From Macrostomum lignano (Eukaryota), in NCBI GenBank assembly GCA_002269645.1, contig NIVC01003602.1, forward strand, positions 1 through 64,000: DNA of 64,000 nucleotides, read 5' to 3'. The notes under the pieces were generated by a model. It did not search any database. It saw only the letters and a list, made by a program, of their open reading frames with translations, and was not told the origin of the DNA. The first letter of the stretch is position 1; each line of letters begins with the position of its first letter. A program made the position numbers and the translations under genes. This document shows positions 1 through 64,000 of this stretch, piece by piece.

Positions 1-430
1 AAAACCAAAGTACTTCACTGGTGGCAGCGGTGGATTCAAAGACCTACCAGCCACCCCGAGAAAAACCACTCTATTTCATGACTAAACAGTGACTATTTTA
101 TAAAGAAATTGGAAGGGGCCCTGCATATCACCTGCTATTGAAAATGAATTTTAGATACTGTGCCAATGCAATGTTGCAATGAATTTGGTATGCTGGTGGG
201 CGCACCACTACCATAAAAAAAATCAAAGAAATTATAAACTTTTAGCAAAGCCAACTTTTTCTTCATTTTTAAAAAATTTTGGAATATAATTGTTTGAAAA
301 ACATAGATATACTTTTTAGAATCTTCTTGCTTATTAGTGCAGCACCTCTTAAAGAGATTAAAACTTTCAATTTGACCATTTGTATGCCTGTATAGGCGAA
401 TAGCTAGCAGACAAATAGGCTGGTACCCTA

Positions 431-1011
431 CAGCCAGGAAGACGGTAGAATCCTCGGAATTTTCCGGTGCAAATCAGCAATTTGCCGGCGCATGGCGCAC
501 ACTTCACTGTGCCGCGCGCATGGGCTCAGTGCATCGGCACATGCTCGGTGCATGGCTCGGCGCATGGCGCACAAGGTATGTCAGTGTATGTGACAATATA
601 ATAATGAATAATAAAAAAACGTATATTAAATGTCAATCAATTAATAAAATAAACGATAGTCAATATGATAGTCATTATTTCCAATGTTGTTTCTATTTCA
701 AATTTCATTAATCGTAGCTTTTAACGATTGCAAAGCAACGAGCAATGGGCAAGTTGGAGCATCTTCAGTTCAGTTCAGTATGAGTAAGTCAAGGACAAGG
801 TCAATTCACTCAAGTGACAGTGACAGTGATAGTGATGCAGATTTTGAAGTTGGAGTTACGGGCACAGCTACTACCATCAGTAAAAATGCCAAAGGTATTT
901 TTCTCGGTGCATGGTGCACAAGTAATTTTTTTTCTTGGCGCATGCGGCGCACACAAAAATTTTGATGGATGTTATTCTGGCGCACATGCTACACCTTCCT
1001 GACCATGGCTG
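431..1011. mobile_element. Putative hAT-type non-autonomous DNA transposon (MITE)
   Basis: Imperfect TIRs: left CAGCCAGGAAGACGGTAG; right end reverse-complemented CAGCCATGGTCAGGAAGGTGTAG. Flanks GTACCCTA (423-430) and GTAC-CTA (1012-1018) form an 8-bp TSD with one C missing. CAG termini plus an 8-bp TSD are hAT hallmarks. Confidence 0.5.
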
Positions 1012-1030
1012 GTACCTAGTATTTTAGATC

Positions 1031-1662
1031 GGGGTGCTTTCACAAGGTCGAAATTTTACAACGTCGAAAAGTAAATTATTTCACAAGGTCAAAACTTCAC
1101 AAGGTCGAAATTTCACAACATCGAAAACTTTAGCAAAAGACTTCATAAGGTCGAAATTTCATAAGGTCGAAATTTCACAACATCGAAAACTCAAATAGCA
1201 GCCACTTTCACAAGGTCGAAACTTCACAAGGTCGAAATTTCACAACATCGAAAACTCAAGTGCAGCCACTTTCACAAGGTCGAAACTTCATAAGCTCGAA
1301 ATTTCACAAAGTCAAAAATTTTATATATCAAGAACCATACAGTAGTTTTCTACATTGTGAAATTTTGACCTTATGAAATTTCGACCTTATGAAGTCTCTG
1401 CTAAAATTTTTGATGTTGTGAAATTTCAACCTTGTGAAGTTTCGACCTTATGAAAGTGGCTGCTGTTTAACTTTTCGATGTTATGAAATTTCGACCTTAT
1501 AAAGTCCTTTGCTAAAGCTTTCGATGTTGTGAAATTTCGACCTTGTGAAAGTGGCTGCTATTTGAGTTTTTGATGTTATGAAATTTTGACCTTGTGAAAT
1601 TTTGACCTTGTGAAAGAAGGTGCTTTCGACGTTGTGAAATTTTGAGTTTGTGAAACCCCCCC
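1031..1662. mobile_element. Foldback/Mutator-like element with long TIRs made of tandem subrepeats
   Basis: The left arm (about 1031-1325) repeats TTTCACAAGGTCGAAA/TTTCACAACATCGAAAA and the right arm (about 1356-1662) carries the reverse complements. G-rich/C-rich termini; perfect TSD TTTAGATC at 1023-1030 and 1663-1670. Confidence 0.75.
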
Positions 1663-3609
1663 TTTAGATCCTAGGATTGCAAATCATGGGATTCTATTCT
1701 TTCCAAAATCCTGGGACTGAAATCCCAGCTTAAGAGGCCAAATCCTAGGATCCCAGGATTGGAATCCCTAATTAAGGCATATGACATAAACATAATTTGT
1801 GCTCAGCTTAAAGATATTTTAAAATGCTTCTTTAAATTGACTATAGCCTAGGTAGCCTAACTGTCTTATAAAGTCAAAAAAAATTTGGCCTGTATTTCCC
1901 AACTGTGTTTGGTTATGAAAATATTCATTCTAATTAATTATATTAAAAACAATCTGTATACTGACTAGAAAGTAGAATAACTAAATTACTTACTTCATTT
2001 TATCTTGTTTGTATCTGGATGTGAAACTAGCAGTCAAAAAGCTTAAGTAGTTAGTAAGTTGGCGTTCTAGGTTGTCGTCTTAGACATTCTGCTTTTAAAC
2101 AAGTTCTCAAAGATTATTAACTAGTTAATAAGTCATTCCGAATTTCTGCTTATTTGGTTCTAAAAACAGATTTTGACACGAAAAACTTCGTGCTTTCGTT
2201 CATCACATGAGTCAAAAAATATATTCTTAAGTATTCTATATAACTAACAACTAACTCATTGAGACCTAGTCATCTTTTGGGAACCAGAATATATAGTGAT
2301 CCTACTAGCTGGTCCACGACTCCACGATTACGAGTCTTTTCGGAATTTCTGGGAAATCAGTAGACTAAAAAGAATGCAAATTAAAACAACCTTTTACAAG
2401 CACTGACAAGTTTTAACGTCTTCTTCCGTAAATTTTTTTTAAATATGACCTGCCTGTCTTATATACCCGTTTAACTTATGTAGGATAAAAATGGACGTGA
2501 GAAGGTGTCTAAACAGTAGAAGTTGCACTTATCCGGGCCCGTCGAGACAATCTTATCACTAGCCTGCGCCGGAACAGAGCATATTTCAAAATTCAAGAAC
2601 ATGAGCTAGTTAACCATTTTTGTACGCTTTCTCAAGCAAGAATCGAGTCGTCAGCCCTCCGGACGGTCGGGATATTTCAACAATTTTGCCATCGCGGCTC
2701 CTTCAACGCAACGGCCGTGACCAGTGACTATAGACACCTTGTTGCAACTATGTCGACGTAGATCTCCGCCTACGGCGTCTTGATGACGGGCTGTATGCTT
2801 GACAGACTAATAGAGGATTGAGGCTTGATAGCAGTTGAGGCTTGCTCACTCCAACTGTCGAGGCTTGAACAGAGACATCAGAGGAATTCGCAATAGGGTG
2901 CCCATAGTCACCTGGTGCTACCTATTGAACGTTCAGAAGGCACTCCGCCTGGGTGAAGACCAGTGACCAAAGAAGTCAGATATAATGCAGACACGTGGTT
3001 GATGTGCTGAAGAATTTGGAGGCTTGGCCAGGCCGCTCTGATGCGCAGTGATGATTGGCGCACAGGGTGTAATTATCCAATACACTAGCGCTTATAAGAA
3101 AAATTTGACCTTCATGGCAGAATTTTTCAATATCTCGACGGTCCGAAAGGCTGATGACTTGATTATTGAATTTGAGAAGGTGTGCAACAATAATTTAATT
3201 AGTCGAGTTCTTGAAGTTCGTGTTCCTGCATTTGCTCTGCGACGTTTGATTCTGTGATTACCCAAAAGTAACGGCGGTACAACAATTAACTGAAGTTATG
3301 CCTTTGAGGTCCTTGAAACAATTAAGCTCACTTACAAATAAGATCCCCATAGAGTCCATGTATACGTACATGTACTGCCATGAAGCAATCATTTCTGCAA
3401 GTATAACATTTGAGGGGGCAATGTAGGTACATTCTATCGTGCTCTACATGTATATGAGATCTCAACTAATCAAGAATCCTGGATCTCAGCAAGGTAAGAT
3501 AGTACGCTGCTATGGTAGATCTAAACAAGGACCATTAAATATGTTACAAGCATGTATATCTAATTTAAAGTCATCATTTGATCAAAGTTGCATGGTCATA
3601 CACTTATAG

Positions 3610-3996
3610 CAGGGCTCAGCAAACTCTAGTCCACGCGCCACATGCGGCCTTTTGTCTTTTGTCTTTTGAAACTTCATAATGGCAATCCGGCCCACTCAAA
3701 GTCTCTTCTCAACTCTCTGATACCTTCTCTCTCTCCTCTTTTCTCGATCCTACTTGTTTCTCTCTTCTCCCCTTTTCTCTTGTTTCTCTTCTCTCCTGTC
3801 TCTCCTTTTCTATCGTTTCTCTGCTCTCCTCTCTTCTCTCATCTCTCTCACCTTTCCTCTGTTCTCTTAGCTCTTATCGCCTACTTCCTCTTCTTTCTCT
3901 TCTCTATTCCCTTCCCTCTCCTCTCTCATCCGGCCCGCAACCAATAGCAAAGGTTCTTTGCCTGGCCCTTGAGGTAAAACAGTTTGTCGACCCCTG
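3610..3996. mobile_element. hAT (Charlie/MER-like) MITE with a CT-rich core
   Basis: TIRs CAGGGCTCAGCAAACT and (reverse complement) CAGGGGTCGACAAACT; degenerate 8-bp TSD ACTTATAG/ATTCATAG. Confidence 0.7.
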
Positions 3997-4988
3997 ATTC
4001 ATAGAGCTTCAATATGAGTAAAACTAAAACTCAATAGTAATTAGAAACGATGTAAGGATTCGCGAAAAAGCCATTGTCAAGCAAAATGGCAGCTTCAAAA
4101 AAGTGAATCCAAGCTTGTCAATTTTTTAATCTTAGATGAGCTGCAAACGTGCAGCATGAGTTCAAATTGACATACACGTGCTTATTACAACTTGGAAAAT
4201 AACGATCGAAAATCATCATTCCTTGACTGACAAGCTAATGTCAAGTTTACTTCAATTGGGACACAGAAGCAAAGTAAATGAAAAAAATCCCTTCAATGCG
4301 AAAACCCACCCTGAGAGTCTGATCCCAGTAGTACTCTGCAGAAGTACATCTATAAGATTGATTATGCAACGCATCTGAAAATATGGCACTTTTTTTGATA
4401 GGATGAAATTGTTTATTTGAAAGCTTACCCATCATACGTACTTGTAACATGCAAAAACATTCGATTGTCGGTATCGAATTTCACTGTCGTCTGCACGGTG
4501 TTCTTATTCCTACACGTATCATTGGGTTGTACAAGAGAAAAAAATAATATCCGAATACAGGGTAAATGTTACAGAAATCATTTTACGTCCAAGAATATGG
4601 CAAAATTTTCCTAGCAAATTCATTCAGTTCAATTCTGCGAAAAAAACCATGCTATTACAAAAGCATAGCAGCAAAGGGAACCGAATCTCCTCCTTACGAT
4701 ATAAGAACATTTAAACTCGACGCGGTATTTTACGAGTACATCTCTGATGTCTTCTGCTGTCCCAAGTGAACGTTTCATGCTTAAGTGTTGGAGAAAAACT
4801 GACAGCCTTCAAATTGCTGGTAAAGTCAATTCCTAATTCTTATTACATGTTATGTGCTTCGGTCCCTAATGCTGTGCCAGAAGGGCGCTATATATTTGAA
4901 ATTATGGGCATTAATATAGGTTTCTTAACTTTCGTATCAAAGGTGCAATTAGTCAAAAGTTCCTAGATTAAAACTTAAAGCAAAAGTC

Positions 4989-5500
4989 TCAAACAAAGCC
5001 ATCCTCGTACTTAAAGTTAGAGCTGTCGGAGCCAGAATCCGAGGAACTGCCCGACTGGCCATTTTGTTTGGTTGGCGGAGGCGGCTCTGGCGGTGGCTGT
5101 TGCTGGTGATGCTGAAGCAGAATCGGCGAAGGTGGCCTCCTGTGCAATTCCATAATTGCCGACGTAATGGTTTGCTTCTTTTGTACGTTTCTATGATGTA
5201 GATCCTGCTGGTGAAACTGGTTGAACTCCGATGATGCAACAGTGTGCATCTTGAACTGTTCACGTGTCGCAGCTTCGTCGCTGTCTTCCGCACGGCAGAT
5301 GTCACCAACTGACGCCGCGGCGCTGAGGCTGACCAGGGCTCGATCGTTCTCAATCACCGCGTTGTTGCCGGCGTCCTCTAGTCTGTACAGCTGCGAAGGC
5401 AGCCGACTTGTTGAGCAGGAGTCGATGGAGGCGGCCTCTTCTGCGAAGCATGAGATTGCCATTTTGTTAATTTCTTGAGCTTGTAGAAGTGTAATATACT
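4989..5500 (-). CDS. mGluR: mGluR putative last exon, long C-tail isoform (KYITLLQAQEINKMAISCF...PPSP...PPPEPPPP...KYEDGFV*)
   Basis: Acceptor CAG at 5503-5501 is in phase 1 with the donor at 5625 and runs in frame into the 157-aa ORF 4989..5462. Composition is coding-like, but the polypyrimidine tract is weak. Confidence 0.55.
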
Positions 5501-5528
5501 CTGTCTTTGATGACGTAAAATTCCAAGT

Positions 5529-5562
5529 TTATAAAAGTTCACTAATTGGTTTTAACTGCATC
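5529..5562 (-). CDS. mGluR: mGluR alternative last exon, short C-tail isoform (...SEMQLKPISELL*)
   Basis: Strong acceptor TTTTCTATCTTCAG ending at 5563, in phase 2 with the second donor GA|GTGAGC at 5621 (58-bp intron); TAA at 5531-5529. Confidence 0.45.
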
Positions 5563-5624
5563 CTGAAGATAGAAAACTAAATGATCTAAAGAGCGAAGAA
5601 GAGTGAAAAAGCGCGCTCACTCAC

Positions 5625-5814
5625 TGTGATTAGCGTTGGTGTAGCTGCCTCCGCTGCTCGATGGCTGCTTCTTGTAATGATTTGAGTTCATGGTCAGCTT
5701 GCGCACATTCTTCTCCGGCTGGAAGAAGATAATGTACAGCTTCGGCGTGAAGAGGCACACCAGGGCCACGGAGGCCGACAGCGAGATGCTCACACATTGG
5801 GTCGTTATTTGCAC
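5625..5814 (-). CDS. mGluR: mGluR exon 4: TM7 and proximal C-tail (VQITTQCVSISLSASVALVCLFTPKLYIIFFQPEKNV...)
   Basis: Acceptor CCTTTCAG at 5815, phase 0 with exon 3; class C GPCR TM7 motif xPKxYII; tandem donors GTGAGT after 5625 and GTGAGC after 5621. Confidence 0.9.
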
Positions 5815-5904
5815 CTGAAAGGAGGTTAAAAAGACATTGACTTGTTGAAGTACGCGAAGTTTAGCAGAGAAGTATGATTTGATGGATTTTTAGGTTGATA
5901 AAAC

Positions 5905-6437
5905 ATAAGAGAGCGAGTGTAGATTGATGGATTATTTTGGGTTGGTAAGAGAGCGAGTGTATATTGATTAATGGTTTGAGGTTGGTAAGAGAGCGAGTGT
6001 ACACTGATGAATGGTTTGAGACTGGTAAGAGAGCGAGTGTACACTGATGAATGGTTTGAGGTTGGTATGAGAGCGAGTGTACATTGATGAATGGTTTGAG
6101 GTTGGTATGAGAGCGAATGTACATTGATGAATGGTTTGAGGTTGGTATGAGAGCGAGTGTACATTGATGAATGGTTTGAGGTTGTTAAGAGAGCGAGTGT
6201 ACATTGATGAATGGTTTGAGGTTGGTATGAGAGCGAGTGTACATTGATGAATGGTTTGAGGTTGGTATGAGAGCGAGTGTACATTGATGAATGGTTTGAG
6301 GTTGGTATGAGAGCGAGTGTACATTGATGAATGGTTTGAGGTTGGTATGAGAGCGAGTGTACATTGATGAATGGTTTGAGGTTGGTATGAGAGCGAGTGT
6401 ACATTGATGAATGGTTTGAGGTTGGTAAGAGAGCGAA
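5905..6437. repeat. 40-bp minisatellite (GAGAGCGAGTGTACATTGATGAATGGTTTGAGGTTGGTAT)n in an mGluR intron
   Basis: Direct tandem copies are visible and explain the repetitive ORFs 5826..6576. Confidence 0.95.
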
Positions 6438-6578
6438 TGCAGCTGTCACACAAATCGCACAAGCAGTTGTTGGCTGTTTGTGTACCATTTTTCTGACTGT
6501 ATGAGCTAGTTTTTGAATAGTCTGATTGGCTTTGGCTTGAATTCGCTGCATACAAGCAGTGAGTTAGTAGGCACAAAC

Positions 6579-7265
6579 CTCGTACGAAGAGTGCGTGCCA
6601 TAGTAAAGCGGCACAAACGCCAGCCAGATGATGCAGGTCGTGTACATGGTGAAACCGATGAACTTGGACTCGTTGAAATTCTCCGGAATACGCCGCGTCT
6701 TAATTGCATAGTAAGTGCACACCATTATTAAGACAACATTATAGAGCAGCGACACTAAAAAGGACTTGTCATCGATTCGGCAGCGCAGGATGGCCTCCAG
6801 ACGCTTCGGATGATGAATCCTGGTGCCCGGATTGTTCAGCACCAGCCAGATCAGGGTGCTTACCAGCTGGACGCTGATCAGCGCCCCGCCAATCAGTAGC
6901 TGCGATCTGGGCGAAATAAACGGTGGCCGTTTCGCGCTCCGACTTGCGGCGTCGAAAATCCTAGCGATTCGGTTGGTCTTGGCCAGCAGCGAGGAGTAGA
7001 TTACGGCGAAGCCCAGCCCGATGCCGATTCGCTGCAGGGCGCAGGTGAATCCGCTGGGCTTAGTGATGAGCAGGAATGTCATCAAGTAGCAGATGAGACA
7101 GCCGGAGAGCAGCAGGTAGCTCAGCTCCCTGCCGGAGGCCTTCACTAGTGGAGTCTCATTATACCGGATGAAGGTGGCGATCACGAAGCTGGTGGCTATG
7201 ATGCCGATGGCGCTCAAAATCATGGGCACGATGGCGTACCAGCTGCTCCAGCGCATGTAGTGCAC
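6579..7265 (-). CDS. mGluR: mGluR exon 3: TM1-TM6 of the 7TM domain
   Basis: Motifs TPLVKASGRELSY, KTNRIARIF, IPENFNESKFIGFTMYTTCIIWLAFVP; acceptor CTACAG at 7266 and donor GAG|GTTTGT at 6579. Confidence 0.95.
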
Positions 7266-9141
7266 CTGTAGATGGGATGAGTAAGCGAGCTTATCGATTA
7301 GAAATATGGAAAACTATACGTGTCGCGCATCGTTAGCACACTTTTTAGTTGACGGAGCCGCGAGATGCTCTCACTTAAGGCTAGTTGACATCGATTGTCG
7401 TAGGACAGGAAGTTTTTTAAACTACACTGACCCTACTCACCTTAGTGTGCGTTTTATCCGAGGCTGATTGGCAAGTTTATCAATAAAAGTTTGAAAAATA
7501 ATATCGGTCGAGAAAGATGCGAATTAACCTCAGAAAAACACACACAATTGCTTCATTTGCAATAGCGGAAGCTCAGGTGAGAGCTTGTCAATATCTTGTA
7601 AAATACGAAAAAATGCAAACCACCTTATATCATTGGTAATTTTTTCTCTGCTATTTACGAGTGTAGTGGCCTTCTACTTTTGCTGCCTACGAGTATGAGT
7701 AGAATTTCACTAGAATCGTGCAGCTCTACTCCTAGTACCGATGTGCATACAGATTGATCCAAAGGTTTCGACATTGAATTTATCTTCTTTGTTGATTGCA
7801 TTGAACAGCCTAAGTCATTGAATTAGCCTAAGTCATAAATATGAGATTCATTATTTTTCGCTCAACACGCTTAAAAGCAGAAGTATCACGAAGAACTTTC
7901 TTTTTCAGCATAAAAAAACCTGTGCGGAAAGAGAAGAAACAGATTCCAGCATCAGACGCGGGTTGCAGGGCACATTGAAGGAGCAGTATCAGGCTAAAGT
8001 GGAACTGACAACCTGCCTGATCCAAGAACGACCCTCGAGGGCCGAATCTGACTTGACCCCCGGCCAATCCGACTCGGGACCGCCGCTCGGGACCCTTTTG
8101 ACACTTTAGCCGGTGTCTGTCAAGCTAAGGGGTGTTGCGGGGTTGGGAAACCCTGTCGGCTATTTTCAGAAGTTCGGTCTGGGCAGGCACGATGAAAAGT
8201 TTCGGTGCACTTTTCTGCAATCCTTTCCCGCGTGCCAAAAGCCCCCAGCCTCCTGATGCAGAATTTCCTATAGGGAAACGGGCCACTTTCCTGTGCGCAA
8301 ACCAGAGCTGATTCCCTCTCCGCTTCTCTTCAAGTCCCGCTCTGCTGGCACAAAGTTTCCTATTTCTCCTCTTATCTCTTCATCATTCTCAGCTGCCTTT
8401 CTCATTCTATCTCTGACTCTTATCTTGGATTGTCACCCACGGTAGCGAGATGGAGACTCCAGGTGCGGGATGGAGAGGTGGTTAAAGACCGTTGACGGAA
8501 CTTCCCGGGCCTCAGGTAGTTAATCCGCCCAGGGTAAGGATTTGGACCAGCCATCCATAAGGCTGTCAGACAGTAAAGTCCAAAGTCGAAAAATGAAGAA
8601 AAATAATTGAGCAATTAAGCTGTCGAAAAGGAAAGTCAATTAGTAATCAGGGAGACAGAAGAGAGAAGGGAGCAGTTGGTATTCTTTATAGACATTTACA
8701 TGAATTTTTGCCAAATGAAAATTTTCTCTGACCTTGGGGATATCCAAAGATAATTTCAGGAAGATTTCTTAGTGATTTTCTTTCTTGACAGCTTCGACAA
8801 TTTGTTAGAGAAAAATCCGATTTCTAGAGAGCATAACGTTTTAACAAACACGTTGAAATGAGCAGTCAGCATCTCTAAACTAGAGAAAAATGCTTCCGAT
8901 TTCATCTAAAAAAAAAACAAAAAAACTTCGAGCCAGCTAAAAACAGCTTTTTTGTTTCTACTTTGCCCATTCAATACAGTCACAATTAGCCATCATTGGC
9001 TTTGTGGCTTTGAGATTGCAATCGGAACACACAGCGGCGCTTATCTTTCCATCTCAGGTTACTTCATTATGAGCTTAAAATAGTTTAGTCGGTGTTTGAG
9101 CTCACCCAGTTTTTCAGTTTTCCTGGTGTCCTTGCTTTGCA

Positions 9142-9639
9142 TAGGGGCGTCGCCATTGATTTTATGGTGTGTGGGTGGACAAAGCCAAGACTAAATTCCT
9201 GCATTATTTTGAGAATCGGTGTTGATAGCACTCATTTTGGCGCCTCAGGCACTCATTTTGGTGCCGCAGGAACTCATTTTTGCGCCGCAGGCACTCATTT
9301 TGGCGCCGCAGGCACTCATTTTGGTGCCGCAGGCACTCATTTTGGCGCCGCAGGCACTCATTTTGGCGCCGCAGGCACTCATTTTGGCGCCGCAGGCACT
9401 TATTTTGGCGCCGCAGGAACTCATTTTGGTGCCGCAGGCACTCATTTTGGCGTCGCCGGCACTCATTTTGGCGCCGCAGGCACTCATTTTAGCGTCGCCG
9501 GCACTCATTTAGCGCCGCCGGCACTCATTTTGGCGCCTCAGGCACTCATTTTGGCGCCCTAAAGCAAAATTATTGATTTCCATAACATAGCTTTTACTGG
9601 GGGGGGGGCATGCCCCCCTGTCCCCCCGCGACGCCCCTG
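9142..9639. mobile_element. hAT-type MITE carrying a 21-bp minisatellite (GGCACTCATTTTGGCGCCGCA)n at about 9229-9560
   Basis: TIRs TAGGGGCGTCGC and (reverse complement) CAGGGGCGTCGC; poorly conserved 8-bp flanks GCTTTGCA/GCTTTTAC; internal tandem array. Confidence 0.65.
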
Positions 9640-9744
9640 GCTTTTACATTCCTTTTGCCATTTAACTGATTCAAGGAGACCATAAAGCTGGAATCTGGAA
9701 TGACAACTACTAACTAAACGGTTTGATCTCTAGACAATTAACTG

Positions 9745-10347
9745 CATAGGCGTAGGAACGGGGGACAGTGGGGCCATGGCACCCCCATTATTTAAATTGG
9801 GGGGGGGCAGTAATGGTATCTGGCCCCTCCCCATTTTAAATGCAAAATGTAGACTTTTTGCTTATTTTTTACTTTTATTTCTGGTTTTTGCTGCTTTGCA
9901 TGAATGCATTTTGCTGCAGGACGACAAAACATAGCGCCTGCGGCGCCAAAATGAGTGCCTGCGGTGCAAAAATGAGTGCCGGCGGCACCAAAATGAGTGC
10001 CTGCGGCGCCAAAATGAGTGCCTGCGGCGCCAAAATGAGTGCCTGTGGCGCCAAAATGAGTGCCTGCGGCGCCAAAATAAGTGCCTGCGGCGCCAAAATG
10101 AGTGCCTGCGGCGCTAAAATGAGTTCCTGCGGCGCCAAAATGAGTGCCTGCGGCGCCAAAATAAATGCCTGCGGCGCCAAAATGAGTGCCTGCGGCGCCA
10201 AAATGAGTGCTGACAACACCGATTCTGAAAATAATTGGTATATGATAATGTGCATTTTCCATATAAAAAACATCTGTGCGCCCCCCCCCCCTTAAATCCG
10301 CCACTGAACCTGGCCGCCCCACTTTTTGAAACGTTCCTACGCCTATG
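9745..10347. mobile_element. hAT-type MITE carrying the same 21-bp minisatellite in opposite orientation (about 9935-10210)
   Basis: Perfect 16-bp TIR CATAGGCGTAGGAACG; 8-bp TSD ATTAACTG/ACTGACTG (6 of 8 match). Confidence 0.75.
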
Positions 10348-10964
10348 ACTGACTGACTGCAGTTCTTCAGTTCACACACAAAAGATAGGTGAGAGTTTCT
10401 CTATAATCTTTTACTAAAGTTATCAAAAGCTTGGTTATTTGTTTTGATTCCCAAATTAGCTGCATTGCAGCTATGGTGTCAAACGCTCTCGCAATGCATT
10501 TCTCATTCTTCTAGCTATACTCGACTCAGAGAGCCCCGCTTTTTTCCCGAGTACGAGCCACGACATGATTTATTCAGGTCTTGCCATTCTGCTGCGTTAT
10601 ACGATATCGCATACGGAGAGATGCAACTCAACCAACGAACAAAAAGGTGTGTTGCTTTTTATTGCTCACATCGTTAATCACAGCGATGCCGCGTATAAGG
10701 AAGGGAGAGAAAAGTACAACCCAGGAAATGCCTCGAGCACTTCGGGCCACTTTCTTATCGAGAAGATAGTAAAATAACGCTTAATTCATGCGACAATGCA
10801 ATCTCGATTTCAATTCATTCAGAAAATCATTGTAGAATTGCTGACTTCATTGATGGACAACAAAAATAAACTCAGGGATTGGATTTAGGCCCCTTAATGC
10901 AATTAGGTTATTTAACCTTGTTAATCTTGTTATATAGTAATAAGCCGCTGCAACCTGGCAGGTG

Positions 10965-11530
10965 TCACAGAATCCATCAAGTCACTGAATCCATCATTAT
11001 CAAGTGATAGAATCTATCAAGTCACTGAGACCATCATCATCAAGTGACAGAATCCATCAAGTCACTGAATCCATCAAGTCAGTGAATCCATCAAGTCACT
11101 GAATCCATCAAGTCACTGAATCCATCAAGTCAGTGAATCCATCAAGTCAGTGAATCCATCAAGTCACTGAATCCATCAAGTCACTGAATCCATCAAATCA
11201 GTAAATCCATCAAGTCAGTGAATCCATCAAGTCAGTGAATCCATCAAGTCAGTGAATCCATCAAGTCACTGAATCCATCAAGTCACTGAATCCATCAAGT
11301 CAGTGAATCCATCAAGTCAGTGAATCCATCAGGTCACTGAATTTATCAGGTCACTGAATCCATCAGGTCACTGAATCCATCAGGTCACCGAATCCATCAA
11401 GTCAGTGAATCCATCAAGTCACTGAATCCATCAAGTCACTGAATCCATCAAGTCACTGAATCCATCAAGTCACTGAATCCATCAAGTCACTGAATCCATC
11501 AGGTCACTGAATCCATCAGGTCACTGAATC
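10965..11530. repeat. 17-bp minisatellite (GAATCCATCAAGTCACT)n
   Basis: Tandem copies ending about 36 nt from the mGluR exon 2 donor. Confidence 0.95.
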
Positions 11531-11566
11531 CAGCAGTACAGCAGAATACTCAATAATATGTCTCAC

Positions 11567-11952
11567 ATGCAACGGCACGCAGGCGGTCCTGTCAGCCGTC
11601 GGTCCTTCATCCGCGCCGCAGTCCACGCAGTCGTCCTTAGCGTCTGTAGTTCGCTGATGCGGCTGACAATCGGCACAGGTCCAGCAGCACTTGTCTTTAT
11701 TGGCGCCCTTATTGGAGTACATCTTCTTCTGGCCGATGGCGCACTCTTCGCTGCACCGGGAAATTGGCACGTCGAGATAGCCGCCGGTCCAGTAGATCTC
11801 GTTTGTCCAGGCCAGACCGGTGCCCTTGCGCCATTCGCCAACGGGTGCATAGTCCCAGTGCTTGTTCTCACGGTCTCGCCGATAGTTGTAGATTTTATAG
11901 GTGCCGATACCGTCGCCCGCCTTGGTGAATTGTACTTTTCTATTTGCCGAAT
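11567..11952 (-). CDS. mGluR: mGluR exon 2: end of the Venus flytrap and the cysteine-rich domain
   Basis: VQFTKAGDGIGTYKIYNY...SRCSEEC...KCCWTCADC...DCVDC...ACVPL matches the class C CRD cysteine pattern. Donor CAT|GTGAGA at 11567; phase-1 acceptor at 11953, with an in-frame alternative acceptor at 11998 that adds 15 aa. Confidence 0.93.
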
Positions 11953-13789
11953 CTGTTGATTGTTTCAGTTTGTTGTTATATTCTTCTTCTGTCTGATCTG
12001 TAGATTCACAAGCTCGAAACTTCCCCAGCTCGAAGCTTCCCAAGCTTAAAACTTCCCCCAGCTAAAAACTTTCTTAAGTATTTTTAAGCTGCATAGACGC
12101 TTGGTGGCGTTCTAACTTTTGTGATTGTGTAAACGTTTAAAACACGCAAAGCTTAGTTATGTACTTCTATTTCAGCAAAAGTCCTTGGCAATGGCATTGA
12201 CAGAATAGCCATGTAGCTAGTAGTATTCTTCTTAGTATAAAACGTGTCTCATACGGACTCAGGGCAATCATGCAAGTACCGCTTGTAATAGCGGATACGA
12301 AAGTTACTTGTACTTGTATTTGAGCCTCGAAAATTATTACACGGAGGTCTTGCCGAACCATTTAATCTTTAATGAGTACTTCAGCTCCACTTTGTAATGA
12401 GTATTTCTATATGATATGCGAATTATCTTTCTATAGCTAGCTACAGTCTAGGAACAAAATTTTCAGGGAATTCAGCAATGGTAATAATCAGAAATAATTT
12501 TCTTTAGCGATTAACAATTGGCTTAACCGTGTTAAAGGTGTTCGTCCGTTAAAGCATAAATTTCCCTTGTATATTCGTTAGCTAAAGAAGAAAATTTTGA
12601 ACGTTAAACTTAAGCGAAGATATAATAAATAAACAATGCGGTAAAGTGAGAACTCTGGAGTCAACAAGTTATTTCATCGGTGGTTTAAATTTTCAACCTC
12701 TAGTGTACATTAGGCTCCCTTCCCTTCCTGCTCGCATGTACATACCCTAGCCCAGCCCGCCTACTGAGGGGTGTGGCTGGCTGGGCTAACCATGCGAAGG
12801 CAGATCATTTTATCGATCGATCTTCTGACCCTTCTGACTGCACATTGGATCTTATCTCGTTCTCATAAGTACATACATGTTGACTTGTAGTGTGACTTGT
12901 CTTATATCTGAGGTCAAGGTCAGATTCCGCATGATCTGCTGGCTCCGTTTTCGCTAAGTTTAATGATTCAAGATCAGTGTGAAGAAAGGTTTTTAAGTAT
13001 CTGACACTCTGATGACCGCTTGCATGCGAGACGATTCAAGCAAGTAAGTGCTAATCCCCGCCATCTCATAACTGGTTTGCGGGCCCAACTAACATTCACT
13101 CAAATCCATAAGAGGAGTAAGAGGAGAACTCAAGAGATCCCATCTTTAGACTAGGCTAATTGAGTAAAAAGGGAAGCAGAGTTCACGCACAGCGGCGGCG
13201 GCAGAGGCAGACTCCTTCATTGCCCAGCGTGAAGTAGTTTTAAGCCACTCAAATCCGTGTTGGAATCCGTTCCAGCCCCTCCATCTCTCTGCTGCACATA
13301 GTTTTTTGCGGCTTGTGCGCTGAGGGCTCTCTTTCCTTTAGGAAGCATCGTTCCCTCTGTAGAGCAATGGAGATCGATGACTGGACTCTAGGGCTATCCT
13401 CCCAGCAGACTGGGCGGAGGGAGCGTGTAGGATGAGAAGGCGGATGAGAGTTCGCCAGTATACACGCCACACGCGGATAAGAATAGATCTCCTGAGCATA
13501 ACACGATTCGCATTTCGTTCCTTCTTTTCTGGTGGCGGGTTTGTGCGGGCAGTTCGCAGTGAAAGCAGCAAGAGGAAATTTCTTCCTGTTGTAAGATTGT
13601 TCCACGGTGAAAAGGAAAGCCGGGACCAGTTGGGCATCACTTGAAATCGATCTAGCTGCTAACCAAGAGGCAGATAGGGAGGGGCTTGTGCAGAGATTTA
13701 CAATAATTGCAATCTTTTGCTTCCCTCCAAGCAGATTTGATTTGCTTCTAGGGAAGAGGATTGGCTAACTCTGCCGAGAGCTTTCACAA

Positions 13790-14765
13790 GCCCGAAACTT
13801 TAAAACCCCGAAACTTCTCCAGCCCGAAACTTCACCAACCTGAAACTTCACCAACCCGAAGCTTCTCGAACCCGAAGCTTCTCCAACCCGAAACTTCACC
13901 AACCCGAAACTTCACCAACCTGAAACTTCACCAAACTGATTCTTCACCAACCTGAAACTTCACCAAACTGAAATTTCACCAACCCGAAGCTTCTCCAACC
14001 CGAAGCTTCACCAACCTGAAACTTCACCAACCCGAAGCATCATCAACCCGAAGCTTCACCAACCAACCCGAAGCTTCACCAACCAACCCGAAGCATCATC
14101 AACCCGAAGCTTCACCAACCCGAAGCTTCTCCAATCCGAAGCTTCACCAACCCGAAACTTCTTCAACCCGAAGCTTCACCAACCCGAAGCTTCTCCAACC
14201 CGAAGCTTCACCAACCTGAAACTTCACCAACACGAAACTTCACCAACCCGAAACTTCACCAACCCGAAGCTTCACCAACCCGAAACTTCACCAAACTGAA
14301 AATTCACCAACCCGAAGCTTCACCAACCCGAAAATTCACCAACCTGAAGCTTCACCAACCCGAAGCTTCACCAACCAACCCGAAGCTTCACCAACCAACC
14401 CGAAGCATCATCAACCCGAAGCTTCACCAACCCGAAGCTTCTCCAACCCGAAGCTTCACCAACCTGAAACTTCACCAACACGAAACTTCACCAACCCGAA
14501 ACTTCACCAACCCGAAGCTTCTCCAATCCGAAGCTTTTCCAACCCGAAACTTCACTAAACCTGAAACTTCACCAACCCGAAGCTTCACCAACCCGAAACT
14601 TCACCAAACTGAAAATTCACCAACCCGAAGCTTCACCAACCCGAAACTTCACCAAACTGAAAATTCACCAACCCGAAGCTTCACCTACCAGAAGATTCAG
14701 AAATTCTCGACTTCAGCAGCCCGAAACTTCACCAACCCGAAGCTTCACCAACCGGAAGCTTCGCC
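13790..14765. repeat. 16-bp minisatellite (AACCCGAAGCTTCACC)n
   Basis: Tandem copies with A/G variants inside the 10.3-kb mGluR intron 1. Confidence 0.95.
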
Positions 14766-15926
14766 CGCCCCGTGGGCTTGAAAAACAAAATAGTTTCACG
14801 AAACCAGACCTTGACGATTTCCTAAATCCTATTTAGCCTTCCCTTCTCAGTTTTCATTAATTGGACAATTTTCTTTTTTCATAGCTGAGTACCTAATTAA
14901 AGACGAACAGTCTCATTAGTCGTCTTCCCAAATGATCTTCATCAGGCCTCGGGCTGTCTGCTCAGTAAAAGAGGGGCCAATCTGCACAATCTTGATCTGC
15001 AATAAAAGCCAGACTTAAAGAAGATAACAAGCAATTTCGGGTGTTTTTTAGCCAGAAAAGAATCCAGATGAGGGTAGAGAGAGACTGATTGATAGAAAAT
15101 TGAGCTCAAGGGAAGACAGTGAAAGATTGGGAGACTGTGACTAGAGGCGATTTTTCAAATCCTGCAGCAATGCCCGTCTAATAGATAAGAGCAGGGCACA
15201 ATACTCTAAGCCTTACGAGCGTATTATTGCAGTCGCTATTTAATCGCATATACGAGTACAAAGGTGAAGGCCTAAGACTAAGCTGTTTTCTTCCCTTCAA
15301 ATTTAAGCCAATTCGTTTTGTACTTAGCGTGACTGAATTCGAAAATGTTTATTTCGAATCATAACTGTATGAATTGAGCCTGAATCTACACAATGATTCT
15401 ATCTGAACTGTATCAAATTCGTGTCATTAGATTTTAGCCTTTAGCCTCTCTTTTCATCGAGAGTTCACTATATGATTTCAAGCGCCTCAGAGGAGCACAT
15501 AATAGCTATGAGCAACTACAGCAGAAGGGACCCTACACAAGCAAATCGTGCCAATTTCTCCGGTTTTCGCTGAAAAATTCTTTAGCGATATTGCAGGAAG
15601 CTTTCAGCTTCTAATCACTGAATTCATAATTGCTCACCTTGATTTTCGAATTGCAAATATAGCAACTATGTGTTTTCGTTCGAGGTGCACTAACATCATA
15701 TTTGCTTCATTTGGAATTCGGGAGTTCAAAAGGTGAGAACTATTATCAATTTAGTGCCGAAGAACTAAAAACTTCCCCCATCTCGCTGATGCTGGAAAAC
15801 CAGCAAAATTGGCACAATTTGTGAGTGTATAGTATGCGTCCTTCTAGCTTTAGTTGTTCATGGGAATAGAGGCTTGAGCACAACCGTGCAACCTTGACAA
15901 CTCGACTAATAAACAAGCTTATTGCG

Positions 15927-17112
15927 TGTCACGACTTTCTTATATCTTTACATGGCGCCGAGCAGGGACTGAATAAATCTGCCAAATTAGTGGGGGGGGG
16001 GCTTGAGTGCAAGATAAGAAAAGGAGGGGTGGAGTGCGCGACTGAGGCAATAAGCAAGATTGAAGAGCCAATCAGAAGGCCGACAGGGAGAGAGATAAGA
16101 ATAACAAAAAACTGGACAGAGGGAGAGAAAACAGAGTAAACAGAGACAAGTGCAGATGAACTAAGAAATGAATAAGAAATTCGTGGCAAGTGTAAACAAA
16201 GACAAGTGCAGATGAACTAAGAAATGAATAAGAAAGTCGTGGCAAGTGTAAACAAAGACAAGTGCAGATGAACTAAGAAATGAATAAGAAAGTCGTGGCA
16301 AGTGTAAACAAAGACAAGTGCAGATGAACTAAGAAATGTATAAGAAAGTCGTGGCAAGTGTAAACAAAGACAAGTGCAGATGAACTAAGAAATGAATAAG
16401 AAATTCGTGGCAAGTGTAAACAAAGACAAGTGCAGATGAACTAAGAAATGAATAAGAAAGTCGTGGCAAGTGTAAACAAAGACAAGTGCAGATGAACTAA
16501 GAAATGAATAAGAAAGTCGTGGCAAGTGTAAACAAAGACAAGTGCAGATGAACTAAGAAATGAATAAGAAAGTCGTGGCAAGTGTAAACAAAGACAAGTG
16601 CAGATGAACTAAGAAATGAATAAGAAAGTCGTGGCAAGTGTAAACTGTAAACAGAGACGAGTGCAGATGAACTAAGAAATGAATAAGAAATTCGTGGCAA
16701 GTGTAAACAAAGACAAGTGCAGATGAACTAAGAAATGAATAAGAAAGTCGTGGCAAGTGTAAACAAAGACAAGTGCAGATGAACTAAGAAATGAATAAGA
16801 AAGTCGTGGCAAGTGTAAACAAAGACAAGTGCAGATGAACTAAGAAATGAATAAGAAAGTCGTGGCAAGTGTAAACAAAGACAAGTGCAGATGAACTAAG
16901 AAATGAATAAGAAAGTCGTGGCAAGTGTAAACTGTAAACAGAGACGAGTGCAGATGAACTAAGAAATGAATAAGAAAGTCGCGGCAAGTGTAAACTGTAA
17001 ACAGAGACAAGTGCAGATGAACTAAGAAATGAATAAGAAAGTCGCGGCAAGTGTAAACTGTAAACAGAGACAAGTGCAGATGAACTAAGAAATGAATAAG
17101 AAAGTCGCGACA
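15927..17112 (+). mobile_element. TG..CA element with a 5-bp TSD, 17-bp terminal inverted repeats, internal PBS and a 56-bp tandem array (LTR/Ginger-like, non-autonomous)
   Basis: TSD TTGCG at 15922-15926 and 17113-17117. Ends TGTCACGACTTTCTTAT and ATAAGAAAGTCGCGACA. PBS-like TGGCGCCGAGCAGGGACT at 15953-15970 directly follows ...TTTACA; purine tract at 16011-16029. Confidence 0.7.
16170..17112. repeat. 56-bp (64-bp variant) minisatellite GGCAAGTGTAAACAAAGACAAGTGCAGATGAACTAAGAAATGAATAAGAAAGTCGT
   Basis: Tandem copies; each unit contains a variant of the element's right terminal repeat. Confidence 0.95.
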
Positions 17113-17504
17113 TTGCGAGCGAGCTTAAAATTTTACAACAAAAAGTTTAAAAGAAAAGTAAAGAAAAGATCTTCGTGTAATCTATCAAGCGAAATATGCT
17201 TTCTTTAAGCTAAAAATTTTCTGGAGGAACGGAAAGCGAAGAAGAGAGGCGACACCCTATCCGTCATATCCATCCGTGTTTCTTATGGCCACTTCTTACA
17301 AAATAACAGCACTTTTTCGATTTTGAACAATCGAATGCATAATTTTCAAGTCGAATTCGTTCTAAAAATGTTTATGCTTCCATTCATTGCCGAGACATTG
17401 ACAACAAAAAATTTAGACGTGTTTTTTCATGTTTCATCTTACTTTTTCTACTCCATCAAACTCAGGTATGCACTTATTGGGGTCTTTGGTGAATTATTGG
17501 AGAG

Positions 17505-18185
17505 TGATCAGAGTGGCCGGAGTGTCCATAGATTGATCAGAGAGTGACCGGAGTGTCCAGAGATTGATCAGAGAGTGACCGGAGTGTCCATAGATTGATC
17601 AGAGAGTGGCCGGAGTGTCCATAGATTGATCAGAGAGTGGCCGGAGTGTCCAGAGATTGATCAGAGAGTGACCGGAGTGTCCATAGATTGATCAGAGAGT
17701 GGCCGGAGTGTCCATAGATTGATCAGAGAGTGGCCGGAGTGTCTAGAGATTGATCAGAGTGGCCGGATTGTCCATAGATTGATCAGAGTGGCCGGAGTGT
17801 CCATAGATTGATCAGAGAGTGACCGGAGTGTCCAGAGATTGATCAGAGAGTGACCGGAGTGTCCAGAGATTGATCAGAGTGACCGGAGTGTCCAGAGATT
17901 GATCAGAGTGGCCGGATTGTCCATAGATTGATCAGAGTGGCCGGAGTGTCCATAGATTGATCAGAGAGTGACCGGAGTGTCCAGAGATTGATCAGAGAGT
18001 GACCGGAGTGTCCAGAGATTGATCAGAGTGACCGGAGTGTCCAGAGATTGATCAGAGTGACCGGAGTGTCCAGAGATTGATCAGAGTGGCCGGAGTGTCC
18101 AGAGATTGATCGGAGAGTGGCCGGAGTGTCCAGAGATTGATCGGAGAGTGGCCGGAGTGTCCAGAGATTGATCGGAGAGTGATCA
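17505..18185. repeat. 29-31-bp minisatellite (GATCAGAGAGTGGCCGGAGTGTCCATAGATT)n
   Basis: Tandem copies with an AG indel variant. Confidence 0.93.
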
Positions 18186-20149
18186 AGGACAAATCAGAGA
18201 GTGATTGAAGAGTGATCAGATCAAGAGATCGCAGATAAGGTGAGGAATAAAGATCAACGAGAGGAAGAGATCTATAGGGATTAATATGGAGATAGAAATG
18301 AGAGGCATTGCAGAGTTCCAATGTCCTTTAAGATGCAGATTCTACCCACCGCTAACTAACTTAAATAGAATTTCACGCAACCTTGTCGCAAAATATTAAA
18401 TCTAAAAGGTTAACCAGCAAACTGATGAATGCGGTATACGAAATGATTTAGCTAGTCTGCGAATTGGCAAATCTACTGCAGTCCTTTTCTTATAGCTGAT
18501 CGAATTATGCATGGGCCAAGTGGAGAGACAGAAGACAGTTCAGCTCTGCAGAGCGTGGCAAAAAAGATTTGAGGCGGGTATATAGTCAAGTCCAGGCCTT
18601 TGGGCGAAGGGCGGATCCCGCACAGACACTGCCGCCACCCACCTACCCACCCTACCCACAAAACTGTCACGATTGAGGGCAGGCGATTCGGCGGGGAATA
18701 GAATTCAAATCATTGGGAAACGCTTGAATTGCTGCCTGATGACTGCTCTCGGAGCCTGGAGTTTCTCTAGCGCGCAAGCCTTGTCTGTGTCTCTCAGCCA
18801 AGGACTACTACACGGAACTAAGATGGACGAGAAACTTTCTTTCTTGGAAAGTGTAAGATTGTTTGACTGGAGTGTTTATATTCTGATATTTCGTGTTTTG
18901 TTTGTAAGTTTCATTTTTTTGAAGATCAAGTGTGAGACTGTTGAATCGCGAGTCTTTACGGCTGTGTCTTGATTGATATGGTTTTGACAAGCAAAGAAAA
19001 ATGATAATGTTTCATGCCCTCAGAAGTGCTAGGCTTAATAGCTTATATATGAGATATAGTATGTCTCACACGAGTACAATCAACTTCTGGGGAAGCGCAC
19101 AACAAAAAGTTTTACGTTTTCAAAAATTAAAACTCCAGGAAACCGAGTGTACATCGACCATCTAGCTGTCCTTATTCTAAACGTGTTCGTCTTCAAACCC
19201 TTCTCGTGGTTTTATTTTCGTCCTTTTTTAAAGTAGAAAAGAGAAACGAAAGAAGAAGACGAAGAGAGTAAGCAAGCTTTGCTTCACTGCCCCTTGGAAA
19301 CAGGAGAGGCATGAAGCTGGGATGGGAGTGCATGAGTGGCTGAGCGAGATCTGCCCTTGGTTGTCATTCTGAACTCCGAGGACCAACTTTCTGTTGTCTC
19401 AATCTATTTTTCTTGGGGCCCTGAGAGTCCCAGGGCATAGCTATAATAGTGCGGCTAATTCCTTCAAAGCCCTTAGTTAAATGTTTTGCTTCTGCTAATA
19501 TTATATTTTACGTCAGAGGTCAATACATGACTCGCTAAGTGGGCCGACCGTGATTCGGGTCGATTGTCATTTGCTAGATTTCCTAGAAACCATATACTGA
19601 GCCGCTACAGGACAGGGACTGGGGAGTAGTATTAGAAGATATGAGTATGTAGTTAAGAGGCAAAGGTGACACTGGTTTCTATATACATGTAACAGAAGCG
19701 TTTGAGCAGTCGCTAAACCCCGGGCTTAATGGTTTTGCCTCCCCCCCTCTACTGAGCCACGCCTTGACTACCTACTTCTACTACTGCCATCGTTACGCGC
19801 GCGCCACTTCTGCGAAAAAAAACGATGAGTACAGACAGAAGGGGGAGTCCCTGCAGTGAGAAGCGGCAGATCAATTTTCAATCGATCCCAACTGCAGCTT
19901 TTTTCGTTTAGTTCGTTCGGTCTCTCTCTCTCTCTCTCTCTCTCGCTTCTCTTGCTCGTCCCATTGGCTTCATTTTCCACATTTACTCCATGCATTGCTC
20001 ATCTCTCACGCTGCACTTTCGTGGCACGTTCGTGCGACTTGATGTGATGGAATTGGCGACACATTTTTATGCTGGATAAAATTTACGAGCGTAGTACTGC
20101 ACGCACATGCAATACCGAGTTTTTGATTTCTCTGATTCGATGCTTCAGA

Positions 20150-20665
20150 CCTTTCAGTCCCTTCAGTCCCTTCAGTCCCTTCAGTCCCTTCAGTCCCTTC
20201 AGTCCCTTCAGTCCCTTCAGTCCCTTCAGTCCCTTCAGTCCCTTCAGTCCCTTCAGTCCCTTCAGTCCCTTCAGTCCCTTCAGTCCCTTCAGTCCCTTCA
20301 GTCCCTTCAGTCCCTTCAGTCCCTTCAGTCCCTTCAGTCCATTCAGTCCCTTCAGTCCCTTCAGTCCATTCATTACCTTCAGATCATTCAGTCCCTTCAT
20401 TACCTTCAGACCCTTCAGTCCTTTCAGTCCCTTAAGCCCCTCCAGTCCCTTCATTACCTTCAGACCATTCAGTCCCTTCATTACCTTCAGACCATTCAGT
20501 CCCTTCATTACCCTCAGACCCTTCAGTCCCTTCAGTTCCTTCAGTCCCTTTATTACCTTCAGACCCTTCAGTCCTTTCAGTCCCTTATGCCCCTCCAATC
20601 CCTCCAGTCCCTTTAGAACCTCCAGTCCATTTAGTCTCTCCAGTCCCTTCAGTCCCTTTAGTCCG
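20150..20665. repeat. 9-bp repeat (CAGTCCCTT)n degrading into 18/27-bp higher-order variants
   Basis: Perfect array on the left and diverged copies on the right; source of spurious GLK/SPF/LQS ORFs. Confidence 0.95.
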
Positions 20666-22250
20666 TAGTGTTTTTATTGAATTCTTTCAGCCCTTTATTC
20701 CGCCCACTCTGTCCCTTAATTTGCTGGCATCAGCAGTTTAAAAGTTCATTCATTCAACAAAAAGTATGAAAATTAAGCCTAACCCCTTCCCTGGAGCCTC
20801 TCGCGTTGAAAAACAAGTTTCACAATTTAATCAAGTCGGAACTCACACCCGTCCCCTTACGCTAAACGGAAGTTCAATTTAGTGGATAGAAAGTATTTTC
20901 CCCTTCTCTCAGATACAGGAGCAGTGCAAAAATTTGATTTGTCCCCGGCAAACTCAGTTAGCTCTGACTGTGCACTCACTGCACCGGGCAGTGTCCGTTA
21001 AGATTGAAATTTTTAGTGTCGGATACCCATCGACCGATGCTGCGCTCATTCATCCGGTGGAAGTAAAAACTTTAGTGAGACCTTGCATACATATAAATAT
21101 AAAGCCTTGGGTTGGGTTTAGCTAAGCTTAACTAAACAACGATGCGACGTATTGTGCGCGGCTTCCAACAAAACCTCATCAAGACTATGCGGTTTCAATA
21201 CCAGCTTCACCATAAGCTATTAACTCTTCTTCTCTCTCCATCAGCAAAATCATCAACTGTGTCTGTCTGTGGGCGCTTACTAAGGACATCTTCTATTGCA
21301 TCAAAGCGGCCTGCTCAACCATGGAATACTGCGGGACTCAGGGCCGCACAGTCAACCTTGGCCGGAAGGCAGACTCTCTCCGCTTGGTCCCCTCTCCTCT
21401 CTCTTAGTCTCTTTCTCTCCTCCAAAAAAGCTACTGGATGGGGGAGAATTCAAGGATTCAAGCAAGTGGGGAACGAGAGGAATTTGGACTGGTGAGGGAG
21501 CCACCTTTATTAAGAGGGGGGGGAGGTGAGGGGAGAAGTGTGCGGGTGTGGCTGGGGACCGGAGAAGCGGTATAGAAAAGGCCAGCTGAAGGGGTAAACT
21601 GTAGCTGAAGAGACTACCTGTGTGCGCGTGCGTGTGTGTGTGGGAGTTGTAGGAGGCAGAAAGGTTTTCTCCGCCAGGAGGGAAGGGGGCATGAACCGCC
21701 TCTGCTAGGAATAATTCATTTCTAGGCAAACGTGAGAAGTAGCTGCGAAATTATTAAAACCAAAAATGCAACGGCCACATCACTAGCTGCTGCGTAGGGG
21801 GCATGAAAGTGCGCCAACAGAAGTGCGACCACCATCGCCGCTATTCCATTTGTATCGGTATCGCATCTTTCCTTTCTCTTGTATCGGAGGGCGCGGGGTT
21901 TGACTCCATTTCATTGAGTTGGGGTGTGACACTTCTCCCTTGAGTAGGGGTGGGAAAACTCCGGCACGCTCAAGGTTTGTGTCCTCTCAGCTCTTTTCTT
22001 CCTCTCTCCTCTCATCTCTTCTCTTATCACATCACTCCTCTTATCTCCTCTCTCGCCTCTCTTCTTTCCTCTTTTCTCTGATTCTTGCAATTCTTGCTCA
22101 TGAAATACCAAGCCCAGAGCAAGTGCAAGTTACGAGCTACGAGTAGAAGTACGTGCATACATGATGGGCGTTCGGAAATATCTCTAAAATTGTCACCGAA
22201 TGCATAACACGATAGCAAACTAATCAAAAGAAATTCATGCAGTTTCTCAC

Positions 22251-23765
22251 CAACAAAGAAGTTGCTCTCATTGATGAGAATGTTGTAGAACTCCTTGCCG
22301 GGGAAATTGGTGATGTTTCTAACGCAGGAGATGAACAGGCCAGTGGCTTTCGTGTCTGCGTGCATCGGCTGTTCCTGGCACACCAGCCGCTTCACCTTTT
22401 CGAGACCGTGCGCAAAGGTGTATACAGCGTCGTAGACAAATTGCACTTTCGGTTCCTGCTTAAAATTGGCTATGTGCGACCATTCGCAGACCTTCTGGGT
22501 CGCATTGGCGTCGCTGGAGTTGCCACTACCGCCAGGGGAATTCTGGCACTCCAGTTTCAATTGTCGATACTCGTCGAAGAACGGATTGACGAAAGTTAAG
22601 CCGCTAATGCTTGTTGTTCTGACCGCGTCCTGTCGCAGACTTGTATAGTAGTTATTGAACCCCGGTATCTCGGCCGTGGCAATCTCCAGAGTCAGCGCGC
22701 CCTGAGCCTCGACCGTGTTGTTGGCTACTGGCACGTGACTCTTACCCCAGCCGTCCGCTGAGATCCACACGAAGTGGCTGGTAATATTGGCCCGTCTAAC
22801 CGCGTCAAGAAACTTCTCGGTGTGCTCCTCCCGGGTGAACATGACCACAACGCGAGCTCGCTTCTGGCTGTAGAGTTTCTCCACGATGCCGTCAAGCTCC
22901 TCCTTGCCGGGCTCCAGACTGATGAACAGCCGTTCGGCGATGCAGACGTTCAGCTTTTCAATCTCGGCCTCGAAGCTTTGAATGCCGCCTTCGCCGTAGT
23001 CGCCTTTACTGAATACTGTCGCCACAAAGGTCCAGTTGAAGTAGCCAACAATGTCAGCCAGAGCCTTGGCCTGCTCGGTGTCTGGCGGCAGAGTCCGGGC
23101 AAAATATTCGTAGCGAGCTTTGTCGCTAAGCCAAGCCGAGGTGGACGCGTAGCTAATCTGCGGTATGGCGAATAGCCTCAACAGGTTGGCCACCTGGGCG
23201 CTCACCTGGCTGTAGGCGCCGCCCACTACGCCACGGATTGGTTTCTTGGAATGGCGCCGATACTTAGATCGAATAGCGGGCAGCCGAGTGCCGTTGGGAT
23301 ACTCGCACACGAATCCGCCGTCCAGCTCGTGCGTGAGTGAGTTCTTCACAAATTCTAGAGCCTTCTCGAGTGCCACTGTGTCCTTGGAGCAGGTGTCAAA
23401 CAGTAGAGCGCCCAGCCCGATCTTATGCCGACCGTACTGCAGTATCTCCGGATTTGTGTTAATCTCTTGCAGAGTGAAGATCATCGCCTCCATGCGCTGG
23501 ATGCCCCGGTGGCTGTCCAACCGGCCGCACTTACTGTCCCCGGTCTCCGAGCTGCTGTGGATTGGGAACAGGCCGCCCAGCTGGATGTCCCCGTCGATCA
23601 GCACCTTGTTCTTGTCGTTGGCGGTAGATGAGTCGGCGGCGACGGCGCGGCTGGTGGCGGTACCGATTGAACACGTTGTAGCAGCAAAAGCAGCAGAAAC
23701 AGTTTCAAAAGTTGTTTCGTCAGTAGGTTGGACTCAGTTAGAGCAGAAACTGCTCTTTGTCGCAT
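22251..23765 (-). CDS. mGluR: Metabotropic glutamate receptor, group II-like, exon 1: signal peptide and Venus flytrap domain; one-base frameshift near 23640-23660
   Basis: Motifs IDGDIQLGGLFPIH, RGIQRMEAM, DTCS, GGAYSQVSAQVANLLRLFAIPQISYASTS, GDYGE, ADGWG, EPKVQFV retain the canonical glutamate-contact residues. ATG at 23765 gives MRQRAVSALTESNLLTKQLLKLFLLLLLLQRVQS in an adjacent frame; donor G|GTGAGA at 22251. Confidence 0.95.
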
Positions 23766-25049
23766 ATCTTCGTTTTTTCTTCGGTTGTTTATCGCTGCTT
23801 TTCTGCTTCTTGATAATTTGGAAAGTGTGTTAGCAAAATAGAAGCAAATGACGAAGGGTGGGGCTCACACAAAGGCTTCTAAAGCCGGAAGCTGGATAGC
23901 TGATGATAAATCAGATCTCGAAATCAAAAGCAAGCGGGAGAATCTTTACCGGGACGATCAGGAAGGAATTTTATCTTCTTCAATTTCAATGTGACGAAGG
24001 GCTCTGCTGCAGATGACACATGAGACGGTCCAACAGCAAGAAGGCACGATGCCCACGCCTTTGCTTGCTCTCTCGGAGACGGGAAGGAAGCTGGCTTGGA
24101 CAGCAGGGGAGGGGAGGTGAGGAAGATAGAAGAAACGCCGCAAAATGTGTCTGTCACCCACCAGAGTTCTCGAGCTGAGTCTTCTGAATCCTTGAGTTGA
24201 CCCACCACCCAGAGAGCTGCTCAGGGATAAAAGCAGGAGAAAACAGCAGCAACAGCAGCAGCTTCATCCGTGCAAAGCAGCTGAAAGTGAGTCTTAATCC
24301 TCGCTTGTGATGACAGTTCGGTGTTTTTAGTAAGCTCTCCTGCGTGCTGTTTCTTACCGCTGGCCAGCCGGTTATTTGCCTGCCTCCCCTGAGGACAGCC
24401 GCCGTCCAATCCGCGGGCACGCAGGATGGAAGCAAAGGCGGGCAAAAGAAAGCAAAAGAAGCAAAATATGGGGCAAGCATCGGGGCAAAATTGTAGCGAG
24501 AAGACCCGAGAAAAGTAGCAATTTGTTCGTGAGACGGCTGATCGCCTCCTCATTTGCAGACTTGAGAAAATCCATCCAACGATGATGTTGCGTGTATCTT
24601 TTGAGCAGCATCGTGAATAACTTTGAATACAGGAAGACGGGCACGAACCTGTGTAGCGACTGGGGTTAAGTTTCTCTGATCCGACCGGCGAGTAGCTTTT
24701 TTATGCTTCAAAAGAGCTTTGGAACTATCGTGCCTCATCAGAGAGACTGGGAACTAAAGGCAGTTCATATCTACCTCGTCTGCTTTCAGACTGACTATAC
24801 TAATGCAGGAATAGAATGGATTGCTAATCTAGCCAATGCATGGTTGCAGGAATAGAATGGATTGCTAATCTAGTCAATACAGATTGATTGGTTTAATTAT
24901 TTTGATGTTTTAAAGCTACGTTTAGCGTCGTACACAGTTTAGCCAGTGCATTGTGGAAAAAATAAGTAGAACTTTGGTTGCAAGAGAAGACTAAACTAAA
25001 CCGCCGAGCTCACCCCAGGCTGATACTCTCCCATTCGCCGTTCATCGAC

Positions 25050-26935
25050 CGGCTGTCGAGGACCAGCCTTGGTGGTGTGCCGTACCGTGAGGCCGGTGGT
25101 GTTGTACACGGAGGTGTTGTAGGCCGAGCTAATATATCGAAGCTTCCTGTCCTAGTCCTGCTAGTTCTCCGACACCGTCGTTGCCAGCATATCGCCTAGA
25201 GTCCGATTGTCTCGTTCGATGAAGCCGTTTCCGCTCTAATAAACAGGCGACGTGCGGGTCTTCTCAACGCCCAGCGTTCTTCTTCTCAACACCACGTCGA
25301 TTGCTGTTAAAACTCTCGTCTTCATTCACTTGGAGGAGGTGTCAGGCATGTTCAGGATGTAAGAATTGCCATCAGTCGTGCACGGCAGCGGCTTTTCCGT
25401 GTCAATCTGCACCAGCTGCTCCGGCGCCTTCTGTATGGCCTGGTCGGATTCTTCTTAGCTAGACAGGTAGCACAGCTGGCCACCTAAAAGTAGTTCTCTA
25501 CGTCCCGCCGCATACCGGGCCATCAGCAGTGCTCCATCAGTCTCGCTGGCGTCCTATCGATGCCGAGATGTCCACTCTGGTTGCATGAGTGAGCCTGGTG
25601 CAGAAGGTGGGAATGACTGACCGGCCACAGACCTTCAGGACCCCGCCGAACTCACTGCAGCTTCGTCAAGCAGCTCACGAACCTGCGCTGCCCAACCCTC
25701 AGACTGACTGTCGATCTCTTCGGCCAGTACCTGGAACGCCTTGCTAAGTAGCGGATCTTCCAGTCGCTCCTCGCCGTCACCCCACCGAGGCTGCATCCGA
25801 GTGCCGGCCACCCCGCCCACCCGGCCCAGCGCATCCGGCACTACGTTGTCTATGCCACGCCGTTAGAACAGATTGAAGGAGAACTGCTGCAGAGTCGACA
25901 ACCACCACGCCAGCCAGCCCTCCGGGTCCTTCGTCGCCAACAGACCCTGCAGAGGCTTATGGTCCAAATAGACCGTGAATTTCGGGACACTCAGCAGGTA
26001 CGTCCTGGAGTGCTTCAGACTCCAGACCATTGAGAGCAGCTCCCGGTCGCCTTGTTGAGGGTACGAGAGGCAAACGCCACCGGCAGCTCGGCATCTCCCT
26101 GCAGCTGGCTGAGCACAGCACCGAACTCAAACTGGCTGCTGTCGCAACCGAGCACGAACTGCTTGGTGAAATCCGGTAATCTTAGCACCGAGGCCGTCGT
26201 CAGGTTGTTTTTAAGCTCATTGAACGCCCACTCGCAGTTGCTGTTTCAGGCGAAGTCCCTCAATTTCAGGCTGAAATCATGCAGGACCCTTGTAGGCTGG
26301 CTGAAGCTTTTGATGAAACGGCGGTAGAAACCCAGCATACCGAGAAACCGCTTCACCTCCTCCTCTATCGTTGAACTAAGCATGATGCGAATCACCTCAA
26401 ACTTGCCAGAGTCAGGTGCATCATGCTGATCAGGTATCCCAGGTACAGCACCGATTTTCGCTTTGTTCAGTTTGAGTCCCACGCTTCTCAAGCGTCGAAA
26501 AACATGATGGACCAAGCCTCAACAAGTACTCGTCGAACGTACCGCTGATGACCACCAGGAGAACATCGACTCCCATGACAGACTAGACATGACCAGCTCC
26601 ATAAGCCACAGAAACGTTGCACATTCCGAAGCCCATCTTGCAGAACTACATCAGGCCGCGGTTCGAATAGAACGCAGTCTTGAACCGGTCCTCTTGCGCC
26701 ACCTCCATCTGATGGTAGCACTGTCGACAGTCAATGGTGGAGAACCAGGAGTATCCGAACAGCGCGTCCTTGATCGTGCAGACATTCAGCTGTCGCTAGT
26801 CCTTGCAGAGTCGGTTGTCGCTGTTCTTCTTGAGCACCAGCAGCAGGTTCGATGATGCCGCTGTCCAGCATCTGACCGATTTTCTTGTCCACCTAGTCCC
26901 GCCCTGACAGAGGCAGTCGGCCCTGGCTAGGCCTT
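25050..26935 (-). mobile_element. Degenerate Ty3/Gypsy LTR-retrotransposon pol remnant (RT, RNase H, integrase)
   Basis: Manual translation: RT QMLDSGIIEP/LVLKKNSDNRLCKD/FSTIDCRQCYHQ/KTAF/MGFGMCN; RNase H FVLGCDSSQFGAVLSQ...PVAFASR; integrase HHCC SGHLGIDRT..WPGMRRDVENY..CATC and NGFIERDNRTL..AYNTS. Many stops, frameshifts and deletions; no LTRs seen. Confidence 0.9.
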
Positions 26936-28057
26936 CAAATATAGTTAAATGATGAAAGCGATGTGTGTGGCCTCCATCATAGACATGCAGTGGCCCCTGC
27001 GCACACTAGAGATCATGCGCCAGACTACAGTAATGTTTGCATTTGCACTACTACGAGTAGTACGCATATATATGGTTTGGATTGCTAAAAATAAAACAAG
27101 TTATAACAGAGAATGCCTGCATAAGGACAGAACCGCTTCCCTGCTGTTGCTGGAGTGCTGTCCGAGTTATCGACATTGGCGAAAGTTAGAATTTTTAGCT
27201 TCAGGAAAAAGCAAGAAAAGGGAGTCGATGCTCTGATTGCGACTCGGCCCTTCCACCGGGCTCTGCCGCATCCCGACCGTCTCGCGATCATGACCGGATG
27301 TGCAAAAACGTGCATCATAAAGAATGTACGAGCGCGTATTCTGAAGATTCTCAGATTTTATCTACTTACTAATCGATTCAAAGCAGCTTATTTTTTGCTG
27401 ACAAGTGTTTTATGGGTACGTTTTATTTATTGTAGAAAGGCCTGAAAGGCACACGTTGAGAATAGGCCTGTGATAGTCGAATTTGGAGACTATAGATCGG
27501 TGAGAGTAGACTAATGAGATTAGACCAGTGAGACTAGAGAAGTGAGACTAAACCAGTGAGCTTAGATCTGTAAGAGTCGACCTTTAAGACTATATGGATC
27601 AGTGAGAATGGACCATTGATGTAATACATGCGAAAGTTGACCTGCGACAGAATACGAGTCGTCCAGCACTTCAACAACTCTCTAACAGATTCGCTTAAAG
27701 ATTTCTCTTATTTTTTTACAAAAGAAACACAGACGGTAAAGTCCGTATACGTACCGACATCAAATGTAGCCAGCTCCCTGAGCAATGTTGCCCCTCATTT
27801 CTACTTTTAAGCGCAATCGGAATACAAGTTCCTTATCAAATCTAGTACGTTGGGCCTGCGACACTGTGAACAGAGTGTTAAGGTGCCACGTGCGGGCAAA
27901 GCTTAGTGATAATGAAGAGCACGTTGTAAAAGGCGGTTTTCAGAGCTCTTGATCTGATAAGACTTAGTCAAATAAATAGAGAGAGTTATGCTTGAATTGA
28001 GTTCTCAATACTGCAGGGTGTACAGTAGAAGCAGATTAGAGAAAGGCAGGGGCAGGC

Positions 28058-28113
28058 ATGAACGATCCAACAGTCAGCTACGACAATAATCTGGATCAGG
28101 AGTCAATCAGCAT
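28058..28113 (+). CDS. MATE/SLC47-like transporter exon 1 (MNDPTVSYDNNLDQESIS)
   Basis: ATG at 28058; donor AT|GTGAGT in phase 2 matches the phase-2 acceptor TTTTTTCAG at 28654. Confidence 0.6.
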
Positions 28114-28409
28114 GTGAGTGCGTCTCTGTCATTTGCTATATTCTAACTGACTATTAATGCTAACTGATTAAATTTCTAGAAAAAATTCTATACCTGGAAG
28201 TCCTTTTCTTTGCTTAAACTAGCTCGTAATACGGAATACAAAAGTGACAACCGTAAAAGTAACAAAAAATCGATAAGTGTAGCCTCCGATAAATTGGCCT
28301 TCAAAAATTGGCCAAAAACTGAAAATCACTTTCTGGCCAATTAGTTCTTCCAATAAATCGGCCTTAATAAGAACTAAACTTCCTAAAAACAGGCTTCATA
28401 AAAAACTTC

Positions 28410-28635
28410 ATAAAAAGGACTTTCAAAAATCAGCCCTAAAAATGGCCTTTCATAAAAACCGGCCTTCATAGAAACCGGCCTTCATAAAACGGCCTTCATA
28501 AAACTGCCTTCAAAACAGAACCTTCATAAAAACCGGCCTTCATAAAAACCGGCCTTCATAAAACTGCCTTCAAAACAGAACCTTCATAAAAACCGGCCTT
28601 CATAAAAACCGGCCTTAATAAAAACCGACCTTCAA
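28410..28635. repeat. About 16-bp minisatellite (CCGGCCTTCATAAAAA)n in MATE intron 1
   Basis: Tandem copies ending about 20 nt before the acceptor. Confidence 0.85.
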
Positions 28636-28654
28636 TAAATCGATATTTTTTCAG

Positions 28655-29534
28655 CCGCGAGGTCTCTTACGTCGGCATCAATTCGAACTCCACCGCGTTC
28701 AACCAATCCGGCTCCCGACGTCGACAGCAGGGATGCCGTCGTCGCCGGCGCTGCCGACGCTGGTTGGTCGAGATCGGCGACGCTGCTCGCCTGCACGCAC
28801 CAGCCGCGGCAGCCGGTCTTCTCGGCATCGGGCCTCAAGTCTCCTGCCTTGTCGCCTGCGGCCGATTGTCGTCGATTGAACTGTCCGCCGCCAGCGTCTC
28901 GCTGCCGCTGCTTGTCGGGCTCTGCTTGGCGCCGGCGCTAACTGCCGGCGCTGTGTCTGGCGCCAGCGCTGGCGCCGTCGCTCTACTCCTGGCCGGCTGT
29001 CTGCTGGCGAACTCGCGCCCGCTGCTGCTGGCGCTGGGCCTGGCGCCCAACCTGGCGCAGATGTCAGCCGACCTGCTGCTGGCGCTCCTGCCTGGCGCCG
29101 TTTTCGCCTGCGGCTTTGCTTGGCTCAGTCGAGCGCGCCGTCTATCTGGCGCCGGCTGCCCGTCGGCGCCGTTGCTATGCTCGTTGCTGGGCAACGCAGC
29201 TTGCATTGGCGCGCTGGTATACGGCTCGGCCGGGTGGGGCCTGCGATACCTGGGCGTCGGGGCCTGCTACTCGGCTGCCCAGGCAGTCGCTTTGATGTCA
29301 TTGCTGGCGACAGCCGCGGTGGAGTCGGCGGCTGCCGCACTCGGCGGTCGAATCGGCGCCGGACCGACTTGGATTTGTCGCGGCGGCGGCGGCGGACGTC
29401 GACAGAGGCGCGTCTGGCTGGGCTTGGCCGCAGGCATTCTGGAAGGCGTCGCATTCGACGCTGCGCCAACGCTGGTTGCCGTGGCGACGGACTCGACTGG
29501 GGGTCTGGCGGCTGCTCAAGGAGTCGCTTGGCAG
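28655..29534 (+). CDS. MATE/SLC47-like transporter exon 2 (TM1-TM8 region)
   Basis: Frame is open from the acceptor. CGRLSSIELSAASV, RPLLLALGLAPNLAQMSADLL..LPG, LLGNAA..G.G..GVGAC and LEGVAFD...AAQ align by eye to eukaryotic MATE motifs (CGHLGKLELDAV, MEWWAYE, GAQ). Donor CAG|GTGGGA at 29534. Confidence 0.72.
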
Positions 29535-29539
29535 GTGGG

Positions 29540-29955
29540 ATGGAGTGACAGATGGCGTGACAGATAGAGTGACGGATGGAGCTTTGGATGGAGTGAGAGA
29601 TGGAGTGACAGGTGGAGTGACGGGTGGAGTGACAGATGGAGTGACAGATGGACCTATAGATAGAGTGATGAATCGTGTGATAGATGGAGCTCTGGATGGA
29701 GCTCTGGATGGAGTGACGGATGGAGTGACGGATGGAGTGACGGATGGAGTGACGGATGAAGTGACGGATGGAGTGACGGATGGAGTGACGGATGGAGTGA
29801 CGGATGGAGTGACGGATGGAGTGACGGATGGAGTGACGGATGGAATGACGGATGGAGCTTTGGGTGGAGTGACGGATGGAGTGACAGATGGAGTGAAAGA
29901 TTGAGCTATGGATAGAGTGACAGATGGAGCTTTGGATGGAGTGACGGATGGACTA
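29540..29955. repeat. 12-bp minisatellite (GATGGAGTGACG)n filling MATE intron 2
   Basis: Tandem copies; source of the spurious VTPS/DGVT ORFs. Confidence 0.95.
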
Positions 29956-30004
29956 CTAATCATGACACTACTAATGGTAGTCTTTTATAAAATCACTTTC
30001 TCAG

Positions 30005-30868
30005 ATGGTCGCCCTAATCCGAGCTGTCGGTCCGCTCGCTTCGTCGACGTCGGTCGGCCTCCGCGTCGCCGGTCAGTTGGATCGGCGCGACGCGCCATCC
30101 GCTCGGCGCAGCCTTGGCGCCGGGCTCTGCCTCGCCTTTGCTATTGGCGCCGCTGTTGGCGCCACGCCTCTGGCGCTATTCCGCTGGCCACTGGCGCTCT
30201 GGCTCTGCCCCTGCTGGCCGGAGTTGGCGGCCAGGCTACTCGGCATTGCAGCGCCGTTGCCGCTCGCCGAGTCGCTCGCCCTGCCTTGCGCCGCCTCCCT
30301 AGCCGCCGTTGGCCATCCGTCGGTCGCTGCCGGCATCGCCGCCCTCGCCCTGGCCGGCGGCGCCCTGCCGCTGGGATTTCTGCTCGCAATGATCCCCACT
30401 GCCCGGCTGCAGCTGGGCCCTGCCGGCTGCTGGCTCGGCCTCCTGGCCGGCTCCATTCTCGCCGTCGCGCTGCTCGGCTCGTCGCTTCATCGACTGGCCT
30501 GGCGACTCGGCGGCAGCGGCCTTCCGGACGAAAGTCTGGACGAGGCGGCGGCGCTGCTCGGCCAGTGGCGCGGCGGGCCGCAGGCTTCGCTTCGCCGAGG
30601 CAGCGGCGTCATCCGGGTGGACCTGCTGGCGCCGGGATCCGCCACGGCTACGGCGAGGCCGACCCCGCTGCGGCCCTGCCTGATGGTGCCGTCGGAGTCG
30701 GGTCAATTGTCGGCATCTTCGACAATGTCGTCCCGCTGTCGACAAGTCACCGCCTGCCTGCTGCTGCTGCTGACTGCGGCGGCTGCGGCTGCTCTGCGAC
30801 TGCACCAGGCCGACTTTTTGCCGCCGGTGGCCAACTTCAGCCTTCCGCTGCCCGGTGATGGTTGCTAG
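30005..30868 (+). CDS. MATE/SLC47-like transporter exon 3 (TM8-TM12 plus C-terminal extra TM)
   Basis: Acceptor CTTTCTCAG at 30004, phase 0. STSVGLRVAGQL..D...ARRS, LAESLA, ALPLGFLLA..LGPAGCWLGL and a C-terminal hydrophobic helix match the SLC47 layout. The three exons total 1800 nt (599 aa plus stop). Confidence 0.75.
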   Translation: MVALIRAVGPLASSTSVGLRVAGQLDRRDAPSARRSLGAGLCLAFAIGAAVGATPLALFRWPLALWLCPCWPELAARLLGIAAPLPLAESLALPCAASLAAVGHPSVAAGIAALALAGGALPLGFLLAMIPTARLQLGPAGCWLGLLAGSILAVALLGSSLHRLAWRLGGSGLPDESLDEAAALLGQWRGGPQASLRRGSGVIRVDLLAPGSATATARPTPLRPCLMVPSESGQLSASSTMSSRCRQVTACLLLLLTAAAAAALRLHQADFLPPVANFSLPLPGDGC

Positions 30869-30964
30869 GCGACCATCTAGTCGCCATGGTAGCTAGTGTA
30901 AAGTATTAATTTTGATTTCTTTTCGATCGATAAGTAAAATCAAATTTAAATTTGCGCCGAAGAG

Positions 30965-31397
<433 letters not shown>

Positions 31398-31460
31398 CAC
31401 TCTCTCACACGCTCACACAGGGTGTACAGTCACCTTGACATCTTATCATCAGACATGTGC
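31398..31460 (-). mobile_element. 3' fragment of a tRNA-derived SINE with an (AGAC)n tail
   Basis: Reverse complement CTGTACACCCTGTGTGAGCGTGTG matches CTGTACACTCCTGTGTGAGTGTGTG in the SINE copy at 32005-32312. Confidence 0.5.
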
Positions 31461-31690
31461 CATTCGGGGATTTGATTCTCGATCCCATTGGAATAATTTG
31501 TGTCCTTGAGCAAGACACTTAACTCTACATTGCTTCAGCTCACCCAGCTGTAAAATGGGTGCCAGCATTAGCTGGGGTAATTGAGGGTGTGTGTAGCGAC
31601 CCCCCAGTCCTTGGACTGAACAGCCGTACGCAGCCTTCAGATGCGCCGCGCAATAGCTGCGGCTGAGCTGTCGGTAGCACATCTGGCTTA
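31460..31690 (+). mobile_element. CORE-like (MIR-type) SINE
   Basis: TGTGTCCTTGAGCAAGACACTTAAC...CAG...CTGTAAAATGGG closely resembles the CORE/MIR central domain; preceded by a degenerate B box. Confidence 0.65.
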
Positions 31691-31723
31691 ATTGGTGGAG
31701 GTGTAATCAATTATTATTGCTAC

Positions 31724-31778
31724 GGAATCGAACCACGGGTCGTGGAGCTAAAGTCAGACGTGTTGACCGCTGAGCAGC
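31724..31778 (-). mobile_element. tRNA-derived SINE head fragment
   Basis: Reverse complement GGCTGCTCAGCGGTC...GGTTCGATTC contains Pol III A- and B-box-like motifs without a full cloverleaf. Confidence 0.45.
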
Positions 31779-32004
31779 CCAGAGTTTAACAGTGTTCTTC
31801 GGTGTCTAAAACTATAAGCGCGAATTTAAAAGCGATTCAATTTACCGAACGATTTCACTATGGTAACAAAGGACCTTCTGTTGAAAGTCCCACGCACAGT
31901 TCCAGCTGATATTACAGCATAAAATTCAGCTCAGAAAATGGCTCTGAACTATATTAAAAAGGAACATTTTTTTATTGGGGGCAGAGGCGCACTTTAAGCG
32001 ACAT

Positions 32005-32312
32005 TGGCACACAACCGGCGAGAGGCATTGCTGCCCATTCCGCCGACTCCCCTGAGCAGGCACACAAGCGCGCGGATACGTACGCAGTCATACGCACAGG
32101 CACACACTCACACAGGAGTGTACAGCGGTCCTAGCTTTATTTATCGTGAGGCATGTACACTTCACTGCGCCTTGGGGGGTTGGCTCTCAAGGGCGTTAAT
32201 TGCACGAGCAGAGCCAAGCCGAGATTCCAATTCAGCCCCAAATTAATGTGACTGCACTTGGAATCGAGCCTGGGCCGCTGGCACATCAGAGCCCCGTGGT
32301 TGAGCACTGTAT
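32005..32312 (-). mobile_element. tRNA-derived SINE, same family as the copies at 60595-60830 and 61125-61400
   Basis: B box GGCTCGATTCC (32270-32260) followed by blocks CATTAATTTG, TGAGAGCCAACCCCC, AGTGTACATGC, GGACCGCTGTACA and GCTCAGG..GTCGGCGGAATG shared with the other copies. Confidence 0.65.
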
Positions 32313-33035
32313 TAAATTAGATTATTATGATTATAATACAATTATAATAAATTATATTGCATTTAATTTGAGACTGAATATCCTGCACAGCGGAATTTTA
32401 TGTACTTCTTTGTTTAAACAAAATCAAATTCCTAATCTGTAATTTAATGTAAATCCGGTAGTTTTTTACGCATTTTTCTGCGCTATTAGCTACTAAAATA
32501 AAAAAGTAGCATAATAAGCGACATCTTTAGATTTTTTCATTATTATAGTGAAAGCTTAGTCACTCGTGAGAAAGTAATTGCGCGTGTATATTTTTAATTT
32601 AATAAAAAATCAGACAATAAAGCATTGCAAACTCTATCTGAGCAACTGAAAAACAATTGCAAAACAAAATTGCGCACACGACATCAAAATATTCATTATA
32701 CGCTACTTGATACTACGTAGCCAGTAGTGTAGACAGTTCACGGCAAGCTGAAACAAAAAAATATCAAAACTGGCTCGGTGAGAGAGAGAGAGGGCCCGTA
32801 AGATTTGATCGATTTTTTTAAACAAAAGACGCATTGCTTGCGGTGCAAGGCGGCGAGGCAAGAAGAAAAGCAACAGAAGAAAAAATGTGTTGTGAGCAAA
32901 CAAAAGTACTAATAGTATGGTATGCTACTATAGAACGTAAAATCCAAATTAAAAACAACATATCTCTTCACAAAGAAGTTTCGTATCATCTCGAAGTCTA
33001 TAAGTAATTCTGCTTCCAGGTTTTCATTTTGTGGT

Positions 33036-33053
33036 TCACTTCTCAGCGGACTC
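33036..33053 (-). CDS. DNAI2: DNAI2 putative terminal exon (ESAEK*)
   Basis: Acceptor TTATAATTTCAG at 33054, phase 0, TGA at 33038-33036. Confidence 0.5.
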   Translation of the reverse strand, partial: ESAEK

Positions 33054-33498
33054 CTGAAATTATAACAAAATATTTACAGTCAGTCATCATTAGATTGAGC
33101 ACTTCTACTTAAAAAATGTTCCATAAATGTAGTATTGAAAATTCATTTTTTCATGAGTGCTCACTGAGAATCAGTGTCCTAGTACGATTCCGTAAGTTAA
33201 AAAAGTTCTGCTTTAGTTTGACAAGTATCATTGTACAAGTAATACTATACTACATGCAAACTATAGTATATAATAAAATGTTCTAGTATGTATTAGTGCA
33301 CCGTTACTATAATATCAATACTCCTGCACTATAGTATTAGTACACATGTACTTTAGTATCAGTGCACCTGTACTATACTATCAGTACAACTGCACTATAG
33401 TATTATTGGACCTAGACATCCCACTACAGTATTAGTACACCTGCACTAAAATATGAGTACATCTGTATTAAACTACCCCTCCATTCCCCCTCCCTTAC

Positions 33499-33543
33499 CG
33501 ATTCTCCCTTTTCCTCGGCCGCCTGCTCGGGCACTTCTTCCAC
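33499..33543 (-). CDS. DNAI2: DNAI2 exon 4 (VEEVPEQAAEEKGES)
   Basis: Acceptor AATTTCAG at 33544, donor TCG|GTAAGG; acidic tail. Confidence 0.65.
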
Positions 33544-33629
33544 CTGAAATTAGACGCTTAATTAATCAATTTATCCATTCACTTACGGGTGTACTTTTAT
33601 TTAGCTATTGTGCCATAAAATTTTAATAC

Positions 33630-33851
33630 CTTCTCAAGCTCTTGTTTCTCCCCAGCTTCATCCTCCGCGTCACCGATGCCCGTCCCAGCCTCTTCTTCTT
33701 CATCAACCTGCCCGTTTCTGAGCGCCGCCTCGCGCTCCTCTTTGCGTCGGTCGCGCAGTTTCTTCTCGTTTTCGATTGCGGCGAAAAAGTCCGCCTCCGC
33801 CTTCGCAACCAAATCCTCATGCTCCTCGTCTCTGTGCTCCTCCTCTTCCTC
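33630..33851 (-). CDS. DNAI2: DNAI2 exon 3 (EEEEEHRDEEHEDLVAKAEADFFAAIENEKK...), C-terminal coiled coil
   Basis: Acceptor CCCAACGCCAG at 33852 and donor AAG|GTATTA, phases 0/0; AEADFF resembles the AEEEFF-type motif of DNAI2 orthologues. Confidence 0.85.
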
Positions 33852-33914
33852 CTGGCGTTGGGATGAAGATATTAGTGGATTAAGAGAGAAAGTTCATCTG
33901 ACCCAATGATCATG

Positions 33915-34470
33915 TCACTATGTGGATCAGCTGACCCACTGGTCCTGAATCTATCCCACTCTATGGGTCAGCTGACCCACTAGTCCGAATCTATCCCATT
34001 CTATGGGTCAGCTGACCCACTGATCCTGGATCTATCCCACTCTATGGGTCAGCTGACCCACTGATCCTGGATCTATCCCACTCTATGGGTCAGCTGACCC
34101 ACTGATCATGAATCTATCCCACTCTATGGGTCAGCTGACCCACTGATCCTGGATCCATATCACTCTATGGGTCAGCTGACCCACTGATCATGAATCTATC
34201 CCACTCTATGGGTCAGCTGACCCACTGATCCTGGATCCATATCACTCTATGGGTCAGCTGACCCACTGATCATGAATCTATCCCACTCTATGGGTCAGCT
34301 GACCCACTGATCATGAATCTATCCCACTCTATGAGTCAGCTGACCCACTGATCCTGGATCTATTCCACTCTATGGGTCAGCTGACCCACTGATCCCGAAT
34401 CAATCCCACTTTATTTGTCAGCTGACCCACTGATCCCGAATCAATCCCACACTATGGGTCAGCTGACCAG
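33915..34470. repeat. 41-bp minisatellite with a 16-bp perfect palindrome TGGGTCAGCTGACCCA in each unit
   Basis: Period 41 (copies start at 34001 and 34042). Confidence 0.93.
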
Positions 34471-34989
34471 ATTTGCATTCTTCTAATATCAGTGAAACTG
34501 TATAAAATCTTCCGAATTTCTCACTCTAGTCTGGCAGTTCATGTGATCGAAATAAATTATTCAAAGGAAGCTAAAATTGCTTCTTTCGTGTTCTGATCCA
34601 GTAAAAAGGTGAATTTGATGAATAGAAGGTTTTTCCGTGAAGATTTGTGTACAAAAATGCGGAAACTTTGATCTACAACAAACGGCAGCCCAAGTCTTAT
34701 GCTCCTAGAAGCAGAAGATTACCGGCGGAGCGGGCGTTTTGGCACTTCGAGTGCTCAATGGTGTCTCATTGCCACTGACGCTCTGCTAGATGAGGTTGGT
34801 TTGACCATTTTATAATTCGATTTTTTTAACTTGTTAGTCTGTTGTTAAACAATCCAAAATAAGTTACAAAACATGTAAACTGTACGTGTGTCGTGGCTAA
34901 GAATTTGTTCAATGCTAAAGGGGATTAAGCATTCGAAATTATGTCTAACATTTCAATATAGATTTTGCATAAACATATACGAGATTTCA

Positions 34990-35335
34990 GCTGACTCCCT
35001 TGAATTTTTTGCAAAGGGGTCAGTTGACCCTCCTGATTTTCACGAGTGAGGGGTCGAATGGCGGGGTCAATTTTCACGGGAGGTCAACTGACTCCCTGAT
35101 TTTTTTCTTCGTGAAAGGGGGCCAACTGACTCCCTGATTCTATCAAAGAAGGATTCAACTGACTCCCAGATCTTATTTTCTCGAGAAGGAGGTCAACTGA
35201 CTCCCTGATTTTCTTGGGGGGTCAACTGACTCCCTGATTTTCTTGGGGGGGGGGGGTCAACTCACTCACTGGTTTTTCGCGGGGAGGTCAACTAACCCAT
35301 TGTTTTCCCGCCAACACAGGGGTCAATTGACCATA
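34990..35335. repeat. Degenerate repeats of GGTCAACTGACTCCCTGATTTT, related to the 41-bp palindromic unit
   Basis: About 9 imperfect copies in DNAI2 intron 2. Confidence 0.75.
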
Positions 35336-35366
35336 CTGAATTGCTCAATCTCCCCAAAAAACTCAC

Positions 35367-35810
35367 CGCTCCACCTTTCTTCTCCTTCAGCTTCATCTCG
35401 CGATGCCGCGACTCCAGAATCTTCTCTCGTCGAGTTTCCCGTTCGAAAATCGCGTTCACCAGATTTCGCTCGTTCCGGTTTTGCGCGTAGAAACCTTCGG
35501 ACAGCTCCACGATGGTGGCGACTCCCGACTGGCTGCCGCAGGCCATGAGCCGGCCGTGCTCCTGCAGGCGGAGGCACTGCAGCGGCTCGTCGCAAACCTG
35601 CACAGTCAGTGTCGGGTCGTTCTGCTTGAACAGCAGGTCCCACACGTCCAGGGTGCCGTCAGTTTTCGATGTGAAGAACACCCCGGGTCGGGCGGTGGAC
35701 CAGCAACCGTCCGTGAGGCCGCACTGGTGATACTTGGTCCACATGATGGCGTTCTCTTTGATGTCCTCCGACCAGATGCGGGCTGTCCAGTCGCCAACTG
35801 ACATGAAAAC
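35367..35810 (-). CDS. DNAI2: DNAI2 exon 2 (WD40 repeats and start of the tail)
   Basis: [19 protein letters not shown]...[17 protein letters not shown]...[12 protein letters not shown]; acceptor CCGCAG at 35811 and donor GCG|GTGAGT. Confidence 0.95.
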
Positions 35811-35874
35811 CTGCGGATGGAGGGGGGTGGGCGGGGGTTGTCTATCTCAAGCACTCGATGTCTGTGGGCAAAAT

Positions 35875-36391
<517 letters not shown>

Positions 36392-36401
36392 ATAAGCTCA
36401 C

Positions 36402-37528
36402 CTTAGGAAACTGCGGGTTCCTCTGCAGGGCGTACACCGGCCCAATGTGTCCGGGATACACAGCGACAATTTTATCGGCGTCAGTTTTGCCTTTCCTGTT
36501 GCAAGCGAAAATCGCGCCCTGCTCCGAGCCGGCCATGAACTTAGTGGGAATTGTCGGCTCGTATTCGAGCGAGTAAGCGCCGTGAGCGCAGGCCAGGTCC
36601 TGCTTCTTTGTCGGATCCAGGCACAGCCGTTCGATCGGTTCGGACAGCTTTCGAGTGTCCCACCAGAGCACTTGACCGTCCGTGGACACTGAGAAGCACT
36701 CTGTACCGGTTTTGCTCTGGTTCCAAATCACTTTCCACACCGGATCGCGATGTCCGTTGGCCACCTCTGTTGACTCAACAGGTTGCGAACCTTTCCTTGA
36801 GTCCCAGTAGGCAATTTGACCGTTGTAGCAACCTCCAACCAGGACGTGCGAGTCCTTGGGATTGTACTCCAGGCAAACAAGTGGCGACACCGGCTTAAGA
36901 GCGAGCTCCGGCTTGTTGGGATTGATGACGTCCCAGAGGTAGGACTCGGTGGACGTGTCCTTCGGCGCCCGCTGGAAATCCGTGTTGCAGTAGGCGATGG
37001 CCAACTTTGTTGGCCCATCCGGGTACCAGCTGATGTGCGCCACGCCGCGGTCTTTGCAAGGATCTCTGAACACGTTGATGGTCTTGGCGGAGGGTGGCTC
37101 TTCCGTTGCTTGAATCTCAATATCGCTGAAGTAGTCCTGGTAGATGTCTATAGCGTTGTTCTGCCTGATGCAGTGCTCCATCTGGTTGCCGAGTTCTGCA
37201 CCGTACTGACGTACATTTCGTCTTTTTCGACCTTCTTACGAAACCGGATCACCTGTTCTACCTCCTGCGGATTGACGTCCTTCGGCCAGCCGCCCTCGGC
37301 GTGATTGACGCCATGGGAGTCAGTCTCAAATCGCTCGGTGTTCACATCGTGCTCGCTCATCTCCTGGACTACTTGGATGGCCCTGTCGACGGGGTCGCGC
37401 TCGAGGAACTCCTTCAGCGCTTCCGGGTTGGGCGCGATGTCTACCAGCAGCTCCGAGGGTCGGTCGCTGAAGATGCATTGGCGACCGAAATCGGCGCGCT
37501 TTTTCGTGTATACGTACTGGATCTCCAT
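36402..37528 (-). CDS. DNAI2: Dynein axonemal intermediate chain 2, exon 1; one-base frameshift at about 37193-37195
   Basis: [22 protein letters not shown]...[11 protein letters not shown]...[10 protein letters not shown] continues in the next frame as [22 protein letters not shown], followed by WD repeats; donor AAG|GTGAGC at 36402. Confidence 0.95.
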
Positions 37529-37534
37529 GGCAAC
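37521..37534. promoter_or_regulatory. RFX X-box ATCTCCATGGCAAC overlapping the DNAI2 start codon
   Basis: Full match to the relaxed X-box consensus RYYNYY-WW-RRNRAC, at a motile-cilia gene. Confidence 0.55.
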
Positions 37535-39099
37535 GACCGGGTGGCGCGGTTCTTCACTGAAATCGGCAAAGGACCATTATATTGTAAAGTAATTCACGAT
37601 ATATGTATATTTCATGCATATCTTATAGCAAATATTTATTTGAACTATATCACTTAATAGCTATTTTATAATTATCACAGTGATATTATAACTATTTTAG
37701 TGATAGTTCATCTACAGACACTGAAAATCTCTTCTTGTATCAAAACTGAAGAACCATCAGGCATATGTGCATCTAACCAGTTCTCTTCAAAAGTTTGAAG
37801 TTGTGTGCTAAATAAGAATCTCACAAAGAAGAAGTTATCGTTCCTGTAAAATGTATTGTAGTATCTACCAATTTCATTTAAAAATAAAGTCGACATTCAT
37901 TAGTTCAAATCATATATATTATTACATAAAAATCTTAAAGCAACAGAACAGAATGTCCACACTCCTTAATTCAATTATATTTTTTATATGATGATATTAG
38001 AGATTGGAGATTAATATTTAGTGAATAAGTTTCAGAAATAACTTTATATATTTCTGCTTCGGAGAAGATACACATATCGGAGAAAATGCAAAACGTAATA
38101 CAGATAGTATTATAGTATTGATAATCATCACAATAAAATTTTCAGCTATTTTGAATCCTTAATTATTTCCTTGATATCTATCCATTGCTATGGCTGTGCT
38201 ACCTGCCAAGAAAAAGCTTAAAACTAAAAAAGTCATATATGAATATATAAAATAGTACGAGTATATAGTTCCCGTCCCGTTATTTTGCTACTTTAGTTGA
38301 ATATAGAACCCATTCAAGAATTCCATCTTATAAAATCGAAGTCATTTTTGTACTCAGAAATCGATCGCATCCGGTCGCAATGCAACTAACAACCAAATAA
38401 AATATTTTGTTTAATAAAGAAAACAAAAAGAAAACTAACGAAAGTCGCAATTTATGCTTTTACTTTTTTTGCAGCATTGTAACTCGCAGACTGTTTTTTG
38501 GCTTTGTTTTACTCGTAATATACTAAAGCCCGTTGAATATGTTTCAAACTACGAAGTCATACACAGCTCAGCTCAGCGCAAGTAAGTCGTTCAAAATTTT
38601 AAAAGTTTCAGCTTTCATCCAATAAAAAGTTTTCTTTCATCCATCTTTTCACTGCAAAGCCACTTTGAAATTTTTTTCCATGCTTTGAAATATCAAATAG
38701 TATTTTTTACTAATAAACGAATACTCAAATGACGTTTATGCTTAAAGAGCGTATTAAATCGATATTAATATTATTATTATTATTATTATTATCATTATTA
38801 TTATTAAATCGAATTACATTCAATGGCGTAGTCACTTTCAGAATCTTGTGGGATATCGGTTTGAGACCATGAAATCACTTGTAAAGGATAAATACTCAGA
38901 AAATACTCGATTTATGAAACACAGCTTGGACACAATTCTGATCGAATTGACGACTCTCTGTATTTGCAGAAAATAAATTTAAGTTGAATTTAAATTGAAT
39001 GAAGCGCGCAGAAATTTTAAATCAGCAGGTAGAAGTTTTGCAGGTGTGTTCAGTGTAATAAAAAGAAGACCAATGCAAATGCCGCAAGCGGACGCGCGT

Positions 39100-41700
39100 G
39101 CTTGCGCAAAGGCGACAGGATTAATTTGATACAAGGGTATTGGGGAAAGCGCGGCGCGCCACCGCAAGACGCGAAAGCAACTTGCGATGCATCTGAATTG
39201 CGATTTGGATCTGGCTGCAGGCCGCCGCCCGCCAGCTACATTGGGGCAATATGAGATTTGCTGGAATCCCAGACGACCCATTTGAACTGCGTGTTTCGGG
39301 GGTGGCGGCCGGTTGCTTTTTTTGCAACGGCTGGCAGTGGCGGCGCGCGCAAAAAGAGCCTGAAGGAGCGAACGGTAGAGCTGGGAGCGGAAACGGCCCT
39401 CGGGGGAGGGGAGGGGGGTGGTAGGGGGAATTGCGGGTTGGCATGCGAAGCCTTGGAATCAGAGTTCCTCAGACAGCTTCCTTTCCTAATTTCCCCGAGC
39501 CTCGCTCGCAGCGCGCGCCGCACCATCTTATTCCTTAGCTGCTGCTGCTGCATGGGCTGTAGGGCTCTTGCCCTAGGGCTCTAGGGCCGCCGCCGCCGCC
39601 GCTGCCGCCACCCGGCCAGCCCCACCCCCTGCCCCTACACTTTCAGCGCGCTGCGTGTCCCCGGGTCCCATTCCGCGCATCCCCCCCCCCTGGCCGGCTG
39701 TCCGTCTCTCCCACCCCTTCCACCCCCTAAACCAAGCCAAGACTTCAAATTGTTTGGCCGTGCGGCGCTGCCGCGGCGACTCGCGGCTGTGCCGGCCGGC
39801 CGGCCGCATCTATTTGACGAGCAACGCGCGGAGCCCGGCGGCCCCCCGCGCGGGTAGGTGAAGTGAAGAGGAAACTGCGAAGGCTAGAGAAAAAAATAAG
39901 CTATAGGCCTATATGACTAGGCTAGCCCAGCTAGGTATATAGCCAGAGCTGGGCATCTCAATGACGCGCGGGCGGCCAGTAAAAAGGGGGTGGATGAAGT
40001 GAGCGAGAGCGCCCCGCAGAGGTGACGACAACGTATAGAATGGAGTGGACAGGCCCCTGGCCAAAGAGAGAAGAGAGACAGACGCAGCGGCTTTAGTAGC
40101 CATTTGCCAAACCCGGATCCACAGCTTAGCTGGGATCGTTTCTCTCCTCTGCACCCGACCTTCCTCCTCCCTCCGGAGGAGGGGGGACGGGCGGGCGCTC
40201 GCGCGTCGTCGTCAGGCCGGCACTCAGGGCTGATCGCGCGCCTCGCCCCGGGCCCGCATCCGTATGCGGCAGCGGGAACAGAATATTAACTAACTAGCTA
40301 ATAGCTGCTGCGGGCCTCCAGTCTGTCTACGTGAAGCTTTGGCTCACAGTGAGAGCAGAGAGGCCAGGCCAGGCATTTGGGTTGGGCGGGGCAGAGTTCG
40401 CCGATTAGGGATTTAGGAGCAGCGCCGCTGCTGCCGGCTTGGCTGCTGCCCCGCACTGCTGGCAGCACTGTCAGAGGCTGAGAGCGGGATGGACTTACAG
40501 GGAAACAGAGAAAAATGAGACAGTTACCCGAGCGCCGAGTGTCCCTTGTTCAATCACCCGGACCTCCCAGATTTAAAGCGCGAAGGCCCATACAACTTGT
40601 CAGATAGTTTTAACAATCAATCCCAGAAACTTGGGGAGGCGTCCATCTTCACTTCATCTGGATGACTCCACAATTGGAGTTAAGCAATAATCTTTTTAGT
40701 CAGTGGAGGGCAGCGTCATGGGGGCAGCGAGTGAAAGGGGCGCTCGGCCCCGACGGGATGTGGAAGGACTGGGAAGGAGGCGACGGGCAAGGCGGGCCCA
40801 GCAGTCGCAATTTTTGTTGTTGGAGATGTGGCGCGCACATCTGGCATCCAGGAGTTTCGCTCCATGCGGCATCCCCCTTCTGCCGCCCCCTCCCTCCCCA
40901 GGAGCTCCAAGCCGGGCAAACAAGTAGGGACCCGCCGCCGGGCCCCCAATCCATCCCTCTCCAATCCCTCAATCTCGAAGCATATTCGCTCGCTCGATTG
41001 CGCAATCAGCGCTTGGTTGCGGCGGGCGGGCGGGCGGGCGGCCCCCGTCAGAGCTGAGCCGTGCAGACCGAATCGAAGCTGCTGGAGACCCATTGCGCAG
41101 ATTGGCTTGGCTTGGCTCCTTTCTCTCTTCAGGGCTATTATCGGCGGGCAAAGCGGGGGCGCGGGAACGACAGTCGGAGCGGAACAAAGCCCCCCTGCCC
41201 CCCGGTTTTTCTCTCTTAGGCAGGGGCAGCTCGCGGCCCGCAACCCGCCCCCCCCCCCTGTCGCCAGCTGTGGGATTTTCAGAGAGGAGGAAATGGGAAT
41301 CGCGGGGAGGAGCGAAGCCGAGCCCAGAGCCAGGAGAAAGAGAGACGCCTGGGACCCGGGGGCGCGCGGCGGTAACCCAATCTTCCTCCTCTCGCTTCTC
41401 CTCCCCCCGCCCTCTGTTTCTTCCTCATTTCCCAAAGCCCCTTTTCATCGCTCGCCTCGCGCGATCCCGGCAGTTGGCAGCCAGCCTGGGCCTGTCTCTC
41501 CTCTCCTTCCCCTTCCCCCTTCATCCGCGCGCTCCATTTCCCGCGGGCCATTTCGCGCGCTGGCCCCGCCATGGAAGAAGCGATGGACCTTACTAAACTG
41601 CTCCCCTTTGCCTGCTCCGGGTGCTCCCGCTCCTCTGCTTCATGGCAATCCCCTGGCAATGACCGGCACTGCCAATGAGAACAAAGACTGAGGAAATAGC
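39100..41700. promoter_or_regulatory. GC/CpG-rich island-like region without a long credible ORF
   Basis: Dense CpG/GCGC and G-tracts against AT-rich flanks; C/EBP palindrome ATTGCGCAAT at 40997-41006; (GGGC)4 at 41024-41038. Confidence 0.45.
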
Positions 41701-42219
41701 GGCGGTGTTGCTTTTTGCCTTTGCTTTTTTCGTTTTCGCTCTTTGATTTTGGAATTTCTTTTTCTTCACTTTTTGTTTATTCTTCTGTGGATATTAAACA
41801 CGGTATTGTGAGGGAGTTCATCTCAGTTTATAAAAATAAAAATTCTCACGAACTCTACCGAAAAATCATATTTTTGACCAGATGTTTGCTGTCTGCTGGG
41901 GTCTCCCCTATTGTGTTGCTTGCGTTTGCGGAAATGGCACCGCTTCTTATGCATTTATACATGCATAAAGCGCATATTGACATTTGTAACAAAGCTACCG
42001 GCGCACAATTGAATTTGAACCCCCAAGTAAAACAAACTTCTTAGTTTGCACGATGACCCTCTTCTTTTGGTGCGAAATCAAAACAGAAAGTTCTGACGGC
42101 CTGTCAGGTACTCAGTTCACTTGATGATGAACTAAGAACTTACTCAATTTCGAGTTTTGAGTACCGTTTTGAGTGAATGCAATGCACATATAAATCAGTC
42201 AAGTGCAAATATTGTTGAA

Positions 42220-42800
42220 TCAAGTGCAGACATGAGTGAATGCAGAGATGAGTGAATTCAATGCAGGGATAATTGAATTCAATGATGAGTGAATCCAATG
42301 TAGAGATGAGTGAATTCCAAGCATAGATGAATAAATCCAATGCAAATATGAGTGAATCCAATGCAGGGATGAGTGAATCCCATGCATAGATACGTGAATT
42401 CCATGCAAAGATGAGTGAATCCCATGCAGATATGAGTGAATCCCATGCAAAATTGAGTGAATCCCAGCAAAGATGAGTGAATCCCAGAAAATATGTGAAT
42501 CCATGCAAAGATGAGTGAATCCCATGAAAATATGAGTGAATCCATGCAAAGATGAGTGAATCCATGCAGATGAGTGAATCCATGCAGATGAGTGAATCCC
42601 ATGCAAAGATGAGTGAATCCAGCAGATGAGTGAATCCATGCAAAGATGAGTGAATCCCATGAAAATATGAGTGAATCCCATGCAAAGATGAGTGAATCCA
42701 ATGCAGATATGAGTGAATCCCATGCAAAGATGAGTGAATCCCAGGCAAAGATGAGTGAATCCCAGGCAAAGATGAGTGAATTCCATGCAAAGATGAGTGA
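42220..42800. repeat. About 20-22-bp minisatellite (GATGAGTGAATCCCATGCAAA)n
   Basis: Tandem copies with small indels. Confidence 0.92.
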
Positions 42801-43460
42801 ACGCAGAATTAAGTGAATAAAAAACAAGTTTATTACACTTGTCTTAGGCGATAATATTCATGAATTTATCCTGAAATGCTGGATTAATTTTTTATTTTGT
42901 ACAGAAAGAGATGCCATAATGAATAAGAGTAAAATAATGCATTGTTTTGCTTAAAACTGATTAAAGCATTGAAGCAATTCACAGGCAATCACGCGTGAAT
43001 TGTGATTAAAATAGCATGTTTTGACCGGGATATGCCAAATAAAAAGCAGCAATTGAATTTGACTGCAATTATTATCAGACAGAATGCTAATGTACACGAA
43101 TTTTGAGAAGTTCAAAATTTACAACTGACAGACACAGATAACAGCGATAGGGATAGTTTGAGAACAAAGGATTTCACATAAATGCTACAAGTGACGAGAA
43201 ACTATGCTACAAACAGAGATTTAGAAACTGTTTAAATTATTTACATAAATATCGATATTTGTTAATAAGTAGCAACACTTGGAACGAAATTTGACAACAA
43301 CAATTTAATTGAAGCTTGAATGTCAAAGATATTGTACTAATAGAGACTTAAGGGATTAAAGATTTGCCATTTACAAGAAATCGATTGCTATTGAATCCTT
43401 TCTAATCTGTGTACAACATAGCAATTTGCCGTAGGTTCGGTCATCAGGTACAAAAAGCAG

Positions 43461-43745
43461 TCAATTTCTAGCATTACTGTTTGCTTGCAGCAAGGTACGG
43501 CATCGGTTCTGCAGTTTGTTAATCCTCTCAAATACTTTAACAGCTGGGCCCAGTTTCAGGCCGAGACCTGCGAGCACGTCCATTCGCTTCATCAGCATCA
43601 GAGAGGCGCCATCGATCTCTTGATCGACAAATGCCTGAGCAGCCAGAGGGAAGCCTTCGATAGGAGCCAGGATTTCACTTGGGCGATGGTCCACTTGCTG
43701 GCGTCGAATGGATTCGGGTCGTCTAGAAATACAGGCGACTTCCTG
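43461..43745 (-). CDS. SAMD1: SAMD1-like protein last exon: SAM domain; one-base frameshift at about 43655-43659
   Basis: Acceptor CTCCCAACTCCAG at 43746 (phase 2) gives [30 protein letters not shown]; the next frame gives [42 protein letters not shown], close to the SAMD1 SAM ([40 protein letters not shown]). Confidence 0.85.
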
Positions 43746-43829
43746 CTGGAGTTGGGAGAGACAAATCAAGCGAATGAAATTAGCTTTTTACCATAGAAGT
43801 TTGAATTAGAAAACTAGATTTAATGGTCT

Positions 43830-44175
43830 ATCTAGTTGGAAGCTTTTACCATAGACACTGGCTAGTTAAGGTGGTTTTACCGCTACCAGGCATTGGCTAG
43901 CTGGGGTGGAGTTTTACCATAGACACTAGCTGACTAACGTCTAGCTGGGGTGGGATTTTACCATAGACACTGGCTGATTAACGTCTAGCTGGGGTGGGGT
44001 TTTACCATAGACCACTGGCAGACTAACGACTAGTTGGGGTGGAGGTTTACCATAGACACTGGCTAGTTAAGGTGATTTTACCATAGACTGGCTAGTTGGG
44101 TGGAATTTTACCATAGACACTGGCTGACTAACGTCTAGTTGGGGTGGGGTTTTACCATAGACATTGGCTGACAAG
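43830..44175. repeat. Variable 30-42-bp minisatellite (TTTTACCATAGACACTGGCT..CTAGCTGGGGTGG)n
   Basis: Tandem copies filling the SAMD1-like intron. Confidence 0.88.
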
Positions 44176-44250
44176 TCAGAGTCTTTGCAATATAGACTGT
44201 TGCATAAATTTAGATTTAGGCCCACGGTTTCTACCAAGCGCGTCACTCAC

Positions 44251-45912
44251 CTATTCACCGATCCGTCATCCTCGATCTTCTGACAGGCTGAGCAAATCCA
44301 CTTGGCCTCGCTAGCCGGCTTCTCCGGTATCTTCGGCCGGTGGCAGCTGACGTGGTAGCCCTTGTCGCAGGCGTCACAGATAAGCATCAGCTCCGCGTCG
44401 CCTGGATCGAGGCAGACGCAGCAGGTCTTGCACTCGGAGCACTGCCAAGGCGACTGGCGGGCTCGAGAGGCCAGCTCAACTGAGTAGAGCATGCAGCTAG
44501 GATGGGCCCGGTGGCTGCAGTCGCGGCAGGTTAGCAACTGCTCAGGGACGCCCATTCGATTAGCTCGGCCAGAGGACAAGCAAAAATCGCAGAGTTCATC
44601 GTCAGACTGCTGCTGATTAAGCTCTTGCTCAATCTCCTGCTCAGAGTCTTCCTGATGTTGCTGCTGCTGCTGCTGGGAACGCTCTTCCAGAGAAGCAGCA
44701 GATGCTTTGGATTGTTTTCGAGTTTTCTCTTTGTTGTGCTTTGACTTGGTCGTAGCCGGCGATTCACTTGGTTGACTTTGGCGTCGCTCCTTCTGCTCGG
44801 TTGGATTTGGCGATCCGGCGGTCGCCGGCTTCTCAGCGACTACGGCGGAAGCGGCGGCTACTGCTGGGGATGCTGAGTCCCTGGCAACGCCTTTGACTCG
44901 CGAGATGACCACGGTTGGAATTGGTGGTAGGGCCTGCTGCGGTTGCTTAGTGACAGACGAAGGCTGCGATGTCGGAGAGTGCTCAGCAGACTGAGCCGCT
45001 GGCGTGGCCGTAGTGTCTGCCACAGAGACAGACGTGATGCAGTAAGCAGGTGGCGCAGTTTCACTATTAGAGGAGCAATTACTTGAGCTGGAACTCGCGG
45101 TGGAGGCTGGCTGCCGCTGCTGCTGCTGAGGCAAGCAATGGCCAACTGACAAGTCCAGCGGTTCGCACAGGTCCGACTGAGCTGGCTCGCTTGGTCTCGG
45201 CCGCTTAGCCTGGGGCGGGTGAAGCTGCTGCGACTGCTGCTGCTTGTTGCTGTTGCTTGTCTGCTGCTGCTTGTTGTTGCTGCTGCTGCTGCTGCTCTCC
45301 TTGCGCTTTTTGAGCGCCTCCTTATCGCGACGCTTCGATCCGTCCGGGTCGAGAGTGTACCGGCCGGTGGAGACGCGGCACAGTCCGCCAGTGGACGCCT
45401 CGCGTTCGAGCGCCATCTCCAGAGTTTCGCCCTGCAGAGGCTCCGCGCCTGGCGCCGAATCCTCTTCTTCAGACGTCGCCGACGGCAGGCAGCGCAGACG
45501 ATCGGCCACGTCCTGAACGGTGAAGCCGGAGGCGAGCACGTCGGGCTGATCGCTGGCCAGGCTGCCGACTGCGGCCAACAGGCGACGACTGGTGGCGCTG
45601 CTGTTCAACACGCTGCTGATGAGGGAGCCGCGGCGCCATTTTGAAGCATTCCGGTAGGACACGGAGCCTTTGTACTCGACCTTCAGCACCGAGCCGTCGT
45701 CAACTAGACGCTCGAGCAGCTGTACAATGGCCTCCCGTTGGAGACCGTGATGCCGCGTCACCATCGAACAGATCCGATCAATATCTGGCCGGGCCTTCCG
45801 CTCGCGCAGTTTGTCAATGATGGTCAGGATCATTGTGCGGATCGGCTCATCGCCGAGAGCAGCCGCTGCAGCCGCGGCGGCTGCTGCTGCTGCGGCGGCT
45901 TTTTCCGCGGAA

Positions 45913-45948
<36 letters not shown>

Positions 45949-46262
45949 GACGGTGGCGGAGAAGACATCGTTGTGGACGTGACAATGGCGGCTGCGTGTC
46001 CGGGCAGCTGCTGAGCGGCGGCCAGATTGTCCGGACGCTGTTGAACTAGCCGATCAACCGAGTGTCCGATGGAGGACTTGACCGGTGCCGGTGCATGACA
46101 GATGTTGTTGTTCTCGCCTAGGCTGGCACTGGTATTATTATTAATGGCAGCCTTTGCACCGCCGTGGTGATGATGGAGCTGATGGTGATAGCTAGCCACC
46201 ACCTGCTGCGACGACAGGAAGCCAGGCGGGATGGCCGTCTGCACTGGCAGAGCGCGGGCCAT
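44251..46262 (-). CDS. SAMD1: SAMD1-like chromatin protein main exon: SAMD1-type winged helix, second H15-like winged helix, low-complexity linker and double PHD finger
   Basis: ATG at 46262. IIDKLRERKARPDIDRICSMV.RHHG...VLKVEYKGSVSYRNA resembles SAMD1 WH. LLAAVGSL..GFTVQDVADRL..LEMALERE..G.L..GRYTL resembles KAT6 WH2. The DPF runs from CDFC through HPSC, WQCSECKTCCVC and CDACDKGYHVSC to WICSAC. Donor AG|GTGAGT at 44251. Confidence 0.88.
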
Positions 46263-46399
46263 TTGTTCTTTCCGTCTTTTTGAGAACTTTCTTTTAGGAA
46301 GCAAATTGGCTGGTATACACAACCAGACGGGCAAAAGGGAAGCAAGCTTCTTGGTGGGAGATATTTGCGACGCGCAACGCAGTCTGGGTACCGCTGCTG

Positions 46400-48400
46400 A
46401 GGAGAGCGACAACTTAAAAGCGCGACTGAGTGGGGGGGGTGGAGGAGAGAGAGGAAGGCAGGGCCTCCGGGAAGCAAACAGGGCTTTGTGCGAGAGGAGG
46501 AAAAAAGAGAAAAAAGCCCGACGGAATTGAGGGGGCAGACAGGGCCTTTTTTCTAGTTAAGGCAGGCAGGCAAGGCTTTATTCCGCGGATCGCGGGCGGG
46601 CGCGCTAAACTCGGGCCGGGCCGTCCGTCTTCTCTTCTTTCTGCTTGGTGGCGGGCCGCGTCGGTGCCTCCCTGCGCATAAATAGGGGCCCACCGCCACC
46701 CCCCACAGCCCCAAGCCTAAGAGAATGAGGGGTCGGAACTGGAAGCGAAGAACTGGGGGGGGGGGGGGGCGGGTGACGCGCTCACTCGGTCCAGATCGCC
46801 CCCGCCGCTCTCCAGTCCGGCCGCCAACCCCGCCTCCCCAAACCAAAGCGGCCTCAGCCAGTGAAACGAGAGGAGAGCCCGCCGCCGCGCCGGGCCGCTC
46901 TCCAGAGCCTGTTTCGCGGGCCTTTGCCACCTTCCCACTCACCCCCCCCCCACACGCAGCAGACTAAGGCCAAGGCCCGGTCCGCTTTTGCCCGGCGGCG
47001 GCGGAGGAGTGGGGCAGGGGTTGGGCCGCGGGTTTATGGCCCTGGGGCGCGCTGGGCCGTGCCGCTGACGCGGTCTTGGCTTCTATGCTTCGCTTCGCCT
47101 CCTCTCCTAGTTCTCCCGCGCTCCTGGGGCCGTGGAGCCGCCCCGCCGCCTGCAGCCCCTCAAGGCCAAAGCCGAAAAAAACTGGAAGAGAGCGCAGCGC
47201 GCTCAGCGTCACCGCCAGCCAGAGCCAGACAGAATGCTCCGGAAGAGAGCTCTCTTTCAAATCCCGCCCCAATGCGAAATAAGTCAAACAGGGATGGTGC
47301 GGCCTTGAAGACAAAATAGACTTCTGATGATTGCCTAAAAATTAATAAGCTCCCCAGATTTCCTACTGATAAAAGTGGCACAGACAGACGAGTCATTGAC
47401 AGGCTGAAATCCCCGGGATTTTTCCGGGGATCGAATTCTTAAACTGGACTCTACACAAGACGCCGCTTACTCTACAGCTCTCGCGGCACCACCCCTGCAA
47501 CCGAAAGAAGGACCTCCGTCGATGCTCGATGCAGCCGGTCAGTCATCCACCCGAAACCCCTCTGTCTCTCTCACTCACTGCGCCAGACACTCGTTCGTCC
47601 TAATGAATTCTCCACTGCGCCGGCTCCTATCCTCGTGCGTCAGCCCCCGCCTTGCCCGCGTTGCCTGTCTCTCGGTTGCCCTTGCCTGCCCGCCTCTCCC
47701 ACCTCTTCTTTGCTCTTTCTCTTCAGTGTCGCGGCTGCTGCGGCCGCTGGCCTCGCCTGCCTAGACGCGCGCTCAACCCGGTTCTTCCTTCCTCTTCCTC
47801 TCTCTTTCTCTTTCTCTCAGCCGGCAGGCGGCCCAGCCATCGAGGGGGGGGGGGAGTTGAGCTAAGTAGCCCGAGAGCCTATATAGGTATAAGGTGGATA
47901 GGCGGGCCGTCCCCCGCCCCACCTTTTTCTCTCTTTTTTCTTGCCAGCCATGAGCCTCAAATCCGCCGATGCGAGTCGCCGCAAGGCCGCCCCCCCCCCT
48001 GGGGTCTATTCATCTTTTCCCCTATATATCTATCTATATTGCTCATCCCTTATACCTGTATAGATTCCTCATTTTTTTCCACATCCTGCCAGCAGGAGCA
48101 GAATCTGAGCTGAGCCGAGCCTATAGCTATAGCTAGTCCCTAGTCCGCGCCACTTCCCCGTTTCCTCACCCCTCTCTATCCTCCCCCCTCCCCCTCGTCG
48201 ATTCTTGATCCCCATTTTCCCAACCGCGAGCGCGCGGGTGCGAACGGAGCGCTCACGGGGATCAAGAGGCGAGGCGGGAAATCGTTCCTATAGAAAAGTT
48301 GCAAATCTCTCATCCTAGTCCTCTACCTGCCGCCTTCCACCCACCTAATCATTCGAACAATCTGCATCCTGTTCTGTTTCTGCTCCGTTTATAAGGAATT
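46400..48400. promoter_or_regulatory. GC/CpG-rich region upstream of the SAMD1-like gene (probable 5'UTR/promoter)
   Basis: CpG-dense with G/C tracts, directly 5' of the ATG on the minus strand. Confidence 0.45.
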
Positions 48401-49644
48401 GGGAAAGTAAATAAGGCTTCATTGCAGCAAAGGCTATTTGGTTATGCGTGTCTCTACTCCATATGCGTTATGGAGATCTCTCACTTAGATCTCTGAGATG
48501 AGACTAGCTTAGCTAATAGAAAGAAGATTCCATTTCGTCAAACATGTGGCATGAAGACCCGGAAACTGACTGACTGGCTGTCTGCTTTTCTTTTATGTCT
48601 GTTTGTCCTGACAGACAGTCAATTGCAGCTCATCTGTGGCTGTGTGTCGCTTCTCAATTTTCAAGGTCAGACATCAAAATTGGGCGCCACTTTGAAGACT
48701 GAGCGTCATTTTGATGCTTTCGGGTCATTTTGAAGAATAAGCGCCACTTTGATGATGGCGAACACCATTTTGAAGATTAAGTGCTGCCAAAATAGGTGCA
48801 TAATGTCACTTGGATGATTGAGCGCCAAAATCGACACAGTGGCGCAACTTTACTATACTGATTGGGCGCCAAGATTGGAGCCTAAAGTGGGGTGCCCGAT
48901 AGACCAAAGGCAACCCCCCTCGGGCCATCACGGCCCCAACACATGGCATCCAAAGTTCCCAACCTAACTAACTAAGCTGCTCCGCCTTAATTTCGGGTTT
49001 GTTGAATGGCAGCGGGGCGGTCAGGAGAGAGGAGTGGCGGAGAAGAGGAGGGGAGGGGAAAGAGCGAGAGAGCGAGGGCGCGCGCAAGTGGCGCTTAGAT
49101 TGCGCTGCTGGGCCTAGGGGAGTTGAGGGGAAGAGACTGCTTCTTCATGATGGCTGCTATGGGAAATGGCCACATGCGTGTGGGGCCCCCAGTTGGGCTG
49201 GGTCTGCCTCCCTTCTTCTTCCGTTCCTCGCAGTTTTAGGGGGTTAAGTAAGTCCCATCATACTCAACTCCGTTTAGTCCTGGCCTTGGGCGCAGCTGCA
49301 TATGAGCGCTCCTTCTTCAGTGCTTTTCCGGCCCAGTGACTGCCGCTGCGAGGGGTGAGATGGGGGGTGGGGGTTGGGTTCGGACTGCAGGGTTGGGGAG
49401 GAAGAGGAGGCGCTGTGGTGGGAGAATTAGCGCTCGCCCGCGCCCGCAGAAAGACTCCCGAGTTGTGACGGGAGCAGGTTGGGTCTGGGTGATTGAGAGA
49501 GACTGGCTCGCTCACTGCTGTGTTGACTCTTGGCTGTCATCTTAGACGCGCGCAACTCCTGCTCGTCAGACTGGACAGACTCTGGCTCATTCATTTTCCT
49601 CATTTCATTCTCCATGCCGTTGCTTAGTTAGCATTCGAGGGGCC

Positions 49645-50845
49645 GGAATGAGTGTTTGGGAGAGCTGGAACTGGAATGAGTGTTTGGGAGAGATGGAATA
49701 AGTGTTTGGGAGAGATGGAATGAGTGTTTAGGAGAGATGGAATAAGTGTTTGGGAGAGATGGAATGAGTGTTTAGGAGAGATGGAATAAGTGTATGGGAG
49801 AGATGGAATAAGTGTTTAGGAGAGATGGTATGAGTGTTTGGGAGAGATGGAACTGGAATAAGTGTTTGGGAGAGATGGAATAAGTGTTTGGGAGAGATGG
49901 AATGAGTGTTTAGGAGAGATGGAATAAGTGTTTGGGAGAGATGGAATGAGTGTTTAGGAGAGATGGAATAAGTGTTTGGGAGAGATGGAATAAGTGTTTA
50001 GGAGAGATGGTATGAGTGTTTGGGAGAGATGGAACTGGAATAAGTGTTTGGGAGAGATGGAATAAGTGTTTAGGAGAGATGGAATGAGTGTTTAGGAGAG
50101 ATGGAATGAGTGTTTGGGAGAGATGGAATAAGTGTTTGGGAGAGATGGAATAAGTGTTTAGGAGAGATGGAATGAGTGGGAGAGATGGAATAAGTGTTTA
50201 GGAGAGATGGAATGAGTGTTTAGGAGAGATGGAATGAGTGTTTGGGAGAGATGGAATGAGTGTTTGGGTGAGCTGGAATAAGTGTTTAGGAGAGATGGAA
50301 TGAGTGTTTAGGAGAGTTGGAATGAGTGTTTAGGACAGTTGGAATGAGTGTTTAGGACAGTTGGAATGAGTGTTTAGGAGAGCTGGAATGAGTGTTTAGG
50401 AGAGTTGGAATGAGTGTTTAGGAGAGTTGGAATGAGTGTTTAGGACAGTTGGAATGAGTGTTTAGGAGAGCTGGAATGAGTGTTTGAGTGAGCTGGAAAG
50501 AGTGTTTAGGAGAGCTGGAATGAGTGTTTAGGAGAGTTGGAATGAGTGTTTAGGACAGTTGGAATTAGTGTTTAGGAGAGCTGGAATGAGTGTTTGAGTG
50601 AGCTGGAATGAGTGTTTAGGAGAGCTGGAATGAGGGTTTAGGAGAGATGGAATGAGTGTTTGAGTGAGCTGGAATGAGTGTTTAGGAGAGCTGGAATGAG
50701 GGTTTAGGAGAGATGGAATGAGTGTTTGAGTGAGCTGGAATGAGTGTTTAGGAGAGATGGAATGAGTGTTTGAGTGAGCTGGAATGAGTGTTTATGAGAG
50801 CTGGAATGAGTGTTTAGGAGAGATGGAATGGGTGTTTGAGTGAGC
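49645..50845. repeat. 22-bp minisatellite (GATGGAATGAGTGTTTAGGAGA)n
   Basis: Tandem copies whose variant types change progressively along the array. Confidence 0.95.
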
Positions 50846-51594
50846 TGTGATAAATTTTCTCAGTTGGAAAAAGTCAAGAAATTCTTATCTAAAAATGTTT
50901 ACGAGACTCGTATATTGTTCAAGCTGATTGAAAAACTTGCAAAAACCCGGACGCTCAAAAATGGCTTGTTGAATTTGAGCTCATTTTATTATGAGTATTG
51001 CATTGCGGATTAGCACTCGGGCATCGTGCGTCTCGCAACTGCCACCTTCGACCATCTCCCCTCAAAACCCCTGGAGGGTCCTGTCAGTCTGAACACCCCC
51101 CGCGCGGCCACTTGAAAGCGTGAAGAGGAGGATCTGGTCAAAGCGCGCGATGTGACACAACGACGTTGATGACTCAACGAAAGAGAGAGAAAGAGAGAGA
51201 GAGAGAGAAAGCGAGCGAATTTCCCGCTGGCGAGGGCGGCCACTCGTCACCTGCATCGGGTTTGGCTTGTCTCGCGCGGTCCTGACATGCCAAGACCAGC
51301 TGGGCTGGGGGGGGGGGCTTGCCCTTAAACCTCTATCTAAGCCTGAGGCTTATCCACTCAGTTTATTTTGCTTTCATTCATACTTATTATATGCAGACAG
51401 TATGGGCGCAAAATGAGTGCCCAAGCTGGCTGTTAAAGTGAACTGAAAGCGAAAGTTATAATTAACTGACTCCGGTTGCGTTTAAAACAGATCGATCGCT
51501 TTCTTTCCGACAGGGTACATCGTATTATTCAGGCAGGTTTGCTAACTCGGCGCCTTCCATAAATAACATTTGGCAACCGTGCACTAATCAGTAG

Positions 51595-52075
51595 CGCTCT
51601 TGATAACAACCTGAGGCGCCATTGATAACAACCTGAGGCGCCATTGATAACAACCTGAAGCGCCATTGATAACAACCTGAGGCGCCATTGATAACAACCT
51701 GAGGCGATATTGATAACCACCTGCGGTGCCATTGATAACAACCTGAGGCGCCATTGATAACAACCTGAGGCGCCATTGATAACAACCTGAGGCGCCATTG
51801 ATAACAACCTGAAGCGCCATTGATAACAACCTGAGGCGCCATTGATAACAACCTGAGGCGATATTGATAACCACCTGCGGTGCCATTGATAACAACCTGA
51901 GGCGCCATTGATAACAACCTGAGGCGCCATTGATAACAACTTGAGGCGCCATTGATAACAACCTGAGGCGCCATTGATAACAACCTGAGGCGCCATTGAT
52001 AACAACCTGAGGCGCCATTGATAACAACCTGAGGCGCCATTGATAACAACTTGAGGCGCCATTGATAACAACAAC
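51595..52075. repeat. 22-bp minisatellite (ACCTGAGGCGCCATTGATAACA)n
   Basis: Tandem copies. Confidence 0.95.
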
Positions 52076-52359
52076 TCAGTACTCTGCAGCTATCATAACT
52101 TGAGCTCTGATCTTAAGCGAGCTTATCTCACTAGCAAATCAAACGATTTTTGAAAAGTTTCTTCTAGCTAGACTACTCGTAGGAATGCCATTTTTCCCCA
52201 TTCACCCGTTTGGGACTTGACCCCCGGAATCCGCCCCATTTAGTTCTCAAACCCCGGGTTTTTCCCGTCGCTGGGTTTTGACCACCGGAATTCATTCCCA
52301 CTGGGTCTTGACCACTGGAATCTGCCTCTGAAAAGTCTGACATGACAGGAAAGAGATAG

Positions 52360-52377
52360 AAAGAGGTAGAGAGAGAG

Positions 52378-52470
<93 letters not shown>

Positions 52471-52498
52471 GAGAGAGGGATAGAGAGAGAGAGAGAGC

Positions 52499-52592
<94 letters not shown>

Positions 52593-52619
52593 GGATAGAG
52601 AGAGAGAGAGAGAGCGAGG

Positions 52620-52652
<33 letters not shown>

Positions 52653-52681
52653 GGATAGAGAGAGAGAGAGAGAGAGCGAGG

Positions 52682-52771
<90 letters not shown>

Positions 52772-52790
52772 GGGAGTGAGAGAGAGAGGG
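52360..52790. repeat. (GA)n microsatellite with GGGATA/GCGAGG interruptions; a second (GA)n at about 53421-53487
   Basis: Directly visible. Confidence 0.97.
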
Positions 52791-52799
52791 GACAAAGCT

Positions 52800-53418
52800 T
52801 CAATTGGCTTCGATGGGGGCGCATAGCAAAGGAGAATGAGCTGGAGGAGAAGAAAGACGAGGGGAAAAAGAGCGAACGAAGGGTTGAAGTTGAGACTGGA
52901 AGCGGGCAGGCTCAGAGATTAGCCTCAAGTATTTGGGGTTGATTTCGGGTGTCCCAGGGGTGCCGTCTGTTATCCCCAAGCCGGACCACACCGCCTTTTG
53001 CCCCCGCCCTGGGTCCATCAGCGCAACTAAGCAACCATGCACCTACCTAACCTTCCCACCCAATTCCGCTCCCCGATTTCTTCCCCAGTTCCCCAATCTC
53101 TTTCTCCGCTATCTGCCTTTCCTTCTTGTCATAACGTGTGTCGGACACGTTACAGCAGTCGCGCGCTTTCAGTCCAGTCTCCGAGTCGAGCGCGAGGTTC
53201 CGTCATCATCATCTCTTTCAAATCCCTTCCTCGTTTTCTGTCCTGTCATTTATGTTTTGATTGCGCCCCAAGTCTTTATTTTTTAATGTCCCCATCTCCT
53301 CCCCTCTCAAGTTCACAGAAATTAGAAAGCCGAAAGCAGAAAGAAGAAGAAAGCGGCGGCCTCACAAAGCAGTAACAGGCGCTGCAGCAGCAGCAGCGGA
53401 GGTGACGCGAAGCGCAAT

Positions 53419-53489
<71 letters not shown>

Positions 53490-56400
53490 GGTCGCGCTTC
53501 ACAACCCGACTAGCCCAGCCATAGAGAAGGGTTGAGGATGCGTGTGGGCCCCGCAAGGCTGGGTGGGAATCGGGAAAGGCGGCTAGGGTTTGGGGTGGCG
53601 GATTTAGCCTCTCGGATTCCCGCACCGGTGGCTGCGGCAGCAGACGGGAGGTGACGGGGGAAGGGGGGGGGGTTGGAGCTGCGCGGCGCGGGCCAAGCAA
53701 GCAGGCAGGCAGGCAGGCAGGCAGGCGGGCAGGCCGTCAGAATTAATGGGCCGATCGAGCAGTTGCGGACGCGGCGGCGGCGGACCCAAGCGAGAGAAAA
53801 AAAAGCGAGAGGGACAAGTCGGGGCCGTTGGGGGCGGGGACTGGGATAGGCAGGGCAGGCTGACTGCCTGGCTGGCGGCCGAGGCGAAGGGCCGGGCAGC
53901 GGGGCGGGAATTTGGCGCGCCATCGAGATTAGAGCGAAAGACGGCTTGAGGCTTAGGGGAGGGCAGATTGGGATTCTGGCCTGGCAGGAGAGCGCAGCGT
54001 CTGCACCCCCCCCCCTGTGCGCCTTATCCACCGACCCGACGGGCCACCCACTCCAGATCCCCTTCAACTGCCCCCGGCCCTGAGGGCTCCCACACAAAGC
54101 AGCCTCTCCTCCCGAGTCCCGCCCCACCCAGAAAGATTTTGACGCGACCGCGCATAATTTGCGACTGGCTGACTTTGCGACTGGCAGAGAAAGAGAGAAA
54201 TGACTTCTCGAAGCGGCGTTGGAGAACTGAGCGCCAAATTGTCGGTCAAGTCTCATTGGTGGTGATGGAACCCCGTTTCAATTTGACAAGCTCATGGCCT
54301 TTTCTCGCCTTAGCAAATCATTTATTGGTAAATTTCGAACGATTCTCCAGCGAGACGATCTGTGGTGACGTGTTCAAGTTTAATAGGCTGGCAACGCGCT
54401 TCGAGTGTTTTTTTTGGGTGTATTAATTTAACTTCTGCTTACACACGGTGGCCTCCGAGTCCCAGAGCAGTGAGGAGGCCTGGAGACGGTGGGGTAGGGG
54501 GAAGATCAGATCAGGCCCAGCGGGGGATGAGGGAGGATGGGATTGAGAGCGGATCTCCAAGGCCAGTGGGTCGAGTGTCTGCCTGTGTGGCGGGAGGGTT
54601 GGCGGCAGCAGCTGCTGCATGCGGGCTTCCGAGCGGGCGCGGCCGACTCTGCGGGGAGCAGCTGCGAAGCCCCGGCCACCGGCCCGACCTCTCGCAGTCG
54701 CTGAAGCAGCAAAGCATGGCAAAACCGGCAGTGACTGACTGACTGGCTGTAGGGGAAGGGGGCTGGCTAGATGGATTGGCGGCTCGAGTCCGTTGGCCAC
54801 TCGCTGCGCAGAAACGAGCGCTCGCGACTGGCGCGCACACACCACAAGCAATGGTTTGCTTTAGCTCTAGCTAATCCCGCAGCCCGGCCGCGCTTCTGGC
54901 TCAATTCATTCATTCAACCTGTGATGTGGCGAGTGGCGAGCGAGCTAGCATGAGTGTGTGTGTGCGTGTGTGTGAGCGAGCGCCTGTGTCTGGCAGGCAG
55001 CCCTGCTAAGCCCCCACGGCAGACGCAGAAGAAAGAAAGAAGGAAATAAACGGAAGGCAAGGCGGGACGCCGGAGAACAAGAAACGGCCGGAGCCGCGAG
55101 CTCTGGAGAGAGAGAGAGAGGATGACGCAGTCCCTCAGTCTGTCCTGCAGCTCCCTGCCCCAGCCTCCGCCTCATCACTAATTTATGGCAGCGGGTCTCA
55201 ACGCGCTCAGCGACTCGAACAGAGAGAGAGAGAGATCTAGAGGGGGAGAGAGAGGGCGGAAACTCAATCAATCCCGCCTCTGCCGCCGCTACTGAAGTCA
55301 GCGCGCAATCTTCTGACTTCCTCGCTCTCTTTTTCCCCTTTCATTGTTCCCAAATCTTTGCATGTCTGTTGGTTACTCTGTTTCTGGCAGAGAGAGAGAG
55401 AAATGTGTAAAAGCGATCGGATTTAGCAAAATGCCTAGTGTGAATCGCTCTCACTTGCAATATAGGAGAGGATTGAACGGCCAGAATTTACTCAGAGTAA
55501 GGCAAGCCCCAGGTTAAAGAGGAAAGGAGACACGCAAGCAGCTGCGCTTTGGTTTCGGCCTGCCCAATCTGCTCTCCTTAGTAGCTAAGCTATCCCTTCC
55601 TCTTCCGCACCAAGTAGCGCGCGCGCGTGGCCGCGGCCGGTCGCATCCCAGCGAGTCTCTGCAGCCTCCTTCCTCATCTAAAACATGCCCCCAATCTGCG
55701 CTCCCCCCGAGCGCTTTGTAAATCCCCTCTGCGTCTCAGCTCAGAGGAGAGAAGGCTTGAGGACGAACCCGTTGTTGGGCCAGGAGAAGTCTTCCTCTTC
55801 GTTCCTTATATTTTTTATCCCGCGGCAGCGGCAACGGCAGCGGCGGCGGCTGCGGCCACGGCGGGGTCGGCATGCGGGCCAGAGTCTCTTCTTCTCCATC
55901 ATCTCGCCAGGGGGCGGGTGGATGGATGGGCCCCGCTTGCATATAGCCAGGGGTGACGGTTGCGGCGAAAGTAGGGACGGGGAGAAAAGAGAAGAGCACA
56001 AGAGAGAAGGCATGGAGCGAGAGAGCCAGAGGGAGGAGGCAGGCAGGCAGGCAGCGAGGCAATTTTCAAGGAAGTGGAAGCGCGCCGAAAGACAGACAGG
56101 CCGCGAAAGGGGGCGGGCGGGCGGCAGGGGAAACGCGACAGGACAGCAGCGGCAGCGGCAGCAGCAGTCGGTGAGAGGGGCAGGCGGGCAAGCAAGCAAA
56201 AGTAAAGAGAGCGCCAGTGCCGTGAGGCATGCAGCACAGCTGGAGGCAGGATATAGGAGCAATTGACCCGCGCAGACGCAATAGGGACTGGGGGGCTGCG
56301 AGAGCGCATCGCATGCGGCCGAGAGGAGGCCGACCACTTCTTCTGCAAGGCCAAGTGGATTCTTTAGGGCGCGCGAGCGGGCGGGAGAGCGAGAGAGGAA

Positions 56401-56520
56401 GAGGAGAGGAGAGTGGCAGGAGACAGTCGCCCCCCCCCCGCTTCGGTGTGTGAGCACTCCGCTCTATGCCTATGCCTACTGTCTGCGTGTGCCGTGTGCT
56501 CTGCCGTTTGATGACGTCGT
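52800..56520. promoter_or_regulatory. Large GC/CpG-rich island-like region with no credible CDS
   Basis: CpG/GCGC-rich, with GA and GGCA microsatellites and a CRE-like TGACGTCG at 56512-56519; overlapping ORFs lack recognisable domains. Confidence 0.35.
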
Positions 56521-56624
56521 TCAAAAATTGCAGAAACCCATTATTATTGAAATTTTTACTTTGATTTTTGTAAACCAGCGAATGTCTGTGCTATCAGTTA
56601 CTTTCCTTTTTTAGTAGTATAGAC

Positions 56625-57372
56625 CAGTTCATTGATAGATTGATAACCTCACCAGTTCATTGATAGATTGATAACCTCACCAGTTCATTGATAGATTGAT
56701 AACCTCACCAGTTCATTGATAGATTGATAACCTCACCAGTTCATTGATAGATTGATAACCTCACCAGTTCATTGATAAATTGATAACCTCACCAGTTCAT
56801 TGATAGATTGATAACCTCACCAGTTCATTGATAGATTGATAACCTCACCAGTTCATTGATAGATTGATAACCTAACCGGTTCATTAATAGGTTGATAACC
56901 TAATCAGTTCATTGATAGATTGATAACCTCACCAGTTCATTGATAGATTGATAACCTCACCAGTTCATTGATAGATTTATAACCTCACCAGTTCATTGAT
57001 AGATTGATAACCTAACCGGTTCATTAATAGGTTGATAACCTAAACAGTTCATTGATAGATTGATAACCTAAACAGTTCATTGATAGATTGATAACCTAAA
57101 CAGTTCATTGATAGATTTATAACCTAAACAGTTCATTGATAGATTGATAACCTAACCGGTTCATTAATAGGTTGATAACCTAAACAGTTCATTGATAGAT
57201 TGATAACCTAAACAGTTCATTGATAGATTGATAACCTAAACAGTTCATTGATAGATTTATAACCTAAACAGTTCATTGATAGATTGATAACCTAAACAGT
57301 TCATTGATAGATTGATAACCTCACCAGTTCATTGATAGATTTATAACCTCACCAGTTCATTGATAGATTGAT
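56625..57372. repeat. 28-bp minisatellite (CAGTTCATTGATAGATTGATAACCTCAC)n
   Basis: Tandem copies with block duplications of variant units. Confidence 0.95.
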
Positions 57373-57789
57373 AACCTCATCAGTTCATTGATTAACTGGC
57401 ACAAGTGTTCGCTGCCAAGCTAAAAAACAGGTAAAAACGAGACTAAAAACGATTTCACAGCAAAATTTCGAATTATATTCGAAGATAACAATAAAAAAAC
57501 ATTAAACACATAATTTTGTATAATAATAAGGATACACAGTTTTAAATAATAGGAACGAGTTTCGAGAAATATTCATATTTAATTTAGCCATAAAATTCTG
57601 CAAAACAAATGAAGTTAAGATACAAGACCATGGCATGGCACATAGCAAAAATGGAACAACAATAATGTAAGTTACAATAATAAATGTATATATAATTCAA
57701 AAACATGATAAATACAGAAAATGGCGCTTAGTACAAAGTGACATTCTGGGTGTTACTTTTGTTACTGAAGAAAGTGCATTATCTACCGC

Positions 57790-58045
57790 CACTGCCAGCT
57801 CACACCTGAGCCCTCTGTGGCGCCACTGCCAGCCCACACCTGTGCTTTCCTGTGGCGCCACTGCCAGCCCACACCTGAGCCCTCTGTGGCGCCACTGCCA
57901 GCGCACACCTGAGCTTTCCTGTGGCGCCACTGCCAGCTCACACCTGAGCCCTCTGTGGCGCCACTGCCAGCCCACACCTGTGCCCTCTGTGGCGCCACTG
58001 CCAGCCCACACCTGAGCCCTCTGTGGCGCCACTGCCAGCCCACCT
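57790..58045. repeat. 34-35-bp minisatellite (GCGCCACTGCCAGCCCACACCTGAGCCCTCTGTG)n
   Basis: Tandem copies. Confidence 0.93.
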
Positions 58046-58585
58046 GCCTCTAAGCTAAAATCTGAGAGCATTAGCTTGCAGATAAGATCAAATCTAATTA
58101 ACGCACAGCCGCGCACCTGATACAAGCCATCTGTCCCAGGCTCCAACTGGGAATTATGGTACCACCCCCAACACTCCTAACCCTTCACACTTTTTATTAC
58201 TTAAGCCAGACGGAACCAGCAGCACAGATTTAATTTCACACACAACCGCTGCGTCCCACAAGGAAACCGCGGAAATCAAAAACCTGGAGATTTAAACTAT
58301 TCCGGAAACCCCTATTTTTGAGACAGGAGCAGGCCTAGTGGCTGATATGGTGTGGCTGTTTCATAATACCTAAACATCGCTTAAAAGCTTCAAACATCCA
58401 GTTTCATAACACCCAGGTAAGATGCAAAGAAGAGATTTGGTCAATTGCAAAGAAAGCATTGCAGACGGGGCACATTGAACTGTTTATTGCTGGTTCAGTC
58501 TTACAATGCTTTTACAACTGAAGAAGCAAAGGACGCCAGTTCGCGTTTGACCCCTGCTTCGACTGTTTTTCCTCATACGCTCATA

Positions 58586-58659
58586 TCACAAGAACGGATT
58601 GTGATTCGACAGCTGCGGAGGTGCCGGCTGCGGCGACGCAATGAACGGATTGTTGGAAG
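58586..58659 (-). CDS. Epsin-like protein terminal exon (ASNNPFIASPQPAPPQLSNHNPFL*)
   Basis: Acceptor ACAATTTCAG at 58660, phase 1; two NPF motifs and an NPFL C-terminus typical of epsins; AATAAA on the minus strand at 58488-58483. Confidence 0.75.
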
Positions 58660-58780
58660 CTGAAATTGTTGCGCAAAATCAAAGCACGCTATATATACTA
58701 CTGGCGATTTGATAGTAGTCTGTTAATATTAGTAGGATATATATACATGTACGCAAAAATATTTGGATTGATTAGTTAGT

Positions 58781-58793
58781 TAGTTAGTCAGTC

Positions 58794-58831
<38 letters not shown>

Positions 58832-58832
58832 C

Positions 58833-58867
<35 letters not shown>

Positions 58868-58868
58868 C

Positions 58869-58915
<47 letters not shown>

Positions 58916-59078
58916 CTAGTTAGTTAGTTAGTAAGTTAGTTAGTTAGTTAGTTAGCTAGTTAGTTAGTTAGTTAGTTAGTTAGCTAGTTAGTTAGTTAGT
59001 TAGTTTGTTAGTTAGTTAGTTAGTTAGCTAGTTAGTTAGTTAGTTAGTTAGCTAGTTAGTTAGTTAGTTAGTTAGTTT

Positions 59079-59159
<81 letters not shown>

Positions 59160-59326
59160 CTAGTTAGTTAGTTTGTTAGTTAGTTAGTTAGTTAGTTAGC
59201 TAGTTAGTTAGTTAGTTAGCTAGTTAGTTAGTTAGTTAGTTTGTTTGTTAGTTAGTTAGCTAGTTAGCTAGTTAGCTAGTTAGTTAGTTAGTTAGTTAGC
59301 TAGTTAGTTAGTTAGTTAGTTAGTTT

Positions 59327-59363
<37 letters not shown>

Positions 59364-59384
59364 CTAGTTAGCTAGTTAGTTAGC

Positions 59385-59431
<47 letters not shown>

Positions 59432-59576
59432 CTAGTTAGCTAGTTAGTTAGTTAGATAGTTAGTTAGCTAGTTAGTTAGTTAGTTAGTTAGATAGTTAGT
59501 TAGTTAGTTAGTTAGCTAGCTAGTTAGCTAGTTAGCTAGTTAGTTATTTAGTTAGTTAGTTAGCTAGTTAGTTAGC

Positions 59577-59607
<31 letters not shown>

Positions 59608-59684
59608 CTAGTTAGCTAGTTAGTTAGTTAGTTAGTTAGCTAGTTAGTTATTTAGTTAGTTAGTTAGTTTGTTAGTTAGTTAGC

Positions 59685-59731
<47 letters not shown>

Positions 59732-59732
59732 C

Positions 59733-59795
<63 letters not shown>

Positions 59796-59890
59796 CTAGT
59801 TAGTTAGTTAGTTAGTTTGTTAGTTAGTTAGTTAGTTAGCTAGTTAGTTAGTTAGTTAGTTAGCTAGTTAGTTAGTTAGTTAGTTTGTTT

Positions 59891-59975
<85 letters not shown>

Positions 59976-60146
59976 CTAGTTAGTTAGTTAGTTTGTTTGT
60001 TAGTTAGTTAGTTAGTTAGCTAGTTAGTTAGTTAGTTAGCTAGTTAGTTAGTTAGTTAGTTTGTTTGTTAGTTAGTTAGCTAGTTAGCTAGTTAGCTAGT
60101 TAGTTAGTTAGTTAGTTAGCTAGTTAGTTAGTTAGTTAGTTAGTTT

Positions 60147-60187
<41 letters not shown>

Positions 60188-60208
60188 CTAGTTAGCTAGT
60201 TAGTTAGC

Positions 60209-60255
<47 letters not shown>

Positions 60256-60400
60256 CTAGTTAGCTAGTTAGTTAGTTAGATAGTTAGTTAGCTAGTTAGT
60301 TAGTTAGTTAGTTAGATAGTTAGTTAGTTAGTTAGTTAGCTAGCTAGTTAGCTAGTTAGCTAGTTAGTTATTTAGTTAGTTAGTTAGCTAGTTAGTTAGC

Positions 60401-60431
<31 letters not shown>

Positions 60432-60594
60432 CTAGTTAGCTAGTTAGTTAGTTAGTTAGTTAGCTAGTTAGTTAGTTAGTTAGTTAGTTAGTTTGTTAGT
60501 TAGTTAGCTAGTTAGTTAGTTAGATAGTTAGTTAGCTAGTTAGTTAGTTAGTTAGTTAGTTAGATAGTTAGTTAGCTAGTTAGATAGCTAGCTA
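58781..60594. repeat. About 1.8-kb (TTAG)n microsatellite with CTAG/TTTG variants
   Basis: Directly visible. Confidence 0.98.
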
Positions 60595-60830
60595 GCAGTC
60601 ATGCCGATTCCACTGACTCTGGCCTGAGCACGCACAGAAGGTTGGCCGCTTTCTCATCGTCGTCAGCATGTACACTCTGTAGGGGGCTTGGCCCTCATAG
60701 GCTGAGATGGCACGACAAGCTACCAGGCCCATGCTCAGTAAGAGTCGCAAATGAATGAGCCCGCTCGCGGAATCGAACCAGGGGACCAAAGCTCCAGAGC
60801 TCCAATGCTTGAAATTCGTGCAGGTGAAAA
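60595..60830 (-). mobile_element. tRNA-derived SINE whose 3' end runs into the (CTAA)n tail
   Basis: B box GGTTCGATTCC at 60779-60769; body blocks align with the copy at 32005-32312. Confidence 0.65.
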
Positions 60831-61124
60831 ACGATGGGCCGGGGGAGGGGGGCTTGGCGAAATGTTTGACAGCGGCGGCGGGGCTCGAGGGGAAATGATG
60901 AACTGGGATGGAGGGATGATAGAATGAAAAAACAGCGCGGGACCGAATCGAGCCCTTGTTGGATTGGGGGAGCAAAATCCTGACAGGCTCGACCCGTGTG
61001 GCCAAGGGAAAAGTAGATAGGGACTGGGGACGCGCGCGGGATATTTCCCTCTGCCTCCTCCCCGCCGCCCAAGACTCGCACAGCGAGTTGAGCCGGTCTG
61101 GTCATTGATCAAATTGATCCCCCC

Positions 61125-61400
61125 GGGATAGCGGTCGAGGGAGAAGAGTCGGGGGATCGATGCTGGCTAACTTTTTTAGTCCGAATCTGGTTTGGTAGGC
61201 TCGCGGCATCAGAGCAGAATTTCTCAGTCAGCCAGTTTGACCATTAAAAAGTCTGGACCGCTGTACAACGATCCTGTATCCGTGCGGTTCCGTGTGGTCT
61301 GCGCGCTCAGGCGTCAGCGGAATGAGCCTGACTGCTTGCCTCCTAGCTGACTGCTGGTGTACTGACGCCTTGATTGCGTCAGTGCTCACAGCACCAAAAG
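61125..61400 (+). mobile_element. tRNA-derived SINE, same family, head-to-head with the previous copy, with a (CTAA)n tail
   Basis: Shares GGACCGCTGTACA, GTATCCG and GCTCAGGCGTCAGCGGAATGAGCCTGACTGC with the other copies. Confidence 0.6.
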
Positions 61401-61449
<49 letters not shown>

Positions 61450-61584
61450 TAACTAACTAACTAACTAACTTAACTAACTAACTAACTAACTAACTGACTG
61501 ACTAACTAACTAACTAATTAACTAACTAACTAACTAACTGACTAACTAACTGACTGACTAACTAACTAACTAACTGACTAACTG

Positions 61585-61655
<71 letters not shown>

Positions 61656-61779
61656 GACTGACTGACTAATTAACTAACTGACTGACTAACTAACTAACTG
61701 ACTAACTGACTAACTAACTGACTGACTGACTGACTAACTGACTAACTAACTAACTTATTTAACTAACAAACTAACTAAT

Positions 61780-61838
<59 letters not shown>

Positions 61839-61894
61839 CTAACTAACTAACTATCTAACTAACTAACTATCTAACTAACTAACTATCTAACTAA
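61401..61894. repeat. (CTAA)n microsatellite, inverted relative to the 58.8-60.6 kb array
   Basis: Directly visible. Confidence 0.98.
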
Positions 61895-61965
61895 AACAGA
61901 AATGATTATAAATACTTCAGAGACTCAAGCACTAATCTGAGTTGCAAGCAACCAGCAAATCTCAC

Positions 61966-62088
61966 CAATTAAACTAGTTGAAGGCGCATTAACAGCAAGT
62001 CCTGTCGATGCTGCACTGTGTGGTTCACTGGTTACCAATGGAGGCAGGGCAACTGTGGTAGCCCAAGGGTCGCCGAATCCCAGGCCCG
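61966..62088 (-). CDS. Epsin-like exon (SGLGFGDPWATTVALPPLVTSEPHSAASTGLAVNAPSTSLI)
   Basis: Acceptor TATTTCTCAG at 62089 and donor G|GTGAGA, phases 1/1; DPW motif. Confidence 0.7.
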
Positions 62089-62199
62089 CTGAGAAATATA
62101 AACAGATAATGTTTCGTATGACAAGTGCATTCTACATATCGGAAACAAAAAAGGCCGTTCACCTATGAAAAATCGACCAACCTTAAACATACTACTTAC

Positions 62200-62250
62200 A
62201 TGTCCCAATTTGCGCACCGAACGGACTCGAGTCCCACGGCTCGAATGAGT
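62200..62250 (-). CDS. Epsin-like exon (DSFEPWDSSPFGAQIGT)
   Basis: Acceptor TCTTCAAATTGCAG at 62251 and donor T|GTAAGT, phases 1/1; EPW motif. Confidence 0.68.
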
Positions 62251-62394
62251 CTGCAATTTGAAGACAGAATGGACTAGTGGACAATTCAAATCGTTTAAGG
62301 CATTAAATTATATAAATTATCATAAGGCGATTAAAGCATAATCAATGTCCGCGGCTTTGATAAAAAAATTGGCTCTCTAGACTTTAAGAATACT

Positions 62395-63185
62395 GGCGCC
62401 ACTTTGATGGCACTAGCGCAACTTTGATGACACTGGAGCCACTTTGATGCACTAGCGCCCCTTTTAAGACACTAGCGCCACTTTCGAAGACACTAGTGCC
62501 ATTTTTGAAAACACTAGCGCCAATTTTAAGACACTAGCGCCATTTTTGAAGACACTAGCGCCATTTTTAAAGACATTAGCGCCATTTTTGAAGACACTAG
62601 CGCCATTTTTAAGACATTAGCGCCATTTTTGAAGACATTAGCACCATTTTTGTAAACACTAGCGCCATTTTTTAAGACATTAGCACCATTTTTAAAGACA
62701 CTAGCGCCATTTTTGAAGACACTAGCGCCATTTTTTTAGACATTAGCGCCATTTTTGAAGACACTAGCGCCATTTTTGAAGACACTAGCGCCATTTTTAA
62801 GACATTAGCGCCATTTTTAAAGACATTAGCGCCATTTTTGAAGACACTAGCGCCATTTTTGAAGACACTAGCGCCATTTTTCAGACATTAGCGCCATTTT
62901 TCAAGACATTAGCGCCATTTTTAAAGACATTAGCGCCATTTTTGAAGACATTAGCACCATTTTTGAAGACACTAGCGCCATTTTTGAAGACACTAGCGCC
63001 ATTTTTAAAGACATTAGCACAATTTTTAAGAAACTAGCGCCATTTTTGAAGACACTAGCGCCAGTTTTGAAGACACTAGCGCCATTTTTTGAAGACACTA
63101 TCGCCATTTCTAAGAAACTAGCGCCATTTTTAAAGACACTAGCGCCATTTTTGAAGACATTAGCGCCATTTTTGAAAACACTAGC
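62395..63185. repeat. 21-bp minisatellite (ACTAGCGCCATTTTTGAAGAC)n
   Basis: Tandem copies, degenerate at the left end; fills an epsin intron. Confidence 0.95.
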
Positions 63186-63209
63186 CACTGAAAATGCCTA
63201 GCAACTCAC

Positions 63210-63384
63210 CAGCGCACAAATCTGGAGGCTCTGGTGGCAATTCAGCGGTGTCGCAGTCAGGTCTGGAAGTGGCACCAACATTAGAGGCTGAGCCGATGCC
63301 CTCGAAGGCTGATGCTGACCAAGGATCTGGCGCGTTGGCTGGCGCGGCCGAGAGCGACACGTCGATTTGGCTCAGGTAGTCCAC
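63210..63384 (-). CDS. Epsin-like exon (VDYLSQIDVSLSAAPANAPDPWSASAFEG...PPDLCA)
   Basis: Acceptor AATTAACCAG at 63385 and donor G|GTGAGT, phases 0/1; DPW motif after a clathrin-box-like segment. Confidence 0.72.
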
Positions 63385-63620
63385 CTGGTTAATTGACATT
63401 TTAATAAGCGAGACATGCTACTTATTAGTAATATTAATTTAACGAAGTTTTTAGTAAATAACACAAAAAACATGTTTACACACATTGAAATGTGTTAGAA
63501 AAGTCTACAAGTAACTTAAACGCGCCCTAGACGCTAAAAGTTGCGCTTCATTAGCCCTACAATAAGCGAGCAAAACTAGTGAGAAAAAATGGCAACCATA
63601 TAATAAAACCATAAGCTTAC

Positions 63621-63668
63621 ATCTTGCTGCTGCTGTTTTGTGTTGGAATTTTCGCCTCTTTCGCGTCT
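63621..63668 (-). CDS. Epsin-like exon (RRERGENSNTKQQQQD); upstream ENTH/UIM exons would lie beyond the window
   Basis: Acceptor ATTATTTCAG at 63669 and donor GAT|GTAAGC, phases 0/0; resembles the post-UIM KRETGGKEESS linker of epsin 1. Confidence 0.6.
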
Positions 63669-64000
63669 CTGAAATAATTTACCAAAGAAATTTATTCTAT
63701 ATTAAGCCAAATTAAAGTCACTCTGATTAAACAAATTCACACAGGCGACAATTAATTGAAAACAGCAAATCATGAACAAAATATTGACAATATGAATTAT
63801 AACACCCTGAAATAGACAAGACATGCGTACAAGTGATACAGAAATTCAGATTATTATATCCAATACAAAATTTGTTGTACAGAATAACATCTACAACTTG
63901 CATGCAAGTGGCAGGAGTCTTATCAATAAATTATCCAGTGCAAATTTTCAGTGCAGCAACCAACAGTGAAAAATGCTTTATGCAGGATGACAATTGCGAA

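Follow-up and report, generated by a model that had tools for sequence, protein, structure and literature searches.

The window analysed here, a 64-kb stretch of Macrostomum lignano DNA, carries on its minus strand a gene with two coding exons joined by a single GT-AG intron, as derived from the sequence and its translation (Table 1). Exon 1, which is fully open over 2 kb, encodes, in this order, an N-terminal low-complexity region, a first winged helix (WH1), a second winged helix (WH2), a long Q/S/A-rich linker and a double PHD finger (DPF). The predicted start ATG lies at 46262 and the stop codon at 43463–43461, and the predicted splice junction 44251/43745 reads AATAG/gtgagt ... ctccag/CAGG, with the donor at 44251/44250. 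An alternative acceptor of the NAGNAG kind may exist at 43742. The start, stop and junction positions had been proposed in an earlier sequence-only reading of this DNA, and they agree with both the sequence and the translation.

Table 1. Features of the gene, with positions numbered from the first nucleotide of the window.
Feature	Position	Strand	Details
Coding exon 1	44251..46262	-	670 codons plus 2 nt; open frame, translation; homologue tblastn over WH and DPF blocks
WH1, SAMD1-type winged helix	45639..45848	-	aa ~139-208
WH2, second winged helix	45348..45611	-	aa ~218-305; helices 2 and 3 separated by an acidic, disordered insert
Double PHD finger (DPF)	44277..44597	-	aa 556-662; two Pfam PHD matches
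Intron	43746..44250	-	GT...AG, phase 2
Coding exon 2	43461..43745	-	linker, SAM domain, stop; two-frame translation, tblastn
SAM domain, SAMD1-like	43515..43696	-	split over two reading frames in the assembly
Frameshift site	43659..43663	-	CTATC (5 nt) in place of the two codons expected, flanked by Leu (CTC) and Glu (GAA)

The intron holds tandem repeats of 44 nt and of 29–30 nt, identified with TRF. This repeat content, together with a junction predicted from sequence only and a SAM exon lying out of frame, could suggest that a WH-DPF gene and an adjacent small SAM gene have been wrongly fused by the proposed intron. Such a fusion is extremely improbable, since translation across the GT-AG junction leads straight into the conserved start of the SAM domain (DASKW...), upwards of 80 independently annotated homologues have the WH, DPF and SAM domains in one protein, and a related contig (L002) has all three in one intronless, unbroken stretch. 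Moreover, in the annotated M. lignano homologue the DPF and SAM exons are separated by an intron that is likewise of phase 2 and almost identical in position.

The SAM exon is one nucleotide short in the assembly. tblastn and three-frame translation located the defect at 43663–43659, where five nucleotides stand in place of the expected six; the tblastn HSPs stop at 43664 and resume at 43658 in a different frame. The as-assembled product therefore stops after 719 amino acids, inside the SAM domain, and the 765-aa protein assumed in the sequence-only reading is valid only as a repaired version of the frame. The SAM sequence itself is there and is conserved, matching 6luk with E = 1.2e-15 once repaired, but its frame is broken as assembled. 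The 58 codons that follow the shift differ from those of the annotated M. lignano gene at 4, 5 and 29 first, second and third positions, respectively (25 synonymous and 8 non-synonymous changes), and contain no further lesions. Coding constraint is seen in both halves of the SAM domain, on either side of the break, so that the frameshift most likely stems from an error in sequencing or assembly or from a lesion of very recent date. Neither a programmed frameshift nor a micro-intron was retained as an explanation of the break, as just one nucleotide is absent from an otherwise collinear and gapless SAM alignment.

If the deletion were real, this copy would be a pseudogene or a gene for a truncated protein, the 719-aa product consisting of WH1-WH2-DPF without a functional SAM domain. 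The frameshift is present in the sole sequence at hand, and M. lignano has at least two paralogues (P0001 and P0008), so that redundancy could allow one copy to decay. We nevertheless regard decay as unlikely, given the open exon 1 and the lesion-free, mainly third-position variation of the codons beyond the shift. Furthermore, contig L002 bears its own 1-nt shift within a GGGGG run, which resembles a homopolymer error and suggests that such errors occur in this type of data.

WH1 is of the SAMD1 type. Residues 144 to 205 match Pfam SAMD1_WH (PF21524; E = 2.1e-27), and phmmer comparison with solved structures gave E = 1.5e-17 and 56% identity for human SAMD1 (6lui), versus E = 1.6e-11 and 42% identity for KAT6A (7y43). 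An AF2 model of the domain superimposes on 6lui with a TM score of 0.90 and an rmsd of 0.8 Å. The RK-ARPD and YKGSVSYRN elements are both found in WH1, confirming the earlier proposal that the N-terminal winged helix is closest to that of SAMD1. With the DNA contacts of the SAMD1 winged helix taken from the literature (PMC8115922), eight of the nine contact residues are kept (R43, R45, K46, R48, Y87, K88, S92 and R94), including the CpG-contacting R45/K46 and Y87/K88; the only contact that differs is R56, replaced by Ser.

The second domain was also modelled as a winged helix, as had been anticipated, though it yields no direct Pfam match, even at E ≤ 10 when the WH2 segment was searched alone. 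Both the two-domain and the WH2-only AF2 models adopt a helix-helix-helix-strand-strand (H-H-H-E-E) fold, with block means of pLDDT of about 90–97 in the two-domain model and lower values in the insert. An HMM of the family's WH2, from which flatworm, SAMD1 and KAT6 sequences had been left out, matched residues 218 to 304 at 31.1 bits, the best of 200 shuffled sequences reaching 6.8 bits. The same HMM scored 22.5 bits against the SHD of fish SAMD1 and 9.8 bits against Aedes KAT6. Foldseek searches with the two-domain model were swamped by WH1 matches, and the WH2-only model retrieved as its top PDB match the WH2 of MORF (8e4v) with a probability of 0.98 but a non-significant E value of 0.069.

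The best PDB match of the tandem PHD region in phmmer searches is the KAT6A DPF (E = 1.5e-26). All 16 zinc-coordinating Cys/His ligands align, as does the Asp pair that anchors histone H3 (D282/D285 in MOZ), and the order WH1-WH2-DPF reproduces that of the KAT6A/B N-terminus, in agreement with the sequence-only reading. The acyl-lysine pocket of MOZ is formed by S210, F211, N235, L242, W257, C259 and I260 (PMC3902925). According to the alignment with the KAT6A DPF, F211, W257 and C259 are kept in the flatworm protein and four positions are changed (S210D, N235H, L242M and I260S), so acyl-lysine reading by this DPF is uncertain. The C-terminal SAM domain was found, as previously claimed, to be SAMD1-like: its best PDB match by phmmer is SAMD1/Atherin (6luk), with an alignment that is gapless over 61 residues after the 1-nt repair. 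The Pfam SAM matches score below their gathering thresholds.

These affinities were also assessed by comparing family profiles with the PDB, bit scores being used to judge the affinity of the DPF. For the WH1 and SAM blocks, SAMD1 leads all other solved proteins by a wide margin (WH1, 125.7 bits versus 72.4 for KAT6A; SAM, 116 bits versus 65 for PHC3). For the DPF block, the top scores are those of KAT6A (141.6–146.8 bits) and KAT6B (132.9 bits), followed by DPF2/DPF3 (127–131 bits) and PHF10 (119–120 bits). The lead of KAT6A over the BAF45 DPFs amounts to just about 13 bits.

No MYST domain was detected at the locus. tblastn of the 64-kb window with two KAT6 proteins (P0006, with only a partial MYST region, and P0007, with a full one) returned WH and DPF matches only, and Pfam analysis of the protein gave neither a MOZ_SAS nor a zf-MYST match. 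The WH1-WH2-DPF-SAM order without MYST thus holds within the window, where a stop codon follows the SAM domain. The shared NEMM-DPF order of domains, the KAT6A-like DPF and the name "KAT6B-like" that database pipelines give to many homologues might indicate a KAT6/Enok-type acetyltransferase whose MYST exons were overlooked, or else a duplicate of a KAT6 N-terminus that captured a SAM exon in a single lineage. Either origin is very improbable: besides the absence of MYST matches in the window, the stop codon after the SAM domain has the same position in all homologues, and the above profile scores put WH1 far nearer to SAMD1 than to KAT6A. The combination of WH, DPF and SAM domains occurs, in addition, in many phyla and is therefore not lineage-specific.

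This breadth emerged from a protein search with a linker-free query, which retrieved 112 homologues from many phyla, almost all of which combine WH, PHD and SAM, with typical lengths of 400–650 amino acids; the full 765-aa query, swamped by low-complexity words, gave 7 matches. About 100 protein clusters share the architecture across protostomes and invertebrate deuterostomes, comprising flatworms, molluscs, annelids, brachiopods, nemerteans, arthropods, echinoderms, hemichordates and amphioxus. A look-up of a DPF-SAM isoform from the cnidarian Exaiptasia gave no match. NCBI and UniProt entries of the family, named "KAT6B-like" or "atherin", carry precomputed Pfam architectures, and our literature searches did not find a description of a WH-DPF-SAM family; an apparent literature match on SAMD1 turned out to concern SAMD11. 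The family is, then, catalogued in databases yet undescribed in the literature found. Hence, the architecture is real and neither unique nor a lineage-specific fusion. The sequence-only reading had left a choice between an ancestral form and such a fusion, of which the former is supported and the latter rejected; the novelty it had attached to the protein is lost, an already catalogued and widespread architecture being what it had itself named as removing it.

The gene in the window possesses three features of the family, namely a SAMD1-type winged helix (PF21524), a second winged helix and a DPF with a complete set of ligands. Its domain order is identical to that of M. lignano BOX15_Mlig008857g1, the "KAT6B-like" protein of Branchiostoma belcheri and the "atherin" proteins of Aplysia and Biomphalaria, with motifs conserved throughout, and its conserved blocks are 69–70% identical to the annotated M. 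lignano proteins. The copy differs from other family members in its frameshifted SAM exon and in its length (765 aa when repaired), the excess being due to an N-terminal extension of ~135 aa, the acidic WH2 insert and a low-complexity linker of ~250 aa. It also differs in intron number, with one intron versus four in the annotated M. lignano gene and zero in contig L002.

The relationship to SAMD1 required a revision of the domain content attributed to the vertebrate protein. The earlier statement that vertebrate SAMD1 consists only of WH and SAM domains is outdated, because SAMD1 has a third domain as well, captured by Pfam SAMD1_SHD (PF24971) and alignable with WH2. PF24971 matches fish SAMD1 (E = 2.5e-21), and it also matches the WH2 region of the amphioxus (26.3 bits, cut-off 27) and hemichordate members, a region likewise matched by Linker_histone; the flatworm protein has no direct Pfam match to PF24971. 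As vertebrate SAMD1 retains WH2 in the form of the SHD, the description of the flatworm protein as a SAMD1/KAT6 hybrid is misleading, and the retained DPF is its only real difference from SAMD1. None of the 113 vertebrate SAMD1 clusters contains a PHD domain, whereas a DPF is present here, which makes this protein a candidate SAMD1 orthologue of different architecture rather than a canonical SAMD1.

In a neighbour-joining (NJ) tree of WH1+WH2, the family together with vertebrate SAMD1 excludes KAT6 in 100 of 100 bootstraps, and monophyly of the family with SAMD1 left out is recovered in just 14 of 100. The internal branching of this tree is unreliable, SAMD1 falling, for instance, with long flatworm branches. 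A search with fish SAMD1 as the query returned vertebrate SAMD1 fragments only and so did not rank the invertebrate members against KAT6. As this tree does not place vertebrate SAMD1 firmly within the family, orthology is proposed from the domain scores and from the complementary phyletic distribution.

Compared with known proteins, the flatworm protein shares with SAMD1 (atherin) a winged helix of the CpG-binding type, a WH2 that probably corresponds to the SHD, a C-terminal SAM domain and the lack of a catalytic domain. SAMD1 differs in having no PHD fingers and, in mammals, a Pro/Ala-rich disordered region between the WH and the SHD, whereas in the flatworm protein a complete DPF separates WH2 from SAM and long Q/S/A-rich linkers are present. 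With the N-terminal NEMM-DPF module of KAT6A/KAT6B (MOZ/MORF) and insect Enok it has in common the order WH1-WH2-DPF, and this group supplies the best PDB match of its DPF and the top, though non-significant, Foldseek match of the WH2 model (MORF WH2). Unlike these proteins, it lacks the MYST acetyltransferase domain and the Ser/Met-rich C-terminus, ends in a SAM domain, has a distinctly more SAMD1-like WH1 and shows changes in several residues of the MOZ K14ac pocket. The BAF45/d4 proteins (DPF1-3) and PHF10 have the same face-to-back type of tandem PHD, and the Asp at the position of MOZ S210 recalls D263 of DPF3b; nevertheless, the flatworm protein has no Requiem/C2H2 or SAY domains, and these DPFs score lower in the profile comparison (127–131 and 119–120 versus 142–147 bits).

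Altogether, we put at about three in four the probability that this two-exon gene belongs to a conserved metazoan WH1-WH2-DPF-SAM family, non-catalytic and most likely representing the pre-vertebrate orthologue of SAMD1 (atherin), with an N-terminal module shared with KAT6. Vertebrate SAMD1 would have lost the DPF and kept WH1, SAM and WH2, the last annotated as its "small helical domain", and the WH1-WH2-DPF module would be common by descent to the N-terminus of the paralogous KAT6/Enok acetyltransferases.

In the mechanism that we propose, the end of helix 1 of WH1 (R-K) would enter the major groove at CpG and its YK wing the minor groove, and WH2 may establish non-specific, linker-histone-like contacts with DNA or the nucleosome. 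The DPF would anchor the unmodified N-terminus of H3 and may read H3K14 acylation, and the SAM domain could mediate self-association or pairing with the SAM domains of L(3)mbt or Polycomb group proteins. The outcome would be a non-enzymatic scaffold, probably repressive, concentrated at CpG-rich chromatin. Every biochemical activity in this scheme (binding of CpG-rich DNA, H3-tail reading and SAM oligomerisation) is a prediction from the sequence. For the biochemical traits of vertebrate SAMD1, namely binding to unmethylated CpG, polymerisation through SAM and interaction with L3MBTL3, the comparison covered the conservation of residues. The CpG observed/expected ratio of the window (0.82) suggests little CpG methylation, and telling methylated from unmethylated CpG may therefore be of no relevance in this organism.

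SAMD1 has been described as vertebrate-specific (PMC8115922), and according to a review (PMC8538644) mammals have just six proteins with DPF domains, which go back to two ancestral genes of invertebrates. The WH1-WH2-DPF-SAM family contradicts both the restriction of SAMD1 to vertebrates and this account of the number and origin of DPF proteins. The labels "KAT6B-like histone acetyltransferase" given to family members are wrong, because the acetyltransferase domain is absent. We consider it probable that SAMD1 is not vertebrate-specific and that its ancestral bilaterian form was WH1-WH2-DPF-SAM, a further lineage of non-catalytic DPF readers, paralogous to the KAT6 N-terminus, that would couple CpG-DNA binding, H3-tail reading and SAM polymerisation; the DPF would have been lost at the origin of vertebrates and replaced by a disordered region, this flatworm gene being one surviving example. 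The window thus contributes one further, possibly damaged, member of the family. The family offers a concrete model for the origin of a CpG-island repressor, in which a protein made of a KAT6-like N-terminus and a fused SAM domain lost its histone-reading module. It also offers RNAi-tractable invertebrates, with genomes showing little CpG depletion, in which it could be tested whether a SAMD1-type protein reads DNA and histones jointly.

The gene encoding the WH1-WH2-DPF-SAM protein (WH, winged helix; DPF, double PHD finger) lies on the minus strand and consists of two exons spanning from 46262 to 43461 of the window. The conserved motif opening the SAM domain is reached directly in the frame set by the exon 1/exon 2 junction, and the coordinates and splice junction put forward in the sequence-only reading are identical to this gene model. 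The annotated M. lignano homologue (L001 10001-19560, NIVC01003246.1) has a phase-2 intron at nearly the same point, separating the DPF and SAM exons; it comprises five coding exons, and one intron splits the DPF. Since the window gene has two coding exons and the homologous gene on contig L002, unrelated to the window, is intronless, intron number varies widely among related flatworm-like genomes. On both strands, the 21-nt repeat array downstream of the gene gives rise to long ORFs in several frames, all of them spurious. The two receptor-type ORFs probably belong, as exons, to a single metabotropic-glutamate-like receptor gene of >15 kb.

Features of the window, in forward-strand coordinates (CpG o/e, observed/expected ratio)
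Feature	Position	Strand	Description
Upstream region	46263-47500		61% G+C; ~15-C run near 46755-46770; CT-rich tracts; CpG o/e 0.83, near the window average
Exon 1	46262-44251	-	one open frame from ATG at 46262; 3' end AATAG, then gtgagt donor
Intron	44250-43746	-	505 nt; AT-richer; acceptor end ctccag; sole intron, low CpG o/e (0.38)
Intronic tandem repeats	43897-44125		44-nt (also 89-nt) and 29-30-nt units; make up most of the intron
Exon 2	43745-43461	-	terminates with stop codon
21-nt tandem repeat array	42240-42801		~28 copies, consensus ATGCAAAGATGAGTGAATCC; ~660 nt downstream of stop codon
444-aa ORF	35847-37181	-	weak beta-propeller/WD40 matches (THOC3, Prp19-like), all far under Pfam cut-offs
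Large ORF	22027-23604	-	ANF_receptor ligand-binding domain, E=3.8e-64
Large ORF	6564-7265	-	class C GPCR 7tm_3 domain, E=1.2e-70

As assembled, the frame of exon 2 is broken within the SAM domain. In tblastn, the homologue HSPs end at 43664 and restart at 43658 in a different frame, with five nucleotides (CTATC) where two codons are expected, and the literal product ends after 719 aa. The addition of one base produced a gapless 61-residue alignment with the SAM domain of human SAMD1. Across the 58 post-shift codons, the differences from M. lignano numbered 4, 5 and 29 at codon positions 1, 2 and 3, respectively (of the codon changes, 25 are synonymous and 8 non-synonymous), and the short pre-shift stretch of the domain is likewise conserved. 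Thus, both SAM halves have been under coding constraint in different frames, which suggests that the shift is either an error in the sequence or the assembly or a lesion of very recent date. The sequence-only reading, a real and carefully made observation, had repaired this frameshift silently and only hinted at it. The L002 gene carries its own independent 1-nt shift in the SAM domain, within a GGGGG run immediately after 'DATGW' (13590-13610; ENA ERZ25070786 ctg119913l), which looks like a homopolymer error; its database protein, P0003, reads through past the shift in the wrong frame.

The first winged helix of the protein was matched by Pfam SAMD1_WH at aa 144-205 (E=2.1e-27), and its PDB match to SAMD1 (6lui, 1.5e-17) was better than that to KAT6A (7y43, 1.6e-11), with identities of 56% and 42%, respectively. 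The AlphaFold model (mean pLDDT 86.7) superimposed on 6lui with a TM score of 0.90 and an rmsd of 0.8 A, KAT6A and ZMYND11 ranking behind. Among the nine DNA-contact residues given for the SAMD1-DNA structure (PMC8115922), R43, R45, K46, R48, Y87, K88, S92 and R94 are kept, and R56 is replaced by Ser.

Four lines of evidence support the presence of WH2 despite the missing Pfam match in the window protein. Residues ~218-305 align, in the family alignment, with the region matching Pfam Linker_histone in other family members and Aedes KAT6; in the amphioxus and hemichordate members and one fish SAMD1, the WH2 region matches Pfam SAMD1_SHD. An HMM built from 83 non-flatworm members scored 31.1 bits with the window protein, 22.5 with fish SAMD1 and 9.8 with Aedes KAT6 (best of 200 shuffles, 6.8). 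AlphaFold, in agreement with the winged helix proposed earlier, predicted three helices and a beta-hairpin, at high confidence except where helices 2 and 3 are separated by an acidic, disordered insert. In a Foldseek search of the PDB with the WH2-only model, the top match was the NMR structure of MORF WH2 (8e4v; PMC9908889), and linker histone H1 ranked further down; none of the matches was significant (best E=0.069).

Pfam recognized two PHD fingers, the SAM models remaining below threshold. The DPF (aa 556-662) best matched KAT6A in the PDB (1.5e-26), followed by KAT6B, DPF3, DPF2 and PHF10. It contains 16/16 zinc ligands and the two Asp residues by which MOZ anchors H3R2; in the MOZ K14ac pocket (residues from PMC3902925), F211, W257 and C259 are retained, and S210 is changed to D (as in DPF3b), N235 to H, L242 to M and I260 to S. 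Consequently, H3-tail binding is likely, and acyl-lysine reading is uncertain. The best match of the SAM domain was SAMD1 6luk. Pfam found no MYST domain in the protein, and tblastn matches of two KAT6 proteins to the whole 64-kb window were confined to the WH and DPF regions, bearing out the claimed absence of MYST.

On this architecture, WH1 would bind CpG-containing DNA in the SAMD1 manner, and WH2 may add non-specific, linker-histone-like DNA or nucleosome contacts of the kind shown for MORF WH2. The DPF would dock onto the H3 N-terminus, and the SAM domain could oligomerise or pair with its counterparts in MBT or Polycomb proteins. The CpG o/e of 0.82 over the whole window suggests that the genome is probably little methylated, in which case WH1 would be a CpG-density reader and not a methylation sensor.

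Using the linker-free window protein as query, we retrieved 112 homologues, nearly all of 400-650 aa and sharing the domain order WH, two PHDs, SAM. Their source animals are flatworms, molluscs, an annelid, nemerteans, a brachiopod, chelicerates, a myriapod, some insects (fireflies, Lepidoptera, a planthopper), echinoderms, hemichordates and amphioxus. Two M. lignano proteins are closest to the window protein, with 69-70% identity in conserved blocks. Tunicate (P0096, P0105; Clavelina, Ciona savignyi) and sea-anemone (P0101; Exaiptasia, isoform X2) entries have DPF and SAM only, either because the winged helices were truly lost or because the isoform or gene model is truncated. Members are named 'histone acetyltransferase KAT6B-like', 'atherin', 'ubi-d4-like', 'KMT2D-like' or 'hypothetical'. 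In RefSeq and UniProt, dozens of entries (within P0010-P0107) called 'histone acetyltransferase KAT6A/B-like', 'ubi-d4-like' or 'KMT2C/D-like' have no acetyltransferase or methyltransferase domain, and this naming is a systematic annotation error. This makes the architecture an ancient and widespread one that databases already contain under wrong labels, neither novel nor a lineage-specific fusion: rather than a hybrid, the window protein is an ordinary representative of a family that is uncharacterised and mis-annotated.

When the family profile was compared block by block with the PDB, WH1 scored 125.7 bits with SAMD1 and 72.4 with KAT6A, and SAM 116 with SAMD1 and 65 with PHC3; the DPF scored 141.6-146.8 with KAT6A, 132.9 with KAT6B, 127-131 with DPF2/DPF3 and 119-120 with PHF10. 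A fish SAMD1 fragment retrieved 113 SAMD1 clusters, all of vertebrates ranging from shark to birds and including a monotreme; several have SAMD1_SHD and none (0/113) has a PHD. In a rough NJ tree of WH1+WH2, the family and vertebrate SAMD1 excluded KAT6 in 100/100 bootstraps; the family was monophyletic without SAMD1 in 14/100, internal positions being poorly supported. Homologue searches found WH-DPF-SAM proteins in invertebrate deuterostomes and none in vertebrates, where SAMD1 is present. Taken together, the block scores and this complementary distribution favour orthology with SAMD1 and loss of the DPF along the stem leading to vertebrates, as well as a more ancient common origin for the WH1-WH2-DPF modules of this family and KAT6.

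SAMD1 was described on discovery as 'a vertebrate-specific protein' in which an unstructured central part separates a WH from a SAM (PMC8115922). The KAT6A and MORF winged-helix papers confine their comparison to vertebrate SAMD1, KAT6A/B, Enok and ZMYND11, and a DPF review recognizes six DPF proteins in mammals and two ancestral genes in invertebrates (PMC8538644). No account of the WH-DPF-SAM family turned up in the literature, of which our coverage was incomplete, and this amounts to absence of evidence and no more. The family is of more interest than the window gene itself: SAMD1 appears to have DPF-bearing invertebrate orthologues.
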